Origin: Carcharhinus amblyrhynchos
Taxonomy: Eukaryota
Direction of reading: 5' to 3'
Length of the DNA stretch: 64,000 nucleotides
NCBI GenBank assembly: GCA_965287045.1
Contig: OZ336898.1
Coordinates: 26,598,001-26,662,000 of the forward strand
The notes under the pieces were generated by a model. It did no database searches, was not told where the DNA came from, and saw nothing but the letters and a program-made list of their open reading frames with translations. Positions 1-64,000 of this stretch are shown here, piece by piece. Each line of letters begins with the position of its first letter. Position 1 is the first letter of the stretch. The translations under genes were made by a program, and so were the position numbers.

Positions 1-171
1 GGCTGAAACAAAACACATTCCACCAAAATTACCTCATCTCAAGCTAATGCAGTTTCTCACCCACACTACGAGAAGAAGTTAGAAATACGAAGATTGTATG
101 AACACATATATTTATACATATAAATATTATCTTTACTTTGAGGTAAATTGATTGTGTTGGCAATCAATCAG

Positions 172-448
172 AGAGGCAATGAGCTAATGGTACTATCGCT
201 AGACTATTAATCCAGAAACTCGGCTAATGTTCTGGGGACCCGGGTTTGAATCCCGCCACAGTAGATGGTGGAATTTGTTTTTAAGAAAAAATAGCTGGAA
301 TTAAGAATCTACTGATGACCTTGAAACCATTGTCTATTGTCAGAAAACCCCTCCTAGTTCACAAACGTCCTTTAGGAAAGGAAATCTGCATCTTTACCTG
401 GTCTGGCCTACATGTAAATCCAAAGGCACAGCAATGCAGTTGACTCTC
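172..448 (+). mobile_element. tRNA-derived SINE, 5' part (split by LTR at 449-1184)
   Basis: Degenerate A box near 179-190 and B box GGGTTTGAATCCC at ~242-254; body resumes at 1185 after CTCTC duplication. Confidence 0.75.
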
Positions 449-1184
449 TGTGATGTATTCAGCCAGGCTCATGAGGTTGGCTTGCTAGAGTTTGAACTAC
501 CTGATGAGTCCTTAGCTGGCACACCCTTTTCAGTTTTCTGAAAAACCTTTCACTGATGTTTTGTTTGCACTTCAGTCCCATGCTCCTGATCTATGAGCAC
601 CAGGTGCGGAGAGGTGTGGGTCAGGAGGATGACCCCCTTGTGAACCTGCTCCTGGGCTTGGTGAGGCATGTCATCAACAGGTCCAGACAGCAGGCGATCG
701 ACGGGGTCATCCACCCTGACTGTCTGCCCCTCTACCGCGGCTGTATTCATGGCCAGGTGTCCCTGGAAAGGGAGCATGCAGTGTCCACAGGCGCAGTCCA
801 TGCCTTCTGCGCCCGCTGGGCACCGCAGGTGCTGGGGTATATTACTGACCTTGACAATCACCTTTTGACTTGATGTTTTAAGTTTCCTTTGTGATTTGAT
901 TTTTGGTTCAGGCTGTTCCCCTCCTTTTTGGGGAGCTGCCCCTTTTAATTTGTCCCTTAGTTAATTTGAGTTTGTTTTACTCATTTGGCACGTGAAAAGA
1001 ACTACCTGATGAGTCCAAATTGATAGTTAGATCAGGGAGCCTCACGCTCCCTATTTAAAGCAGGTGTGTCAGACTCCCAGCCTGGATTCAGCAGGGAGCA
1101 ACTGGAGACCTGGCTGTGTACAGATGTATGGTGTAAATAAAGTAACTTGGTGACAGGACTTGTCGCCTCCGTGGAGTTATTATA
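449..1184 (+). mobile_element. Small solo LTR (~230 bp without nested LINE)
   Basis: Starts TGTGATG, ends TTATTATA; 5-bp TSD CTCTC (444-448/1185-1189); TATTTAAA and AATAAA motifs; related copy at 18596-19150 ends TTATTACA. Confidence 0.7.
512..998 (+). mobile_element. Tx1-clade LINE, 5'-truncated (ORF2 C-terminus + T-rich 3' UTR)
   Basis: ORF 556-873 LVNLLLGL..RSRQ..DCLPLYRG..VSLEREHAVSTG..F.ARWAP; 18-bp TSD GAACTACCTGATGAGTCC at 494-511 and 999-1016; homologues at 18790 and 52562. Confidence 0.8.
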
Positions 1185-1265
1185 CTCTCAACTGTGCTTC
1201 AAGGGCAACTAGTGATGGACAATAAATGCTGGTCGACCAGCAACACCTATGTCCCACGAATAAAT
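1185..1265 (+). mobile_element. tRNA-derived SINE, 3' part
   Basis: Tail GGGCAACTAG-GATGG-CAATAAATGCTGG shared with CR1-like LINE ends at 57560-57605 and (minus) 41060-41125. Confidence 0.7.
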
Positions 1266-1769
1266 ATAAGAAGTATACAACCAAGATAGAATGAAGTGTA
1301 CATTGAGGATAGAATCACTCAGAATCAAAAACCTAATGTTAAAGAACAATGTTTAAAGTTGTTTTATTATCTCGGCATTACATTGATGACTCAAGTGTTC
1401 GCGTGTTCTCAGTTTCTCAAATACGTTATGCAAAACCACCCAGACCAAACACAGTTCTACATAGGATAGACACTAAAACTTCACATTTCATGGTGCATCA
1501 GTGTTTAATGGTTTGTTATTTCCCGCATGTTTCACCTGATCGAGGCAAACGCTTCAGCCACAACTCAGTCAAAGGCCAATTACTTGGCATTTTGTTGCGA
1601 TACAACAAAACGATTGCCATGAAATGAGATATTTGAAGATGCAGTACCTGGCAAAGTATTTTTAATTAAGATTTCATTCTGTTTAAATGGTACAAGATAT
1701 TCAAAAACATTTTACTTTACAAGATGCACTTTGATGCTCCGCAAGATCAGGTGCTCTATCCTCGATACA

Positions 1770-2150
1770 TTTCTACGCCTTTTATGATTTCAGAACAACC
1801 CAAAGGACTTTGCAGCCCATATGGTTTTGAAGTGTAGTTATTCATGTAACATATGCAAAGGTGGTTGCCAGTTGATGCAGAAGGTCCCACAAACAGCAAT
1901 GGAATAAATGACCAGATGATTTTTTTCTTAAGCAGTGTTGATTGAGACACAAGTCTCAGCCAGGTGAGCAGGCAAACTCCCCCTGTTTATCTTTGAATAG
2001 TATCATGGGATTTTGGAACCTCAGTTTATTGTCTCAATGGAAAGGCGGCACTTTGGACAGTTTAGGATTCCTTCAATACTCCACTGACATGTGGTTCTGA
2101 CTCTGGTGTCAGTTTCCTGGAGTGGATTCATATCCTTAAATTGAGATAGA
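1770..2150 (-). mobile_element. DeuSINE (SacSINE1-like), decayed
   Basis: TTTTGAAGTGTAG..CCCACAAACAGCAAT..ATGACCAGAT..GAAAGGCGGCAC motifs shared with other copies in window. Confidence 0.65.
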
Positions 2151-2236
2151 AATGTTTGGGGAAAAAAAACCCTCCAAACTTCAAGTTAGGCGTACATAAG
2201 ACAATGTCTAAAGTACTGCTGAAAATGTATTTATCA

Positions 2237-2480
2237 GGGGTGGGAGGGATTTTCAACTGGCTCATCACTGGCCATCGATGCAAATTTCCAGTCCTGCCAA
2301 TATTCACGCTGCTTTGTGTGGCTCACCTGCCCTGTTGCCAGAGAGCCCACTGCGGTTGGATGGAGGTAGGGAGAGGATTGGGGGGGGGTGAGGGGGAGGT
2401 GGGTGGATGAAGGGTGGTTGTGGTGTCACGTTCGATGGGACCTTCAGATCCCGCTGGCCGGAAGGGCTGGAAAATCCAAT
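2237..2480. mobile_element. MITE (GGGC/GGAT-TTTT terminal family, Harbinger-like)
   Basis: Imperfect terminal inverted repeats GGATTTTCAAC / GCTGGAAAATCC; G-rich core. Confidence 0.5.
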
Positions 2481-2594
2481 GATTAATCTCTTTTAAAGCA
2501 CAAAGACAACCCGAAGCTAGCACTGTGGTGAGCTAAAATTCACAAGGGGAACTTAAAATTACGTAACCTACAAACTCAGCTCCAAGCACAATCT

Positions 2595-4563
2595 CCATGG
2601 CCCTGGTCAAGAAGAAGGAGGAGGCACATAACATGCACAGGCAGCTGGGATTAAGTGAATCCCTTGAAGAGTATAGAAGGAGTAGTATTAAGGGAGAAAT
2701 CAGGAGGGCAACAAGAGGGCATGAGTTTGATTTGGCAGATAAGGCAAAGGAGAATCCAAAGAGATTTTACAAATATATAAAGGGCAAAAGAGTAACTAGG
2801 GAGACAGTAGGGCTTCTTAAGGGTCGTTAAGATCATCTATGCACAGATCTACAAGAGATGAGTGAGATCCTAAATGAATATTTCTCGTCAGTATTTACTG
2901 TTGAGAAAAGCATGGATGTTAGGAAACTTGGGGAAATAAATAGTGATGTCTTGAGGAATGTACATACAGCAGATGCTGGAAATCTTAAAGTGCATCAAGG
3001 TAGATAAATCCCCAGGACCTGATGAAGCATATCCCAGGATGTTGCGGGAGGCAAGGGAGGAAATTACGGGTCCCCGAGCAAAGATATTTGAATCATTGAG
3101 AGCCAGAGGTGAGGTGCCTTAAGATTGGAGGGTGGCAAATGTTGTGCCTTTGTTTAAAAAGATCTGCAGGGAAAAGCCTGGGAATTATAGGCCGGTGAGC
3201 TTCAAATCTGTGATGGGTAAATTGTTGGAAGATATTTTGAGAGACAGGATCGATAGACATAACAGGTGCAAGAACTGATTAGGAACAGTTAGCATGGTTT
3301 GTGAGTGGAAAATCGTGTCTCACAAATTTGATTGAGTTTTTTCAAGGGGTAACCAAGAAAGTTGATGTTGTCTACATGGACTTTAGCGAGGCCTTTGACA
3401 AGGTACCACATGGTAGGTTGTTGCATAAGGTTAAATCTCACGGGATTCAGGGTGAGGTAGCCAAATGGATAGAAAATGGCCTCGATGACAGAGACATAGG
3501 GTGTTGTAGAGGGTTTTCTTTCAAACTGGAGGCCTGTGACCAGCGGTGTGCCTCAGGGTTCGGTGCTGGATCCACTGTTATTTGTAATTTATATTAATAA
3601 TTTGGATGAGAATATAGGGGGCATGCTTATTAAGTTTAACAGATGACTCCAAGATTGGTGGCATAGTGGACAATGAAAAAGGTTATCTCGGATTGCAACA
3701 GGATCTTGATCAACTGGGCCAGTAGACTGACGAATGGTAGACGGAGTTTAACTCAGACAAATGTGAGGTGATGCATTTTGGTATATTGAACCAGGGCAGG
3801 ACTTACTCAGTTAATGGTAGGGCATTAGGGAGAGTTACAGAACAAAGTGATCTAGAGGTACAGGTTCATATCTCCTTGAAAATGAAATCACAGGTGGACA
3901 GAGTCATGAAGAAGGCATTCGGCATGCTTGGTTTCATTGGTCAGAACATTGAATACAGGAGTTGGGACATCTCGTTGAAGTTGTATAAGACATTGGTAAG
4001 GCCACACTTGGAATACCGAGTGCAATTCTGTTCACCCTATTATAGAAAGGATATTGTTAAACTAGAAAGAGTACAGAAAAGATTTACTAGGATGCTACCA
4101 GGACTTGATGGTTTGAGTTAAAGGAGAGGCTCAATAGACTGGGACTTTTTTCTCTGGAGCATAGGAGACCTAGGGTTGATCTTACAGTGGTCTATAAAAT
4201 AATGAGGGGCATAAATCAGCTTGGTAGTCAGTATCTTTTCCCAAAGGTAGGGGAGTCTAAAACTAGAGGACAGAGATTTAAGGTTAGAGGGAAGAGATAT
4301 AAAGGGGTCCAGAGGGGCAATTTTTTTCACACAGATGGTGGTGAGTCTCTGGAATGAGCTACCTGAGGTAGTGGTAGAGGCAGGTGCAATTTTGTCTTTT
4401 TAAAAGCGTTTAGACAGTTACATGGGTAAGATGGCTATCGAGGGATATGGGCCAAATGCGGGCAATTGGACTAGCTTTGTCTTTAAAAAAAAAGGACAGC
4501 ATGGGCAAGCTGGGCCGAAGGGCCTACTTCCATGCTGTAAACCTCTACGGCTCTATGACTCTA
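2595..4563 (+). mobile_element. CR1/HER1-type LINE, 5'-truncated, frameshifted RT
   Basis: [33 protein letters not shown](D)P-like, LVRPHLEY..LERVQKRFTRM motifs; 3' tail CTCTATGACTCTA. Confidence 0.92.
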
Positions 4564-4924
4564 TTGATCATACTGCAAATCCTTCACGCAGTTCAAACTA
4601 AATGGATGAATCCAAAGAGAGTTGCCATTCCCTGGTGTTACGCTACAGAGTAAATGTTTGCTGCACTCAATCTTGGCATCCATGTGTTTGTTCCAAGCCC
4701 AGGGATTTTGCATAGAAGAAATGACATGCTTCACTCGAGTTTAAAGACACATTAACCAATTTAATAATAAATTAAGAAAATCAACATTTTATGAACCAAA
4801 GCATTTTGGTTTTTGGCAGTATATTTACTCACAGCCAAGTTTCCTCTTCCAGAAATAGGGAAAATGCATGAAGTGAATGAAACAAACCATTGTCAATGCC
4901 ACTTTCCTGAATCCTAGGCTTGGT

Positions 4925-5122
4925 AATTTCAGTAGGCTGGATGGCTGGTTTGTGATGCAGAGCACTACTGACAGGGCAGGTTCAGTTCCTACACTAGCTG
5001 AGTTTATTTATGAAGACCCTGCCTTCTCAACCTTGTCCCTCACTTGAGGTGTGCTTATCCTCAGATTAAATCACCACCTGTCAGCTCTCCCCCTCAAAAG
5101 GGGCTATGACGGCTTCATCTTT
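4925..5122 (+). mobile_element. Short tRNA-derived SINE (second family)
   Basis: Degenerate A/B boxes; reverse-complement copy at 14010-14200 (CCTTCTCAACCTTGTCCCTCAC shared). Confidence 0.55.
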
Positions 5123-5177
5123 ATACACACCCAGCTTATGGTCCATGTTATAGAAGATACTGTTCTTGCATCACATC

Positions 5178-5442
5178 GAGGCGGCACAGTGGTTAGCACT
5201 ACTGCCTCACAATGCCAGGGACCTGGGTTTGATTCCCAGCTTGGGTCACTGTCTGTGGCACTTACACATTCTCCTTGTGTTTGCATGGATTTCTTCTGGG
5301 TGCTCGGGTTTCCTCCTACAGTCTGAAAGACATGCTGTTTAGGTGCATTGACCTGAACAGGCACCAGAATGGGGCAACTAGGGGAATTTCACAGTAACTT
5401 CATTGCAGTGTTAATGTAAGCCTACTGTGACTAATAAATAAA
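5178..5442 (+). mobile_element. V-SINE (HE1 head, Rex1-type tail B)
   Basis: GGCGGCACAGTGGTTAGCAC head; tail TTTCACAGTAACTTCATTGCAGTGTTAATGTAAGCCTACTGTGACTAATAAA. Confidence 0.85.
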
Positions 5443-5534
5443 ACACAGCAAGCATGAATCTAAAGATGTTATCATTTTGCTGTCGTCCCCAACAACCCCC
5501 AGCCCTACAAACAAACACACATACACACACTTCC

Positions 5535-5650
5535 CATGAGGTCAGATATGCCTGCCCGAAGTTAATGGCCTTTTGCTGATCCATTGGTCAAGTGTTTTAT
5601 TCCGTCTGCTATGATTCCTGCTGCAGGCAGGAACAGAAAATTCCGCCCTT
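5535..5650. mobile_element. MITE fragment
   Basis: Ends GAAAATTCCGCCC, similar to 20266-20393. Confidence 0.4.
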
Positions 5651-5840
5651 AGTCGTTCATTTTGCGCCACCGAGGTGTGCGTGTTTTCACTGCACACTGG
5701 ATTCCCTGTGGGTAACGTGCACAGTTAAAGTATAAAGCTATTTAGGAAGCAATAGGATTTAGTTAACATCAAGCTCACAGAGAACATGTATCCCCCCGCC
5801 ACTTCCTTCTCTTTCACTGCCATACAAAGTCCCAGAAGCG

Positions 5841-6023
5841 CTGAAAATAACAAAACAGCTGAAAATGCTGAGATGTCAGAACCTGCAGGGAACACAGACA
5901 GATTACCAGTTCAAAGGTGAATGCCCATTGCTGACAAAGAGCGGTCACCTAAGATTACCTGGGTCTTTTCAATTCACAGATGCTAATCGGACTGTTGTAT
6001 ACATTCAGCGCTTTTTGTTTTCA
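5841..6023. mobile_element. Decayed Penelope-like inverted pseudo-LTR pair
   Basis: Imperfect palindrome (AACAAAACAGCTGAA / TTCAGCGCTTTTTGTT); CACAGATGCT motif as in other Penelope-like pieces. Confidence 0.35.
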
Positions 6024-6809
6024 TTGTTGGTACAGGGGACTTGCTAAATTTCCTCTTTTATTTCACGTAAATGTCATTTAAACCATGCAAGGGAACAGAG
6101 CTGTGAGTGCTATGACAATTGAAACACACAAGGCTAAGGAAAATAGAACATGGAGAGACGGGAGTGCCGAGAGACAGACAGCAAAAACGGAAGAGTGGAG
6201 GTGAGTTACAGTCAGTGGTGAAATAACGGAATAGAAGAGTAGGTTCGATGGGTTGAATGTTTCAGTGTTCGAGTAACTCTATCACGTGAACTAACCACAA
6301 GAGGCTGCCACGATATTCATCGCCAACATAGGAAACAAAGAAATCTAACAAGGTTGAAACCAAAGATAAGTACATGCTTTAAGAATACAATACCCCTTGT
6401 CATTGAAATTAACTTGATAAACCATTTGCTTTATTATCAGTGGAAAGGACATAATCCAGACATCTTCAGTGCCAGCTTCTTGTAAAACACGCCAACCATT
6501 GCATTGTACTAAAGGTCACAGTCCTGTTGGATACTTGTACACTTCAGGTGCAGCTAAATACTCATTCACAACCATACAGAATACAAGATTTGAAACAGTG
6601 CTGAGAGACAGCGAGTATGACAGCACTGCAATAGTAGATACTGCACATGGCACAATGAACATGCATCTTTGATGTTGCCACTGCGCAAACAACCTCTGAG
6701 CACAGACTCTTTTTATTATTCAAAGTTTGATATACTATTATTGCAGAGGAAGGGTTGCTGTTGACACGATGTAATTTGCAGACCTTTATAAAAGTACACA
6801 CTTGGAGAA

Positions 6810-7050
6810 AGTTGTATCAGAGGATGAGCAAAAAAAGCAAGGGAAGATTGAGGGGGAAAGAGGTTGGGAAGTTTTTTTAAAACAAGGAAAATTATAAAAA
6901 TATGAAATGAACTGCCTGAAACAGCGGTGGAAGGATATTCAATGGTAACTTTCAAAAAGGGAATTGGATAAACAATTGAATAAAACAGCAGGAAAGTGGA
7001 AATTGTTCAATAGCTCCTCAAGGACACGATGAGCTGAATGATCTTTTTCT
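6810..7050 (+). mobile_element. Old CR1 3' end
   Basis: AACTGCCTGAAACAGCGGTGGAA..AACTTTCAAAAAGGGAATTGGATAA resembles CR1 ORF2 end. Confidence 0.5.
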
Positions 7051-7056
7051 GTTTCA

Positions 7057-7277
7057 TTTAAGTTTTTAAGTTTATTTATTAATATAAGTAGCTAGTAGGC
7101 TCACATTAACACTGCAATAAAGTTACTGTGAAAATCCCCTACTCGCCACACTCAGGTACCTATTCGGGTACACTGAGGGAGAATTTAACATGGCCAATGT
7201 ATTTAACTAGCACATCTGTCAGAATGTGGGAGGAAACTGGAGCACCCGGAGGAAACCCCCGCAGACATGGGGAGAAC
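7057..7277 (-). mobile_element. V-SINE tail-B subfamily, head truncated
   Basis: Reverse complement of tail B and V-domain. Confidence 0.85.
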
Positions 7278-7280
7278 TGA

Positions 7281-7548
7281 TGCAAGCGTAAGCATCTCAT
7301 GCATATTCATTAAACAGCCAGCTCATCAGAATTAAGTTGGCCTTCCAAATTAAATTCAGCACCGGCAAGAATTTAGAATGCTCAGCTTGATGACTGTATG
7401 TAAGTGGCATGCGCCTGGCAGGCTTCACCTCTTCCACGTCTTTTGAGGCCAGTTAATGCTACTTTTGACTTCTTGGGGATGTTGCACAACTCCACGCATA
7501 ATTGGAATTTGCATGTTCTCCACCTGCCTGTGTGGGCTTCCTCCGGAT
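7281..7548 (+). repeat. Copy 1 of ~270-bp duplicated composite segment
   Basis: About 85% identical by eye to 8629-8895, including junction into HE1. Confidence 0.8.
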
Positions 7549-7775
7549 GCTCCGGTTTCCTCCCGCAGTCCAAAGATATGCAAATCAGCTGGACTAGCCA
7601 TTCTCAATTATACCTTAGTGCCCAAAGATGTGTGGCTTAGATTGACTAACCATGGTAAATATGTGAAGTTCTGGAGATAATGTGGGCGAGTGGTCCTGGG
7701 TCAGATGCTCTTTTGCAGCCATGTTCCAGTTTCAGTGGGCCAAATGGCCCCCTGCTGCACTGTAGGGATTCTATG
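7503..7775 (+). mobile_element. HE1 V-SINE, 5'-truncated (CR1-type tail A)
   Basis: V-domain TTTCCTCCCGCAGTCCAAAGAT; tail CTGCACTGTAGGGATTCTATG. Confidence 0.85.
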
Positions 7776-7814
7776 TCGAATTCCGGTAAAAAATGTTGCA
7801 CCAAGGCTGGACAT

Positions 7815-7912
7815 GGGCTAAATTGTCTGGCCCTTCCTGCCAGCCAGTCTGGAAAATCATGCCAGCAGAACTGGAAGAGCCCACTGTCGGGAAAGGCCAG
7901 AAATTTCAGCCC
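7815..7912. mobile_element. 98-bp MITE
   Basis: TIRs GGGCTAAATTGTCTGGCCCTT / AAAGGCCAGAAATTTCAGCCC. Confidence 0.65.
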
Positions 7913-8035
7913 AACATTTATTCAAATATTCAGTAACTTTCATAATTGAAACAAATTCAATGGGTGAAACCAGTACCTGATATGGAAAATACAGGCGTTG
8001 GTGAGGATAAAACTTGACATCTTTCTGACATGCCA

Positions 8036-8115
8036 TCAGGCTCTGCACAAACAGTGATCCAAGCCAAAAATCAAACCCAGGTCCCTGGCAGTGTGAGGCA
8101 GCAGTGCCACCGTGT
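8036..8115 (-). mobile_element. HE1 SINE head fragment
   Basis: CCCAGGTCCCTGGCAGTGTGAGGCAGCAGTGC. Confidence 0.75.
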
Positions 8116-8134
8116 GACACATAATCCACACAAA

Positions 8135-8318
8135 GGGTGGGATTCTCCAGCCTCCCCTCTCCCCAGCGGTAAGACCACGGGCAGGATCTCCTGGTCCCAT
8201 CAAAGTCGATGGTGATTTATATTCCTCACCCGTGTCTCTGTCAACAAACACGTGGCAGGGGCCGACTTTGGAGGGGTTGGAAGATCCCACCTGTGGAACA
8301 GACTGGAGAATTGCACCC
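8135..8318. mobile_element. 184-bp MITE
   Basis: TIRs GGGTGGGATTCTCCAG / CTGGAGAATTGCACCC. Confidence 0.65.
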
Positions 8319-8628
8319 CTGGTCACTTGAAATGCAAACTAACATTATTTAGGTGTAAAATATCAAAAGATGGCATTAGAGGATATGCTGGATAAGGCTC
8401 ACAAGAAGTCGCCACACTCTGTCACCATGTAATAATAATAAATAAATCCATCAATTCAATAAAAATATAAGGCACATATCAAATGACCGGAGTCTTCCAG
8501 CCCCACCAGCAGTGGGAATCATGCAGGTTGGGGCATTTAATTTGGTGACATGCAAAAAAAATCTGTTTCCTGATGGCTGAATAAACCGTTTGGCTCTCAG
8601 TGTTGAACTTCCCATTGGGAAATCCGTT

Positions 8629-8895
8629 TGCAAGCATGAGCATCTCATTCATACTCATTAAAAGGCCAGCTCATCAGAATTAAGTTGGCCTTCCAAATTA
8701 AGTTCACTGCCAGCAAGAATTTAGAATGCTCAGGTTTACGACTGTATGTAAGTGGCGTGCGCCTGGCAGGCTTCACCTCTTCCATGTCTTTGAGGTCAGT
8801 CAATACTGCTTTTGCCTTCTTGTGGACTTTGCATAACACCACACCTAAATAGAGTTTGCATGTTTTCCACCTGTCTGCATGGGTTTTCTCCAGGT
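8629..8895 (+). repeat. Copy 2 of duplicated composite segment
   Basis: Matches 7281-7548; HE1 part interrupted by young CR1. Confidence 0.8.
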
Positions 8896-9387
8896 AGGCT
8901 GATACCGGAGTTGAGGGGATTGAGCTCTGAGGAGAGGCTGAATAAACTAGGCTTGTACTCGTTAGAGTTTAGAAGAATGAGGGGAGATCTCATTGAGACG
9001 TATAAGATGATGAATGGGATGGATAGGATAGAGGTGGAGAGACTCTTCCCGCTCAGAAAAGACAGTAGGACTAGGGGGCACAGCCTCAAGATAAAGGGGA
9101 GGCGGTTTAGAACGGAGTTGAGGAGGAACTTCTTCACTCAAAGGGTGGTGAATCTCTGGAATTCTCTGCCCGTTGAAGTGGTGGAGGCTGCCTCGCTAAA
9201 TATTTTTAAGACGCGGGTTGATGGGTTCTTGATAAGAGAGGGGATTAAGGGTTATGGGGAGAGGGCGGGAAAGTGGAACTGAGCCACAACAGATCAGCCA
9301 TGATCTTACTGAATGGCGGGGCAGGCTCGAAGGGCTAGATGGCCTACTCCTGCTCCTATTTCTTATGTTCTTATGTTCTTATGTTCT
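8896..9387 (+). mobile_element. Young CR1 LINE 3' end inserted in HE1
   Basis: Open ORF2 C-terminus ERLNKLGLYSLEFRRMRGDLIE..FFTQRVVNLWNSLP; (TTCTTATG)n tail; about 16 differences in ~465 bp vs 36460-36930. Confidence 0.93.
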
Positions 9388-9567
9388 CCCACAGTCCAAA
9401 GATGGGCGGGTTAGATTGATTTGCCATGCAATATTGCCTCTCAATGTCTGGGCTTTAGCAGGGTTAATACATGCGGTTACGGGGATAGGGCCTGGGTAGA
9501 ACTTTGTCAGTGCAGGCTTGATGGGCGAAATGGCCTCCTTCTGCACTCTAGGGATTCTATGATTCTA
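9385..9567 (+). mobile_element. HE1 SINE 3' part (continuation from 8851-8895)
   Basis: CCCACAGTCCAAAGAT..GGGATTCTATGATTCTA. Confidence 0.85.
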
Positions 9568-9718
9568 ACTCAGCCACTAAAACCTTTATAAAAGCAATAT
9601 GCCATGTAATAACATTGATCCCAGATTACAATGTACATAAATTTAATAATACAATGTAATGTTAGTTAAAGTAAACTGGTGGTTTAAACACAAAGATCCA
9701 AATATCCTTCCATTTGTA

Positions 9719-9890
9719 AGTCCAAAGATGTGTGGGTTGGGTTGGTTAGCTATGCTGAATTGCCCTTTAGTGTCAGGAGATTAGCAGTGTAAATAGGTGG
9801 GGGAATGGAAAAAGGGCTTGGGTGGGACTGTTGTTGGTGCAGACTTGATGGACCAAGTGGCCACTTTCTGCACTATAAGGATTCTATGAT
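9719..9890 (+). mobile_element. HE1 SINE 3' half
   Basis: GTCCAAAGATGTG..GGATTCTATGAT. Confidence 0.8.
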
Positions 9891-10557
9891 ATCATACAGC
9901 AGAAAGGCTGTGAAAAGCGAAAGAAAAAGTTATTCAACAGAAGGCAAAATGTATTGTCAAGCCCCTAGTGCAAGCCAAGCAGGTACAAGATGATGGATAT
10001 GTTCATTTTTTTGAAACAATTCTCTTGAATTCCACCAATATTTACTGGTTTACTTTGACTTCTTGTAAGACAGTATCAGATCAGAGTGTTGTGAAATACA
10101 AACCATTTATGATAGCAAGTTAAGCCCTCTCTGTCTGGAAGGCATTGAACTGTAAAGTGCTGTCTTCAGGGGGCTAAGTGAATGCTGAAATGTGTTCACT
10201 AACCCTGTGTAGAAACTCCTACACATCTCAGGAGTGTCAAGTGTATTAGACTTGTTATGAGTACGAGAGGAGGGGTAACAATTGACTCCCCTAATTTACC
10301 ACACCAGGTCTAGCTGTGACAGGTTTTCATTGTGAATGTAGTGATATTGTGCTCTGCCATTGCTGCAGGTGTTTGGGACCATAACCAGACAGGTTTTGAA
10401 TTTGAATAAAAGAATGCGATAAGATGAGATAACTTCCTGATTTAAAGAAAGCACCAGTTAATCGTAACTCTCATTCATATATGTTTCACACATTCCTTGG
10501 GCCCATACACGCTCCTGATAGATTATAAAGGGTAGCTGTATAAAGAGTGAATATAAA

Positions 10558-10857
10558 GTGGTTGGCACTGCTGCCTTATGGTGCCAGGATCCCGGGTTCA
10601 ATTTCGGCCCTGGGTAACTGTCAGCATCTGCGTGGAGTTTGTACATCCTTCTCGTTTCATGCGTAGGTTTCCTCCAGGTGCTCCGATTTCCTCCCACAAT
10701 CCAAAGATATGTAGGTTAGGTTGATTGGCCAACTAAATTGATCCTTTGTTTCAGAGTAAATACATGGGGTTACAGGGATAGAGACTGGATGGACTATGTT
10801 GTCAGTGCAGGTTTGATGGGCCAACTGGCCTCCTTCTGCACTGCAGGGATTCAATGA
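10558..10857 (+). mobile_element. HE1 SINE
   Basis: Head, V-domain and tail A. Confidence 0.85.
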
Positions 10858-11084
10858 TCAGCATCAGCTTTATAAATGTTTTACAAATCATGAGGAGAGT
10901 AAATTGTGTGCTGGTCTCAATGCAGTGATTCCACACTGCAGCTATTTTGTTCAGTTGTCTTCCTGGGTTCAGCCAAACAGACCAGATTTCATGTTTTAGC
11001 CCCAAAAGATCTTGGTTTGCAGTGGATCTTTCTTGTAAAGGCGGTTACGCTTCAGCATCCATGTACTTCCAAGGAAGAGAGAAG

Positions 11085-11387
11085 TACCCAGCTTTTTCAG
11101 CTTTCAGATCTTTGCTCTGGTTTGGTAAACAGTTCTTCCCCTTTTTGTTCCCCTTTCCTTATCTTTCATCCCCCTGTTTCTCAGTTTTGCCTCTCTCCTA
11201 CTCATTCTGCCCCTTCCATCTTCATCTGTCACAGTTTACCCTCTGATTTCAGCTTCTCTGCCATTCACACCCTTTATTCTCTCTATGGGCTGCCATTAGC
11301 AGCCTTTCCCTTGTTTTTGTGGCTATGACTCATTTTTCATTCCCTCACCCTGCAGCAGAAATATCTCCCACCTTCTATGCCTTTCAG
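11085..11387 (+). mobile_element. Penelope-like pseudo-LTR, 5' part (split by CR1)
   Basis: Pyrimidine-rich tract continuing at 12610 into GGACTCGAAAC..AGATGCTGCCAGACCTGCTGAG. Confidence 0.55.
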
Positions 11388-12609
11388 AACACAGAGGATA
11401 AAGAAAATTACAACACAGTAACAGGCCTTTTGATCCTCCAAACCTGCACCTACTATGTTGCCCAACTGAACTAAACCCCCTACCTCTCCAGGGACCATAT
11501 CCCTCTATTCCCATCCTATTCATGTATTTGCCCCTTGAAAGTCACTATCGTATTTGTTTTCACGAACACCCCTGACAGTGAGTTCTAGGTACCCACCACC
11601 CTCTGTGTAAAAAACTTGCCTCATATAGCTCCTATAAATCTTGCCCCTTGCACCTTAAACTCTTGTTCCCTAGTAATTGACTCTTCCACCGTGAGAAAAA
11701 GCTTCTGACTATCCACTTTGTCCACTCCCCTCAATCTTATAAACTTCTATCAGGTCGCCCCCCCCACAACCTCCAATGAGAACAAACCAAGTTTCTCCAA
11801 CGTCTCCTCATAGCTAATGCCCTCCATACCAGGCAATATCCTGGTAAATCTTTTCTGTACCCTCTCCAAAGCCTTCATATCTTTCTGGTAGTGTGGCGAC
11901 CAGAACTGAACACTATATTCTAAGAGTGAGCTAACTAAGGTTCAACATGATTTGCTAATTTTTAAACATAATGCTTGCTGATGATGGCAAACATGCCGTA
12001 TGCCTTCTTGACTATCTTCTCCACCTGCGTTGCCACTTTCAGTGACCTGTGTACCTGTACATTCACATCCCTCTATTAATAATCTTAAGGGTTCTGCCAT
12101 TTACTGTATTTTTCCTATCTTTATTAGACCTTCCAAAATGCATCACCTCATATTTGTCCAGATTAAACTCCATCTGCCATCCCTCTGCCCAAATCTCCAT
12201 CCAATCTATATCTTGCTGTATCCTCTGATGGTCCTCATCACTATCCGCAAATTCACTAATCTTTATGTCGCCTGTAAAACTTACTAATCAAATCAGTTAC
12301 ATTTTTCTCCAAATCTATATATATATATATTACAACAGCAAAGATCCCAGCACTGACCCCTGAGGGACACCACTTATCACAGCCCTCCATTCAGAAACAC
12401 ATCCTTCCACTACTACCCTCTGTCTTCTGAGCCAGTTCTATAACAATCTTGCCAGCTCACCTTTGATCCTGTGGACTTCACCTTCTGTACCAGTCTGCCA
12501 TGAGGGACCTTGTCCAAGGCCTTACTGAATTCCATGTAGATAACATCTACTGCCCTACCTACATCAATCATCTTCGTCACTTCTTTGCAAAACTTGATCG
12601 AGTTAGTGA
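11388..12609 (-). mobile_element. CR1 LINE, 5'-truncated, decayed
   Basis: Minus strand encodes [36 protein letters not shown] motifs. Confidence 0.88.
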
Positions 12610-12697
12610 CTTTGATACCGGACTCGAAACATCAACTCTTTTCTCTCCTTATAGATGCTGCCAGACCTGCTGAGATTTTCCAGCTATTTCTCTATTG
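12610..12697 (+). mobile_element. Penelope-like pseudo-LTR, 3' part
   Basis: Same motif as 18383-18487 and reverse complement of 61121-61253. Confidence 0.6.
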
Positions 12698-14009
12698 GCT
12701 TAAAAAGCCTTGGTGGCTGTATATGCCAGGGGAATTTAATTACCATGTTTATTCTAACTAAGGTATTGTAGAACAGGTAATTACATTTTTGATATCTTGT
12801 TTCAGAAACTTTTGAAGAGTAATATTGCCTTTCATGTTCGGGTAGAGAGGGTGCTTGGTGGGGGGGAGAGAGGGGACGGAGGATGTTGAGAGTCTGTTCC
12901 TTTTCATCTTTCCCTGTGTGGAATACAAGTTGTAAATTCTGCTGGCTGGCAGTTTCAGCATTGTCTTAATGGAATTCTGTTTAATTAAAATCCAGCCAGG
13001 AAAAAAGGCATGAGAAATTGCATCTTTTCTTTTTAAAAAAAACACATCCTCTTAACACATCATGGATACAAATGAACACCATTTAATTGAGGTAGCCAGA
13101 GGTGCACCTTTTTTCTTTTTGTCAGAGATTGTTACACATGGAATTTGCAGAAATGCTAGTACTCAGCAAGAACTTATTGACTAGGCTTTAGAGACCAGAT
13201 GACTGGATTATGGAATGTGTTATTGGAGTATACGGTTCATCAACTCAATCATTTAGAGCAAGCAATTGGCTGTCCAGTTCAGATTGATTAGCGTCTCATA
13301 ATACGATTGTTTTTGTGATGCAGATAAATTTACATATTAGGTTGACCAGTTCATCACCATTAAATTATTGGCACAAATCAGTTAGCCTCTCGGCCTGCTT
13401 GCTTACATCATAGGTCAACTTAATCTTATAAAAAACATAATTGCTGCATTTCCTTAATAAGTATTAAAACAACTTGAGTGAATGTCAATTGGAACAAGAT
13501 TCACAATTATATTGCAGGAGAATTGATAACGACTTAACTGTCATTCAGGACAGAGCAGCACATAAATCTGAATAATCATTACTTTATTGCTTTCTTGTCA
13601 TTATGGAGAACAGTCTAAACTCTCTAATACTGAATTAGATTACGCTCCTTTACAAGGTCAAGTTTATTCAAAAACCGTAATTGAATTTAGTTCTAAAAGA
13701 ATGTTCAAGTTATTTTGGATAACCAAAAAGCTAAATTACAGTGAGTGATGACTTGGGTAGATTTATGGCTTACTCTCTAATTTGCATTAGAAGTCACAAT
13801 ATATCAGAAAATTGTGGGAAGGGACCGCTGCAAGGATATACGTATTTTTCTTAGTTTCAATCAAAAGTAGCGGCAACACTGCAGATAATACATCAGAAAA
13901 CTGGTGTACCTTGAGATTTAATCGAGCTTCCTGCGTACTCCACTGCAAAAATGAAAGCAAAGCTCATGAAGTGCTTATAAGTATAAAAATATAAACATTG
14001 TCACAGTTA

Positions 14010-14200
14010 TAGAGGACCTTGGCTGCATTCCCCTGTCAGAGAGAGCTGACTGCTGCTGATTTAACCTGAGAGTCACCACGCCTCTGGTGAGGGACAAGGT
14101 TGAGAAGGTGGGGCCTTCACGAATAACCTGAAGCCAGTATGGGAATTGAACCCATTCTGTTGGTATTGCTCTGGTCTCACAAACAAGCCACTAGAGCTCA
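14010..14200 (-). mobile_element. Short tRNA-derived SINE (second family)
   Basis: B box GGGTTCAATTCCC on minus strand; homologous to 4925-5122. Confidence 0.55.
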
Positions 14201-14474
14201 TGGACCCCCACTGCTTATGATCAACGTAGAATCATACCAGATGTTTCCTAGTAAACTTAAAGTATCTCTCAGTCCAAAGTTTCTACAGGAAGTCGAGCAG
14301 TTACATGTCCGGCTCATCGTGCCATTTGAATCACGTTGACATTTTTGATTAGTTCCAGGACTTTGAAATTACCTGAAAGACCACCCCCCCCACCCACCCC
14401 CACCAACCAGGACTTTGAAATTAAGTAATTTATACATGTTGCTGCAACACAAGCTACCATAAACAGTTTGCATT

Positions 14475-14784
14475 GTGGCACAGTAGCACAGTGTTAACAC
14501 TGCTGCCTCACACTGCCAGGAAGCTGGGTTTGATTCCTGGCTTAGGTCACTGTCTGTGTGGAGTTTGCATATTCTTCCCGTGTCTGCGTGAGTTTCCTTC
14601 GGGTGCTCCTGTTTCCTCTCTCAGACCAAATTTGTGTTGGTTAGGTGAATTGGCCATGCTAGATTGCTCCTTAGTGTTACGGGGACTAGCAAGGGTAAAT
14701 GCATGGGGTTAAGGGGAGAAGGCTTGGGTGGGATTGTGTTCAGTACAGCCTCGATGGACTGAGTGGCCTCCTTCTGATTCTATG
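14475..14784 (+). mobile_element. HE1 SINE
   Basis: Head, V-domain, tail A. Confidence 0.85.
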
Positions 14785-15273
14785 AACTCCACATTTGTAC
14801 TGTGGACTATGAACTCACACGCCATGTATATTTATATTAAAATTCCACTATCTCATTGTGCCTGAAACATTACGTTAACTGATCCTGGCTTTTATCAAAA
14901 GCAAGTAAAGGTGGTATTCTGGTGAAAACTCTCAAATGGTTTGCAACTACCCCTTTGAATGAGTCAAACCACTGCAAACTGTTCTGATCTGGTTCAGGGT
15001 ATAGAATTATTTTGTTTGCATCAGAAACCAGTTGGTGCAAAATAGATAGTTTGATTGCACAATAATCACTTGACCTTTATCCTAAGGTGACACATATTCC
15101 ACAAACCTAAGCCACAAATATATTTCAAAAGCAGAATGCATATGTTGATAAGTGACACATCACATTTACACCACACAAGCACCAGGTAATGATCACCCCC
15201 AATAAATGAAAAAGAATCTTCATCTCCCTTGACATTCAATGGCATTACCTTCACTGGGGATATTGCTAAAGCA

Positions 15274-15562
15274 TGGGGTGCAGTGGCTCAGTGGTTAGCA
15301 CTGCTGCCTCACAGAACCAGGGACCTGGGTTCAATTCCCACTTGGGTCACTTCTGTGTGGAGTTTGCATACTCTCCCTGTGTCTGCGTGGGTTTCCTCTG
15401 GGTGCTCTGATTTTCTCCCACAGCCTAAAAAGGCCTGTTGGTAAGGTGTATTGGCCATGCTAAATTGTCCCTCAGTGTACTTGGACTGTGGTGATGAGGG
15501 GATTTTCACAGTAACTTCACTGCAGTGTTAATGTAAGCCTATGTGTGATAATAAATAAACTT
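15274..15562 (+). mobile_element. V-SINE tail-B subfamily
   Basis: HE1 head plus TTTTCACAGTAACTTCACTGCAGTGTTAATGTAAGCC tail. Confidence 0.85.
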
Positions 15563-15789
15563 AATCTAAATTCCCATTTTTTTTTGGATGCAACTTTGTC
15601 CTCCAAAGACCTCCAAGTCTGGGTTTACATTCCACACATCACATGACACTGATTTTACACAGATTACATAACGACATATAGTCCAACATACTCCTCCACC
15701 TCCAGTGCAGTTCTCAAGTCACTGACCAGAAAGTTAACTGAAAGAACCATTAAATATCAATGGGGAGTAATTCCCATCCTGATTCCCTA

Positions 15790-16145
15790 AAGCCTCTCCG
15801 TCATCTCTAAGACACAGGTCAAGAGTATGTTGGAACACACTTCACTTGCCTGAATGAATGCAACCCAAGGACTCAAGAAGCTTGATACTATTCGGGATAA
15901 GTCTTCCCACTTAATTGGTACCGCAAATGTTCTTTCCCTTCACCATGAACACACAATAGCAGCAGTACGCACCATTTATAAAAGGCGTTGCAGAAATTAA
16001 GCCAGCTTCCTTTGACAGTCTGTTCCTAAACCCAAGATCTCTACCACCTAAATGCAATGGAACACTATCACCTACAAGTTCCCCTCCAAGCCACACAACA
16101 TCTTGGAACTATATCATTGTTCCTTCATTGTTGCTGAGTCAAAAA
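15790..16145 (+). mobile_element. Old CR1-like LINE 3' fragment
   Basis: CAAGAAGCTTGATACTATTC..CCCTCCAAGCCACAC..CCTTCATTGTTGCTGAGTCAAAA; similar to 57290-57625. Confidence 0.6.
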
Positions 16146-16629
16146 AACTGAAACTCTACAGTCCGAAGAAGAGACAGAAATATATAAAGTATTGCTTCAA
16201 TCTGCCCGGAAGAAAGGAAAAAAAAACTAACATAAAAGGATGGAAGGAGCGAAAGAGAAAGGAACGAAAATGGAGAGGGAAAGAGGGAAAGGAATAAGCA
16301 AAGAAATTACTCATTCATGTCTCATTTCTCTCAAAAATGTCTCAAAGCATCTCACAAAAATATAATCACTGTAGCACAGCTAAATGTGGCAGGTAGTTTG
16401 CACACACAGTCCCACAACACAGATGAACAACCAGATAATCTATTCCAACATATGTTCCTCTTTACTTGTTAGCCTGGAAGATCAAGGGCAACAAGACAGA
16501 TTCATACGAGGAAAGACATGACTCCATGATGCGGAGTTTCACCACATTGCACTCAACACCTAAATCCTCCCAGCCTCCAACGTCAAATCCATCCCATGTT
16601 AAAGAGAAATATAGATAAATGGATGTAAG

Positions 16630-16868
16630 AGTTTTATCACATCAGGATGTCTTAAAGAATTTCACAAACAATTAGTTATTTTGGGAAGCATAGTTACTGT
16701 TATGTCAGCTTTAGTGTCGGCAGATTGTTCATCACAACAACAAAGGAAATGATTGAACAGATGGTTCATCTTTCTGGGTGTGTTGGTTGAGGAAGGAAAG
16801 TGGTCGCTCTTTTAATAGTGCGTGGGACATTTAACGTTTCACTGAATCAGAGGCAGACCAAGCCCTGA
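16630..16868 (-). mobile_element. DeuSINE (SacSINE1-like) split by HE1
   Basis: TGTTGGTTGAGG..AATAGTGCGTGGGA; resumes ~17205-17290. Confidence 0.5.
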
Positions 16869-16871
16869 TTG

Positions 16872-17200
16872 TGGGTGGTGCAATGGCACAGTGGTTAGTA
16901 CTGCTGCCTCACAGCGCCAGAGACCTGGGTTCAATTCCAAGGTTGGGTGACCGTGGAGTTTGCATGTTGTCCCTCTGTCTGCGTGCAGGTACTCCAGTTT
17001 CCTCCCAAAGTCCAAAATGTACAGGGGTAGTTGGATTGGTCATTTTAAATTGCCCCTTAATGTCTTCAGATTTGTCACTTATCACTCGGTTAAGAGCAAC
17101 AGCAGGATAAATGTGTGTGGTGATTGGCAATGGGCCTGGGTAAGATTCTCTGTAAGAGTTAGTGCAGACTTGCTTGGCTGATTGGCCTCTTTCAGCACAG
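16872..17200 (+). mobile_element. HE1 SINE
   Basis: GGCACAGTGGTTAGTACTGCTGCCTCACAGCGCCAG head. Confidence 0.85.
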
Positions 17201-17327
17201 TATCGTTTAGCAGAGGATGTCATTTCTTGCCAATCCCACATGTGTTACACCAAAATGTCAGTCTAGACAATGTTTAAGTCCTCCATTGGAACAAAAGTAT
17301 AAATCTAAGCAATTGAGTTAACCAAAC

Positions 17328-17680
17328 CATCGAATCCCAACACTGCAGAAGAAAGCCATTCAGCCCATCAAGTTAGCACTGACTCTCCAAAAGAGCATCT
17401 TACCCATGCTTACCTCCCTGCCTTATCCGCACAATGCTATGCATTTATCAGGGCCAATTCACTTAACCTACACATCTTTGGACACTATGGCGAAATCTAG
17501 TGTGGTCAATCCACCTATCAGGCACATCTTTCAATGTGGGATGAAGTCGGATCACCCGGAGAAAACCCATACAGACATGGGGAAAAAGTGCAAACTCCAT
17601 ACGGTCACCCAAGGCTGGAATTAATCCCCGGTAACTGGTGGTGAAGCAGCAGCGCTAACCATTGTGCCATCTTACCACCC
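17328..17680 (-). mobile_element. HE1 SINE
   Basis: Reverse complement of head, V-domain and tail A. Confidence 0.8.
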
Positions 17681-18380
17681 AAACATCAGGACTACAGGGC
17701 TGAAATCTGTATTAATACAATTTACTCCTCACCGGGTGAGAAGCATTGTCAGGTAAATAAGGAGACTTAATTCTCTGTCTCATTCAAAGTGTAATGCCAC
17801 AAAGAGGGTCAGGATACTGGAAGTATGAGTTTCAAAGGGCTAACTGGCCTTTCCCTGTCCAACTGTTCTTCTATCTTTCCGTCTTCAGTGTGTGCTTAAT
17901 AAATATAAGTTTGTAAATATGTCAGTGACAGCTAAATGGAGAGTAAAATATCAAGAAGGCACTGACTTGTATTATATTGGCAAGCTGTCTCATTTGGACT
18001 ACTTTCTTCAAGTTTCTAATTGCAGTGTCAGCTATCCGGTGGGCCAACACTCAGATTAAATGTCACTAAAAGGTAATCATTCCAAAGCTGTCAACAGCAG
18101 TGAGATGTTAGAAATGAGATTTGTCATCAAAAATTGCAATAAAACCATTTAAACATGGAATGGTATTCATTTTTACAGAACGGATGTCAAGAAAGGTTAC
18201 AATTTGTACACAAAATAAGTCTGGCTCCAGAATTGACAAGCCTAATTTATTACACTATATCTAGCAGATACTGGCTAAAGTTAAGTCAGAGCCATCAACA
18301 TTAATCAAAATAAATTTTCATCTTTGGAAATATAAGTAATAATTTCTGGGCAGTCAACATCCACAAAAGGGTGAAGGTAA

Positions 18381-18420
18381 AAACTCTGATGAAGGGTCAT
18401 CCAGACTTGAAACGTTGGCT
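18381..18420 (+). ncRNA. Minimal type I hammerhead ribozyme-like motif in Penelope-like repeat
   Basis: CTGATGA (18386-92), helix II AGGGTC/GACTT, GAAA (18409-12), palindromic AACGTT helix III; helix I degenerate. Confidence 0.5.
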
Positions 18421-18487
18421 TTATTCTCTCTCCACAGAAGCCGTCAGACCTGTCGAGACTTACTAGCATTTTCTGCTTTTGTTTCAC
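18383..18487 (+). mobile_element. Penelope-like pseudo-LTR fragment
   Basis: CTCTCCACAGA..CAGACCTG..AGCATTTTCTG motif shared with several copies in window. Confidence 0.6.
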
Positions 18488-18646
18488 AAAGAAGTATTGC
18501 CACGTCAGATAAAGCACTTGCAAAAGATTTAAACCTATCTCAAAGAAATATCTCAAAGAATTTCGCATGAACTATTGAAGTGCAGCCATGACACTTGTGA
18601 TGACTTTAATCAGATTGACTTTAATGAGATTGGCTTGCTTGAGTAT

Positions 18647-18721
18647 GAATGAATAGCTCAGATGGCTAGAGTGTGGTGCTAATAATGCCAAAGTTGTGTG
18701 CTCAATCCCCTTACAGGCCCA
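18647..18721 (+). pseudogene. tRNA-Ile(AAT)-derived pseudogene/SINE head
   Basis: TAGCTCAGATGGCTAGAGTGTGGTGCTAATAATGCCAAAGTTGTGTGCTCAATCCCCTTACAGGCC matches vertebrate tRNA-Ile(AAT) with CpG decay; acceptor stem and B box broken. Confidence 0.8.
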
Positions 18722-18789
18722 CTGTGTTTATCTGGGTCTATGGCGTACTCTTGTTGTTTAGAGTGTGTTCAATAAACAAAAGAAAACCT

Positions 18790-18962
18790 TGCTTGACCGT
18801 CAACGCCTTCCATGCCTGTTAGGGACTGGGGTGTATCATTGACCCGTTTAAGCATGTTTTAAGTTTCCTTTCCACTTTTTTTTTTGTTCGAGGTGGTTCC
18901 TCTCCTTTAGGCAGCTGTCCCAAAGTGAATTTGATTTTGTTTATTTGGTGGATCACTAAAAG
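18790..18962 (+). mobile_element. Tx1-clade LINE extreme 3' end
   Basis: GTCAACGCCTTCC..CTGGGGTGTATCATTGACC..TTTTAAGTTTCCTTT..GCAGCTGTCCC aligns to 797-998 and 52730-52920. Confidence 0.75.
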
Positions 18963-19150
18963 ATGTCCCTGATTGAGAGCTCTAATTCATGGTCAATCAA
19001 GGAGCCCAATGTCTTGTATTTAAACAGGAGTGTCAGTCCCTCTGGGCTCCTGATGCAGATAGCACACTGTGAGACTCTGTATGTTATGGTGGGATCTTGT
19101 GAATAAAGGAACTCTGGTGATGGGAATTTCACCCCTGTGGACTTATTACA

Positions 19151-19305
19151 CACTATAGTCAAACCTGGTACCATTTTACACATATTGCTCCATAAAGCAT
19201 GAGCTAGCTGTCAGCTAATCTCATTTATATGTTTGATAGTGTTTACTGAGGGATTGAAAGATGAAGAACAAGAAAACTCCTCACTCTCATTCTAAATAAT
19301 GCAAT
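19151..19305 (-). mobile_element. DeuSINE remnant (host of LTR and HE1)
   Basis: Continues 18510-18595; ACTGAGGGA..AAAACTCC..AAATAATGC. Confidence 0.45.
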
Positions 19306-19306
19306 A

Positions 19307-19605
19307 GGCATGGCGGTGCAAGTTAACACAGCTGCTTCACAGTGCCAGGGATCCGGGTTCAATGCCAGTCTTGGCTGACTGTTTTAGGGGAATTTACAAA
19401 TTCTCTCCGTGTCTGTGTGAGTTTCCTTCGGGTGGTCTGGTTTCCTCCCACTCCAATGGTGTGCAGGTTAGGTGGACTGGCCATGCTAAATTGCTCTTTA
19501 GAGCTGGGGGATTAGCAGGGGGAGTTATGAGAACAGGGCCCAGGTGAGATTATTGTCAGTGCAGGCTGAATGGCCTCCTTCTGCAATGTAAGGATTCTAC
19601 AATTC
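19307..19605 (+). mobile_element. HE1 SINE
   Basis: Head, V-domain, tail A. Confidence 0.85.
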
Positions 19606-19654
19606 AGAACATCTACTCAGAGAGAGATGGCCCTGCATTTCATGTCTCAAAGAA

Positions 19655-20103
19655 CAGTGTGGCTCATTGTCTGAGAGAGATGGTTGTGGATTTAAGCTTT
19701 TTTTTAATTCGTTCATGGAATGTGGGCAGTGCTGGCTCATCACAGTCCAAGAATATGAGCACATAATCTAGGCTGACACTCCAGCAATCCACTGGAAGTA
19801 TGCAATGAGGAGCTGTCTTTCAGATGAGATGTTGCAGCAAGGCCGCCCTCTCAAGTGTATGGAAAGATTCCACGGTACGATTCTGAGAAAGGGCGGGAAC
19901 ATTCTCCCTGAAGCCTTGGTCAATGTTTATGCCTCAACCAACAGACATGGACTGATCATCATTATGTTGTTGCTTGTGGAAACTTGCTGTATTCTAATTG
20001 TCCACAGTGTATTACATCCATGACTTCAAAACATGTCATTAGCAGTAAAGCACATTGGGACACCCTAAAGTTATGAATGCCACCATATAAGTGCAAGCTT
20101 TTC
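19655..20103 (+). mobile_element. DeuSINE (SacSINE1-like)
   Basis: GAGCACATAATCTAGGCTGACACTCCAG..CTGTCTTTCAGATGAGATGTT..ATATAAGTGCAAG tail. Confidence 0.7.
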
Positions 20104-20265
20104 TGCGATATCTTGAAGATGCAAGATAAACGTAGATGCATTTTTTGCATTGTGGTGCTTATTGATGGTGAAACTGAACTAGGATGTGGTAAAAACAAAA
20201 ACGGACTCCATCCTCAATGAGTTAGTCACGAGGAGACAGTCCGTTTGTGGTTTATCTGAAGGCAT

Positions 20266-20393
20266 GTGGCAGGATTTTCCAGCCGCACTCACCCCAGTGC
20301 CAGAAAATCCCACCCGAGGTCAACGGGCCTTTGCCTAGTTGGTGTCCTGCCTGCTACAATTCCCGTGGCAGGCTGGGAAGGGAAAATTCCACC
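20266..20393. mobile_element. MITE
   Basis: TIRs GGCAGGATTTTCC / GGAAAATTCCACCC. Confidence 0.55.
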
Positions 20394-21092
20394 CAGGATC
20401 AGTTGATAAATGGCTCCATGGAGGATTCAATCAGGACAGGACAAGACGGGCATTAATCTCATCTCAACATGTACACTGGGTGAATGTTTTGCCCCATTTG
20501 GTTTCCCATTTTCATTAACGATTTTGTGGACAGGATTAAAAGTGATGTTAGATTCTCCTTTAATGAGAAAACCCTTTGCAGAGTCATTAACTCCTCATCT
20601 GAATAATGAGCAGCAACCAAAACACTGCAGCAAGACTGAATTAATTGGACGTTGGGCAGACAAATGGCAAATTGCCTCAATGCTGAGAATGTTCAGCTGC
20701 GTAAGATGGACCATGATATTTCCTGTAAGCCTCGACCTTGTAAGGTTTGTGAATCTGAAGTTACAAATCAGTAGCTGCTCGGTTTAATCATCAGACTGGG
20801 CATGGATGGCTGAGAAAACAGTAATCCTGCAGGAGCTGAGCCCAGTTAGTCACCCTTAGCAACAGAACGTTTGATAGAGGTTCCTCCCGTCCAGTGACTA
20901 TAATAGCTTTGCTTGGCTATGCCAATTGGCACAAATTATAGCACCACAAGCTATTCTTAAATTCACCCTCTACAGAATTGGAAAGACGTACAAGGCTGTC
21001 AGTCCTCTGCAAAATTGCAAATATGGGATCAGACTGTTTAAAGGTTTCATTTATTGAAGGAATGGCAATGATTATTATTTTACGGTAGGCTG

Positions 21093-21653
21093 ATGCTGAA
21101 GAAAAGCCCATCAATGCCTCTACTTTCTCAGGAGGCAAAGGAAATTCAGCTACGACTCTCACCGATTTTTATAGATGCACCATTGAAAGCATTCTTTTTT
21201 GGATGTAGCACCGCTTGGTCTCGCTCGTACTCTGAGCGAGACCGCAATAAACTTCAAAAGGTCGTGAAGGTAACCCAGTCCATCAAACAAACCAGCCTCC
21301 ATTGACTCCATCTACACTTCCCACTGCCTTGGAATAGCAGCCAGTATAATCAAGCATCCCAGACGTACTCTCTTCCACCTTCTTCCATCGGGGAAAAGAT
21401 ACGAAATTCTGAGGTAACGTACCAACTGACTCAAGAACAGCTTCTTTCCTACTACCATTACACTTTTGAATGGGCCTACCACATATTATGCTGACCCTTC
21501 ACTACACCCTCTCTCTGTGACTGCAACATCATATTCTGCACATTCTCCTTTCCTTCTCTCTATGAACGAGATGACTTTGTCTGTATAGTGCATAGAAAAC
21601 AATATTCTTTACTGTATGTCAAATGTGACAATAATAAATCAAATTAAATCAAA
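21093..21653 (+). mobile_element. Rex1/Babar-type LINE 3' end
   Basis: KAHQCLYFLRR, FYRCTIESI, KLQKVVK..QSI, RLKNSFFP-like (DUF1891-type) motifs; tail TGTGACAATAATAAATCAAAT. Confidence 0.85.
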
Positions 21654-22607
21654 ATCTGAGTGATGGTCACTTAATATCAAAATGCAGTTGCACGTATGAT
21701 TATATCTCTATTATTTGTAAGTGTTTCTAAACCATCTATCTTATTGTAATGCATTTAGTCACATTGGCTGGAGCAGTGACAGATAAAACCTGAAGCCAAA
21801 ACAATAAAAACATGGTTCCAAAGTCCAACAAAGCCATCACTGAAAATGATTCTAACACTGTGCTAACTGAACCTTTACACTTCAAAACATTGTAACTGTT
21901 AGATCTAGATAGACCAAAATGCAATGGCACTTCTACTCATAAGCATTTAAAATAACTTAAAAAGCACCAAAGAAAGAGTTTAAGAATTGACAATTCTCAG
22001 AGGAATGTTCTGAATGGAACAACGCTACATATATATAGAATATAATTAAATAAGCATGACCTTTTCTCATTGTCACTTTGCAAAGGAGAGCAGCAAATGT
22101 GTTTGATCTTGTCGGAGGTTTTACAACTCTGGGTAATTGCTGTAACAAACTGCACTGAAACAGATGGGATAATATACCTATTTTTATTAAACGTAATGAG
22201 CAGCTTATAGAAATTTGTGGGTAGGCTCTTGAGCAAATGAATAAAGTTACTAGTTTTGCTCAGATTTATGTCATATCTGACAGAAGAAGCAGAGTTAGGA
22301 AGTGTAAAGCAGAATAAAAGGTTCTGAAATCAGTTGCTGTGTGGTGCCAAGACCCAGTGCAGCTTTATAAGGATGTAATCTTCCACAGGCCACACCTGGC
22401 ATGACATGAACAACATGGTTTGGGTACAGAAATTTCAAGCCCTCTAATGTTTCAAAAAAATTCAAGATACACTTGCTTTAAAAGAAGCTTTGAAAACTGG
22501 TTCATAGCAAACAATAGAAATCGGGTGAAAAAAAGAACACAGTGGCCTGGATTGGTTCTGTTGGATAGAGATTGTGGGCACTGATTGAACATAACTCCAT
22601 TATTGCT

Positions 22608-22876
22608 GGGGAAGCACAGTAGTTGGAACTGCTGCCTCACAATACCAGAGAACTAGGTTCAATTCCCCGATTGGGTCACTGTCAGTGTGGTCCATTCAAC
22701 CCATGTCTGTGTGGTGCTCCAGTTTCCTCCTGCAGTCCAAAAGACGTGCTAGTTAGGTGCATTGGCCATGCAGAATTTTCCTGAACAGGCACCTGTGTGT
22801 GGTCACTCGGGGATTTTCGCAGTAACTGCATTGCAGTGTTAATGTCAGCCCACTTGTGACACTAATAAATAAATTT
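22608..22876 (+). mobile_element. V-SINE tail-B subfamily
   Basis: Head plus tail B. Confidence 0.8.
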
Positions 22877-22974
22877 TAAATATCATGTGGCCATCAGGAC
22901 AGTCAAACAACAAACAAATGGACCTTGGTCTTTTATCATTACCTGATTATTATGATGTTGTGTGAATAAGCCCA

Positions 22975-23370
22975 TCCAAATATTTTGTGGATCTTCCTAA
23001 TTTTGCCCAACCAAATAATTTGCATTCGGAGTGCAATCTCTAGTGTAATGTCAGTAAGTTTGTGGGTAATGTGCACAGCAAGGTTCCACAAATGGCAATG
23101 AGGTATAATGATTGGATAATCTCCTCTTGGTTGAGGGATAAATGTTGAGAAGTTCATTTGGAGGATTCCCCTGCTTTTCATTGAATAATGCGATGAGATT
23201 ATTTAAGCACACTGGAACAGGTAGGCAGGGTCTTCATTTAACATCTCAATTCAAGATGATAACAGCAATGCAGCACCCCCTCAATGCTGCACTGACATTC
23301 ACTATAGGTTACATGCTCATGTTCTGCAATATGACTTTGTCCACAGCCACAGATTCAAATTACAACCTTC
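22975..23370 (-). mobile_element. DeuSINE (SacSINE1-like)
   Basis: GCACAGCAAGGTTCCACAAA..TTGGTTGAGGGATAAATGTTG..GCAGCACCCCCTCAATGCTGCACTG. Confidence 0.7.
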
Positions 23371-23603
23371 TGGTGAGCAATATCAAGTGAAGTTTTCTTA
23401 GGATTCATTTTACAGTTGTTCAGCAGCTGGCTTAGAGAAAGGCTCCATACACAGCTCCTTTTTATGTTATAGTTGACTTTTAGTCTCTTAGAGAAAAAGA
23501 ACCATATTCTAAATTGTCTTTTTTTTGATGTTGCAAGCAGTAGTCTCTGTTTGATCTAGGCTAAACAACCGGTGATGAAATTAAGGTTATTTTATATATA
23601 CTT

Positions 23604-23913
23604 GGGCACGGTGCGACATGGCAGGACAGTGGTTAGCACTGCTGCCTCACAGCATCAGGGACCAGGGTTCAATTCCTGGCTTGACTCACTGTTGGCGCAC
23701 AGCCTGCACATTCTCCCTGTTTCTGCATGGGTTTCCTCCAGGTGCTTTGGCTTCTACCCACAGTCCAAAAAAATGTGCTGGTTCAGTGTGTTGGCCATGC
23801 AAAATTTTCCTTCAGTGTACTGGAACAGACGCCGGAGTGTGGCGACTAGGGAATTTTCACAGTAACTTCACTGCAGTGTTAATGTATACCTACTTGTGAC
23901 ACGAATAAATAAA
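23604..23913 (+). mobile_element. V-SINE tail-B subfamily, full length
   Basis: Head, V-domain, tail ..TACTTGTGACACGAATAAATAAA. Confidence 0.88.
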
Positions 23914-24515
23914 ATAGAGTTCAGAGACAGAGCAATTTAAAAAGATCGAGCCATCGGCAACGTTACTCTGGAAATGTCAAATTTTGTGCTGAAGATCATG
24001 CTCCTTCCAATCACTCCGAACCTGCTGACACCACAAAAATAAAATTGCTTGAGGCAACATTTAAATAGGATGCATTAAAATAAATATGAAAAAGCCATGT
24101 CACATCATGCCACAATAGGATACGGGTTCTAATCACGGTTCAAGGCACAAGTTTCTGATCTTAATTTGACATTTTGCATTGCGCAGATACAATTATGCTA
24201 CAGGAAACTGTGGGGGGGAGGGGATAAATAACTCAAAATCAAGTCATCCATTTTCTCCTCATCAGCACCATCCCAGTAATGTCAAGTGGCTTTTACTAAG
24301 GCTTGGCCCATGAGGTTTAGGAAGTATGTGAGCGCCATAAACAAACCACACATTGACAGAGCTGCAATGTTCCTCTTCAGGGAAGCAAGCTTTATACCAA
24401 ACATTAACTTATTTGGCTATGTGAACCCAGGGACAATTTCCAGAACAAAAAAAAATCAACTTACATTCTTAGAAAAGCAAGGTACAATTTTCAGATATAG
24501 TTCGCTAAGGGCATT

Positions 24516-24912
24516 TTGATTTGACTTGATTTATTATTGTCACATGTATTAACATACAGTGAAAAGTATTGTGAACTATACAGACAAAGCATACCATTCA
24601 TAAAGAAGGAAAGGAGAGAGTGCAGAATGTTGTGCCATTGCTAGGCTGTAGAGAAAGATCAACTTAAGGCAAAATAGATCCATTCAAAAGTCTGATGGCA
24701 GCAGGAAAGAAGCTGTTCTTGAGTCAGTTGGTATATGTCCTCAAACTTTTCTGTTTTTTTACCAATGAAAAAAGGTGGAAGGGAGAATGTTTGGGGTGCG
24801 TGGGGTCCTTAATTATGCTGGTTGCTTTGCCGATGCAGTGGGAAGTGTAGACAGAGTCAATTGCTGGGAAGCTGGTTTGCAATGATGGGCTGGGCTTTGT
24901 TCAGAACCCTTT
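24516..24912 (-). mobile_element. Rex1/Babar-type LINE 3' end
   Basis: Reverse complement of 21250-21653. Confidence 0.85.
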
Positions 24913-25291
24913 GGTTTAAGGTGCACTTTCATGCATCAGTATGCATCGATGAACGAATAGATCAGTGCTCAGCAGCTTCTCAGTCCAAAATATGTTCATG
25001 TGAATGAATATCTGCATGGTCAAGCCTTCAAAGCTGGAAACATTCCCAATCTTGTCACTAGCACAACATGAATGTTAAGTGAGCTAAAACTCTACATCAC
25101 CTTATTGATTCCATCTTCCCAAAATATTCCCCTTCAGAGTGCGACCAATGATTTGACCAAGTCCCAAAGAAGTCATGGAGAGAGAGTAGAGCCAACGATC
25201 CTGACTCAAAATGTTGACTCTATTCTCTCTCCATAGATACTGTAAGACTTGCTGAGATCTCCCAGCTGTAATAACTCCAAGAGTGCTTTTT

Positions 25292-25609
25292 ATAGAATCA
25301 TAAAATCCCTGCAGTGCAGAAGGAGCATATTTGGCCCATCGAGCCTGCACCGACAGTAACCCCACCCAGGCCCTATCCCAGTAACTCCACATATTTACCC
25401 TTCTAATGCCCCTAACACTAAGGGACAATTTAGCATAGCCAGTCAACCTAACCCACACATCCTTGGAATGTGGAGAAAACCGTAGCACCTGGAGGAAACT
25501 CACGCAGAACAGGGAGAACGTGCAAACTCCACACAGACAATCACCCAAGGCTGAAATTTAACTCAGTCCCTGGTACTGTAAGGCAGCCATGCTAACCACT
25601 GTGCCACCC
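25292..25609 (-). mobile_element. HE1 SINE, full length
   Basis: TAGAATCATA.. tail to ACCACTGTGCCACC head. Confidence 0.88.
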
Positions 25610-25792
25610 CAAATGCACAAAATGAAAATAAACAATAACAATAACCAGATTCATGGGCCCGCTCAAGGTCTTGCTTTATATAGGGCTCATAATACGAGCT
25701 CCATCCAGTTGCCTCATTACCAATCTCCAAGGATTTCATATTCAATAAGCCCCAATGGGAGTGATGCCCCATGCAGATCATGGGGGTTATCA

Positions 25793-25937
25793 AACCAGCA
25801 TTTTCTAATTTTAGCTCAGATTCCAGCATCCACAGTATTTTGCTTTCATCCCAAGTAGTCACATTGGACTCAAAACTTCAATTCTGTTTTTCTCTCTCCC
25901 CAGATGCTGCTGAGATTTTCCAGCAGTTTCTATTTTT
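25793..25937 (+). mobile_element. Penelope-like pseudo-LTR fragments (also 25195-25265)
   Basis: CAGATTCCAGCATC..GGACTCAAAAC..CAGATGCTGCTGAGATTTTCCAGC. Confidence 0.55.
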
Positions 25938-26989
25938 AATTATACATGATATGATCCATTCATGCAACAAGAAATCATGAATAGTTTGGTATGTAAGATC
26001 TGTACACGATAATTTCTGGCCCAAGATAACCATTCCGAAAGATAAAGCTCTCAGCAATTTATAGTGGTACAACATTGACAGATTCAGATGCATGTAAAAG
26101 CATTGATTAATCTTGATAATCGCTTCTGAGAACAGCATTCCAGACGTTTTCCTCAGAGACGAATGCCTTATTGACTGAGGCGCATTCGCAGGCTGTCCGT
26201 GTGACTGAACCAAACAGCAAATGGAAAACTATGTGGATTCAGAAGGAAGCAAAGGAGATAAAGGCAGTCACTTATTGTTCATCAGGCTGCATTGTTTCAC
26301 CTTCACATCTTCTGTTTCACACTGCTCGATTTCAGCCAATGATTTTGTCATGAGAAAGATTTTACATGCACCCCACACACACATCCACAACATAAGTAAC
26401 ATTTGTGTGCAGTGAGCTATTCCAAGCACTCGTCAGGCTTACTTAATGATTTAACGATTATGACACACCACAATCCGCCAGCTTTTGGGGAAATGCAAAA
26501 CTGTTTGTGTTAGGATTCACTTTGAAAAGGTCCGTTTGCAAGTACCACTTAAGCTAAAAAAATTTATGTACTAAAGTTATTAAAAATAGCTCACTGTTAA
26601 ATGCTATTAGTGTCCATTATGCTGTCATTAGTAAGAATGACAAGTGATCGACTATTTGCGCAATTAAATTCCTGACAATTGCCACGATAAAAATACAAGT
26701 TGGCACTTCTCAAGTCTCTTTAATGGTGGAAGCTTACTAACAGGCTTCACAGAAATGCAAGGAAAACAGATTCGGCACCATTGGAAGAAAGACAAGGAAA
26801 AGGTGACCAAAACCATGCTTAAAGAGCTTGGATTTCAGATGGATGATAGGGAGGATGGAAGCCAGAGTCAGTGACAAGAGGCCAGTATTTGTTGCAGAGC
26901 ATTGGAAGGATGATCACAGGTACAGGGGAAGGGGAAGGCTTCATTGTGGGGCTTGGTGGGGAGCATTCCTACTACTGCTAGCCCACAAG

Positions 26990-27277
26990 AAGTTTAAGTT
27001 TATTTTATTCGTGTCACAAGTAGGCTTACATTACCACTGCAATGATGATGCCGTGAAAATCCCCCGAGTTGCCACGCTCTGGCACCTGTTCGGGTACACT
27101 GAGGGAGAATTTAGCATAGCCAATGTACCTAACCAGCACGCCTTTCAGGCTGTGGGAGGAAACCCACGCAGATACAGGGACAAAGTGCAGACTCTGCACA
27201 GACAGTGGCAGAAATCAAACCCAGGGCTCTGGCACTGCGAGGCAGCAATACTAATCACTATGCCACTGCGTCATCCC
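26990..27277 (-). mobile_element. V-SINE tail-B subfamily
   Basis: Reverse complement of tail B and head. Confidence 0.85.
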
Positions 27278-27519
27278 ACAAGTGCCAAAATAATCACCAT
27301 TCTTGGAGATTCAGCAGCACCTGCCTCGGATCAGCTGCTGAACAAATGCCATACTTGGAACCTTCTCCTCCTACCATATCTTTTCAATCTCTGGATCAAT
27401 TAGGTCATCAGGCTATGATTTTGGAATGTTAATCAGACCTTGCTTGCCTTTTGTCAGAGCCTCAATCATAGTTTGTTACTGCCTTTTAAAAAGGGGGAAG
27501 AATGGAGCTGAGCTGCCTG

Positions 27520-28530
27520 ACCTTAATGTATTTGGGTTAAAATTCAAGTTGTCTTTACTTTTAACTGCTGCCATTGAAATCAGCTCTTGCCACAAACTCT
27601 GCTCACCAGCCACCGTCTCTAACTCCCTCCCCCGGAAACTGTCTGAGGCTAAACCAGGCTGTTCACAACCTTAATGTCAGAATTGACTCAAAGACAAGCT
27701 CCTAATCATGCATTTACATCAACTGGTTAATTTCTACATTCACAACTATGGCCATCTCCAATCCCACTGGCTCATCTGCTACTGAAACCATCTCATTTTA
27801 TGAACTTGACTATTCTAACAGATTCCTCAATGGTCAAGCTCCCAACTTTTTGCTCCTCCATGGGACTGTGGGCATTGCTGACAAGGCCAGCAATTGTTGT
27901 CCATCCCTAACTGCCCTTGAGCTGAATGGCTTGCAATGCCATTTCAGAGGGAGGATCAAGAGTCAACCACGCTGCTGCGTGCCTTGAATCATGTCGTCCA
28001 GACCAGGGCAAGGATGGCAGGTTTCCTAAAGGGAATCGTGGGTTTACACAATAATCGGCAATGGTTTTGTGGTCACCATTATAGAGGCCAGCTTTTCAAT
28101 TCCCAATCATTATTTTAATTCAAATTCCACCAGCTGCCATGGTGGGATCTGAACCCTTGTTCCTGCACCCCGCCTAGCCTTCTGGGTTCATAGTACATTG
28201 ACAATACCACAACACCACCCTCGATTAACTTGACGTCAATTAAAACTCTGCTGACCATATATGCTTGCAACAAGTCCAATTCACCCTCCCCCTGTGTTTG
28301 ACCTACATTGACACCTGGTTAATCAAAATTAAAATTCTCGTTCTGAAACATTTTTAAAAGTCTCCATGACTTTACTGGCAGCTGTGTTCTCCGTCTCTGC
28401 AAATTTCCTCCCTAAACCCCTCCACCTTTGTTTCCCTTGAGGATGGTCTTTAAAACATTTGGCCATGTGACTGAATATTGCTTTCTGTGGTTCACTGTCA
28501 AACTTTGTTTGAAAACCCTCCTAGGAAGCC
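27520..28530 (+). mobile_element. Old L2-type LINE 3' region, split by SINE
   Basis: SATET..LDYSN-like motif (TCTGCTACTGAAACC..CTTGACTATTCTAAC); TTTAAAATTCTC-like and CCTCCCTAAACCCCTCC 3' motifs. Confidence 0.55.
27855..28215 (-). mobile_element. tRNA-derived SINE related to 172-1265
   Basis: AAATTCCACCAGCTGCCATGGTGGGATCTGAACCC B-box region; tail CCATCCCTAACTGCCCTTGA. Confidence 0.65.
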
Positions 28531-28714
28531 CATTGGGCAATTAAGGCATGGATGGCATCCATACAGTATGGTATTGCTTGAAGAAGCTTGTGGAGTGAAT
28601 CCTGGTTTGCAAACTTGCTATCTAACACCACCTACTGAACAGACTAATCCAGAGGGAACTTCTTCAAGTAGATTTTACAATCACACAAAATGTTTCCATT
28701 CACTGCGGAAGGAC

Positions 28715-29666
28715 TGTGGACAAATGAGCCACCTAAGTTTACAAGAGCATGCTGGGATAATTGGATAAGTACAGAAACAGACAGGCTACAGCCTCAAAAG
28801 AAATTGAACAGAGATAAACAGGTTGCAGCTGCAGGAGCTGGAATACAGTAAGAAGTCTCACAATGCCAGGTTAAAGTCCAACAGGTTTATTTGGTAGCAA
28901 ACACCACTAGCAAATAAACCTGTTGGACTTTAACCTGGCGTTGTGAGACTTCTTATTGTGTTTACCCTAGTCCAACGCCAGCATCTCCACATCAGGAGCT
29001 GGAATACACAGAATATTGGCCATCTCAAGGATAAAGGACACTTTCTGGTCAAACCAGTTTGTTTACCAGACACAGGGGCATCTTAATCCCTTATTTGGGA
29101 GGGAGGTATGTGACCCACGTGCCTCCAGCACCTACAGACATGGTCATTAGGTGTACACCCAGAGATCGGTGTGGCAGCACCTGATTGGACTCTATTGATC
29201 AGGGTGATCAATCCCTGATTGATTGATTGGCAACAATCAAGAGACCACCCAAAAGAGCGCAAAATCAATGAGATATAAAAGGTGCTGCACAACAGAAGTA
29301 TCTCTCTCTCTCTCTCTCAATGAACAAATGACAACAACGGTGACCACTGCCAGCAACAATCAGCATAAGAAGAGCCACCACAACCAAGGAAGGAAGGAAG
29401 ACCACAGCCAGAATATCAGAGCAGACCAAAGGATTAGACTATGCCAAGGACTACTGAGACCAACACGTGGATAAAGGCTAATATCTGCCTGGGTACTTGC
29501 CAGTCACGCAAAAATTAAGGTCTAGTATTGGACTTGAATTTTGGTATTCTGTAAGATAGCTTAGTATTGATTGAGTGGGTGCTTAATAATTGTGTGTGAA
29601 TGAGTATTACTGTACTAATGAGAAGTCTACTTGCAATTCTTTGTCCAAAGTACAAGGGTTAAAACA
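28715..29666 (+). mobile_element. Possible ERV-like solo LTR
   Basis: TG..CA boundaries, CCAAT-like ATTGG repeats, TATAAAA at ~29274 followed by (TC)n; no clean TSD. Confidence 0.35.
28848..28992. mobile_element. Fold-back Penelope-like mini-insertion
   Basis: ~45-bp near-perfect inverted repeat; flanking duplication CAGGAGCTGGAATACA (28832-47/28993-29008). Confidence 0.75.
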
Positions 29667-29864
29667 GACTGTGCAGCAGGCACAACAGGACAAAAACCTA
29701 TACTTCTATATTGTTCAAACCAGAATAAATTACTGCACGTGAATATCAGAATTCAATTCAACACTTCACAATTATATTAGGATCAATTCAGAATAACTCA
29801 AATCAGATTAATATTCTTTCAAAGCAAATGTGTGAACTTTTCGAATCCTTAAACAGAAAGACTT

Positions 29865-30297
29865 TTCACTTAAATAGCACCTCTCATGGCTTCAGGATGT
29901 CTGTCTGTCTCTTCGTGAAGTGTTGTCATTGTTATAATTTAGGAAACGTGGCTGAAAATATGCATACATCAAGATTTCAGAAACAGCAAAGTCAGATAAT
30001 CAGCTTTTGTTTTGGTGACTGGTATAAATGTTGGCTAGGGTGCCAGTGATAATTCCCTGACTCTTTTCTGAAAGAGTGTAATGGGATTGTTTATATTCAC
30101 TGGAGGGGGAGGGGCGAGCAGCAGAGGAGGCCTTAGTTAATGACCCTCCCAAAAGATGTTGGCACAGACAGTGCAACCCTCCCTCAGCGTGGCACTGGAG
30201 TGCCAACCAAGATTTTTGTATTCAAGTCAGAGAACAGGACACCACAAGCATTCACACCCAGAAGCATGATTGTTGCCAACTGAGCTGCAGCTGACAC
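29865..30297 (-). mobile_element. DeuSINE (SacSINE1-like), near full length
   Basis: TAGGAAACGTGGC..CAGATAATC..ACAGTGCAACCCTCCCTCAG..CACTGGAGTG..AACTGAGCTGCAGCTGAC. Confidence 0.7.
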
Positions 30298-31405
30298 CAT
30301 GGATTGGATTTTCATGGAGTCAGGGAGATTCCTTGGAAGAATAAAAATGGCACCCGAGATTAGATTCCTCGCCCCGTTCTTGGAGTTTCTGATTTTCAGC
30401 AGAGACTTTTCAGCTGCAAGTTGGTTTAGGTCATGAGCTGGCACCCTGCCAACTTTTCCAGTTCCATTTTGGGGACAGGCGAGCCCTCGTCCCCCAAACT
30501 TTTCATGGGCCAGCTTTTCAAAGAGCCATGGTTCACTGAACCTCAGAGGTGTCGTCAACTAGGCTCAGGCTGAGGGATCATTTTGAGAGGTAAGTTCAAA
30601 AGTTTCTCCTCATGCTCCAGACGCTACTAAAGGCCCTCCCATCCATTCTGTTTGGCCCCTCATACAAAACCATGGCACTTACATGCCTATTCACCCAATA
30701 GACACTGGATAGAAGCAACAAATCATATAGTGATAACAGGACATATGAAGTGGTTTTTAAAACAGCCGTTCATTGATCGATATGGAGTTTCTACTGTCAC
30801 TGTAAGTGAAATAATTCCTCAGAGGCCGGTGTCCCTACCTCAGATTTCCTTTATTCACAAACTCAATTCCATCCCTGAGAATGCTTCTGGTACAAAGTCA
30901 GAAACCAGAGTGGCAGTAGCCTTGACACTTGTCAATTTATACAGGTGAGACTCCTTGATTGGGCAGGCAATCATAACCTCAATCAGGGAGCTCATACTCC
31001 AAGAGGCCATTGTCATGGGCCTCGTTGATGTCATTACAGTAACATTCATTGGTTCTATACAGTGCCTAATGGTAAATGGACCTAAAGTGCCATAGCATGG
31101 CAGGAGGGACCTTAAGAGGAGGGTAAGGTGCATACCTTGGCATGGTGGAATGAGCAGTCATAGTGTGACATGAGATGCCATGGACAGGGTATGGGGAATG
31201 CATGCAGTGTTAGGGCACGTGAGGACTAGAATGTCTTATTCTTTTCAGTACGACTCAAACAAAGTCCCAGAGCACCGAGGTGAGTCTTTCAAACATCCAA
31301 CCTCAACACCTCACAGTCCTGACTGCTGCTTCCAAACTGTTTCATGGACCTGTTGGCTAGACTGCATCCCACCCCTACACCCCCACAATGGAAATCCCAG
31401 CTCTG
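30298..31405. mobile_element. Probable non-autonomous Harbinger-like DNA element
   Basis: Starts GGATTGGATTTTC like MITE termini; GC-richer than flanks; right end uncertain. Confidence 0.35.
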
Positions 31406-32475
31406 CAGGCATTCTCTCCTGACGCAGGCAAGCTAAGCTAGGAGGTTTCCTAGATGGTTAATATTAATATTAAATATTACTCGCAGCAAACTCATCTACT
31501 GATGCAATATATCTGAATCCACATTATCAGGCATCAGTGAATCATTATCCCCAATATTGCACAGGCTAATAATACAAAAGCATTTTAAACATTCCATGTG
31601 CCATTACCCAACAGTAAACGAGAGTGCTCGCCTTCAGACTTCAAGTTATTTCAGTCAACGCAGAACCAAAGCTAATGGAATTCCAATGGCACAAAATACA
31701 TTATTTTCGTTAACATCTCTAAGCATCTTACAACCTACAAAATCCAGACGTACATCTGCATTCACTCCCACTGGACTTGATATATGTCAATTGCAGAATG
31801 GCAGGTCACATGCTGGGAATTCCTCCTTATCTTCTGAACACAGCTTCAAACCAAGGTTGATTCAAAAAGGAAAATTAAATGAAAATAGAAGCCACTGTGC
31901 AGTGGCAATCCCACAAGGATGTTGAATGAAATAGTTTATTAAAATGTTCATTAAAACTATTCAGAGGCTATTCAGCGTATGAGCTTGGTCTACAGTATGT
32001 AGGTAAGATAACTTGGAGATCAATTCCCCCCATAACCTCAACAACCTTTCTCTATTAATTTTGGTGATTTATCTACCTTGACCATGCACTAACATTGTGC
32101 TTTACTAATTGAGTACCAAGTCTGGTTTTATTGCTTTCGCAAAATTGTATTGCTGAGGACATCAAGGGTATTGTATTCATATCAAAAAACACAAGGTTAA
32201 GTAGTGTAAGGATCACATATTTCAAGTTTTAACGTGATTCTAATTTGTGTAGCCTCTTTGGGTTCACCTATTGCTCTTGTCTCGCCTTCAGTCTCAGTTG
32301 GGCTATGGTATGATCATAATTTGAAGAGGGGTTTTCAAAATTAATTCTCTTAGAACCTTCAACAGAGAAGATCAGGCAAGAGGCTAAATGAGAAAAGAGT
32401 TTCAGCTCAGCTTTCTAAATCCGGAATTGTTTGCACAATAGGATGAATAGAAAATGTAGGTGCACTTGTATTCAA

Positions 32476-32750
32476 ACTGAGGTACACACACGGACCACAC
32501 AGGAGCTGACACTGATATACACATGGACCACACAGGAGCTGACACTGAGGCAAAGACGGACCATACAGGAATTGACACTGACACACGCATAGGGATGCTA
32601 CAAGGACTGACACTGAGACACACATGGACCATACAGGAGCTGACACTAAGGCACAGACGGACCATACAGGAGCTGACATTGAGACACACATGGACCGTAA
32701 AGGAACTGATACTGAAACACACACACGGACCATATAGGAAATGACACGGA
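32476..32750. repeat. Minisatellite, ~32-bp unit, 8-9 copies
   Basis: Unit ~ACACA(T/C)GGACCATACAGGAGCTGACACTGAG. Confidence 0.9.
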
Positions 32751-33314
32751 CTGAAAAGGAACAGATGTTAGACTATCTACAAAACTGCAGTCTCCTTCAT
32801 TCATCACAGATTTGCAAGAAGGAATTGTCCATTATTCCCTTGGGAATCACTTTGGGGCAATGGGAATTCAGGATAAAGACATGAACAAAAATCACTAGCA
32901 GACACTGCTCTTTAACAAATTTGTTTTTGGCATAATGGTGAAGTATTATTCTTCATCATGAATCACTTAATATCCTCAATTGCCAGATCAAATGATGATA
33001 ATATTTTGTACAAAAACATTTAATTACTTGCCAAGTGAAAGGAGAGAAGCCCATTACCTAAGAGCTACCATGGGACAGCACAACAATCCATTACCAGCCA
33101 AGTTTACAACACCCTTTAGAACCCTATGTTACAACACTAATGAAATACTCAACAAAAGAGGTATCATCACATCACTAGCAAATGGTTTGATTGAACCAAA
33201 AACATTTATAGTACTCACAAGATGGCCATTGAAATCAACTGAAAATTCTGCTATCTGCTCCCCTCATGGTTATGAGTTAACGCACCCATCGTTATGATCA
33301 AAGTCCCTTAATGC

Positions 33315-34237
33315 AGTGATGGTTTATCAGGCTGACTCCTGGAATGGCAGGAATGCCATACGAGGAGAGATTAAATTGGTTAGCATTATATTCATTAGAG
33401 TTTAAAAAGAGTGAGAAAGGATCTGATCTCACAGAAATTTGTAAAATGTGAACAGGATTAGAGTCATAGGCTGAATGGCATTCTCCATCGGCCTCGGGCG
33501 GGATCTTACAAGCCTTGGGTGGGCGAGGTGGTAAAATTCCAGCCACAGAGTCATAGAGGTTTACAGCATCAGACCCTTCAGCCCAACGCGTCCACGCTGC
33601 CCAGTTTTCACCATTAAGCTAGTCCCAATTGCCCATGTTTGGCCCATATTCCTCTATATCAATCTTACCCATGTAACTGTCTAAATGATTTTTAAAAGAC
33701 AAAATTGTACCTGCCTCCACTACTATTTCAGGCAGCTCATTCCAGGCACTCAACACCCTTTCCATGGAAAAGTTGTCCCTCTGAGTCCTTTCGCATCTCT
33801 TCTTCTCACCTCAAACCTTCTAGTTTGAGACTCCCCTATCTTTGGGAAAAGATGTTGACTGCTCATTATGTGACAGACCTCTATAAGATCACCCCTTAGA
33901 CAGATCAGATGCAGAAAGAATGTTCCCGAAGGTGAGGGTGTCCAGAACAAGGGGTCATAGTTTGAGGATGAGGGGTAAACCTTTTGGGACAGAGGTGAGG
34001 AGGAGTTTTTTCACCAGAGGGTGATGAGTCTATGGAATTCATTACCACAGAAAGCAGTTGAAGCTAAAACATTGGGTAAATTCAAGAAAAAATTAGATTT
34101 GGTTTTCAGGGCTAAAGAGATCAAAGGGATATGGGGGGAAAGAGAGAATCAGAATATTGAATTTGATGATCAGCCATAAAGATAATGAATGGCAGAGCAA
34201 GCTTGAAGGGCCTGCTTCTATTTTCTATGTTTCTATA
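33315..34237 (+). mobile_element. CR1 3' end (host; interrupted 33463-33895)
   Basis: YEERLNWLALYSLEF before, AERMFPKVRVSRTRGH..FFT after; TTTCTATG tail. Confidence 0.8.
33546..33895 (-). mobile_element. CR1 3' end nested in opposite orientation
   Basis: Reverse complement of 4170-4563 family; its CTCTATGA tail is split by MITE 33469-33545. Confidence 0.8.
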
Positions 34238-35467
34238 TTAGCTCTGAAAGATTTTCTGTACTAAGTTAGCTGAGGCAAGATGGGAGATAGTGCAACTGGA
34301 CTCAGCATTCAAGCTCACGATAAAAAGTAGGCAAGAAAATGAAAGTCAGCAGGACCTCTATTCCTCATGCTTTCCCAATAAGAAAACATCCACTGAAATG
34401 GTTCTCTGCTCCGACATCACAATGGGTTTTATCCTTTTTCTCATTGACCCTTCACTGACTCAATGTTGGTGTAGCACACCGAGTCAAGAAACATAACTCT
34501 TCTACCTCTCTTCCAACCCCCTGGAATCATGTTATTATCCAGATTTGCTGGCAAGCTGCCATGTTTCTGTCAACATTACCCAAGCAGAGATGCAGTCAGA
34601 ACAGTTGAAGGTCATTGCACCTCCTTGTGTGCCTTACTGTGTGGGAGCTAAGGGACCAGCACACTCTCCAGCTCTCGACCAAGCGCAGGGTGGAAGAAAA
34701 AGGAAATCATGCTCATGACCCTTCATATCTCAATGCTCCCTATTGGCGCAGTTTTGTGGACTGCATGAATTCATGGGTATATTTTAGTTACAGTCCAAGA
34801 TCTATAGTAATGCTAAACACAGCAAGCTGCTTGACGCTGTGCAGAAACTAATTGCATTCATGTTTACCTCATGAGAAAACAGAAGCTCTGAAGTATTTAT
34901 TAAGCTCGCTCTTCATTGAGGTTACAGATAGTACACAAATAGAGAAAGTTGTTTGAGAGTAGCTAGTTTGTGTTTTTTCTTCAGATAGTATTAAGGGTGG
35001 TATTGTGTTCATTGTAGGGTTAAACAAAGGATTTTATTGTAAACTTAGATTAGAATTCTATGCACTAGTACAGTTATGAGGTTCATAATGACAATGCAAT
35101 ATTGGTTACTGGTATTCAGCCATTCATGACTGAGACACAATAGGTTTCTGTCTGTAAAACGTCAATTCTCAATTTGATTACCAAGCTCATTTTCATCTCG
35201 GAGAGAAGTTGTTTTTTTATTATATTGCTGCTCAGTGGGCCGCAGCACCATAGATATGAACTCTGTGCATCGGGCATGCAAATTTACAAGGGCGAGCTAT
35301 TGGACTGTTGAAGTCAACAGCGGATCTAAGCCTCTAATTATCAACTTCCAAATTGGAAGTCAAAGTGAAATCAGACTTGGAGAAAAGCAGTGGAACCTGC
35401 AATCTATCCTTTCACAACAGAGATGGCTCCGTAAAGATCAGCACATTTTTCACAACTACAAACAATA

Positions 35468-35600
35468 GAGTGCATTGGTCATGTTAAATTCTCCCTCAGT
35501 GTACCTGAATAGCTACTGGCGTGTGGCGACCAAGAGATTTTCACAGTAACTTCATTGCAGCGTTAATGTAACTGTACTTGTGACTAATAAATTAGCTTTA
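35468..35600 (+). mobile_element. V-SINE tail-B 3' fragment
   Basis: CTCCCTCAGTGTACC..TACTTGTGACTAATAAA. Confidence 0.8.
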
Positions 35601-35624
35601 GAGGAGGAGAAGGATATTGGACCA

Positions 35625-35900
35625 CAAAGTTTATTTGTTAGTGTCACAAGTGGGCTTACTTTAACACTGCAATGAAGTTACTGAGAAAACCCCCTAATCA
35701 CCACACTCTGGCGCCTCTTTGGGTACACTGAGGAAAAATTTAATATAGCCGATTCACATAATCAGCACACCTTTCGAACGTGGAAGGAAACCAGAACACC
35801 CGGAGGAAACCTTTGGCAAGAACATGCAAACTTTGCACAGACAGTGATCCAAGTTGGAATTGAACTGGGGTCCCTGGTGTGGTGCTAACCACTGCGCCGC
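35625..35900 (-). mobile_element. V-SINE tail-B subfamily
   Basis: Reverse complement; tail-to-tail with 35468-35600. Confidence 0.85.
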
Positions 35901-36086
35901 AGAATGAAAGGGAATACATGACGTAAGTCAGACCCATCAGTGATCTCAAAAAATGGATCGTGCTTTCTATGTGGACAAAAATCCAAGATTTTATCTTAAA
36001 TAATGCTTCCAAGAGACAATAAAAGTAATATGAAAAATAATTTGCTGTTTTCATGAAGGGAATATTAGCAAGAATATTTAACAGCA

Positions 36087-36939
36087 GTGGTATGGGCCAG
36101 GAACTGGCAAATGGAATTTAATGTTGGCAAGTGCGAGGTGGTCCACTTTGGTAGGAATAATGGTAGGAAGGATTATTACTTACATGGCGAAAAACTGCAT
36201 CAGGCGACGGTGCAGAGGGACCTCGGGGTCCTTGTGCATGAGTCGCAAAAACCCAGCCTGCAGGTGCAGCAGGTGGTCATGAAGGCTAATGGGATGCTGG
36301 CCTTCATAGCGAGGGGGATTGAATATAAAAGTAGGGAGGTCTTGCTGCAGCTGTATAGGGCATTGGTGAGGCCGCTGCTGGAGTACTGTGTGCAGTTTTG
36401 GGCGCCGCACTTGCGCAAGGATATTTTGGCCTTGGAGGGAGTGCAGAGGAGGTTTACTAGGCTGATGCCGGAGTTGAAGGGGTTGAGCTATGAGGAGAGG
36501 CTGAATAAACTAGGCTTGTACTCGTTAGAGTTTAGAAGAATGAGGGGAGATCTCATTGAGACGTATAAGATGATGAATGGGATGGATAGGATAGAGGTGG
36601 AGAGACTCTTCCCGCTCAGAAAGGATAGTAGGACTAGGGGGCACAGCCTCAAGATAAAGGGGGGGCGGTTTAGAACGGAGTTGAGGAAGAACTTCTTCAC
36701 TCAAAGGGTGGTGAATCTCTGGAATTCTCTGCCCGTTGAAGTGGTGGAGGCTACCTTGCTAAATATTTTTAAGACGCGGGTTGATGGGTTTTTGATAAGC
36801 GAGGGGATTAAGGGTTATGGGGAGAGGGCGGGAATGTGGAACTGAGCCACGACAGATCAGCCATGATCTTATTGAATGGCGGGGCAGGCTCGAAGGGCTG
36901 GATGGCCTACTCCTGCTCCTATTTCTTATGTTCTTATGT
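36087..36939 (+). mobile_element. Young CR1 LINE, 5'-truncated, uninterrupted ORF2 C-terminus (252 aa)
   Basis: WQMEFNVGKCEVVHFG, RDLGVLV, LVRPLLEYCVQFWAP, RRMRGDLIE; (TTCTTATG) tail; CpGs retained. Confidence 0.95.
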
Positions 36940-37084
36940 ATCATAGATCTCTGTTAGAACTTGCATATCAATTTGGTGAAATAAAGAGTGGTTCTGCCAG
37001 GATCACTTACCTCCAGACCTCATTACATCCTTTATCTAAGTTTGGACAAAAAAACTCAGTTCAAGGGTTGAACTAAAAGTAAAA

Positions 37085-37192
37085 GTGACTACCATCAAGG
37101 TGGCATTCAACCGAGTGTGGTTTCAAGGTCCCCTGTTAAAATTGAAATAAATGGCAATCATGGAAAAAATTCTCCACTGGTTGGAATCATCG
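37085..37192 (+). mobile_element. LINE RT fragment
   Basis: IKVAFNRVWFQGPLLKL..ILHWLES resembles RT motif DIKAAFDRVWHQG. Confidence 0.55.
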
Positions 37193-37640
37193 CAACGTAA
37201 TGGACTAAGACCTCATACTGTAAATTATTTACATATGTATATACACAGATACACATACACACACACGCTCATTGCTATCCCTAAATTTTAAAACTGGACT
37301 TTGGCTGACCAAGATCCTTGTGACCCCAGAATAAAATAAACCACTTTACAGTTTTGGAGAAACTCGTACCTTGTTATCACTGAGGAGTCACTAACAGCCA
37401 CCGGGGGAGCGCACAGCCCAACTTCACAAAGGCCATTTCATCTGATGACCCAGATGGTTAACTCTGCAGATCAAGGGTCTGCTCAGAAAAAATGCCCCTC
37501 AAATATTCCTTTCAACTAATAATGACAAGGACATTTAGCTGTCTTTGGACCCAGTCAAAGTCCAGATGCTGGATACAGATCCTTTGTTCAATACCTGGCG
37601 CTGAAGTGGGATCATGTGACCTAGGCCTTTGGCTTGTTGA

Positions 37641-37768
37641 AACCGGAATTCTCCCATCCCACCCACCACTGGAATTTTAGCGGGCATGTTGCAGACAATG
37701 TGAAACCCCATTGACAGTCGGATGGGAATTTCTGGCTTTGAGACCAGCGTGGCCGGAGAATTCCATCC
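37641..37768. mobile_element. MITE
   Basis: TIRs GGAATTCTCC / GGAGAATTCC. Confidence 0.5.
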
Positions 37769-37991
37769 AATGTGTTTATATCTGAGGAGCAGGCCATGCA
37801 GAAGGAATTATGGATGAGTGGCCCCAGCTACCCTGCTTCTGTTGGATGTTCTGTGTCATCGCCTACAAGACCCATGCATCACTGCACGTCTATCTCATCG
37901 TGTGAAGTGAACACCGTTGGGAAATTGAAGTCTACAAAAATCGGTTTTGACCTGCCAATCTCCGTGAAGGAATATCTTATTCAAAGTTAGC

Positions 37992-38305
37992 ATGGCGGCA
38001 CAGTGGTCAGCACTGTTGCCTCACAGTGTCTGGGACCCGGGTTCAATTTCAACCTTGCATGACTGTGTAGAGTTTGCACATTCTCCCTGTGTCTGTGTGG
38101 GTTTGTTTTGGGTGCACCAGTTTCCTCTCACAGCCCAAAGGTGTGCGGATTAAATGGATGAACATGCTAAATTGCCTCTTAGTTCAAGGGGAGGGAGCAT
38201 CCTAGAGAATAAAACATGGGGTTACAGGGTTGGGGCCTGGGTGGGATTGTTGTTAGTGCAGGCTTGAAGAACCAAATGGCCTCCTTCTGCACTGTATAGA
38301 TTCTT
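37992..38305 (+). mobile_element. HE1 SINE
   Basis: Head, V-domain, tail A. Confidence 0.85.
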
Positions 38306-38682
38306 TCGTTCTAATTAATCTCTTAACTGATAGACAATTCAAGTTCATCTTGTTTTCAAAGACAGATTACAAGATAAACTGAAACAGAATATTTTATTTG
38401 GGTGGACAAAATACTTAGCAATATTTTCTAAAGCCAAAGACATGTACGAAACATACAGTTAAATGGAGGGTGCAGCAGACTTTAATTTAATTATTTGCCA
38501 ATAAAATATTTTAAGTGGATGAACAATTCACCAAAGAGCAGACTTATACAAGGAAAGATTTAAAATCAAAATGGTTTGATATAATTTAGTTTTGCTCAGC
38601 ATTTCAGAAAAAGCAAAAACGAAGTCTAATCGAGTTGGATTATTAGACCTGGAGAGCTTTTCAATCAAATAAGTTGAGTTAA

Positions 38683-38937
38683 CTTTTATTTATTAGTCAC
38701 AAGTAACTCTTTCATTAACACTGCAATGAACTTACTGTGAAGTTCATAGTCGTCACATTCTGGGTCAATGCATCTAACCAGGGCATATTCAGACTTGTGC
38801 GTTGAAACCAAAGCACCCGGAGGAAACCCACGCAGACACAGGGAGAATGTGCAAACACCACACAGACAGTAACCCAAGCCGGGAATCAAACCCGGGTCCC
38901 TGGCGCTGTGAGGCAGCAGTGCTAATCACTGCGCCAT
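38683..38937 (-). mobile_element. V-SINE tail-B subfamily
   Basis: Reverse complement of tail B and head. Confidence 0.85.
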
Positions 38938-39659
38938 CATGAAAAATGTCAATCATATTAGAATGTAATATCAGCAAATACCTAGACATATTTCTTAATG
39001 CACAATGTTCTCAAGCGGATGTATTTTTAATATTGGTGAAATAAATGTCTAAATTGTGCATTCAAAAGGATGTTATAGCTATCAGTTGGTTAGATTGCGT
39101 GGGTTTACAGTGCGTGTTTCAGAGTTGTGCTGGATCTCTCGAATACTGCTGCAGAGTAATACCAACACTCAGAGACCATGCAATTCATCTAACACTTCAC
39201 CGAACATGAGCGAATATTCAGCTGTCACCACAAATTCAAGTTACTGTTCAACTTAATCAAGAAAAATTGCAAATTTAATTTCCAGCTAAGTAGACACAAC
39301 ACTTGGGTAAACAAAGGAAAATGGAGGCCACAGCACAGGATATACTTAGGGTTATTAAAAGCAAGCTACTGCATTCTTCCAGATCTGAGATACAAAATAT
39401 AGATCAGAAATACTCAGTAGACAAGCCAGCATTTTTGGAAAGAGAGAAATAAAGATAATGGCCATAATGTTTTTCAGAGTCATGATCCTGCCTTTGGTTC
39501 TAAAGTCGATGGTGAACCTGCACCCACTAGGTCAGATGACTCCATTGCAATTTAACAATCATCGAGCTGTTAATTGGCTCACTATGGACCCCCTCCTCCC
39601 ATCTGAGAGGAAGTCCCACCTCCAAGAGCTGTCAACTCATCAAATGGCTAACAAATCCA

Positions 39660-39975
39660 TGGTGGCTTGGTGGCACAAGTGGTTAGCACAATTACATCAC
39701 AGCACCAGGGACCTGGGTTCAATTCCAGCCTCGGATAACTGTGCGGAGTTTGCACGTTCTCTCCGTGTCTGCTTTGGTTTCCTCCGGGTGCTCCAGTTTC
39801 CTCCCACACTCCAAAGATGTGCAGGTTAGGTGGATTGGCTGTGCTAAATTGCCCTTTAGTGCGCCAACATTTGTAGGTGAAGGGGATTTGTGGGGTAAAT
39901 ACGTGGGCTCTATCGGAGAGTCAATGCAGGCTCGATGGGCAGAACAGTCTCCTCAAGCATTTCTAGAATTCTATA
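39660..39975 (+). mobile_element. HE1 SINE
   Basis: Head, V-domain, tail A. Confidence 0.82.
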
Positions 39976-40429
39976 AGGTCTTAAGTCCCAGCAATGTCAC
40001 AGAGAGAAGTGGCCAAAGGTGGTGGTAAAGGCAGTCTCTCTCGAAGAGAAGCCATGGTGTCAGATGAGTTCAGGGTTACATCACGGCCAGTCTGGCAGGC
40101 TCTGGCAAAAAGGGAAGCAGTAGGAGGAAGAATGGGAAACACCTAGAGACGACAGATTAGGCCTCCATAGGGCACAGGGTACCTAAACAAATGGGTCGGG
40201 TCGGGTCAAATCGGATTGGGTTCCTCCCCTTGCCCCCATCTGCAAAACAGCTGTCAGACCTTATCTGGTGGCCTTAATATTCACATTCAGTTGGCCTAAC
40301 TGAGAGCAGGCCAGTCAAAGTCTACCCCACCGTTGGGAAAGTACCAGTGGAAGTGGGCAGAAAACAGTCCTCTCATTCTGGCACCAATGTTAGCTGCCAG
40401 TTCACTCCCAGGAGACATAAAATTGCAGC

Positions 40430-40720
40430 TAATGTTTCAGGTCAATGAGCTTACATGAGAACTGGAAGTTGCTCAGAGTCAAATGACTTTAATGTAGAGT
40501 CAGGAGAGAGTGAGGGAGGGGATACAAGACTAAAAAGAAAGGTCCGTGACAGGGAAGGAATATTTAAATATTATAGGGATGATGGTACAAGGCAACAGAG
40601 GATGTCAATGAGACAACTGAAACAAGAGTGATGGGTCCAGAGGACGTGTGCATGGTTTCAGTTCATTGGCAGGGAGAGTGGGAAGATTGGAGAATCTGGC
40701 AAAGAGAAGGAAGTGCACTT
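40430..40720 (-). mobile_element. Penelope-like fragment (also 39358-39455)
   Basis: Minus strand AGTTCTCATGT..GACCTGAAACATT is a decayed hammerhead-type motif; purine-rich body. Confidence 0.45.
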
Positions 40721-40744
40721 GTCCTGCCTAGTGTTTATTTTCTA

Positions 40745-41645
40745 TGTATTCATTTTTGGGAGATGAGCATTCCTGGAGTGGCCAACATTTATTACCATCC
40801 CAATTGCTCTTGAGAGGATGGTGGTGAGTTCCTTCTTGAGCTGCAGCAGTCCACGTGGTGTAGGTAGACCCACAGTGCAGTTCAGAAGGAAATTCCAGGA
40901 TGTTAGTCAGGATAGTTTGTGGTTTGGAAGGGAACATGCAAGTGGCGTTGTTCCCAAACATTAACTGTACTTGCCCTTTTAAGATGGCAGAGGTCATAGG
41001 TTTGGAAGATGCTGCTGAAGGAACCTTGGTGTGTTTCTGCAGTGCATTTTTTTTATATTCATTTGAGAGACATGGGCATCGCTGGCTGGCCAGCATTTAT
41101 TGCCTATCCCTAGTTGCCCTTGAGAAGGCGGTAGTGAGCTGCCCTGTTGAATTGCTGCAGTCCATGTGCTGTGGGTTGATCCACAATATGGTTAGGGAGG
41201 GAATTCCAGAATTTTGATCCCGCAAGGAACAATGATATATTTCCAAGTCAGGATGGTGAATGGCTTGGAGGGCAACTTGCAGGTGGTGACATTCCCATGT
41301 ATTGTCCTTCTAGATTGAATTGGTCATGGGTTTGATAGGTGCTATGGATCTTTGGTGAATTGCTGCATCCCGTAGATGGTACACACTGCTGTGTCAGTGG
41401 TGTCAATATATAAGGTGATGCCAATCAAGTGGGCTGCTTCATCTTATATGGTGTTGAGTTCCTTGTGTGTTGTTGGAGCTGCACTCATCCAGACAAGTGG
41501 AGAATACTCAATCACACTTCTGAGACCAGGAGATGGGTTACTCTCTGCAAGATTCCTAGCCTTTGACCTGCTCTTGTAGCCTCAGTATTTATACGGTTAG
41601 CCCAGTTCAGCTTTTGGTCAATGGTCGCCTAATCCCAGGCTGTTG
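40745..41645 (-). mobile_element. Two tandem CR1-like LINE 3' fragments (40745-41045, 41055-41645)
   Basis: Both begin with tail CCAGCATTTATTGCC-ATCCC..TTGAGAAGG; second has minus-strand VIEYSPLVWMSAAPTTHKEL. Confidence 0.75.
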
Positions 41646-42138
41646 ACTGATGGATATTTCCAGCATTTTATATTTTCTTTTACTTAAGGTATTTACCAAG
41701 AGCTAATTCAGGCAGTTTTTGTTTAATTTAGGCCTCTTTCTGTAGTGGTAGGCTGCAGTGATCTCAGTGTACTTCCTGATGTTGCTCCAACAATTAAATT
41801 TTGTACGTTCCGCATAGAGTCTGTGAAAGACCGACTCAAATGCCAAGATGAAGGCTAAGATTGATGGTCTCTGCGAGTGAATATCTTGCAGCAAACATCA
41901 CATCCTGTACATCAAATTGCTCCTTTTATTGTGAATTTATATGGCTAATCCCTGGGAGATGATCCATTTTCAATGCTGGTATTAAACTTCAATTAAAGCA
42001 TCTGAAGTATTGATTTCTGTGGCAAACCATTGGAAAAACCATCTCCTCCTTCAATTGTTTCTGAAGTTCACAGCCACAGTTCACATTGTCAGAAATGAGC
42101 TAAAACAGAGTAAGGCAAAAAAAGTTTCCTGAAAACAT

Positions 42139-43000
42139 CGGCCAGGGTTTAATAGCCCCACCGTGGCATGTTCCCCCCATGGAAGATGCGTCATGCCTTT
42201 TAAACCTCCCTTTAAATCTCATGCCTGACTGGTTGTCCCATTTGGACTTCAATCAAGAGGTGGGAGTGGTTGTGGTAGGTATTTTCAGACCAACCACCTT
42301 TCAAGATCTCACCCAAGTAACATTATACCCTCACCATTCTGCCCTTCACCCCTGCAATCCTCTAGCCTGGGAGGCACAGTGGTTATCACTGTTGCCTCAC
42401 AGCGCCGGTGCCCCCCCCAAGTTCAATTCCGGTCTCGGGTCACTGCCTGTGTGGAGCTTGCACCTTCTGCCTGTGTCTGCGTGAGTTTCCTCCAGTTGCT
42501 CCAGTTTCCTCTCACAGTCCATTGATCTGAGGGTTAGGTTGATTGGCCATGCTAAATCGACCCCAGTGTCAGGGGGCTAGCAGGGTAATTATGGCTGTGT
42601 GGGATTATGGTTAGTGCAGACTCGATGGGCCGAATGACCTGCTTCTGCACGGTAGGGATTCTATGATTCTGCTCCACTCCGACCCCCAAGGTCTGGGCCC
42701 ATCAAGCCAATCGGTCCTGCCGGGCTTTTAGAGCATGAGCTGCTGCCCCCCACCCTCGCCTCCCTTCCCCTCTCCTCTGCAGGACCCCAGACTCACCTCC
42801 ATCCTGGGGCTCCAGCATTTTGACTGGTGGTATATCTTGTAGTTCCAGCACTCACCACTGCTCCAGCTGGGCACTGCTGACACTCCAGAGTTGCCAACCA
42901 TTAAATGGCTGCAGGCCATCGCTGATTGGCAGGGATGCGTTCCCTGCCAACCTCTCTGGTAGCAGGGTGGAAAAACCTGCCATCAGAAAAATTCTGCCCA
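42139..43000. mobile_element. Non-autonomous Harbinger-like element hosting HE1
   Basis: Ends GAAAAATTCTGCCC; GC-rich body interrupted by SINE. Confidence 0.45.
42369..42670 (+). mobile_element. HE1 SINE
   Basis: Head, V-domain, GGGATTCTATGATTCT tail. Confidence 0.85.
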
Positions 43001-43374
43001 TTCAGCACCCTTATTAAGTAGCTTTTTGTCTTTTGTCCAGCACAATATCCAAGCATTGAGTTTTCAACCATTTGACACAACGTCCACACAGGTACATTTC
43101 ATTCATATTGCCTGATTCTCTTCCGGTTTACACTAAATTGGTGATTTAAGCTAACTGGCAAAGAAAAACAAGGTGATATGAAGAAAATTATTTTTACACA
43201 ACAAGCTGTTGTCATCCAATGGAGCCAGATTCAACAGCAACTTTCATCAGGGAATTGAAAAGCGGGGAATACACAGAATTATGGGGAGAAAGCAATGGAT
43301 GAGAACAAATGGATTGCTCGACCAAAGAGTTGGTATTTAGGCACAATGGATTCTCTTGCCTCCTTCTGTGTCGA

Positions 43375-43852
43375 TTCCTGTCAGGCATGTGAATGATTCC
43401 TGGGACGGCAGGAAATCATTCACATGTAAGGAAATTCTAAGTCGATTAGGATTGTATTCATTCAAATTTAGAAGGGTGAGAGGGGATCCCATAGAAACTT
43501 ATAAAATTCTGACAGGGTTAGACAATGTAGATTCAGAAAGCATGTTCCCAATGGTTTAGGGAGCCCAGAACTAGAGGTCACACAGTGAGAATAAGGGGTA
43601 AACCTTTTAGGACTGAGGTGAGGAGAAATTTCTTCACCCAGAGAGTGAGGAATCTGTGGAATTCACCACCACAGGAAGAGGCCAAAACGTTGTGTAATTT
43701 CACACAAAAATTCAAAATAGCTAAAAGACTCAAGTGATATGGGGGAAGGTGGTGTCAGGATACTGACTGTGATGATCGACCATGATCAAACTGAATGGTG
43801 GAGCAAGCTTGAAGGACTGAATGGCCGTCTCCGATTCTTATTTTCTGTATTT
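43375..43852 (+). mobile_element. CR1 3' end
   Basis: LSRLGLYSFKFRRVRGDPIETYKIL; RNFFTQRV. Confidence 0.82.
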
Positions 43853-44862
43853 CCTTGGCTCCATTGACTTAAATCTCAGCATACAATTGAGGCTTGAGAA
43901 TACTCAATTCAGTTCCTGGATGCTAAACACACTGTTTAAGACTGCTTTTCCTCCCTGGTTACATTAGATACGTGAGTATTTATTACAGTTAATAAACACT
44001 CTGCATCCCCCATAAACATGGACTACTGTAAGCCTTGGTAATAAACAAAGAGAGGATGGCTGAGTGCATAAGAAAGGCTGGAACAGATGGTGCAAGGACA
44101 TCAAACTGGGATAAGAAAGCTGGCAGTTCATGCAGCCTTCCAAATTCTGCAAATTACATCCCTGCACACGTCCATCCATCCACAATGAATCCACTTCCCC
44201 TTTTGAGGTTTTACTGAGCTTTTATCTTCTGTTGGCACAGCTGAGCTTTCCTTAGCACCATTATTATTGTTGAATATGAGGTGACTGATCGGCTGAATGG
44301 AAGGGGAGTTCACAATTGGAATTCCTTTTTCCAATTGGAAATTAAAACAAAAAAAAACTGTTCAGGAAAAATTGAGAACGTGTTGTTGAAATTACACCTT
44401 GTAATTTCATTATTTCCACGTGCACACAAATTTTGACCCGAACATTGAAATTTATTTGCCATAACTTAACAGTTTTCACTCGTCAAGCAAAAACAAAGTA
44501 CAGAAGGCAATCTTCAACATTTGCAAAGTCTCAACTTTCATCTCGGTCGTGGAACAACTAATGAACTCCAGTTAATTGGGCTCAATGATGAGGAGGCTTT
44601 CTTTATGGTTCTAATACCCATTGCATTGCCAAAGGAAGAAGTTTGTTTTCATTTACCTTTTTGAGAGGATACATAAAAAGGAAATTAGTTAACCGCTCAG
44701 CACATTTACATTTGAATCTTTGAACCTGAGCTGACTACACTTGGCCGTGCAAGAATTTACAACTTGGAGAAAATCCGGTCACGCTTTTAGCAGATTTACC
44801 CAATGAAATAGTCAGCAATCCAGAATCTGATTGGAAATTTTGAAATTAAAACATTTGCCAAC

Positions 44863-45115
44863 GGGCACAGTAGCACAGTGGTTGGCACAGGTGCTTCACT
44901 ATGCCAGGGATCCCCTGTCCATGTGTTTCCCCTCCGGTTACTCATTAAGTTGATTGTCCATGTTAAATTGCCCCTTAGTGTCCCAGGATGTATGGGTTTG
45001 GGGGACTAGTGATGTCAATATGTGGAGTTATAAGGATGGGCCCTGGGTAGGGTGCTCTGTCGAAAAGTCAGTGCAGACTTAATGGGCTGAATGGCCTCCT
45101 TCTGCAAAGTAGTGA
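44863..45115 (+). mobile_element. HE1 SINE with internal deletion
   Basis: Head and tail A. Confidence 0.75.
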
Positions 45116-45355
45116 TGATGATTTGTGAACATGAGCTGTTTGATGAACGTGATGGAATTTATAATGCTCAATTGAGAAGGGCTCACTTTTCTCAGAAAAA
45201 ACATGGAAATCTTTTATTCCCGCATTCTAAACTATCATGTTCTTGAAAACTCTGGAAATATAGAGAAGCTGAACAAATTCAGATATGCCGATATTACTGG
45301 AGAAGTCAGGAATCAAAGCTTCGATATTTCATTGGGCCTGTTGCATTGTTAACAA

Positions 45356-45469
45356 GATGTGGATATGCCGGCGTTGGACTGGGGTAAACACAGTGAAAAG
45401 TCTGACAACACCAGGAGTTTACTAGCAAATAAATCGATTGGACTTAAACGTGGTGCTGTCAGACTTTTC
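45356..45469. mobile_element. Fold-back Penelope-like mini-insertion (opposite orientation to 28848)
   Basis: GATGTGGATATGCCGGCGTTGGACTGGGGTAAACAC; inverted GAAAAGTCTGACA/TGTCAGACTTTTC; flanking duplication GCATTGTTAA (45343-52/45470-79). Confidence 0.7.
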
Positions 45470-45909
45470 GCATTGTTAATAATGCGGCACTCTTCACAAC
45501 AAGCTTAATCCAATAGATCATAATTGCCAACAAGTCCCTCAGAGGTAGTTTTATTTAAGTGCTTGGCAGGGCTACTAACTTCTACAGTAGCCGACAGCGT
45601 ACATTTAACCAAGGCTTCAGCTGAAGATCTAAAATCTGGTTCGAAAAACCTGTTATAAGTGACAGCGATGCTTTTCTTTGTGTACTTCACAGTTCCTCCT
45701 TCTGTCAAAAGGGTGGGGGACAGAACGGGTCATTAATAAATGGAGAAAGTGAGGTTCAATTTGTGTACAACCAGCTGGTGCCACAAGGTTCATGACATGT
45801 TCTCCCAGCAGCCAAAAATTGAATTTGCAAACGTGTCCATATAACATAAAAGCTTCATTTTGTGTCTTCTCATTCAATGCCCTTTTCCCAAACAGTCTCA
45901 ACTGTTCCA

Positions 45910-46870
45910 ATAAGAATGTAAGAAATCAGAGTAAGAGTGGACCAAATGACCCTCGAGCCTGGCCTGTATTCAATACGATCATCGTTGATCCTCTGCCTCA
46001 ACTCCACTTTCTTGCCCACGCCCCAGATTATTCGACTTCCTGACAGACCAAACATCTGTTTATCACAGCCCGAGACAGATTCAATGATGGAGCATCTACA
46101 TCTCTCTGGGATTCACAACTGCAAAGATTTGCAACCCTCTGAGTGAAGGCACTTCTCCTCATCTCAGTCCTCAGGGTGGCATGGTGGCGCAGTGGTCAGC
46201 ACTGCTGCCTCACAGTACCCAGAACCCGGGTTTGATTCTAGTCTTAGGTGAATACCTTGTGTGGAGTTTGCACATTCTCCTTGTGTCTGCGTGGGTTTCC
46301 TCTGGATGTTCCAGTTTCCTCCCACAGTTCAAAAGTGTGCAGGTTAGGTGAACTGGTCATGCTCACATTGCCACTTAGGTTCGGTGGGTTAGCCATGCTA
46401 AATTGTCCCTTGGCATCCGTGGTAAATGCACAGTGTTACAGGGATCAGGTGGAGACGAGGGCCTGGGTAAGATATTCTTTCGGAGAATCGGTGCAGACTC
46501 AATGGGCCAAATGGTCTCCTTCTGCACTGTAAAGATTCTATGATTCCAAAGGGTCAACCCCATAAACTGAAACCATGCCTACATATTCTAGATTCCCCAG
46601 CCAGGGGAAACAGCATTACAGTATTTAACCTGCTGAGTTCCCCCCACCCATTCAACATGTTTTATATCAGATCACCTCTCATTCTTCTAAACTCTGGAGA
46701 GCATAGTCCCAGTTTCCTCAGACTCTCACCACAGGACAACTCTCTCATTCCAGGAAACAATCCAGTGAACTCTCGCTGTAGCACTTCCAATGCCATATTT
46801 CCATTCTGAGATAGGGAGACAAAAACTGTGCACAGTACTCCATGTATGGTCTCACCAAAGCCCGTACAAT
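45910..46870 (-). mobile_element. CR1 3' region split by HE1
   Basis: LVRPYMEYCAQF, LGLCSPEFRRMRGDLI on minus strand; tail TAAGAATGTAAGAA. Confidence 0.8.
46174..46546 (+). mobile_element. HE1 SINE
   Basis: Full head to GATTCTATGATTC. Confidence 0.88.
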
Positions 46871-47847
46871 TCTTCCATTGCTTATCCAAGATTGTGGATT
46901 TACATTAGATAAAGCCTGAAGTGAAGAAACAAAGTCATTCCTGGTTTCAACCTCCTTCATCCACCCACAGTATCAATCTGCAATTTCTGAATGGACGGTT
47001 GGTGAATAGCATGCAGCTCTGCAACTTGGAAATATAGTTCCGCTGGCACATTTATTGAAATACCCTTCATTCTTTTGCTTGCCATTTAGTTAAAACTTAA
47101 CTGGACTCCGCATGTTGTCCCTAATCTGCCCAGCAAGAACTGAAGTGTCTTTCTTTCCATCTGCTGCATGTGCAGATTTTTTTTCATTTGCCAGAATTTA
47201 ACTTAGCGTGAAACTTGGCTCTGCTCAACCCAAAGCAACTCGAGCTCAGAGACAGCCTGTGTCTGGATTCACCTTGGGACTTGAAGGGGACAAAACATAA
47301 ACACACAATAAAATGTTTTTCTGCTCCTTAATAATGGCGCTCCTCCTCTCAATCATTTTTCTAAACAATAGCACACTGAAGTACTATAATCAGGAATAAT
47401 CCCAAACTGAAAGACAACGATTAAACATACAACATTTAGCTGTGTTAATCCAAAACAGGAAGGGATATGCTTGTAGCAGTTCTGACAACCTCTCTGAGAA
47501 TGTGCAGTGGAGTTTGCTAGCGTTGGATTTGCATGAATTGTCACTTCTGAATGCTGCAGACTAGAACAGAGGCTGAGAAATTCAGCTCTGAAAGGCACTA
47601 AGGAAGCCAGTCATTCTCCAAGTGGGGACGTGCAGTGCTTTCAACTAGTTTAAGGGGTTTTGTATGGTGCCTCATGCATCTCATCCATGCGGATTCCCTC
47701 AAAGCATCTGTCTGTCACAGAACACTCATACAGCTGCAAGAGGGACCCATCGTAACACCCCTGAATGTTACTTAAAGGACCAAGCATTCAACTTGCAGTT
47801 TTCGGCTAACTTGGGCAAATTCTTTTGTAATACTCGACTGTTACATT

Positions 47848-48180
47848 GAATTCCAACACCGTGCAAGGAGGCCATTCGACGTATCGAGTTGCACTGACTC
47901 TCTGACAGTGCATCTCACCCAGGCCTACCTCCCTGCCCTGTCCCTGTAACTTCCACATACACTTATCCTGCTTATCCCCCTAATTTACACATCTTTGGAC
48001 ACAAAGGGGCAATTTAGCATGGCCAATCCACCTAACCTGCACATTTTTGCGGTGTGGGAGGAAATCGGAGGATCCAAAGGAAATGCACATAGACGCAGGA
48101 GGAATGTGTGAACTCCAAGGCTGGAATTGAACCCAGGTCCCTGGTGCTGAGGGGCAGCAGTGCTTACCCCAGTGCCATCA
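47848..48180 (-). mobile_element. HE1 SINE
   Basis: Reverse complement, head to tail A. Confidence 0.83.
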
Positions 48181-49025
48181 CGTTGTGCTATTGTGCCACA
48201 ATGACACCATTTTGCAGGTGTTGTGATGAGGTGCTGGATTTGGCACCGTGTGTGTTGCGGAATTCTCACAGCGAAGGCATTGGGTTTGCTGATCTATTCA
48301 CACAAAGGCTGCAAATGATACAGGGGCCGCAGCTGGGTGAAGTGCAGAGAGGGAAGATTTTTACATCCTGCCCTCTTAAGTCAGACTTGTCCACGCTCCT
48401 TGACTGTACCAGGAGGCTGGCAGGCCGGCCTGTCTTTGGACCCTGTACGTACCCATATTAGTGTTGGCTCTTTGCAGCACAACTGAATTCCTCATCTGGG
48501 GCTCCTGTAACAGGAACCTTTACACACGCTCGAACTGGCAAATCAACTATCCTATTCCTGGCATGGTTGTAGCCCATTTGTACATAACAGCCACCACATG
48601 CAGATTCCAAATCCACAGGAATGTCCAAAGCCAATGTCTGAGCTGGTGACTGCAACTGTCAGACCTGGGGCATCGTTGCCAGCGCTAAACCAGTCTCTCT
48701 CTTCCTATGACTGGGCAGCCTGGAGTTTTTGGATGTCCAAAAACAGATTATATCAGTAGGGATAAGTTGGGATGTGGAAGGGGACAGGGTGTAAAGCCAG
48801 GTCCATGGTCATAGCACCAACAACGTAAACAGCATGCCAGATGCCCACAGAAGGATCCATTGGGTATTGAGAAGGGGCGTCAAGTGGAGACATAAGGAAA
48901 ACATAGAAACATAGAAAAACTACACCACAATACAGGCCCTTCAGTCCACAAAGTTGTGCTGAACATGTCCCTGCAGAAGGGACATACTATCACCTTCAAT
49001 GTTCTTAGCAATGCTAGGCTTTTAT

Positions 49026-49311
49026 TTAAAGTTTATTTGTTGGTCACAAGTAGGCTTTAGATTATCATTGCAATGCAGTTACTGTTAAACTCTCCTAGCC
49101 GCTGACGCACTCCTCCTTCAGGTTCACTGAGGGAGGATTTAGCATGGCAAATGCACCTCTTTCAGAATGTGGGAGGAAACCGGAACACCCGGAGGAAACC
49201 CACACAGACACTAGGAGGATGTGTAGACTCTGCATCGATAATGACCCAAACTGGGAATCGAAACTAATTCCCTGGTGCTGTGTGGCAGCATTGCTAACTA
49301 CTGTGCCACCC
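49026..49311 (-). mobile_element. V-SINE tail-B subfamily
   Basis: Reverse complement of tail B and head. Confidence 0.83.
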
Positions 49312-49324
49312 CTATCACTTTTCA

Positions 49325-49825
49325 TCCCATGATGCAAAGAAGCATATCTGCAGGGCCTGGAAGATGCAGGAATTCTTGTTGCATTGTGATTCTGTGATGT
49401 GTTTACCTTGCCTGAATAACTGCAAGTGTGTAGAAGCTGTAGGGGGTGGGTGTGGGAGGATATCTGAATGTTAGGCACAAGTCCTGAGCAGCAAGAAGTT
49501 TTGATCAACATTGAGAGGGATGTGGTGCATTGAGCAGGGAGAGATTGATAATGCAGTTGGTATGAGGCCTTTACAAGATACATTCACTAAACTTGAATAC
49601 ACAGATGAAGTCTTTAAACATCTTGTAGCACAGCTGCCAGGTCTTTGGGGGCAAATTCCTTTCACTGACTCCTTGGCTACCTCTTCCCAATCCCTTTGGA
49701 GGGCGGGCCTTGAGGGCTTCCTGCTCCACACCACCAAACCCCCTCCTCTCGAAAACGTGATTTATTTCCTTCTGTCCATCTCCATCTATATAACAAGGAA
49801 TGCCCTCTCTTTCTTTGTGCTCCAT
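49325..49825 (-). pseudogene. Decayed Myb/SANT-like (trihelix) DNA-binding gene of a PIF/Harbinger transposon
   Basis: Frameshifted MEHKERE..RKPSRPALQRDWEEVAKE/SERNLPPKTWQLCYKMFKDF fits W..VA..V...RTW.QC.KKF.DL Myb/SANT pattern; dead donor TTTAGT; possible exon 2 near 49325-49412. Confidence 0.65.
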
Positions 49826-50487
49826 TCTGCATGCTGCCAGTGTCAGGACAGATAGCCAGCAGTAAGCTCCCTGAGTGTGGCTCCCCTTTTAAAAGGACAG
49901 ACTGCCTTTAAAAGCAGCAGGCTGGCTAAAGTGTGCAAGGTCAACAAACACAGCACTGATTCCCTGTGAATATTCAGCTGGACAGCAGCAGAGCTGTTGC
50001 TTGAACCAATGGGGCAATCAGCTGAATGAGGAGATAGCAGCAAGTTTGTAAGCCACCAGCTTCAACATCAATAAGCAGAGGTGGTTCTCAAACCCTGCAT
50101 CTAAAAATGTGTCATGATGAATTTTTAGCCTGCATTGGTTTAAGCATGGGCTAAAAATAAGGCTTTCGTCTTGGAATACTGAGCAGTGCAAACATACATT
50201 CTTGCCAGCATTGGTGAGTATCTAGTTCAGTAATTAGAGAAGGAAATTCATCTGGGGTGGGAATTGCAAAGGGCAACAGAGAATCAACTTGGTTGGATTT
50301 TCTTTTTCAGTGGTGGGCAATGGGCTGCAGATTTGTTACTTCCAACTTCACCTGAGATAATGAATACACCGTTATCGAAGATCAAAGAAAAGTACAACAC
50401 AGGAGCAGGTCCTTCAGCCCACCCAGCCCATGCCCATCATGATACCCTAACTAAACTTAACCAAAACCTTCTGCCCTTGGACTGATC

Positions 50488-50790
50488 TCCAGCAATGATG
50501 AGATGGAGTACAGAAAAAAGATTGTGAAACTGCTGAAATGGTGCAATGACAATAATCTCTCCCTCAAATGTCAGTAGAACGAAAGAGATAGTTATCGATT
50601 TCAGGAAATATAGTAGAGAGCATGCCCCTGTCTACATCAATCAATGGGGACAAAGTGGAGATGGTCAAGAGCTTCAAGCTTATAGGTGTTCAGATCACCA
50701 ACAACCTGTCCTGGTCCTTTCATGCCAACTCTATATTAAGAAAGCCCACCCAGTAATGCCTTTAGTTTTTCAGAAGGCTTAAGGAAATTC
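50488..50790 (+). mobile_element. Rex1/Babar LINE RT fragment
   Basis: WCNDNNLSL, TKEIVIDFRK, VEMVKSFKLIGVQITNNLSWS. Confidence 0.82.
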
Positions 50791-51635
50791 TGAGCACAGA
50801 GTGGTATTATCAATCACCCACTAGAATCTTAATAAATACTCCTGATCACGACCTCATCATCTTCACCTTGTGGGATGAACAACGACCTAATTTACAATGT
50901 TTCTCATATGGCATTCAGTTGGAACAAGGTGTTGCATGCACACAGGCAGGTCTTGTACCATGTTCATCATTCCAAATAAATCAAAGTCTACCTCATGAGA
51001 GCATGGGAATTGGTGCTCAGCTTGAAGTAAATGTTGCACTTTAGGTTAATGCTGCTCTTAAAATTCCACAGCAGCAATATTATATCTCAGGGAACAGCTC
51101 GGCAGGTTTCAAAACTTTGGACTTAAAAGCAGCGATGATCTGCATGCGATAAAATGCTCTTGAATAATGCATGAAAAATGGGACTTAATCCATTCAAGAA
51201 CATGTTACAGCCCAGAATATGATTTTCTCTTGTTGCACAATCTAAAATGTACATTTGTCTTAGGAGGATCTTGGCACGAGAGAATTCTGTCAAACACCAA
51301 CCATTTTTAAATGCAACACTAATTTCCACTTGCAGGAAATTGAGTGAAAAAATCCAGGGAGCAGGGACCAGATGGTTAACGCCAAACAAAAATTCTTCAG
51401 CCTTGCTCACTCTGCAATAGACTTTTCCAACAATGTCAAGTTAGATTCCAGTTTAAAGCATGGCACTGCCGTGGTACCTTTCAGGCAGGTCGCCAAACCT
51501 TCCTTGTTCTTTTAACATTTCACTGTCAATAAAACAAAAGGAGATACAAGTTTTCTGTTGCAGTTGTTCTTGGGATCGGGGGGGGCGGGATTTAACCCGC
51601 ATGATAGACCATGAAAATCTGACCTCTGGGACATT

Positions 51636-51747
51636 GGGTAGAATTTTACCACCAAGCCCGCCCCAGAATTAGGGTGAACATGGCTTGCAGAACAGAATTC
51701 TCTGTTGACCTTGCGAGCCTTGTGTGTGAGGTCGTAAAATACTGGCT
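51636..51747. mobile_element. MITE
   Basis: TIRs GGGTAGAATTTTAC / GTAAAATACTGGCT, ATT on both sides. Confidence 0.5.
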
Positions 51748-51884
51748 ATTGTCTGCTCGAGCATCAACTCCAGCCATCATTTGGAAAGAAACAATTTTTA
51801 AACTTATTTTCAAATTAATTTCCTGGATATGGACACTGTTACCAGCAAGGTCATTGTTCATTGTCCATCCGTGGTTACCTGAGG

Positions 51885-52207
51885 TAGAATCATGGAATCC
51901 CTGCAGTGCAGAACGAGGCCATTCAGCCCATCAGCCCCACACTGATAATAATCCCACCTCGGCCCGATCTCCATAACCTCATGCATCCACTCTGCTAGTT
52001 CCTCTGACGCAGAGGCAATTTAGCACAGCCGATTCACCTAACCTGCACATCCTTGGAGTGTGGGAGGAAACCACAGCAGCCGGAGGAAACCCACACAGAC
52101 ACAGGGAGAACATGCAAACTCCACACAGACAGTGACCCAAGGCTGGAATTGAACCCGGTCGCTAGGGCTATGAGGCAGCAGTGCTAACCACTGTGCCAAT
52201 ATGCCAT
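51885..52207 (-). mobile_element. HE1 SINE
   Basis: Full length, reverse strand. Confidence 0.88.
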
Positions 52208-52248
52208 CATTCCTGAGCCGGGAGCTAAAAAGTTAATTAATTCCAAGA

Positions 52249-52560
52249 GCGGCACGGTGGCACAGTGATTAGCACTGCTGCCTCACAGCACCAGGGACCC
52301 AGTTTCAATTCCACCTTTGGTCACTGTCTGTGTGGAGTTTGCACATTCTCTACTTGCTCGTGTGGGTTTCCTCCGGGTGCTCCAGTTTCCCTCCACAGTC
52401 CAAAGATGTGAGGGTTCGGTTGATTGGTCACACTAAATTGACCATAGTGTCAAGAGATTAGTAAATGAGGGTTATGGGAACAGGACTTGGGTGGGATGAT
52501 GGTCAGTACAAACCCGATGAGCTGAATGGCCTTCTGTGCTGTAGGGATTCTATGATTCTA
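52249..52560 (+). mobile_element. HE1 SINE
   Basis: Full length, ends GATTCTATGATTCTA. Confidence 0.88.
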
Positions 52561-52561
52561 C

Positions 52562-52920
52562 CACATCCTCCTCGTGAACCTACTCCTGGGCCTGGCAAAG
52601 CACGTTAATTACAGATCCAGGCAGCGGGCGATCGAGGGGGCTGTCTGTCCTGACTGTCTGCCCCTCTACCATGGCAACGTTCAAGGCCAAGTGTCTCTGG
52701 AGAGGGAGCATGTGGTGTCCACGGGTGCAGTTGACGCCTTGCACGCCCGTTGGGCACTGCAGGGGCTGGGGTGCATTATCAAACTAATAATCAGATTTTA
52801 ATTTGATGTTTTCAAGTTTCCTTTGTACTTTGATTTTGTTCGGGCTGTTCTCCCTCCTTTTGGGGAGCTGTCCCTTTTACTTTGCCTTATTTAACTAATT
52901 TATTTGGTTTGACCTTAAGA
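52562..52920 (+). mobile_element. Tx1-clade LINE 3' end
   Basis: ORF 52574-52801 NLLLGLAK..RSRQRAIEG..DCLPLY..VSLEREHVVSTG; 3' UTR matches 870-998. Confidence 0.82.
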
Positions 52921-53189
52921 GGCCAATTGAAACATCAGTGTTCTGTTTGTTACACAGCCACCAAGTGGGAATGAGATAGCCTGTGGGCAATGCTGGATAC
53001 ATAAATCAGGTTCAAAATACTGACTATCATGTATTCCAACTTGGGAAAGCAGTTTGTGGATTATTATTTGAAGAGTATAAATTCCTCAGTGTAGGGTTCC
53101 CATTGTTACCAGCACAAGATACTGACTTGGAGGAGGATATAACTGAACTGCCCTGGTTTCTATCATTCTAAGCTGCAACCAGACATTAA

Positions 53190-53306
53190 GGCTAGACTTT
53201 TACGACCTCACTAGGACAGGGTTTGTAAAATCCTGCCCAAGGCCAATGAGAATTCCATTCTATGAGCCCCGATTCCAGGGTGGGCGTGGCTGTAACATTC
53301 CAACTT
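53190..53306. mobile_element. MITE with TAA flanks
   Basis: TAA|GGCTAGACTTTTAC ... GTAACATTCCAACT|TAA. Confidence 0.5.
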
Positions 53307-53514
53307 AAAATGTTGTGTTCCAAGATTTAAACAGATAAGAATAAAAGAAGGGCCATGAAGCTATCAATAACTTGCATTCGTATAGCTCCTTAAAAGTAGA
53401 AAAAGATCCAAAAGGACTTCGTATGAGAACCTTTGAGTTGTTTAAAAATAAAGCACTGGAAAAAGTGTTTTTCCAAGCATGCTTTAAAAGACAAGTGTTT
53501 TACTTATTTTAAAG

Positions 53515-53654
53515 AGTGGGATTTCTAGCCTCACTCGCCGCCAAGACTGTCCAAACCTGCTGATAATTAATGGTCTTTTGGCTGAACTGCCAAATCTCCC
53601 ATTGGTGGGGGGGAGGAGGCGGAGGGGGCACACTGGGGCTGGAAAATTCCAGTC
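53515..53654. mobile_element. MITE
   Basis: GTGGGATTTCTAGCC / GGCTGGAAAATTCCAG. Confidence 0.5.
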
Positions 53655-53940
53655 AAATTGTGTAGCATGGCTTTATTCTGAGAAATTCAGTTTGGTTTCA
53701 CATGCTCTCAGTGTAAATCCCAGGTACTGTGTTTTTTTTTGTTAGATATTAATAAGCAGAGATTTTAAATTGGTGCCAACTATTTAATTTGCTATCACAC
53801 AAATGTTGTTTATATGAATTTAATTACTGCATACACTTCTTTGTGTCAACACTCACAAGCGAACACACACATATGAAAATGCTCCAGGCTTAAGCTACAT
53901 AAACTAATTCCATTGAACTCTTGTTTGACATTAACAAGTC

Positions 53941-54750
53941 TGATTTGATTTGTTATTGTCACAGGTATTGGGGTACAGTGAAAAGTATTGCTCCTTGTGC
54001 GCTATACGGACAAAGCATAAGATACATAGGCAAGGAGAGAGTGCAGACTGTAGTGTTACAGTCATAGCTAGGGTGTAGAGAAAGATCAACTGAATGCAAA
54101 GCAGATCCATTCAAAAGTCTGATAGCAGCTGGAAAGAAGCTGTTCTTGAATCGGTTGGTACATGTCCTCAAATATTTGTATCTTTTTCCCAATGGAAGAA
54201 AGTGGAAGAGATATTTCTGGGGTGCATGGGGTCCTTAATTATGCTGGCTGCTTTTCCAAAATAATGGGAAGTGCAGGCAGTGTCACTAGATGCAAGGCTG
54301 GTTTGTGTGATGGACTGGGCTTTGTTCATGACCCGTTGTAGTTTATTGCGACCTTGGGACAGAGCAGGGGCCAAACTAAGTTGCGACACAACCAGAAAAA
54401 TGCTTTCTGTGGTGCACCTGTAAAAGTTGGTGAGATTCATAGCAGACGTGCCAAATTTCCTCGGTCTTCTGAGAAAGTAGAGGCATCGGTGAGTTTTCTT
54501 AACTATGGTATTGGCATGGAGGGACCAGGACAGGTTCTTGGTGATCTAGATACTCAAAAACTTGAAGGTCTCAACCATTTCTACTTCGCCCCATTGATGT
54601 AGACAGGAGCATGTCCTCCACTGCACTTCCTGAAGTTGATGAGTATCTCCTTCATTTTGTTGGCATTGAAGGAGAGATTATTGTCAATGCACCAGAGTCT
54701 CAATCTCTTCCCTGTACTGTATCTCATCATTGTTTGAGATCCGACCCACA
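53941..54750 (-). mobile_element. Rex1/Babar-type LINE 3' region
   Basis: LTNFYRCTTESI, KLQRVMNKAQSITQT, TNRFKNSFFPAAIRLLN; (ATCAA)n tail. Confidence 0.88.
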
Positions 54751-54757
54751 ACATTTC

Positions 54758-54970
54758 AGCTCTGGCTCAGTTGTTAACTCTCTTGCCGGAGTCAGCAGGT
54801 GACAGGTTAGAGCCCCATTCATACAACCTGAGCATGCAGACCAGTCGATGCCCTTGTGCAGTACTGAAGAAGGAGTGCCACACTGTCGTAAGTGCTGGTG
54901 TGCAGATAAGGGCCCAGGAAGGCACCGTCTGTTTCTTCAGGTAAACTCAAAAGATTCCAAGGCATATTTC
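54758..54970 (+). mobile_element. DeuSINE 5' half, decayed
   Basis: TGGCTCAGTTG head; GTGCAGTACTGA..CACTGTCG; CAGGTAAACTCAAAAGATTCC. Confidence 0.45.
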
Positions 54971-55544
54971 AATAGAAAAGGTTGTTCCGAGTTCTTTTCA
55001 TTGATTTTCTGCATTTTCTGCTGAGCACCTCCATCCGAGTTTAGGACTCCCCAGTGCCACTGAAAGTGAATGGAATGCCAAGTTTTCCCTTCTCACTTGC
55101 AGCAGTGTGGGTACGGGCGAGACTGGAGAACCCCGCTCTGCATCTCTTGCTCATCACCAACATAACGAGCATTTACTGGGTTATTTCGCTTCTGGGGTAC
55201 TTGGAAACTTATGTAGCTGTGTTTCCCTAAATCTGGAATAATCTGGCAATGCAAAAATCCGAGTTCTTCCTTCCTTTCTTTGTCCTCCTACTGAAATGAC
55301 TACAGGAGCAGGTAATACTTACTCCAGTTGCTGCACCACTAGGGATCATTATTCTCACACATTCACTGCAGGACCGAAACGTGGAAAGCATATTTGGGTT
55401 CAATTCATTCAGTTCACTTTGGCAAGTTGCAGTTAGCATCATTTAGAAAAATAACTAAAATTGTAAATCTTTGCATTTTCAGATTTGGAGGAAATTCAAT
55501 ACATTTGGATGCACTTACATCTCATCATTGTAATTGCTTACTTT

Positions 55545-55830
55545 CGGTGGCACAATGGCCAGCACTGCTGCCTCACAGCTCCAGGGACTTGAGTTTGATT
55601 CTCGGCTTAGGTCGCTGTCTGCCCATTCTCCCTGTTTCTGCATGGGTTTCCTCCGAGTGCTCCCACAGTCCGAAAGACGTGCTGGTTAGACGTTGTCTAG
55701 CACGAAGAATTTGGCCGTGCTAAATTCTCCCTCAGTGTACCCAAACAGGTGTCGGAGTGTAGCAGCTGGGGGATTTTCACAATATCTTCATTGCAGTGTT
55801 ACTATAAGTGACACTAATAAATGATTAAAC
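55545..55830 (+). mobile_element. V-SINE tail-B subfamily
   Basis: Head and tail B. Confidence 0.83.
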
Positions 55831-56578
55831 TTTGAAAGCTGATGGCTGATTGTTATTTAAATGCGAGCTGTTTTAAATTAATCACACAAGGGGTTTAGGT
55901 GGAGGGAATCCAGAAGATAAAATTTTGGCTTGTATTCAGGTGAGAGAAAAAAACAAACTCTCCATTATTTACATCTTAGCAGTGCCCAACGCTAAATATT
56001 ATCTGCTGTCATACATTTCAAAAACCCAGCTGTGGATTGGAAATCATTCGCTAAGAATCTGCTGCTGTTTCCCACTGAAACGAAACAGGTAAGTGCTGCT
56101 CAGTCAAATAAAATCTGAGTGGTGTCTGCTCTCAAGTGTTTTTTAAAGTACATGGACAGAGCCAGCCATGAAATCATTCATGATTTTGCATATTGTTGAG
56201 AATTACTGGCAAAGATCATTACAAAAATAATCACCTTTCCTTTCAGAAGCCAAGGCTTTAAGTATTATACAAAGAAGAGTGGTAGAGAGCAGAATTTGAC
56301 CAGCTTGTTTTAATACCAGGTTTGCAAAGTCAATTAATTCAGAGCCCTTACAATAAAATTCACTTCAGACCTAAAATTCTTCAGGAGACCGATAAGTAAA
56401 GTACAATACATTTGAGGTGGTGGCACAGTGGTAAAGTCACTGAACTAATAATCCAGAGGCATTGACTAATGCTCTCTGGACATTTGCCTACTGGTAGGTC
56501 AGCCATTGGGTGTTGTAGCAGGCTTTAAGAATGAATGGTTCACACCTGCTCTATTTCTTGTGTTGTTATTTTCAATAC

Positions 56579-56862
56579 AAAGTTAAAGTTTACTTCTTAG
56601 TCACAAGGAGGCTTACATTCAGGCTGCAATGAAGTTACTGTGAAAATCCCCCAAACATCACACCCCGCGCCAGTTCAGGTGCACCTGAGGGAGAATTTAG
56701 CATGGCCAATGCACATAACCAGCACATCTTTGGACTGTGGGAAGAAACTGGAGCACCCGGAGGAAACCCACTCAGTCACAGGAAGACCATGCAGACTCCA
56801 GGCTGGCTCAAAGCCATGTCCCTGGCGCTGTGAGGCAGCAGTGCCAACCACTGTGCCACCAT
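56579..56862 (-). mobile_element. V-SINE tail-B subfamily
   Basis: Reverse complement of tail B and head. Confidence 0.83.
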
Positions 56863-57176
56863 GGTGTCCGATTTTGGTTAAATAAAATAACCAATTCAAC
56901 TAAATCAAATAAACTGATGGACAAATTAAAGGACAGCCCATTAAAGGGATACTGCCTTAAGCAAAAAAAAACACATGCAGCCAAAGCAGCATATAACTAA
57001 GCCCTACAGGCAATGCAAACTGGAATAAAAAAGAAAACTTCCTGAGAAAATTAGTAGGACCTGAAAAAAACTGTTCCTGTGTGTCTTTACCTTGTGATCT
57101 GTTTTGAGTCCGCCCAAACACATTGAAGTATATTTGACAGCTGTCAGAGAAATAAATCTCTCATCTTCCCACTGCT

Positions 57177-57259
57177 ACAGCGACCCAAGCCAGGAATTGA
57201 GCCCAGGTCCCTGGTGCTGTGAGGCAGCAGTGCTAACCACTGTGCCACCGTGCCGCCCC
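57177..57259 (-). mobile_element. HE1 SINE head only
   Basis: GACCCAAGCCAGGAATTGA..CCACTGTGCCACCGTGCCGCCC. Confidence 0.82.
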
Positions 57260-57289
57260 AATCTGGAAATATGCAATTCCAAATCTCTT

Positions 57290-57625
57290 GCAAGGTTCCA
57301 GCATTCCTACCTAAAGCAGCGCCTTAGGTACAAACCCACAACTACAATCTTCTCAAAGCACAAGGGCAGCAGATAGCCACAAATGCTACCACTAAGAAGT
57401 GCCCCTCCAAGAGACTCACCATCCTGACTTAGAAATATATTGCCGTTCCTTCACAGTCATGAGGTCAAAATACTGGAACTCTCTCCCTCACAGCACTGTG
57501 GGTGTTCCTACAACTCAGGGACTGCAGTGGGTCAAGAAGGCAGATCACTACCACCTTCTCAAAGGGTGACTAGGGATGGACAATAAATCCTGGTCTGGTC
57601 AGTGATGCCCAAAACAAAAAAAAAA
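57290..57625 (+). mobile_element. CR1-like LINE 3' end
   Basis: CCATCCTGACTTAGAAATATATTGCCGTTCCTTCA..GGGATGGACAATAAAT, A-tail. Confidence 0.72.
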
Positions 57626-58328
57626 ATCACTACTGAAGCTTGGGTAGAGTTGGACGTACTGCAGATGGCTGCAATATCCAATGTTAGGGAAGGGACAGTT
57701 AACTAGGATTCCCATTTGCTGCACACGTTTGCTTGGGAAAGGTAAATTCAAGCTCGGCCATTGCATCTCACTATCAACCAGTGGAAGTGTTTGTGAAAAA
57801 GGCCACCATCACGCAGGAAACATCGATCTCAAATGCACAAATACATGACACAGTCGACTCATCCACAAAAATACGTTCACATGTTTTTAGATGACTAACT
57901 CTGCTGTCTATAATACATTAACTCACCAACAGGATGCTGGCCACACAGGAGCCACTATTAATATTAGCATCAGCAACTTATTTGTGGGGTCTTTACTTGT
58001 CCTTTAATTCCCACAAACAGGAAAAGCAGCATTCATAGTTCATAATTATAGTTCACGAGGCTACAGTAATGCCATTCATCAGAATTACTTGTCATCACAA
58101 AGCCTGTGGGTTTTGTTCCGCTGACTCAAATACTTTTCCTTACAAAAGACATGACGAAGAAGTCCTGAAGTCGGATTTTACAAAACCTCTTTGATGCAAC
58201 CATTACTTTGGCTGATGATTTAAATATGTCAATTTTCATCTGACATTTTATAAACTTCTGCATCGCAAAGGGAAATGAATCCTTTTGGAATTGTTTCCCG
58301 GTCTTAAGGCACTAAATTAGAAAAGCTT

Positions 58329-58865
58329 ACATAGAAACATACATAGAAACTAGAAGCATGAGTAGTCCATTTGGCCCTTCGAGCCTGCTCCGCCATTGAT
58401 TTGATCATGGCTTATCATCAAATTCAATATCCTGATCCCATCTTCCTCCTCCATCAATATCCATTGATCCGATGGGCTGAATGGCCTATTCCTGCTTCTG
58501 CATGCTTTAAGGGATTCTATGACTTCTATCCCTTTGGCCCTGAGCTATATCTAATTTCTTCTTGAAATTACACCATGTTTTGGCTTCAATTACTTTCTGT
58601 GATAGTGAATTCCACAGATTCATCACTCTCTGGGTGAAGACACTTCCCTCAGCTCAGTTCTAAAAGGTTTACCCTTATCCTCAAAGTTTGGCCCCAGTTC
58701 TGGACTCCCCCACCATCAGGAACATTCTTTCTGAATCTGCGCTGTCTAACCCTGTTAGAATTTTAGAAGTTTCTCAGGGATCTCCTTTCACTCTTCTAAA
58801 TGCCAATGGATATAATCCTAACCGACTCAATCTCTCCTCATGCAACAGACTTGCCATCCAGGAAT
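58329..58865 (-). mobile_element. CR1 3' end
   Basis: Tail ACATAGAA repeats; minus-strand ILTGLDSADSERMFL..ESRT. Confidence 0.8.
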
Positions 58866-59594
58866 TGGGTGATACATAATACACCAAAACTGCTTTAAAA
58901 AAAAACTGATGAAGCAGCATGAACTCATCTTTGAATCAAAAGAGGAAAGGCAGAGACTCGGAATCTCACACAACTTACTCTCCATAGTGCTGCAGCTGTG
59001 CAATTTTTAGAAAGAACACATTTGAAGACGTCCTAATTTGTTTTACTCCACCATTGCAACTGAGAATACACAAGCATTCCCCAGTGCTTGGCTCCGGTTT
59101 ACACAAACACTCCAGTATTTATTTTGATTTCTCTTTTCCCTTTTCTTCCTGCAGTGTGGGCCTTGGCTGTTCCCCCTAGTTTACTGATGCTGCTGGGAGT
59201 CTGAAGCACTCCAATTCCACATTGTTTGCACTGTTTACACAAGAATGCCCATCAGAGAAATATAACATTCGGTTCAGCCGCCATGTTCAAATCAGGCAAA
59301 CATGTTTGTATACCTTGTCTTGTAGCGAACCGTTAAAAATGAGTAGCCCAATTTTGCATTGATAATTACATTCAGAACACACGCATAAAAACAATGCTTT
59401 ATTTCTTCTTGGTTCCAAGAAAATCTGTCCTTATCTCACATCACAAGCAGCTGAAATTATTGCCCCTTCGATGCTTTTCCGGAACAGTCCACTAACAGAT
59501 TTATTGTGACTTCCCCTCAGATTTACCATCTTTATGTTGCTGATTATTAATGGCATTGTGAAACACGATACATGTGAGAATGGATTGGCAGAAC

Positions 59595-60017
59595 CTTGGC
59601 TTCAGAAAGCAACTACAAGAAACTGCAAAAGGTTGTCCATGTAGCCCAATCCATCATGCAAACCAGCCTCCCTTCCATTGATTCTGTCTGCACTTCCAGC
59701 GGCCAGCATAATTACAGACCTCACACACCCTGGACTTACTGTCTTGCACTGTCTTCTGTTGGGAAAAAGACACAAAAGTCTGAGGTCATGTGCCAATCGA
59801 GTCGAGAACAACTTCTTCCCTGCTGCCATCAGATTTTTGAATGGACCTATCTCACACTAAGCTGATCTTTCTCTATACCCTAGCTATGATTGTAACACTA
59901 CATTCTGCACCCTCTCATTTCCATCTCTATCACAGTATGCTTTATCTGTACAGTGTGCAAGAAACAACACTTTTCATTGTATACTAATATAATGTGACAA
60001 TAATAAATCAAATCAAA
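59595..60017 (+). mobile_element. Rex1/Babar-type LINE 3' end
   Basis: KKLQKVVHVAQSIMQTSLPSIDS, NNFFPAAIRFLN; TGTGACAATAATAAATCAAATCAAA tail. Confidence 0.87.
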
Positions 60018-61120
60018 CTAAAACTTTAAAACATTATGTTGTCTGCTACTTTCTGCAGCATTTTCCATTGGGATGAAGACAGTGAACATGCTACACATAG
60101 CTCTGTGTATAACTAAAAACTAGTTAGTGTATAAGGGCTATTTGCACACTTTGCTGGTTCAGCTGTATGGTTCGGAAGGGGGATTCCGATATATTAAAGG
60201 CAGTATTCTCTGGCAAACTAAGCACGGGAACCTGGATGTCCAAAATGTAGATACAAGCCAATCTCAGAACAGATAAATTAGGCTGCACTACATGGGATAA
60301 AGCTCGGTACAGATTCAAGTGGAGAAGTCTGTTATCAGCCAACATTTGAGGAGAATGAGGTCAAATCCCTGCAAAGCCAGTGGCTTTGCCCACCCATTGA
60401 ACAATAACTTCAGACAGAAGAATTGCAATTGGATCTGTAAATGAAGGTGTGTGTTTTGGATGGAGAGAAGAGTCAAAACTAAATATCTCGATTTTCTAAC
60501 CGTCTGTCCATAAGCAGAGATATTTTCATTTTCGAAATGGGCTGATGCGTGCTTCGCCGAAACTTTGGTTTGTGATGTTAATTTTTAAGGTGATTCACAG
60601 CAAACTGAGTTAAATGAGAAGTACTGTTTACACATGTATATATCTGGGGGGACAGCTGTTTGCAACTTCATGCACATTCATAAGAGCACAGTAAGTGGGT
60701 AGGAAAGAGGAGCTTTTACAACAATGAATAACTTAAAGATAAAGAAGAAACAATATTGGTTTATGTTCACATGATTGCCTGAAAGTCAGAGTTCAGTAAG
60801 TGTTCCTTCATCAAGGAGCTATAATTCAGACAACGTCAACTTGCTGAAGCAGGAGTTGCAGAATTATTTTACAGTTGATGGTGACACAGCAAGATGGCAG
60901 CGTAATACTTGGTCTGCCTTGCAGGTGATGGTGGAGAAACAGGATTCACGGAGGCTTAGACTTGATGCAGATTGTTGGTCACCCTGCTTTGGTGTTTACA
61001 AGCTGAAGGTTAAACAGCAGACTGAACTAAAAATCTAGAAATGTCAATAAAACTTTGCAATGGATGGAAAATTAGGTCATGTAATATTGCCCATTTATGA
61101 ATCAGTTTCAGTGCCTCATT

Positions 61121-61253
61121 AAAGCAAATTAATGCAGATGCTGGAATCTGAAATCAAAGGAGAAAATACTGGGAAATCTCAACGGGTCTGGCAGCATCTG
61201 TAAGGGGAGAAAAGTGCTGATGGTTCGAGTCCAGATGACCCTTTGTCAAAGCT
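61121..61253 (-). mobile_element. Penelope-like pseudo-LTR fragment
   Basis: Minus strand AGCTTTGACAAAGGGTCATCTGGACTCGAACC..CAGATGCTGCCAGACC. Confidence 0.6.
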
Positions 61254-61659
61254 CAGTTTCAATGTCTCTTGGTTTTCAATGTCTTTTAATGTGAATTTCA
61301 CAGGAACAGTTGTCATGATCTCATTTCTAGGTTAACCTAATTGAGTTTAAAGAAAGGTAAGTCACTAGAAGCATCTCAAGCAGAACTTCAATTTTCTTCC
61401 CAATAATGAAGAGTGGAATTGAACAATGTAACATGTATCATTTTGTTCTGTGATCAGTTTGATGTTGATTATCTAAAGAATCAACATATCTTCTATGGGT
61501 GTTAGACAGAAAAATATAAACTGTTCTGATTTAAGCAACAATAAAGGTTAGTCAGATCCAATTTTCAAGACCAATGGTACAACAGGACCTGTAGATTTTG
61601 CTCAACATCAAAATTCATTGGGTCACTGATCAATTTTCCTCAGAATTAGTGAAGGATTC

Positions 61660-61893
61660 ATTGAATCCCTATGGTGCATTTGGCCCATCGAGTCTATACT
61701 GATCACAGTTCCATCCAGGCCCTATTCCCGTAACCCCACATATTCACCCTACTAATCCCCTGACACTAGGGTCAATTTATCATGGCCATTCAACCTAACT
61801 CACACAACCTAACTTTGGACTGTAGGAAGAAACTGGAGCACCAGGAGGAAACCCATACAGCCACAAGGAGAATGTGCAAAATATACACAGACA
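61660..61893 (-). mobile_element. HE1 SINE, head truncated
   Basis: Reverse complement V-domain and tail A. Confidence 0.8.
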
Positions 61894-62008
61894 GGATGTT
61901 TTAGCATTCATAATAAAGGCATTATTGAAATAAAACTATATTATTTGTCTCAAAGAAATAGCTGGGAAAAATTTCAAAAGAGAATACCAGCAAACTTGGG
62001 TCTTCAAA

Positions 62009-62364
62009 TGTCATGTTCAGGATACATCAGTTTTTTCCCCTCAGTACCAAGTTCCTCACTGTCATCCTTCACATAGTGATTGTGGTGTTTGTCTCATTAA
62101 GCCAGTCTGGCAGAAGAGGGTCACCTAACTTGTGGGATCAATGGGAACTGAGACTGAGTGATTGCCCCAAAGGATGGAGTCCTCTCTTGGGCAGAATACA
62201 TCCTGAAGCTATGTAGTAAGCATGTAAGAAGTAGAGCAGCTGGGACCTGTTGCTCCAAGGTAGCCAAAACTCCTGTATTTATGTTTCTTTTCATCAATAA
62301 ATACATTTTGTTTCTAAAAAAAGTCTCAAATCTCTTGACGACACCCAAGTGTCACGACATAACA
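62009..62364 (+). mobile_element. 5' LTR of a Gypsy-like retrotransposon
   Basis: TGTCATG...CATAACA termini, AATAAA at ~62296, followed by PBS. Confidence 0.7.
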
Positions 62365-62367
62365 CAT

Positions 62368-62384
62368 TGGCGACGAGGTGGATC
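62368..62384 (+). promoter_or_regulatory. Primer-binding site complementary to tRNA-Ser(GCT) 3' end
   Basis: TGGCGACGAGG is the reverse complement of CCTCGTCG-CCA; 3 nt after LTR end. Confidence 0.7.
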
Positions 62385-63064
62385 AATTGGATGAAATAGC
62401 CTACCTGTACCCAACTTAATTGAAGTTTGGAAAAGATGTATAGTCACCCGAGTGCTTGTTCTGGGTGGGTAGACCTAGCTTTAGAAATCATTTAAGAAAT
62501 CTCCCACCAGATAAAAAGAGAAGTTGAACAATTCAAAAAGGGCCCAGAAGCTGCAGGTTCCCGCTAATCTCTGCAAGCGTGAGAAAGCTCAGAGAGAAAG
62601 AAATAACAACTGCAGCAGCTTAAAAAAAAGTCGACAATCTGAAAGCAGTAATGCATTTAAAGTTCTACAGCATTTAGTGCAACAACCACAAGAAGGAATA
62701 AAGGACAAGGGACAAGAAAAGCAGATATGACCCGAGATAGAGGCTAACTCTTAAAAGGGAGTCTGTAAGCAAAGCAAGACCTCAGCAGAGGAAATAAAGA
62801 CCTCAAGGAAGAGGCAACACTTGGGCTTATAGGAGATAATGGGCCGTCAAGGCAGAGACAACACCAAACTCAGGGTAGACAGTAAAAGACCCTAAGGAAG
62901 GAGGCACTGAGAAACCCTGGAGTCGTCACTATGTTAACCTATCATTGATTGGTTCTAAGTCTCACAGAAGAAGAGATCATTAAATTATAATACGATATAA
63001 TGGATGTATTAGATGTCTGTTCCAATTCCAATTTCTTTCCCGCACTAGTGGTGCACTAAGGCAG

Positions 63065-63328
63065 ACTTTTGTCTGTTTCCATAGCTAATTATTTCTGGAA
63101 CAGGTCACCATCTTTTTCAGAAGCTAATGATTTGAGGGGCACTCTCCACATCAAGCTGCTCCAACCGTCAGCCATTGGCATGTTGGGAAGATCTGGCAGG
63201 TTGGCGCACAACCTGTTTGATAACATGAACACACCTTCCTTGACCATCAAGTCTTGGGGGTGGGATTCCCACCCAAAGCTTCTGGCTCAGAGGCAAGGAC
63301 GCTAACACCATTAACGCCACAGGACCTC
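63065..63328 (-). mobile_element. tRNA-derived SINE (third family)
   Basis: Minus-strand head GAGGTCCTGTGGCG..TGG..GCCTCTGAGCCAGAAGCT..GAATCCCAC. Confidence 0.5.
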
Positions 63329-64000
63329 CATTTTAGAGATCTGTCCATGTGTGTAATGAAAAACACCCAATATCACACAGACAGAAAATACAAACCTTCT
63401 TTTCCCCGAACACAAATTGATAGTGCAGCATTTAAAATATGCATAGGAATACTTTCAGTGTTGATATCTAATCTCAGGATTCAGGTTGTGGTAAATTCCT
63501 AGCGCTTTGATCTTGTGCTCTACTCTCAATGTCACAACAGGTCTGATACCACTTGTATGCATTCTAAGCTGAATACTGTGGAAAAATAAATTGATAGCAT
63601 GGGTCAATAATGGAATTGCTGGGGTCACTTAACACTGGAGTTTCATTCACGCAGTTGGCTATCAGGCCCAATGAATAGAATTTTTAACATGCACCTCACT
63701 GAATACAACTCTTACCTTAGAACGGCAAAGGATATCTATCCCAGAGATACAGTGACCTCTCAGCTTTAATTGCAAAACTCACCTTGACTGATTCAGAACA
63801 CTTGAACCCTATTATACCAATGTAACATTCTTGGTATCTTCTGTTATTGCCTGTCAGCTTATGTGGCTTATTAATATGAACAGTTAATCAAAATCACCCA
63901 AGATAAATGCAAACCAACTCTATTAAAGCTGCCGAGAATTTTCCAGAGATACTCAAATTTCCCATGGTGTAGAATTCCAAAATAGAAACACACACAACAA

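Follow-up and report, generated by a model that had tools for sequence, protein, structure and literature searches.

A solo LTR in a 64-kb window of shark DNA (the window being the whole stretch analyzed) is interrupted by the 3′ end of a Tx1-clade LINE, and a second, diverged LTR in the same window carries a Tx1 tail at the equivalent site. Does a Tx1 lineage select this LTR, and how could a LINE that inserts upstream of a promoter come to lie downstream of one? The following features bear on the answer.

444–448 (5′ copy) and 1185–1189 (3′ copy), + strand: CTCTC, host duplication of the window LTR
449–1184, + strand: solo LTR of subfamily A (LTR-A), Gypsy-type, interrupted by a LINE; ∼230 bp when empty
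494–511, + strand: target word GAACTACCTGATGAGTCC, 5′ copy, of which about the last 14 bp are truly duplicated
512–998, + strand: 5′-truncated Tx1-clade LINE insert of 487 bp, with a 3′UTR ending in AAAA
562–873: C-terminus of Tx1 ORF2 inside this insert, 38% identical to YTX2_XENLA (E 4e-9)
999–1016, + strand: target word GAACTACCTGATGAGTCC, 3′ copy; the first 3–4 bases are LINE-derived in other copies
1005–1036, + strand: inverted repeat, CCTGAT (1005–1010) and ATCAGG (1031–1036)
1052–1059, + strand: TATA-like box TATTTAAA of the LTR (putative function), 53 bp 3′ of the start of the target word
1079–1118, + strand: part of the LTR that corresponds to the head at the 5′ end of full-length LINEs, as in the head-only copies L149, L153 and L183
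1136–1141, + strand: AATAAA, likely the poly(A) signal of the LTR
18596–19150, + strand: solo LTR of subfamily B (LTR-B) with an insert at the equivalent site (copy 2)
18654–18719, + strand: piece derived from tRNA-Ile(AAT) with which the copy-2 insert begins, 83% identical to genomic tRNA-Ile genes
18854–18961, + strand: Tx1 3′UTR tail of copy 2, joined to the target word at 18962–18980
52562–52930, + strand: truncated Tx1 copy (control) of a sister family that does not target the LTR and has another tail

The LTR and its insertion site

The LTR at 449–1184 has TG...TA ends and reads TGTGATG...TTATTATA. The initial annotation described a ∼230-bp LTR with a CTCTC duplication that holds a Tx1 3′ end, and this is borne out by the flanks (444–448, 1185–1189) and the YTX2 match. 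The insert at 512–998 is 78–79% identical to the 3′ ends of two full-length copies, L131 and L146. In copy 2, the LTR-B is about 70% identical to LTR-A, and an intact 5′ copy of the target word is absent. Its Tx1 tail does join at the equivalent site, as annotated, but the site given for it is part LINE tail, part target; where LTR-B is empty, the site reads GAACTCCCTGATTGAGAGC. The inverted repeat reported beside the site is real in both LTRs, with 6-bp arms in LTR-A and 11-bp arms in LTR-B, the latter containing what we take to be a CCAAT-box-like word.

ARAGORN and Rfam searches of the window found no tRNA. The tRNA-Ile piece of copy 2 has 40 matches including itself; the 39 others cover essentially the tRNA part alone, and the sequence downstream of the piece is repeated in none of them, which rules out a tRNA-Ile SINE family. 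Judged from these matches, the piece and the Tx1 tail form a one-off chimera.

Two-LTR elements of the host (L061/L062, L064, L271 and L280) have paired TG...CA LTRs, ∼4 kb apart, with a primer-binding site and a polypurine tract, and host insertions show 5-bp duplications. Fragments in L064 match, in order, gag-asp_proteas (weakly, E 0.0075), RT_RNaseH_2 (E 2e-28) and rve (E 1e-5), with ∼730 bp between the integrase fragment and the 3′ LTR. By its paired LTRs and PR–RT/RH–IN order, the host is a Gypsy-type LTR retrotransposon.

For targeting, the LINE 3′ end alone (800–998), without LTR bases, served as query, and the best 30 of 44 matches were examined as loci. Among these best matches, 24 of the 29 LINE 3′ ends other than that of the window have this LTR or a variant of it at the junction, and 5 lie outside the LTR. 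The accessible part of Kojima 2015 (PMC4494074) calls a LINE target-specific when >20% of its flanks fall in one repeat, a threshold exceeded at 24/29. Relatives of the 52562-type sister family are never in the LTR (0/29), and another sister-family test placed 1 of 30 flanks there. First-look searches of the 2.9-Gb genome gave 1653 LTR-A and 637 LTR-B candidates, so tiny a part of it that targeting by chance is excluded. Site-specific targeting of the LTR by a Tx1 lineage is nearly certain.

The initial annotation's central proposal, that a shark Tx1 family parasitises an LTR family, is upheld by the 24 of 29 3′ ends in the LTR or a variant, and the random 3′ flanks that it named as a check were not found. 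It had added as a caveat the copy at 52562. That copy is indeed outside the LTR, but as a counter-example it is ruled out, being from the sister family with the other tail.

By eye, 17 of the 29 best-matching LTR-A loci are filled, 10 are empty and 2 are unclear; for LTR-B, 16 of 29 best matches are filled at the equivalent site, 12 are empty and 1 is truncated. This is the filled-versus-empty count that the initial annotation had called for, and its loci, like those of the LINE, were taken as the best BLAST hits and do not sample the genome at random. An exact-pattern junction search returned 102 filled and 33 empty sites (reversed-pattern controls, 0), a ratio that is only rough because the empty-site matches are strand-skewed (6 forward, 27 reverse; filled, 47 and 55). 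Roughly 60% of the sampled copies of one LTR family have been struck at one promoter site.

LINE insertions lie in sense orientation at a single site, ∼50 bp upstream of the TATA-like box. The palindrome was ruled out as a sufficient target: no antisense insertion occurs at its second arm, which is intact in 62/62 distinct copies (loose regular expression). Outside the LTR, the 3′ junctions of L055, L216 and L168 read (T)CCCT.ATTG; both L055 and L216 apparently lie in one other repeat, which may serve as a secondary target. At the LTR-B site, L252, L259 and L261 carry a second, AT-rich 3′ tail that is unlike the Tx1 3′UTR and ends in AAAAAGA, possibly from another family using the same target.

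The window insert had been assigned an 18-bp target-site duplication. The two copies of GAACTACCTGATGAGTCC are present, but the length does not stand. At empty sites, as in most 5′ copies, the sequence is GAAC, whereas 68 of 100 listed filled junctions read, by eye, GAGA, GAGG, GAAG, GAGC, GAAA or GAAT. The 5′ and 3′ copies of the target word agree at position 3 in 9/15 pairs and at position 4 in 1/15, as against 10–15 of 15 at positions 6–18, some of which were fixed by the regular expression. Copies of 7SL and tRNA-Glu join at position 5–6 of the word. The first 3–4 bases of the 3′ word thus come from the RNA, making the duplication ∼14 bp. In three off-target copies, the duplications are 16–18 bp long and contain TTCC or TACC close to their start. 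Because this word is too common for 83% occupancy of one site, some added specificity is needed, whether from a longer recognized sequence, from tethering to the promoter or from pairing by read-through RNA.

Independent insertions, cargo and stacks

Fragments start at widely varying 5′ positions (e.g. 9, 24, 43, 72, 125, 144, 195 and 215 on the BLAST query scale), inserts at the LTR site range from 9 bp to full length, and the tails of the inserted LINEs belong to several subfamilies. The two LTRs of one provirus are identical at integration; in three of the four two-LTR elements they are differently filled (L061/L062, L064, L271), and in L280 both are empty. Given the differing breakpoints, tails and cargo and the unequal LTR pairs, the insertions into the LTR are independent events. 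The initial annotation had read its own two cases as separate, and the single ancestral insertion that it named as a check does not account for the filled LTRs.

The same site also holds small-RNA sequences. A full-length 7SL RNA retrocopy (L011, 1672–1970, – strand; 169.8 bits) has a ∼14-bp duplication, and L040 has a tRNA by Rfam match. L253 has a tRNA-Glu-like piece whose trailer ends in a run of T, found by relaxed ARAGORN, whose other calls are mostly noise; a piece in L259 is presumably tRNA-Tyr-like. Some of the tRNA-derived pieces (L253, L259, L040 and 18654–18719 of the window) are joined to Tx1 tails. Such small RNAs (7SL, tRNAs) would likely have been brought to the LTR in trans or by template switching.

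Some loci contain stacks of LINE fragments. In L043, L048, L049 and L061, and nearly so in L053, the units of a stack are ∼80% identical and have different tails, with a common 5′ breakpoint. The 5′ LTR of L061 (2550–3501) holds four stacked Tx1 fragments of 185–188 bp with four different tails, all with a 5′ breakpoint equal within a base or two. In L057, L058 and L052, the breakpoints of the stacked units differ.

LTR stretches ahead of full-length copies

We searched for full-length copies with three 5′UTR queries, without LTR bases, and obtained 36 distinct loci. At 25 of these, a TATA-bearing part of the LTR (∼120 bp) stands upstream of the LINE; 2 have the head only, their LTR stretch beginning at about position 80, and 9 have neither, some of them being truncated or unrelated. 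The upstream stretch runs from about position 1 to 97–131 of the downstream LTR part (shorter or longer in a few loci). In full-length copies with the 3′ end present, the LTR restarts there at position 1–11, which rules out that insertion at a further site, near LTR position 120, gave rise to the upstream stretch. The TATA-like box begins 27 bp ahead of position 81, a spacing that would fit a start site, and transcription of the LTR is predicted to start near 1079–1087.

We compared each upstream stretch with the LTR copy on the 3′ side of its own LINE. In 4 of 11 pairs, the stretch is closer to the own 3′ copy than to any other of 60–61 LTRs over positions 19–86, the partner not ranking first in the other 7; over positions 87–118, this holds for none of 10. 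Rare variants at positions 19–80 are common to the two copies of a locus 15 times versus 4.9 expected (P = 0.0004, permutation, 13 pairs), with 6 of the 13 pairs having none. At positions 81–118, the corresponding figures are 8 and 2.8 (P = 0.009, permutation), so the head is not always purely RNA-derived. These pair tests leave out L275–L279, full-length candidates whose far 3′ ends were not found in the stretches examined. Single loci are informative too. Two tiny earlier insertions, private to L140, are repeated on both sides of its LINE, and private variants are common to the upstream stretch and the local copy in L146, L205 and L213. L140 and L146 also have matching 5-bp host duplications, indicating that both ends are from one LTR.

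This sharing of variants with the own 3′ copy shows that in several loci the upstream stretch is a copy of the local target, and so often a long target duplication, likely made during insertion; old or recombined copies may explain the pairs that lack local closeness. The duplicated stretch likely gives a new LINE copy a promoter, and is predicted to switch the copy on. Head-to-tail full-length copies, each behind a promoter-bearing LTR stretch, are seen at 13.495–13.505 Mb of contig C21 (L213/L173) and likewise at 34.265–34.275 Mb of C2 (L272/L198).

Head-only copies number only three. In the short form of L153, the target word is followed directly by the head from position 89, and the 3′ end, of sister-family type, lies outside the LTR. 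L149 and L183 start at position 80–84, in non-LTR flanks.

With a probability of roughly 60%, we favor sense insertion upstream of the TATA box, with a second copy of the core promoter arising as a ∼40-nt LTR head on the LINE RNA guides pairing downstream of the nick. The endonuclease would nick the LTR site, with a bottom-strand nick predicted 4–7 bases into the target word, and reverse transcription would be primed there by the target, with the last bases of the RNA (AAAAGARNT..CC) pairing to the primer strand and a ∼14-bp duplication. The RNA would begin at the start site of the LTR and carry ∼40 nt of LTR ahead of the LINE 5′UTR. The end of the cDNA would then anneal to its match in the top strand, a short way downstream of the nick, and the sequence between this point and the nick would be copied. 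The product would be a new copy behind a complete U3 and start site, with the core promoter of the LTR kept at the 3′ side, and the duplicated, putative promoter would drive transcription of the LINE. Such a homology-guided 5′ joint would also explain stacked fragments with one 5′ breakpoint.

The long duplication might instead arise after insertion, through unequal crossing-over or gene conversion between an LTR-derived head and an empty allele. This would leave the same sequence product, local variant sharing included, and some pairs do look recombined (L153, L217). We nonetheless think it unlikely: recombination would have only ∼30–40 bp of homology to work with, yet among the 5′UTR matches the long form is seen 25 times and the short form twice; the common breakpoints in stacks suggest that homology acts when the LINE integrates.

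A distant second-strand cut, ∼120 bp downstream in full-length insertions, would need no RNA head. It would suit the fairly narrow zone in which the duplication ends (∼97–131 in most loci), and the rotifer element R9, with what is said to be an exceptionally long target duplication, would be a precedent. But truncated copies have ∼14-bp duplications, the end point varies by subfamily, and the head-only copies L149, L153 and L183 exist, making such a cut improbable.

It is very improbable, in our estimate, that the whole 120-bp stretch was part of a LINE RNA transcribed from further upstream and thus a carried internal promoter. The 7 of 11 pairs without special closeness to the local copy would agree with this; the two locus-private insertions repeated in L140, and the private variants common to both copies in L146, L205 and L213, argue against it. 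Least credible by far is hitch-hiking, in which filled LTRs would go back to one ancestral insertion, or a few, multiplied with the LTR element or through segmental duplication. Beyond the general possibility, segmental duplicates do occur on contig C33, but of the sister clade, and the idea is already refuted for the bulk of loci by the many breakpoints and tails, the non-LINE cargo, the two LTR subfamilies and the unequal LTR pairs in three of four proviruses.

Sister families and known systems

The intact ORF2 of L131 (1304 aa, sister clade) has Exo_endo_phos and RVT_1 domains and is 49% identical to YTX2_XENLA over 99% of its length; partial protein matches to Heterodontus and Hemitrygon are at 65–69%. 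LTR-targeting L146 has RVT_1 and clusters with L131 in a DNA tree. By domain content and similarity, the LINE belongs to the Tx1 clade, with an APE endonuclease and reverse transcriptase and Tx1 as the closest named relative. L132 has a zf-CCHC match (E 0.0076) below the curated cut-off, and ORF1 is broken in the LTR-targeting copies seen.

The tree holds the 33 of 39 endonuclease-bearing loci with enough coverage. The sister clade (18 rows) is nested among LTR-flanked copies with 100/100 support, the root being a midpoint only. The 52562-type family ends in AAAAGAGGCCA, and its relatives have duplications of 12–16 bp starting with CCA (found in 5 of 10 tried). The endonuclease loop, tied to target choice in the accessible part of PMC1950540, is TFVKPGGG in three copies that target the LTR and TFVKPRCG in a fourth; most sister-clade copies have TYVRPGAG. 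A link between this difference and target choice is suggestive only. Natural material is offered by three closely related sister families that differ in target range, with three differences in the endonuclease loop.

In the young sister clade (L131, L133, L138, L139, L147, L150 and L161, mostly on contig C33), ORF2 is intact, and the 5′UTR is preceded by the beginning of an egg-coat gene of the zona pellucida (ZP) type (ZP-N), together with a TATA box. A 148-bp ZP unit is found on both sides of L139 and L147, and most of it in L138. Specificity of this clade (sister clade C) for ZP genes is not supported genome-wide: of its 30 top-matching 3′ ends, only 6 fall within ZP sequence, and a single duplicated contig accounts for 5 of the 6. 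So few ZP flanks suggest that the clade has switched to another source of promoter, not that it has gained another strict target. L161 is followed by an intronless ZP-N plus ZP-C frame. In L154, near 1090–1213 as oriented, what we take by eye to be a ferritin-like coding piece adjoins the ZP-derived head of a sister-clade copy.

We advance a broader reading more tentatively, at a little under even odds. The LINE would be a promoterless parasite of promoters. Its nick would fall upstream of the TATA box, a position at which truncated copies spare the core promoter, and a homology-guided ∼120-bp duplication would precede every full-length copy. The young sister clade would have swapped donors, leaving the LTR for the ZP TATA box and 5′ end, with the matching 148-bp duplication at some ZP loci.

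LTRs are not the undescribed target class that the initial annotation took them for. The crocodilian families Tx1-8_Crp and Tx1-4_AMi, of the Keno/Tx1-Mar group, insert into specific LTR retrotransposons according to the accessible part of Kojima 2015 (PMC4494074). By that description they resemble the shark LINE in clade and in having specific LTR targets, and the Keno/Tx1-Mar group shares with it tandem insertions and small-RNA-derived passengers (PMC4494074, accessible part). For the crocodilian families, the main text, so far as accessible, states neither the site nor how long the duplication is, mentions no duplicated promoter, and describes crocodilian heads as U1/U2-derived, whereas the head here would be target-derived (PMC4494074). 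The literature searched, mostly without subscription papers and Repbase Reports, yielded no account in which an RNA head taken from the target makes a long duplication that bears a promoter, nor, within the same limits, any of shark Tx1 elements in LTRs or of Tx1 with zona pellucida. The LTR target class is already known; the promoter-bearing long duplication is what we did not find described.

Tx1L of Xenopus laevis (YTX2_XENLA, P0006) is alike in having an APE endonuclease and reverse transcriptase and in inserting into another transposon. Its target, however, is the DNA transposon Tx1D, not an LTR, and its specificity loop, with an RDGH tip, is longer than the shark loop (PMC1950540, accessible part). 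Keno, a U2-specific Tx1 element, and Utopia likewise combine a precise 3′ junction in a multicopy target with variable 5′ junctions and tandem insertions, but their target is a host RNA gene rather than a transposon promoter (PMC4640811, accessible part).

R2 also uses the promoter of its target, being co-transcribed with rRNA, and target homology at the ends of its RNA aids integration; R2 and R9 have a restriction-like endonuclease and insert inside an already transcribed rDNA unit (PMC12203849, accessible part). The shark LINE, unlike both, nicks upstream of the TATA box and would gain a promoter only through the long duplication. R9, specific to rDNA, reportedly makes an exceptionally long duplication that resembles the long form here. 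Co-transcription and homology arms in R2 and the long duplication in R9 may thus be seen as precedents for parts of the proposed mechanism.

The transcription of target-specific Tx1 elements was left open in Kojima 2015, the accessible part of which proposes transcription from the flanking target (PMC4494074). The anatomy described here suggests a concrete, testable route, namely insertion upstream of a promoter, yet a position downstream of a promoter copy. Its long duplications and the common breakpoints in stacks also offer natural material on LINE 5′ joining.
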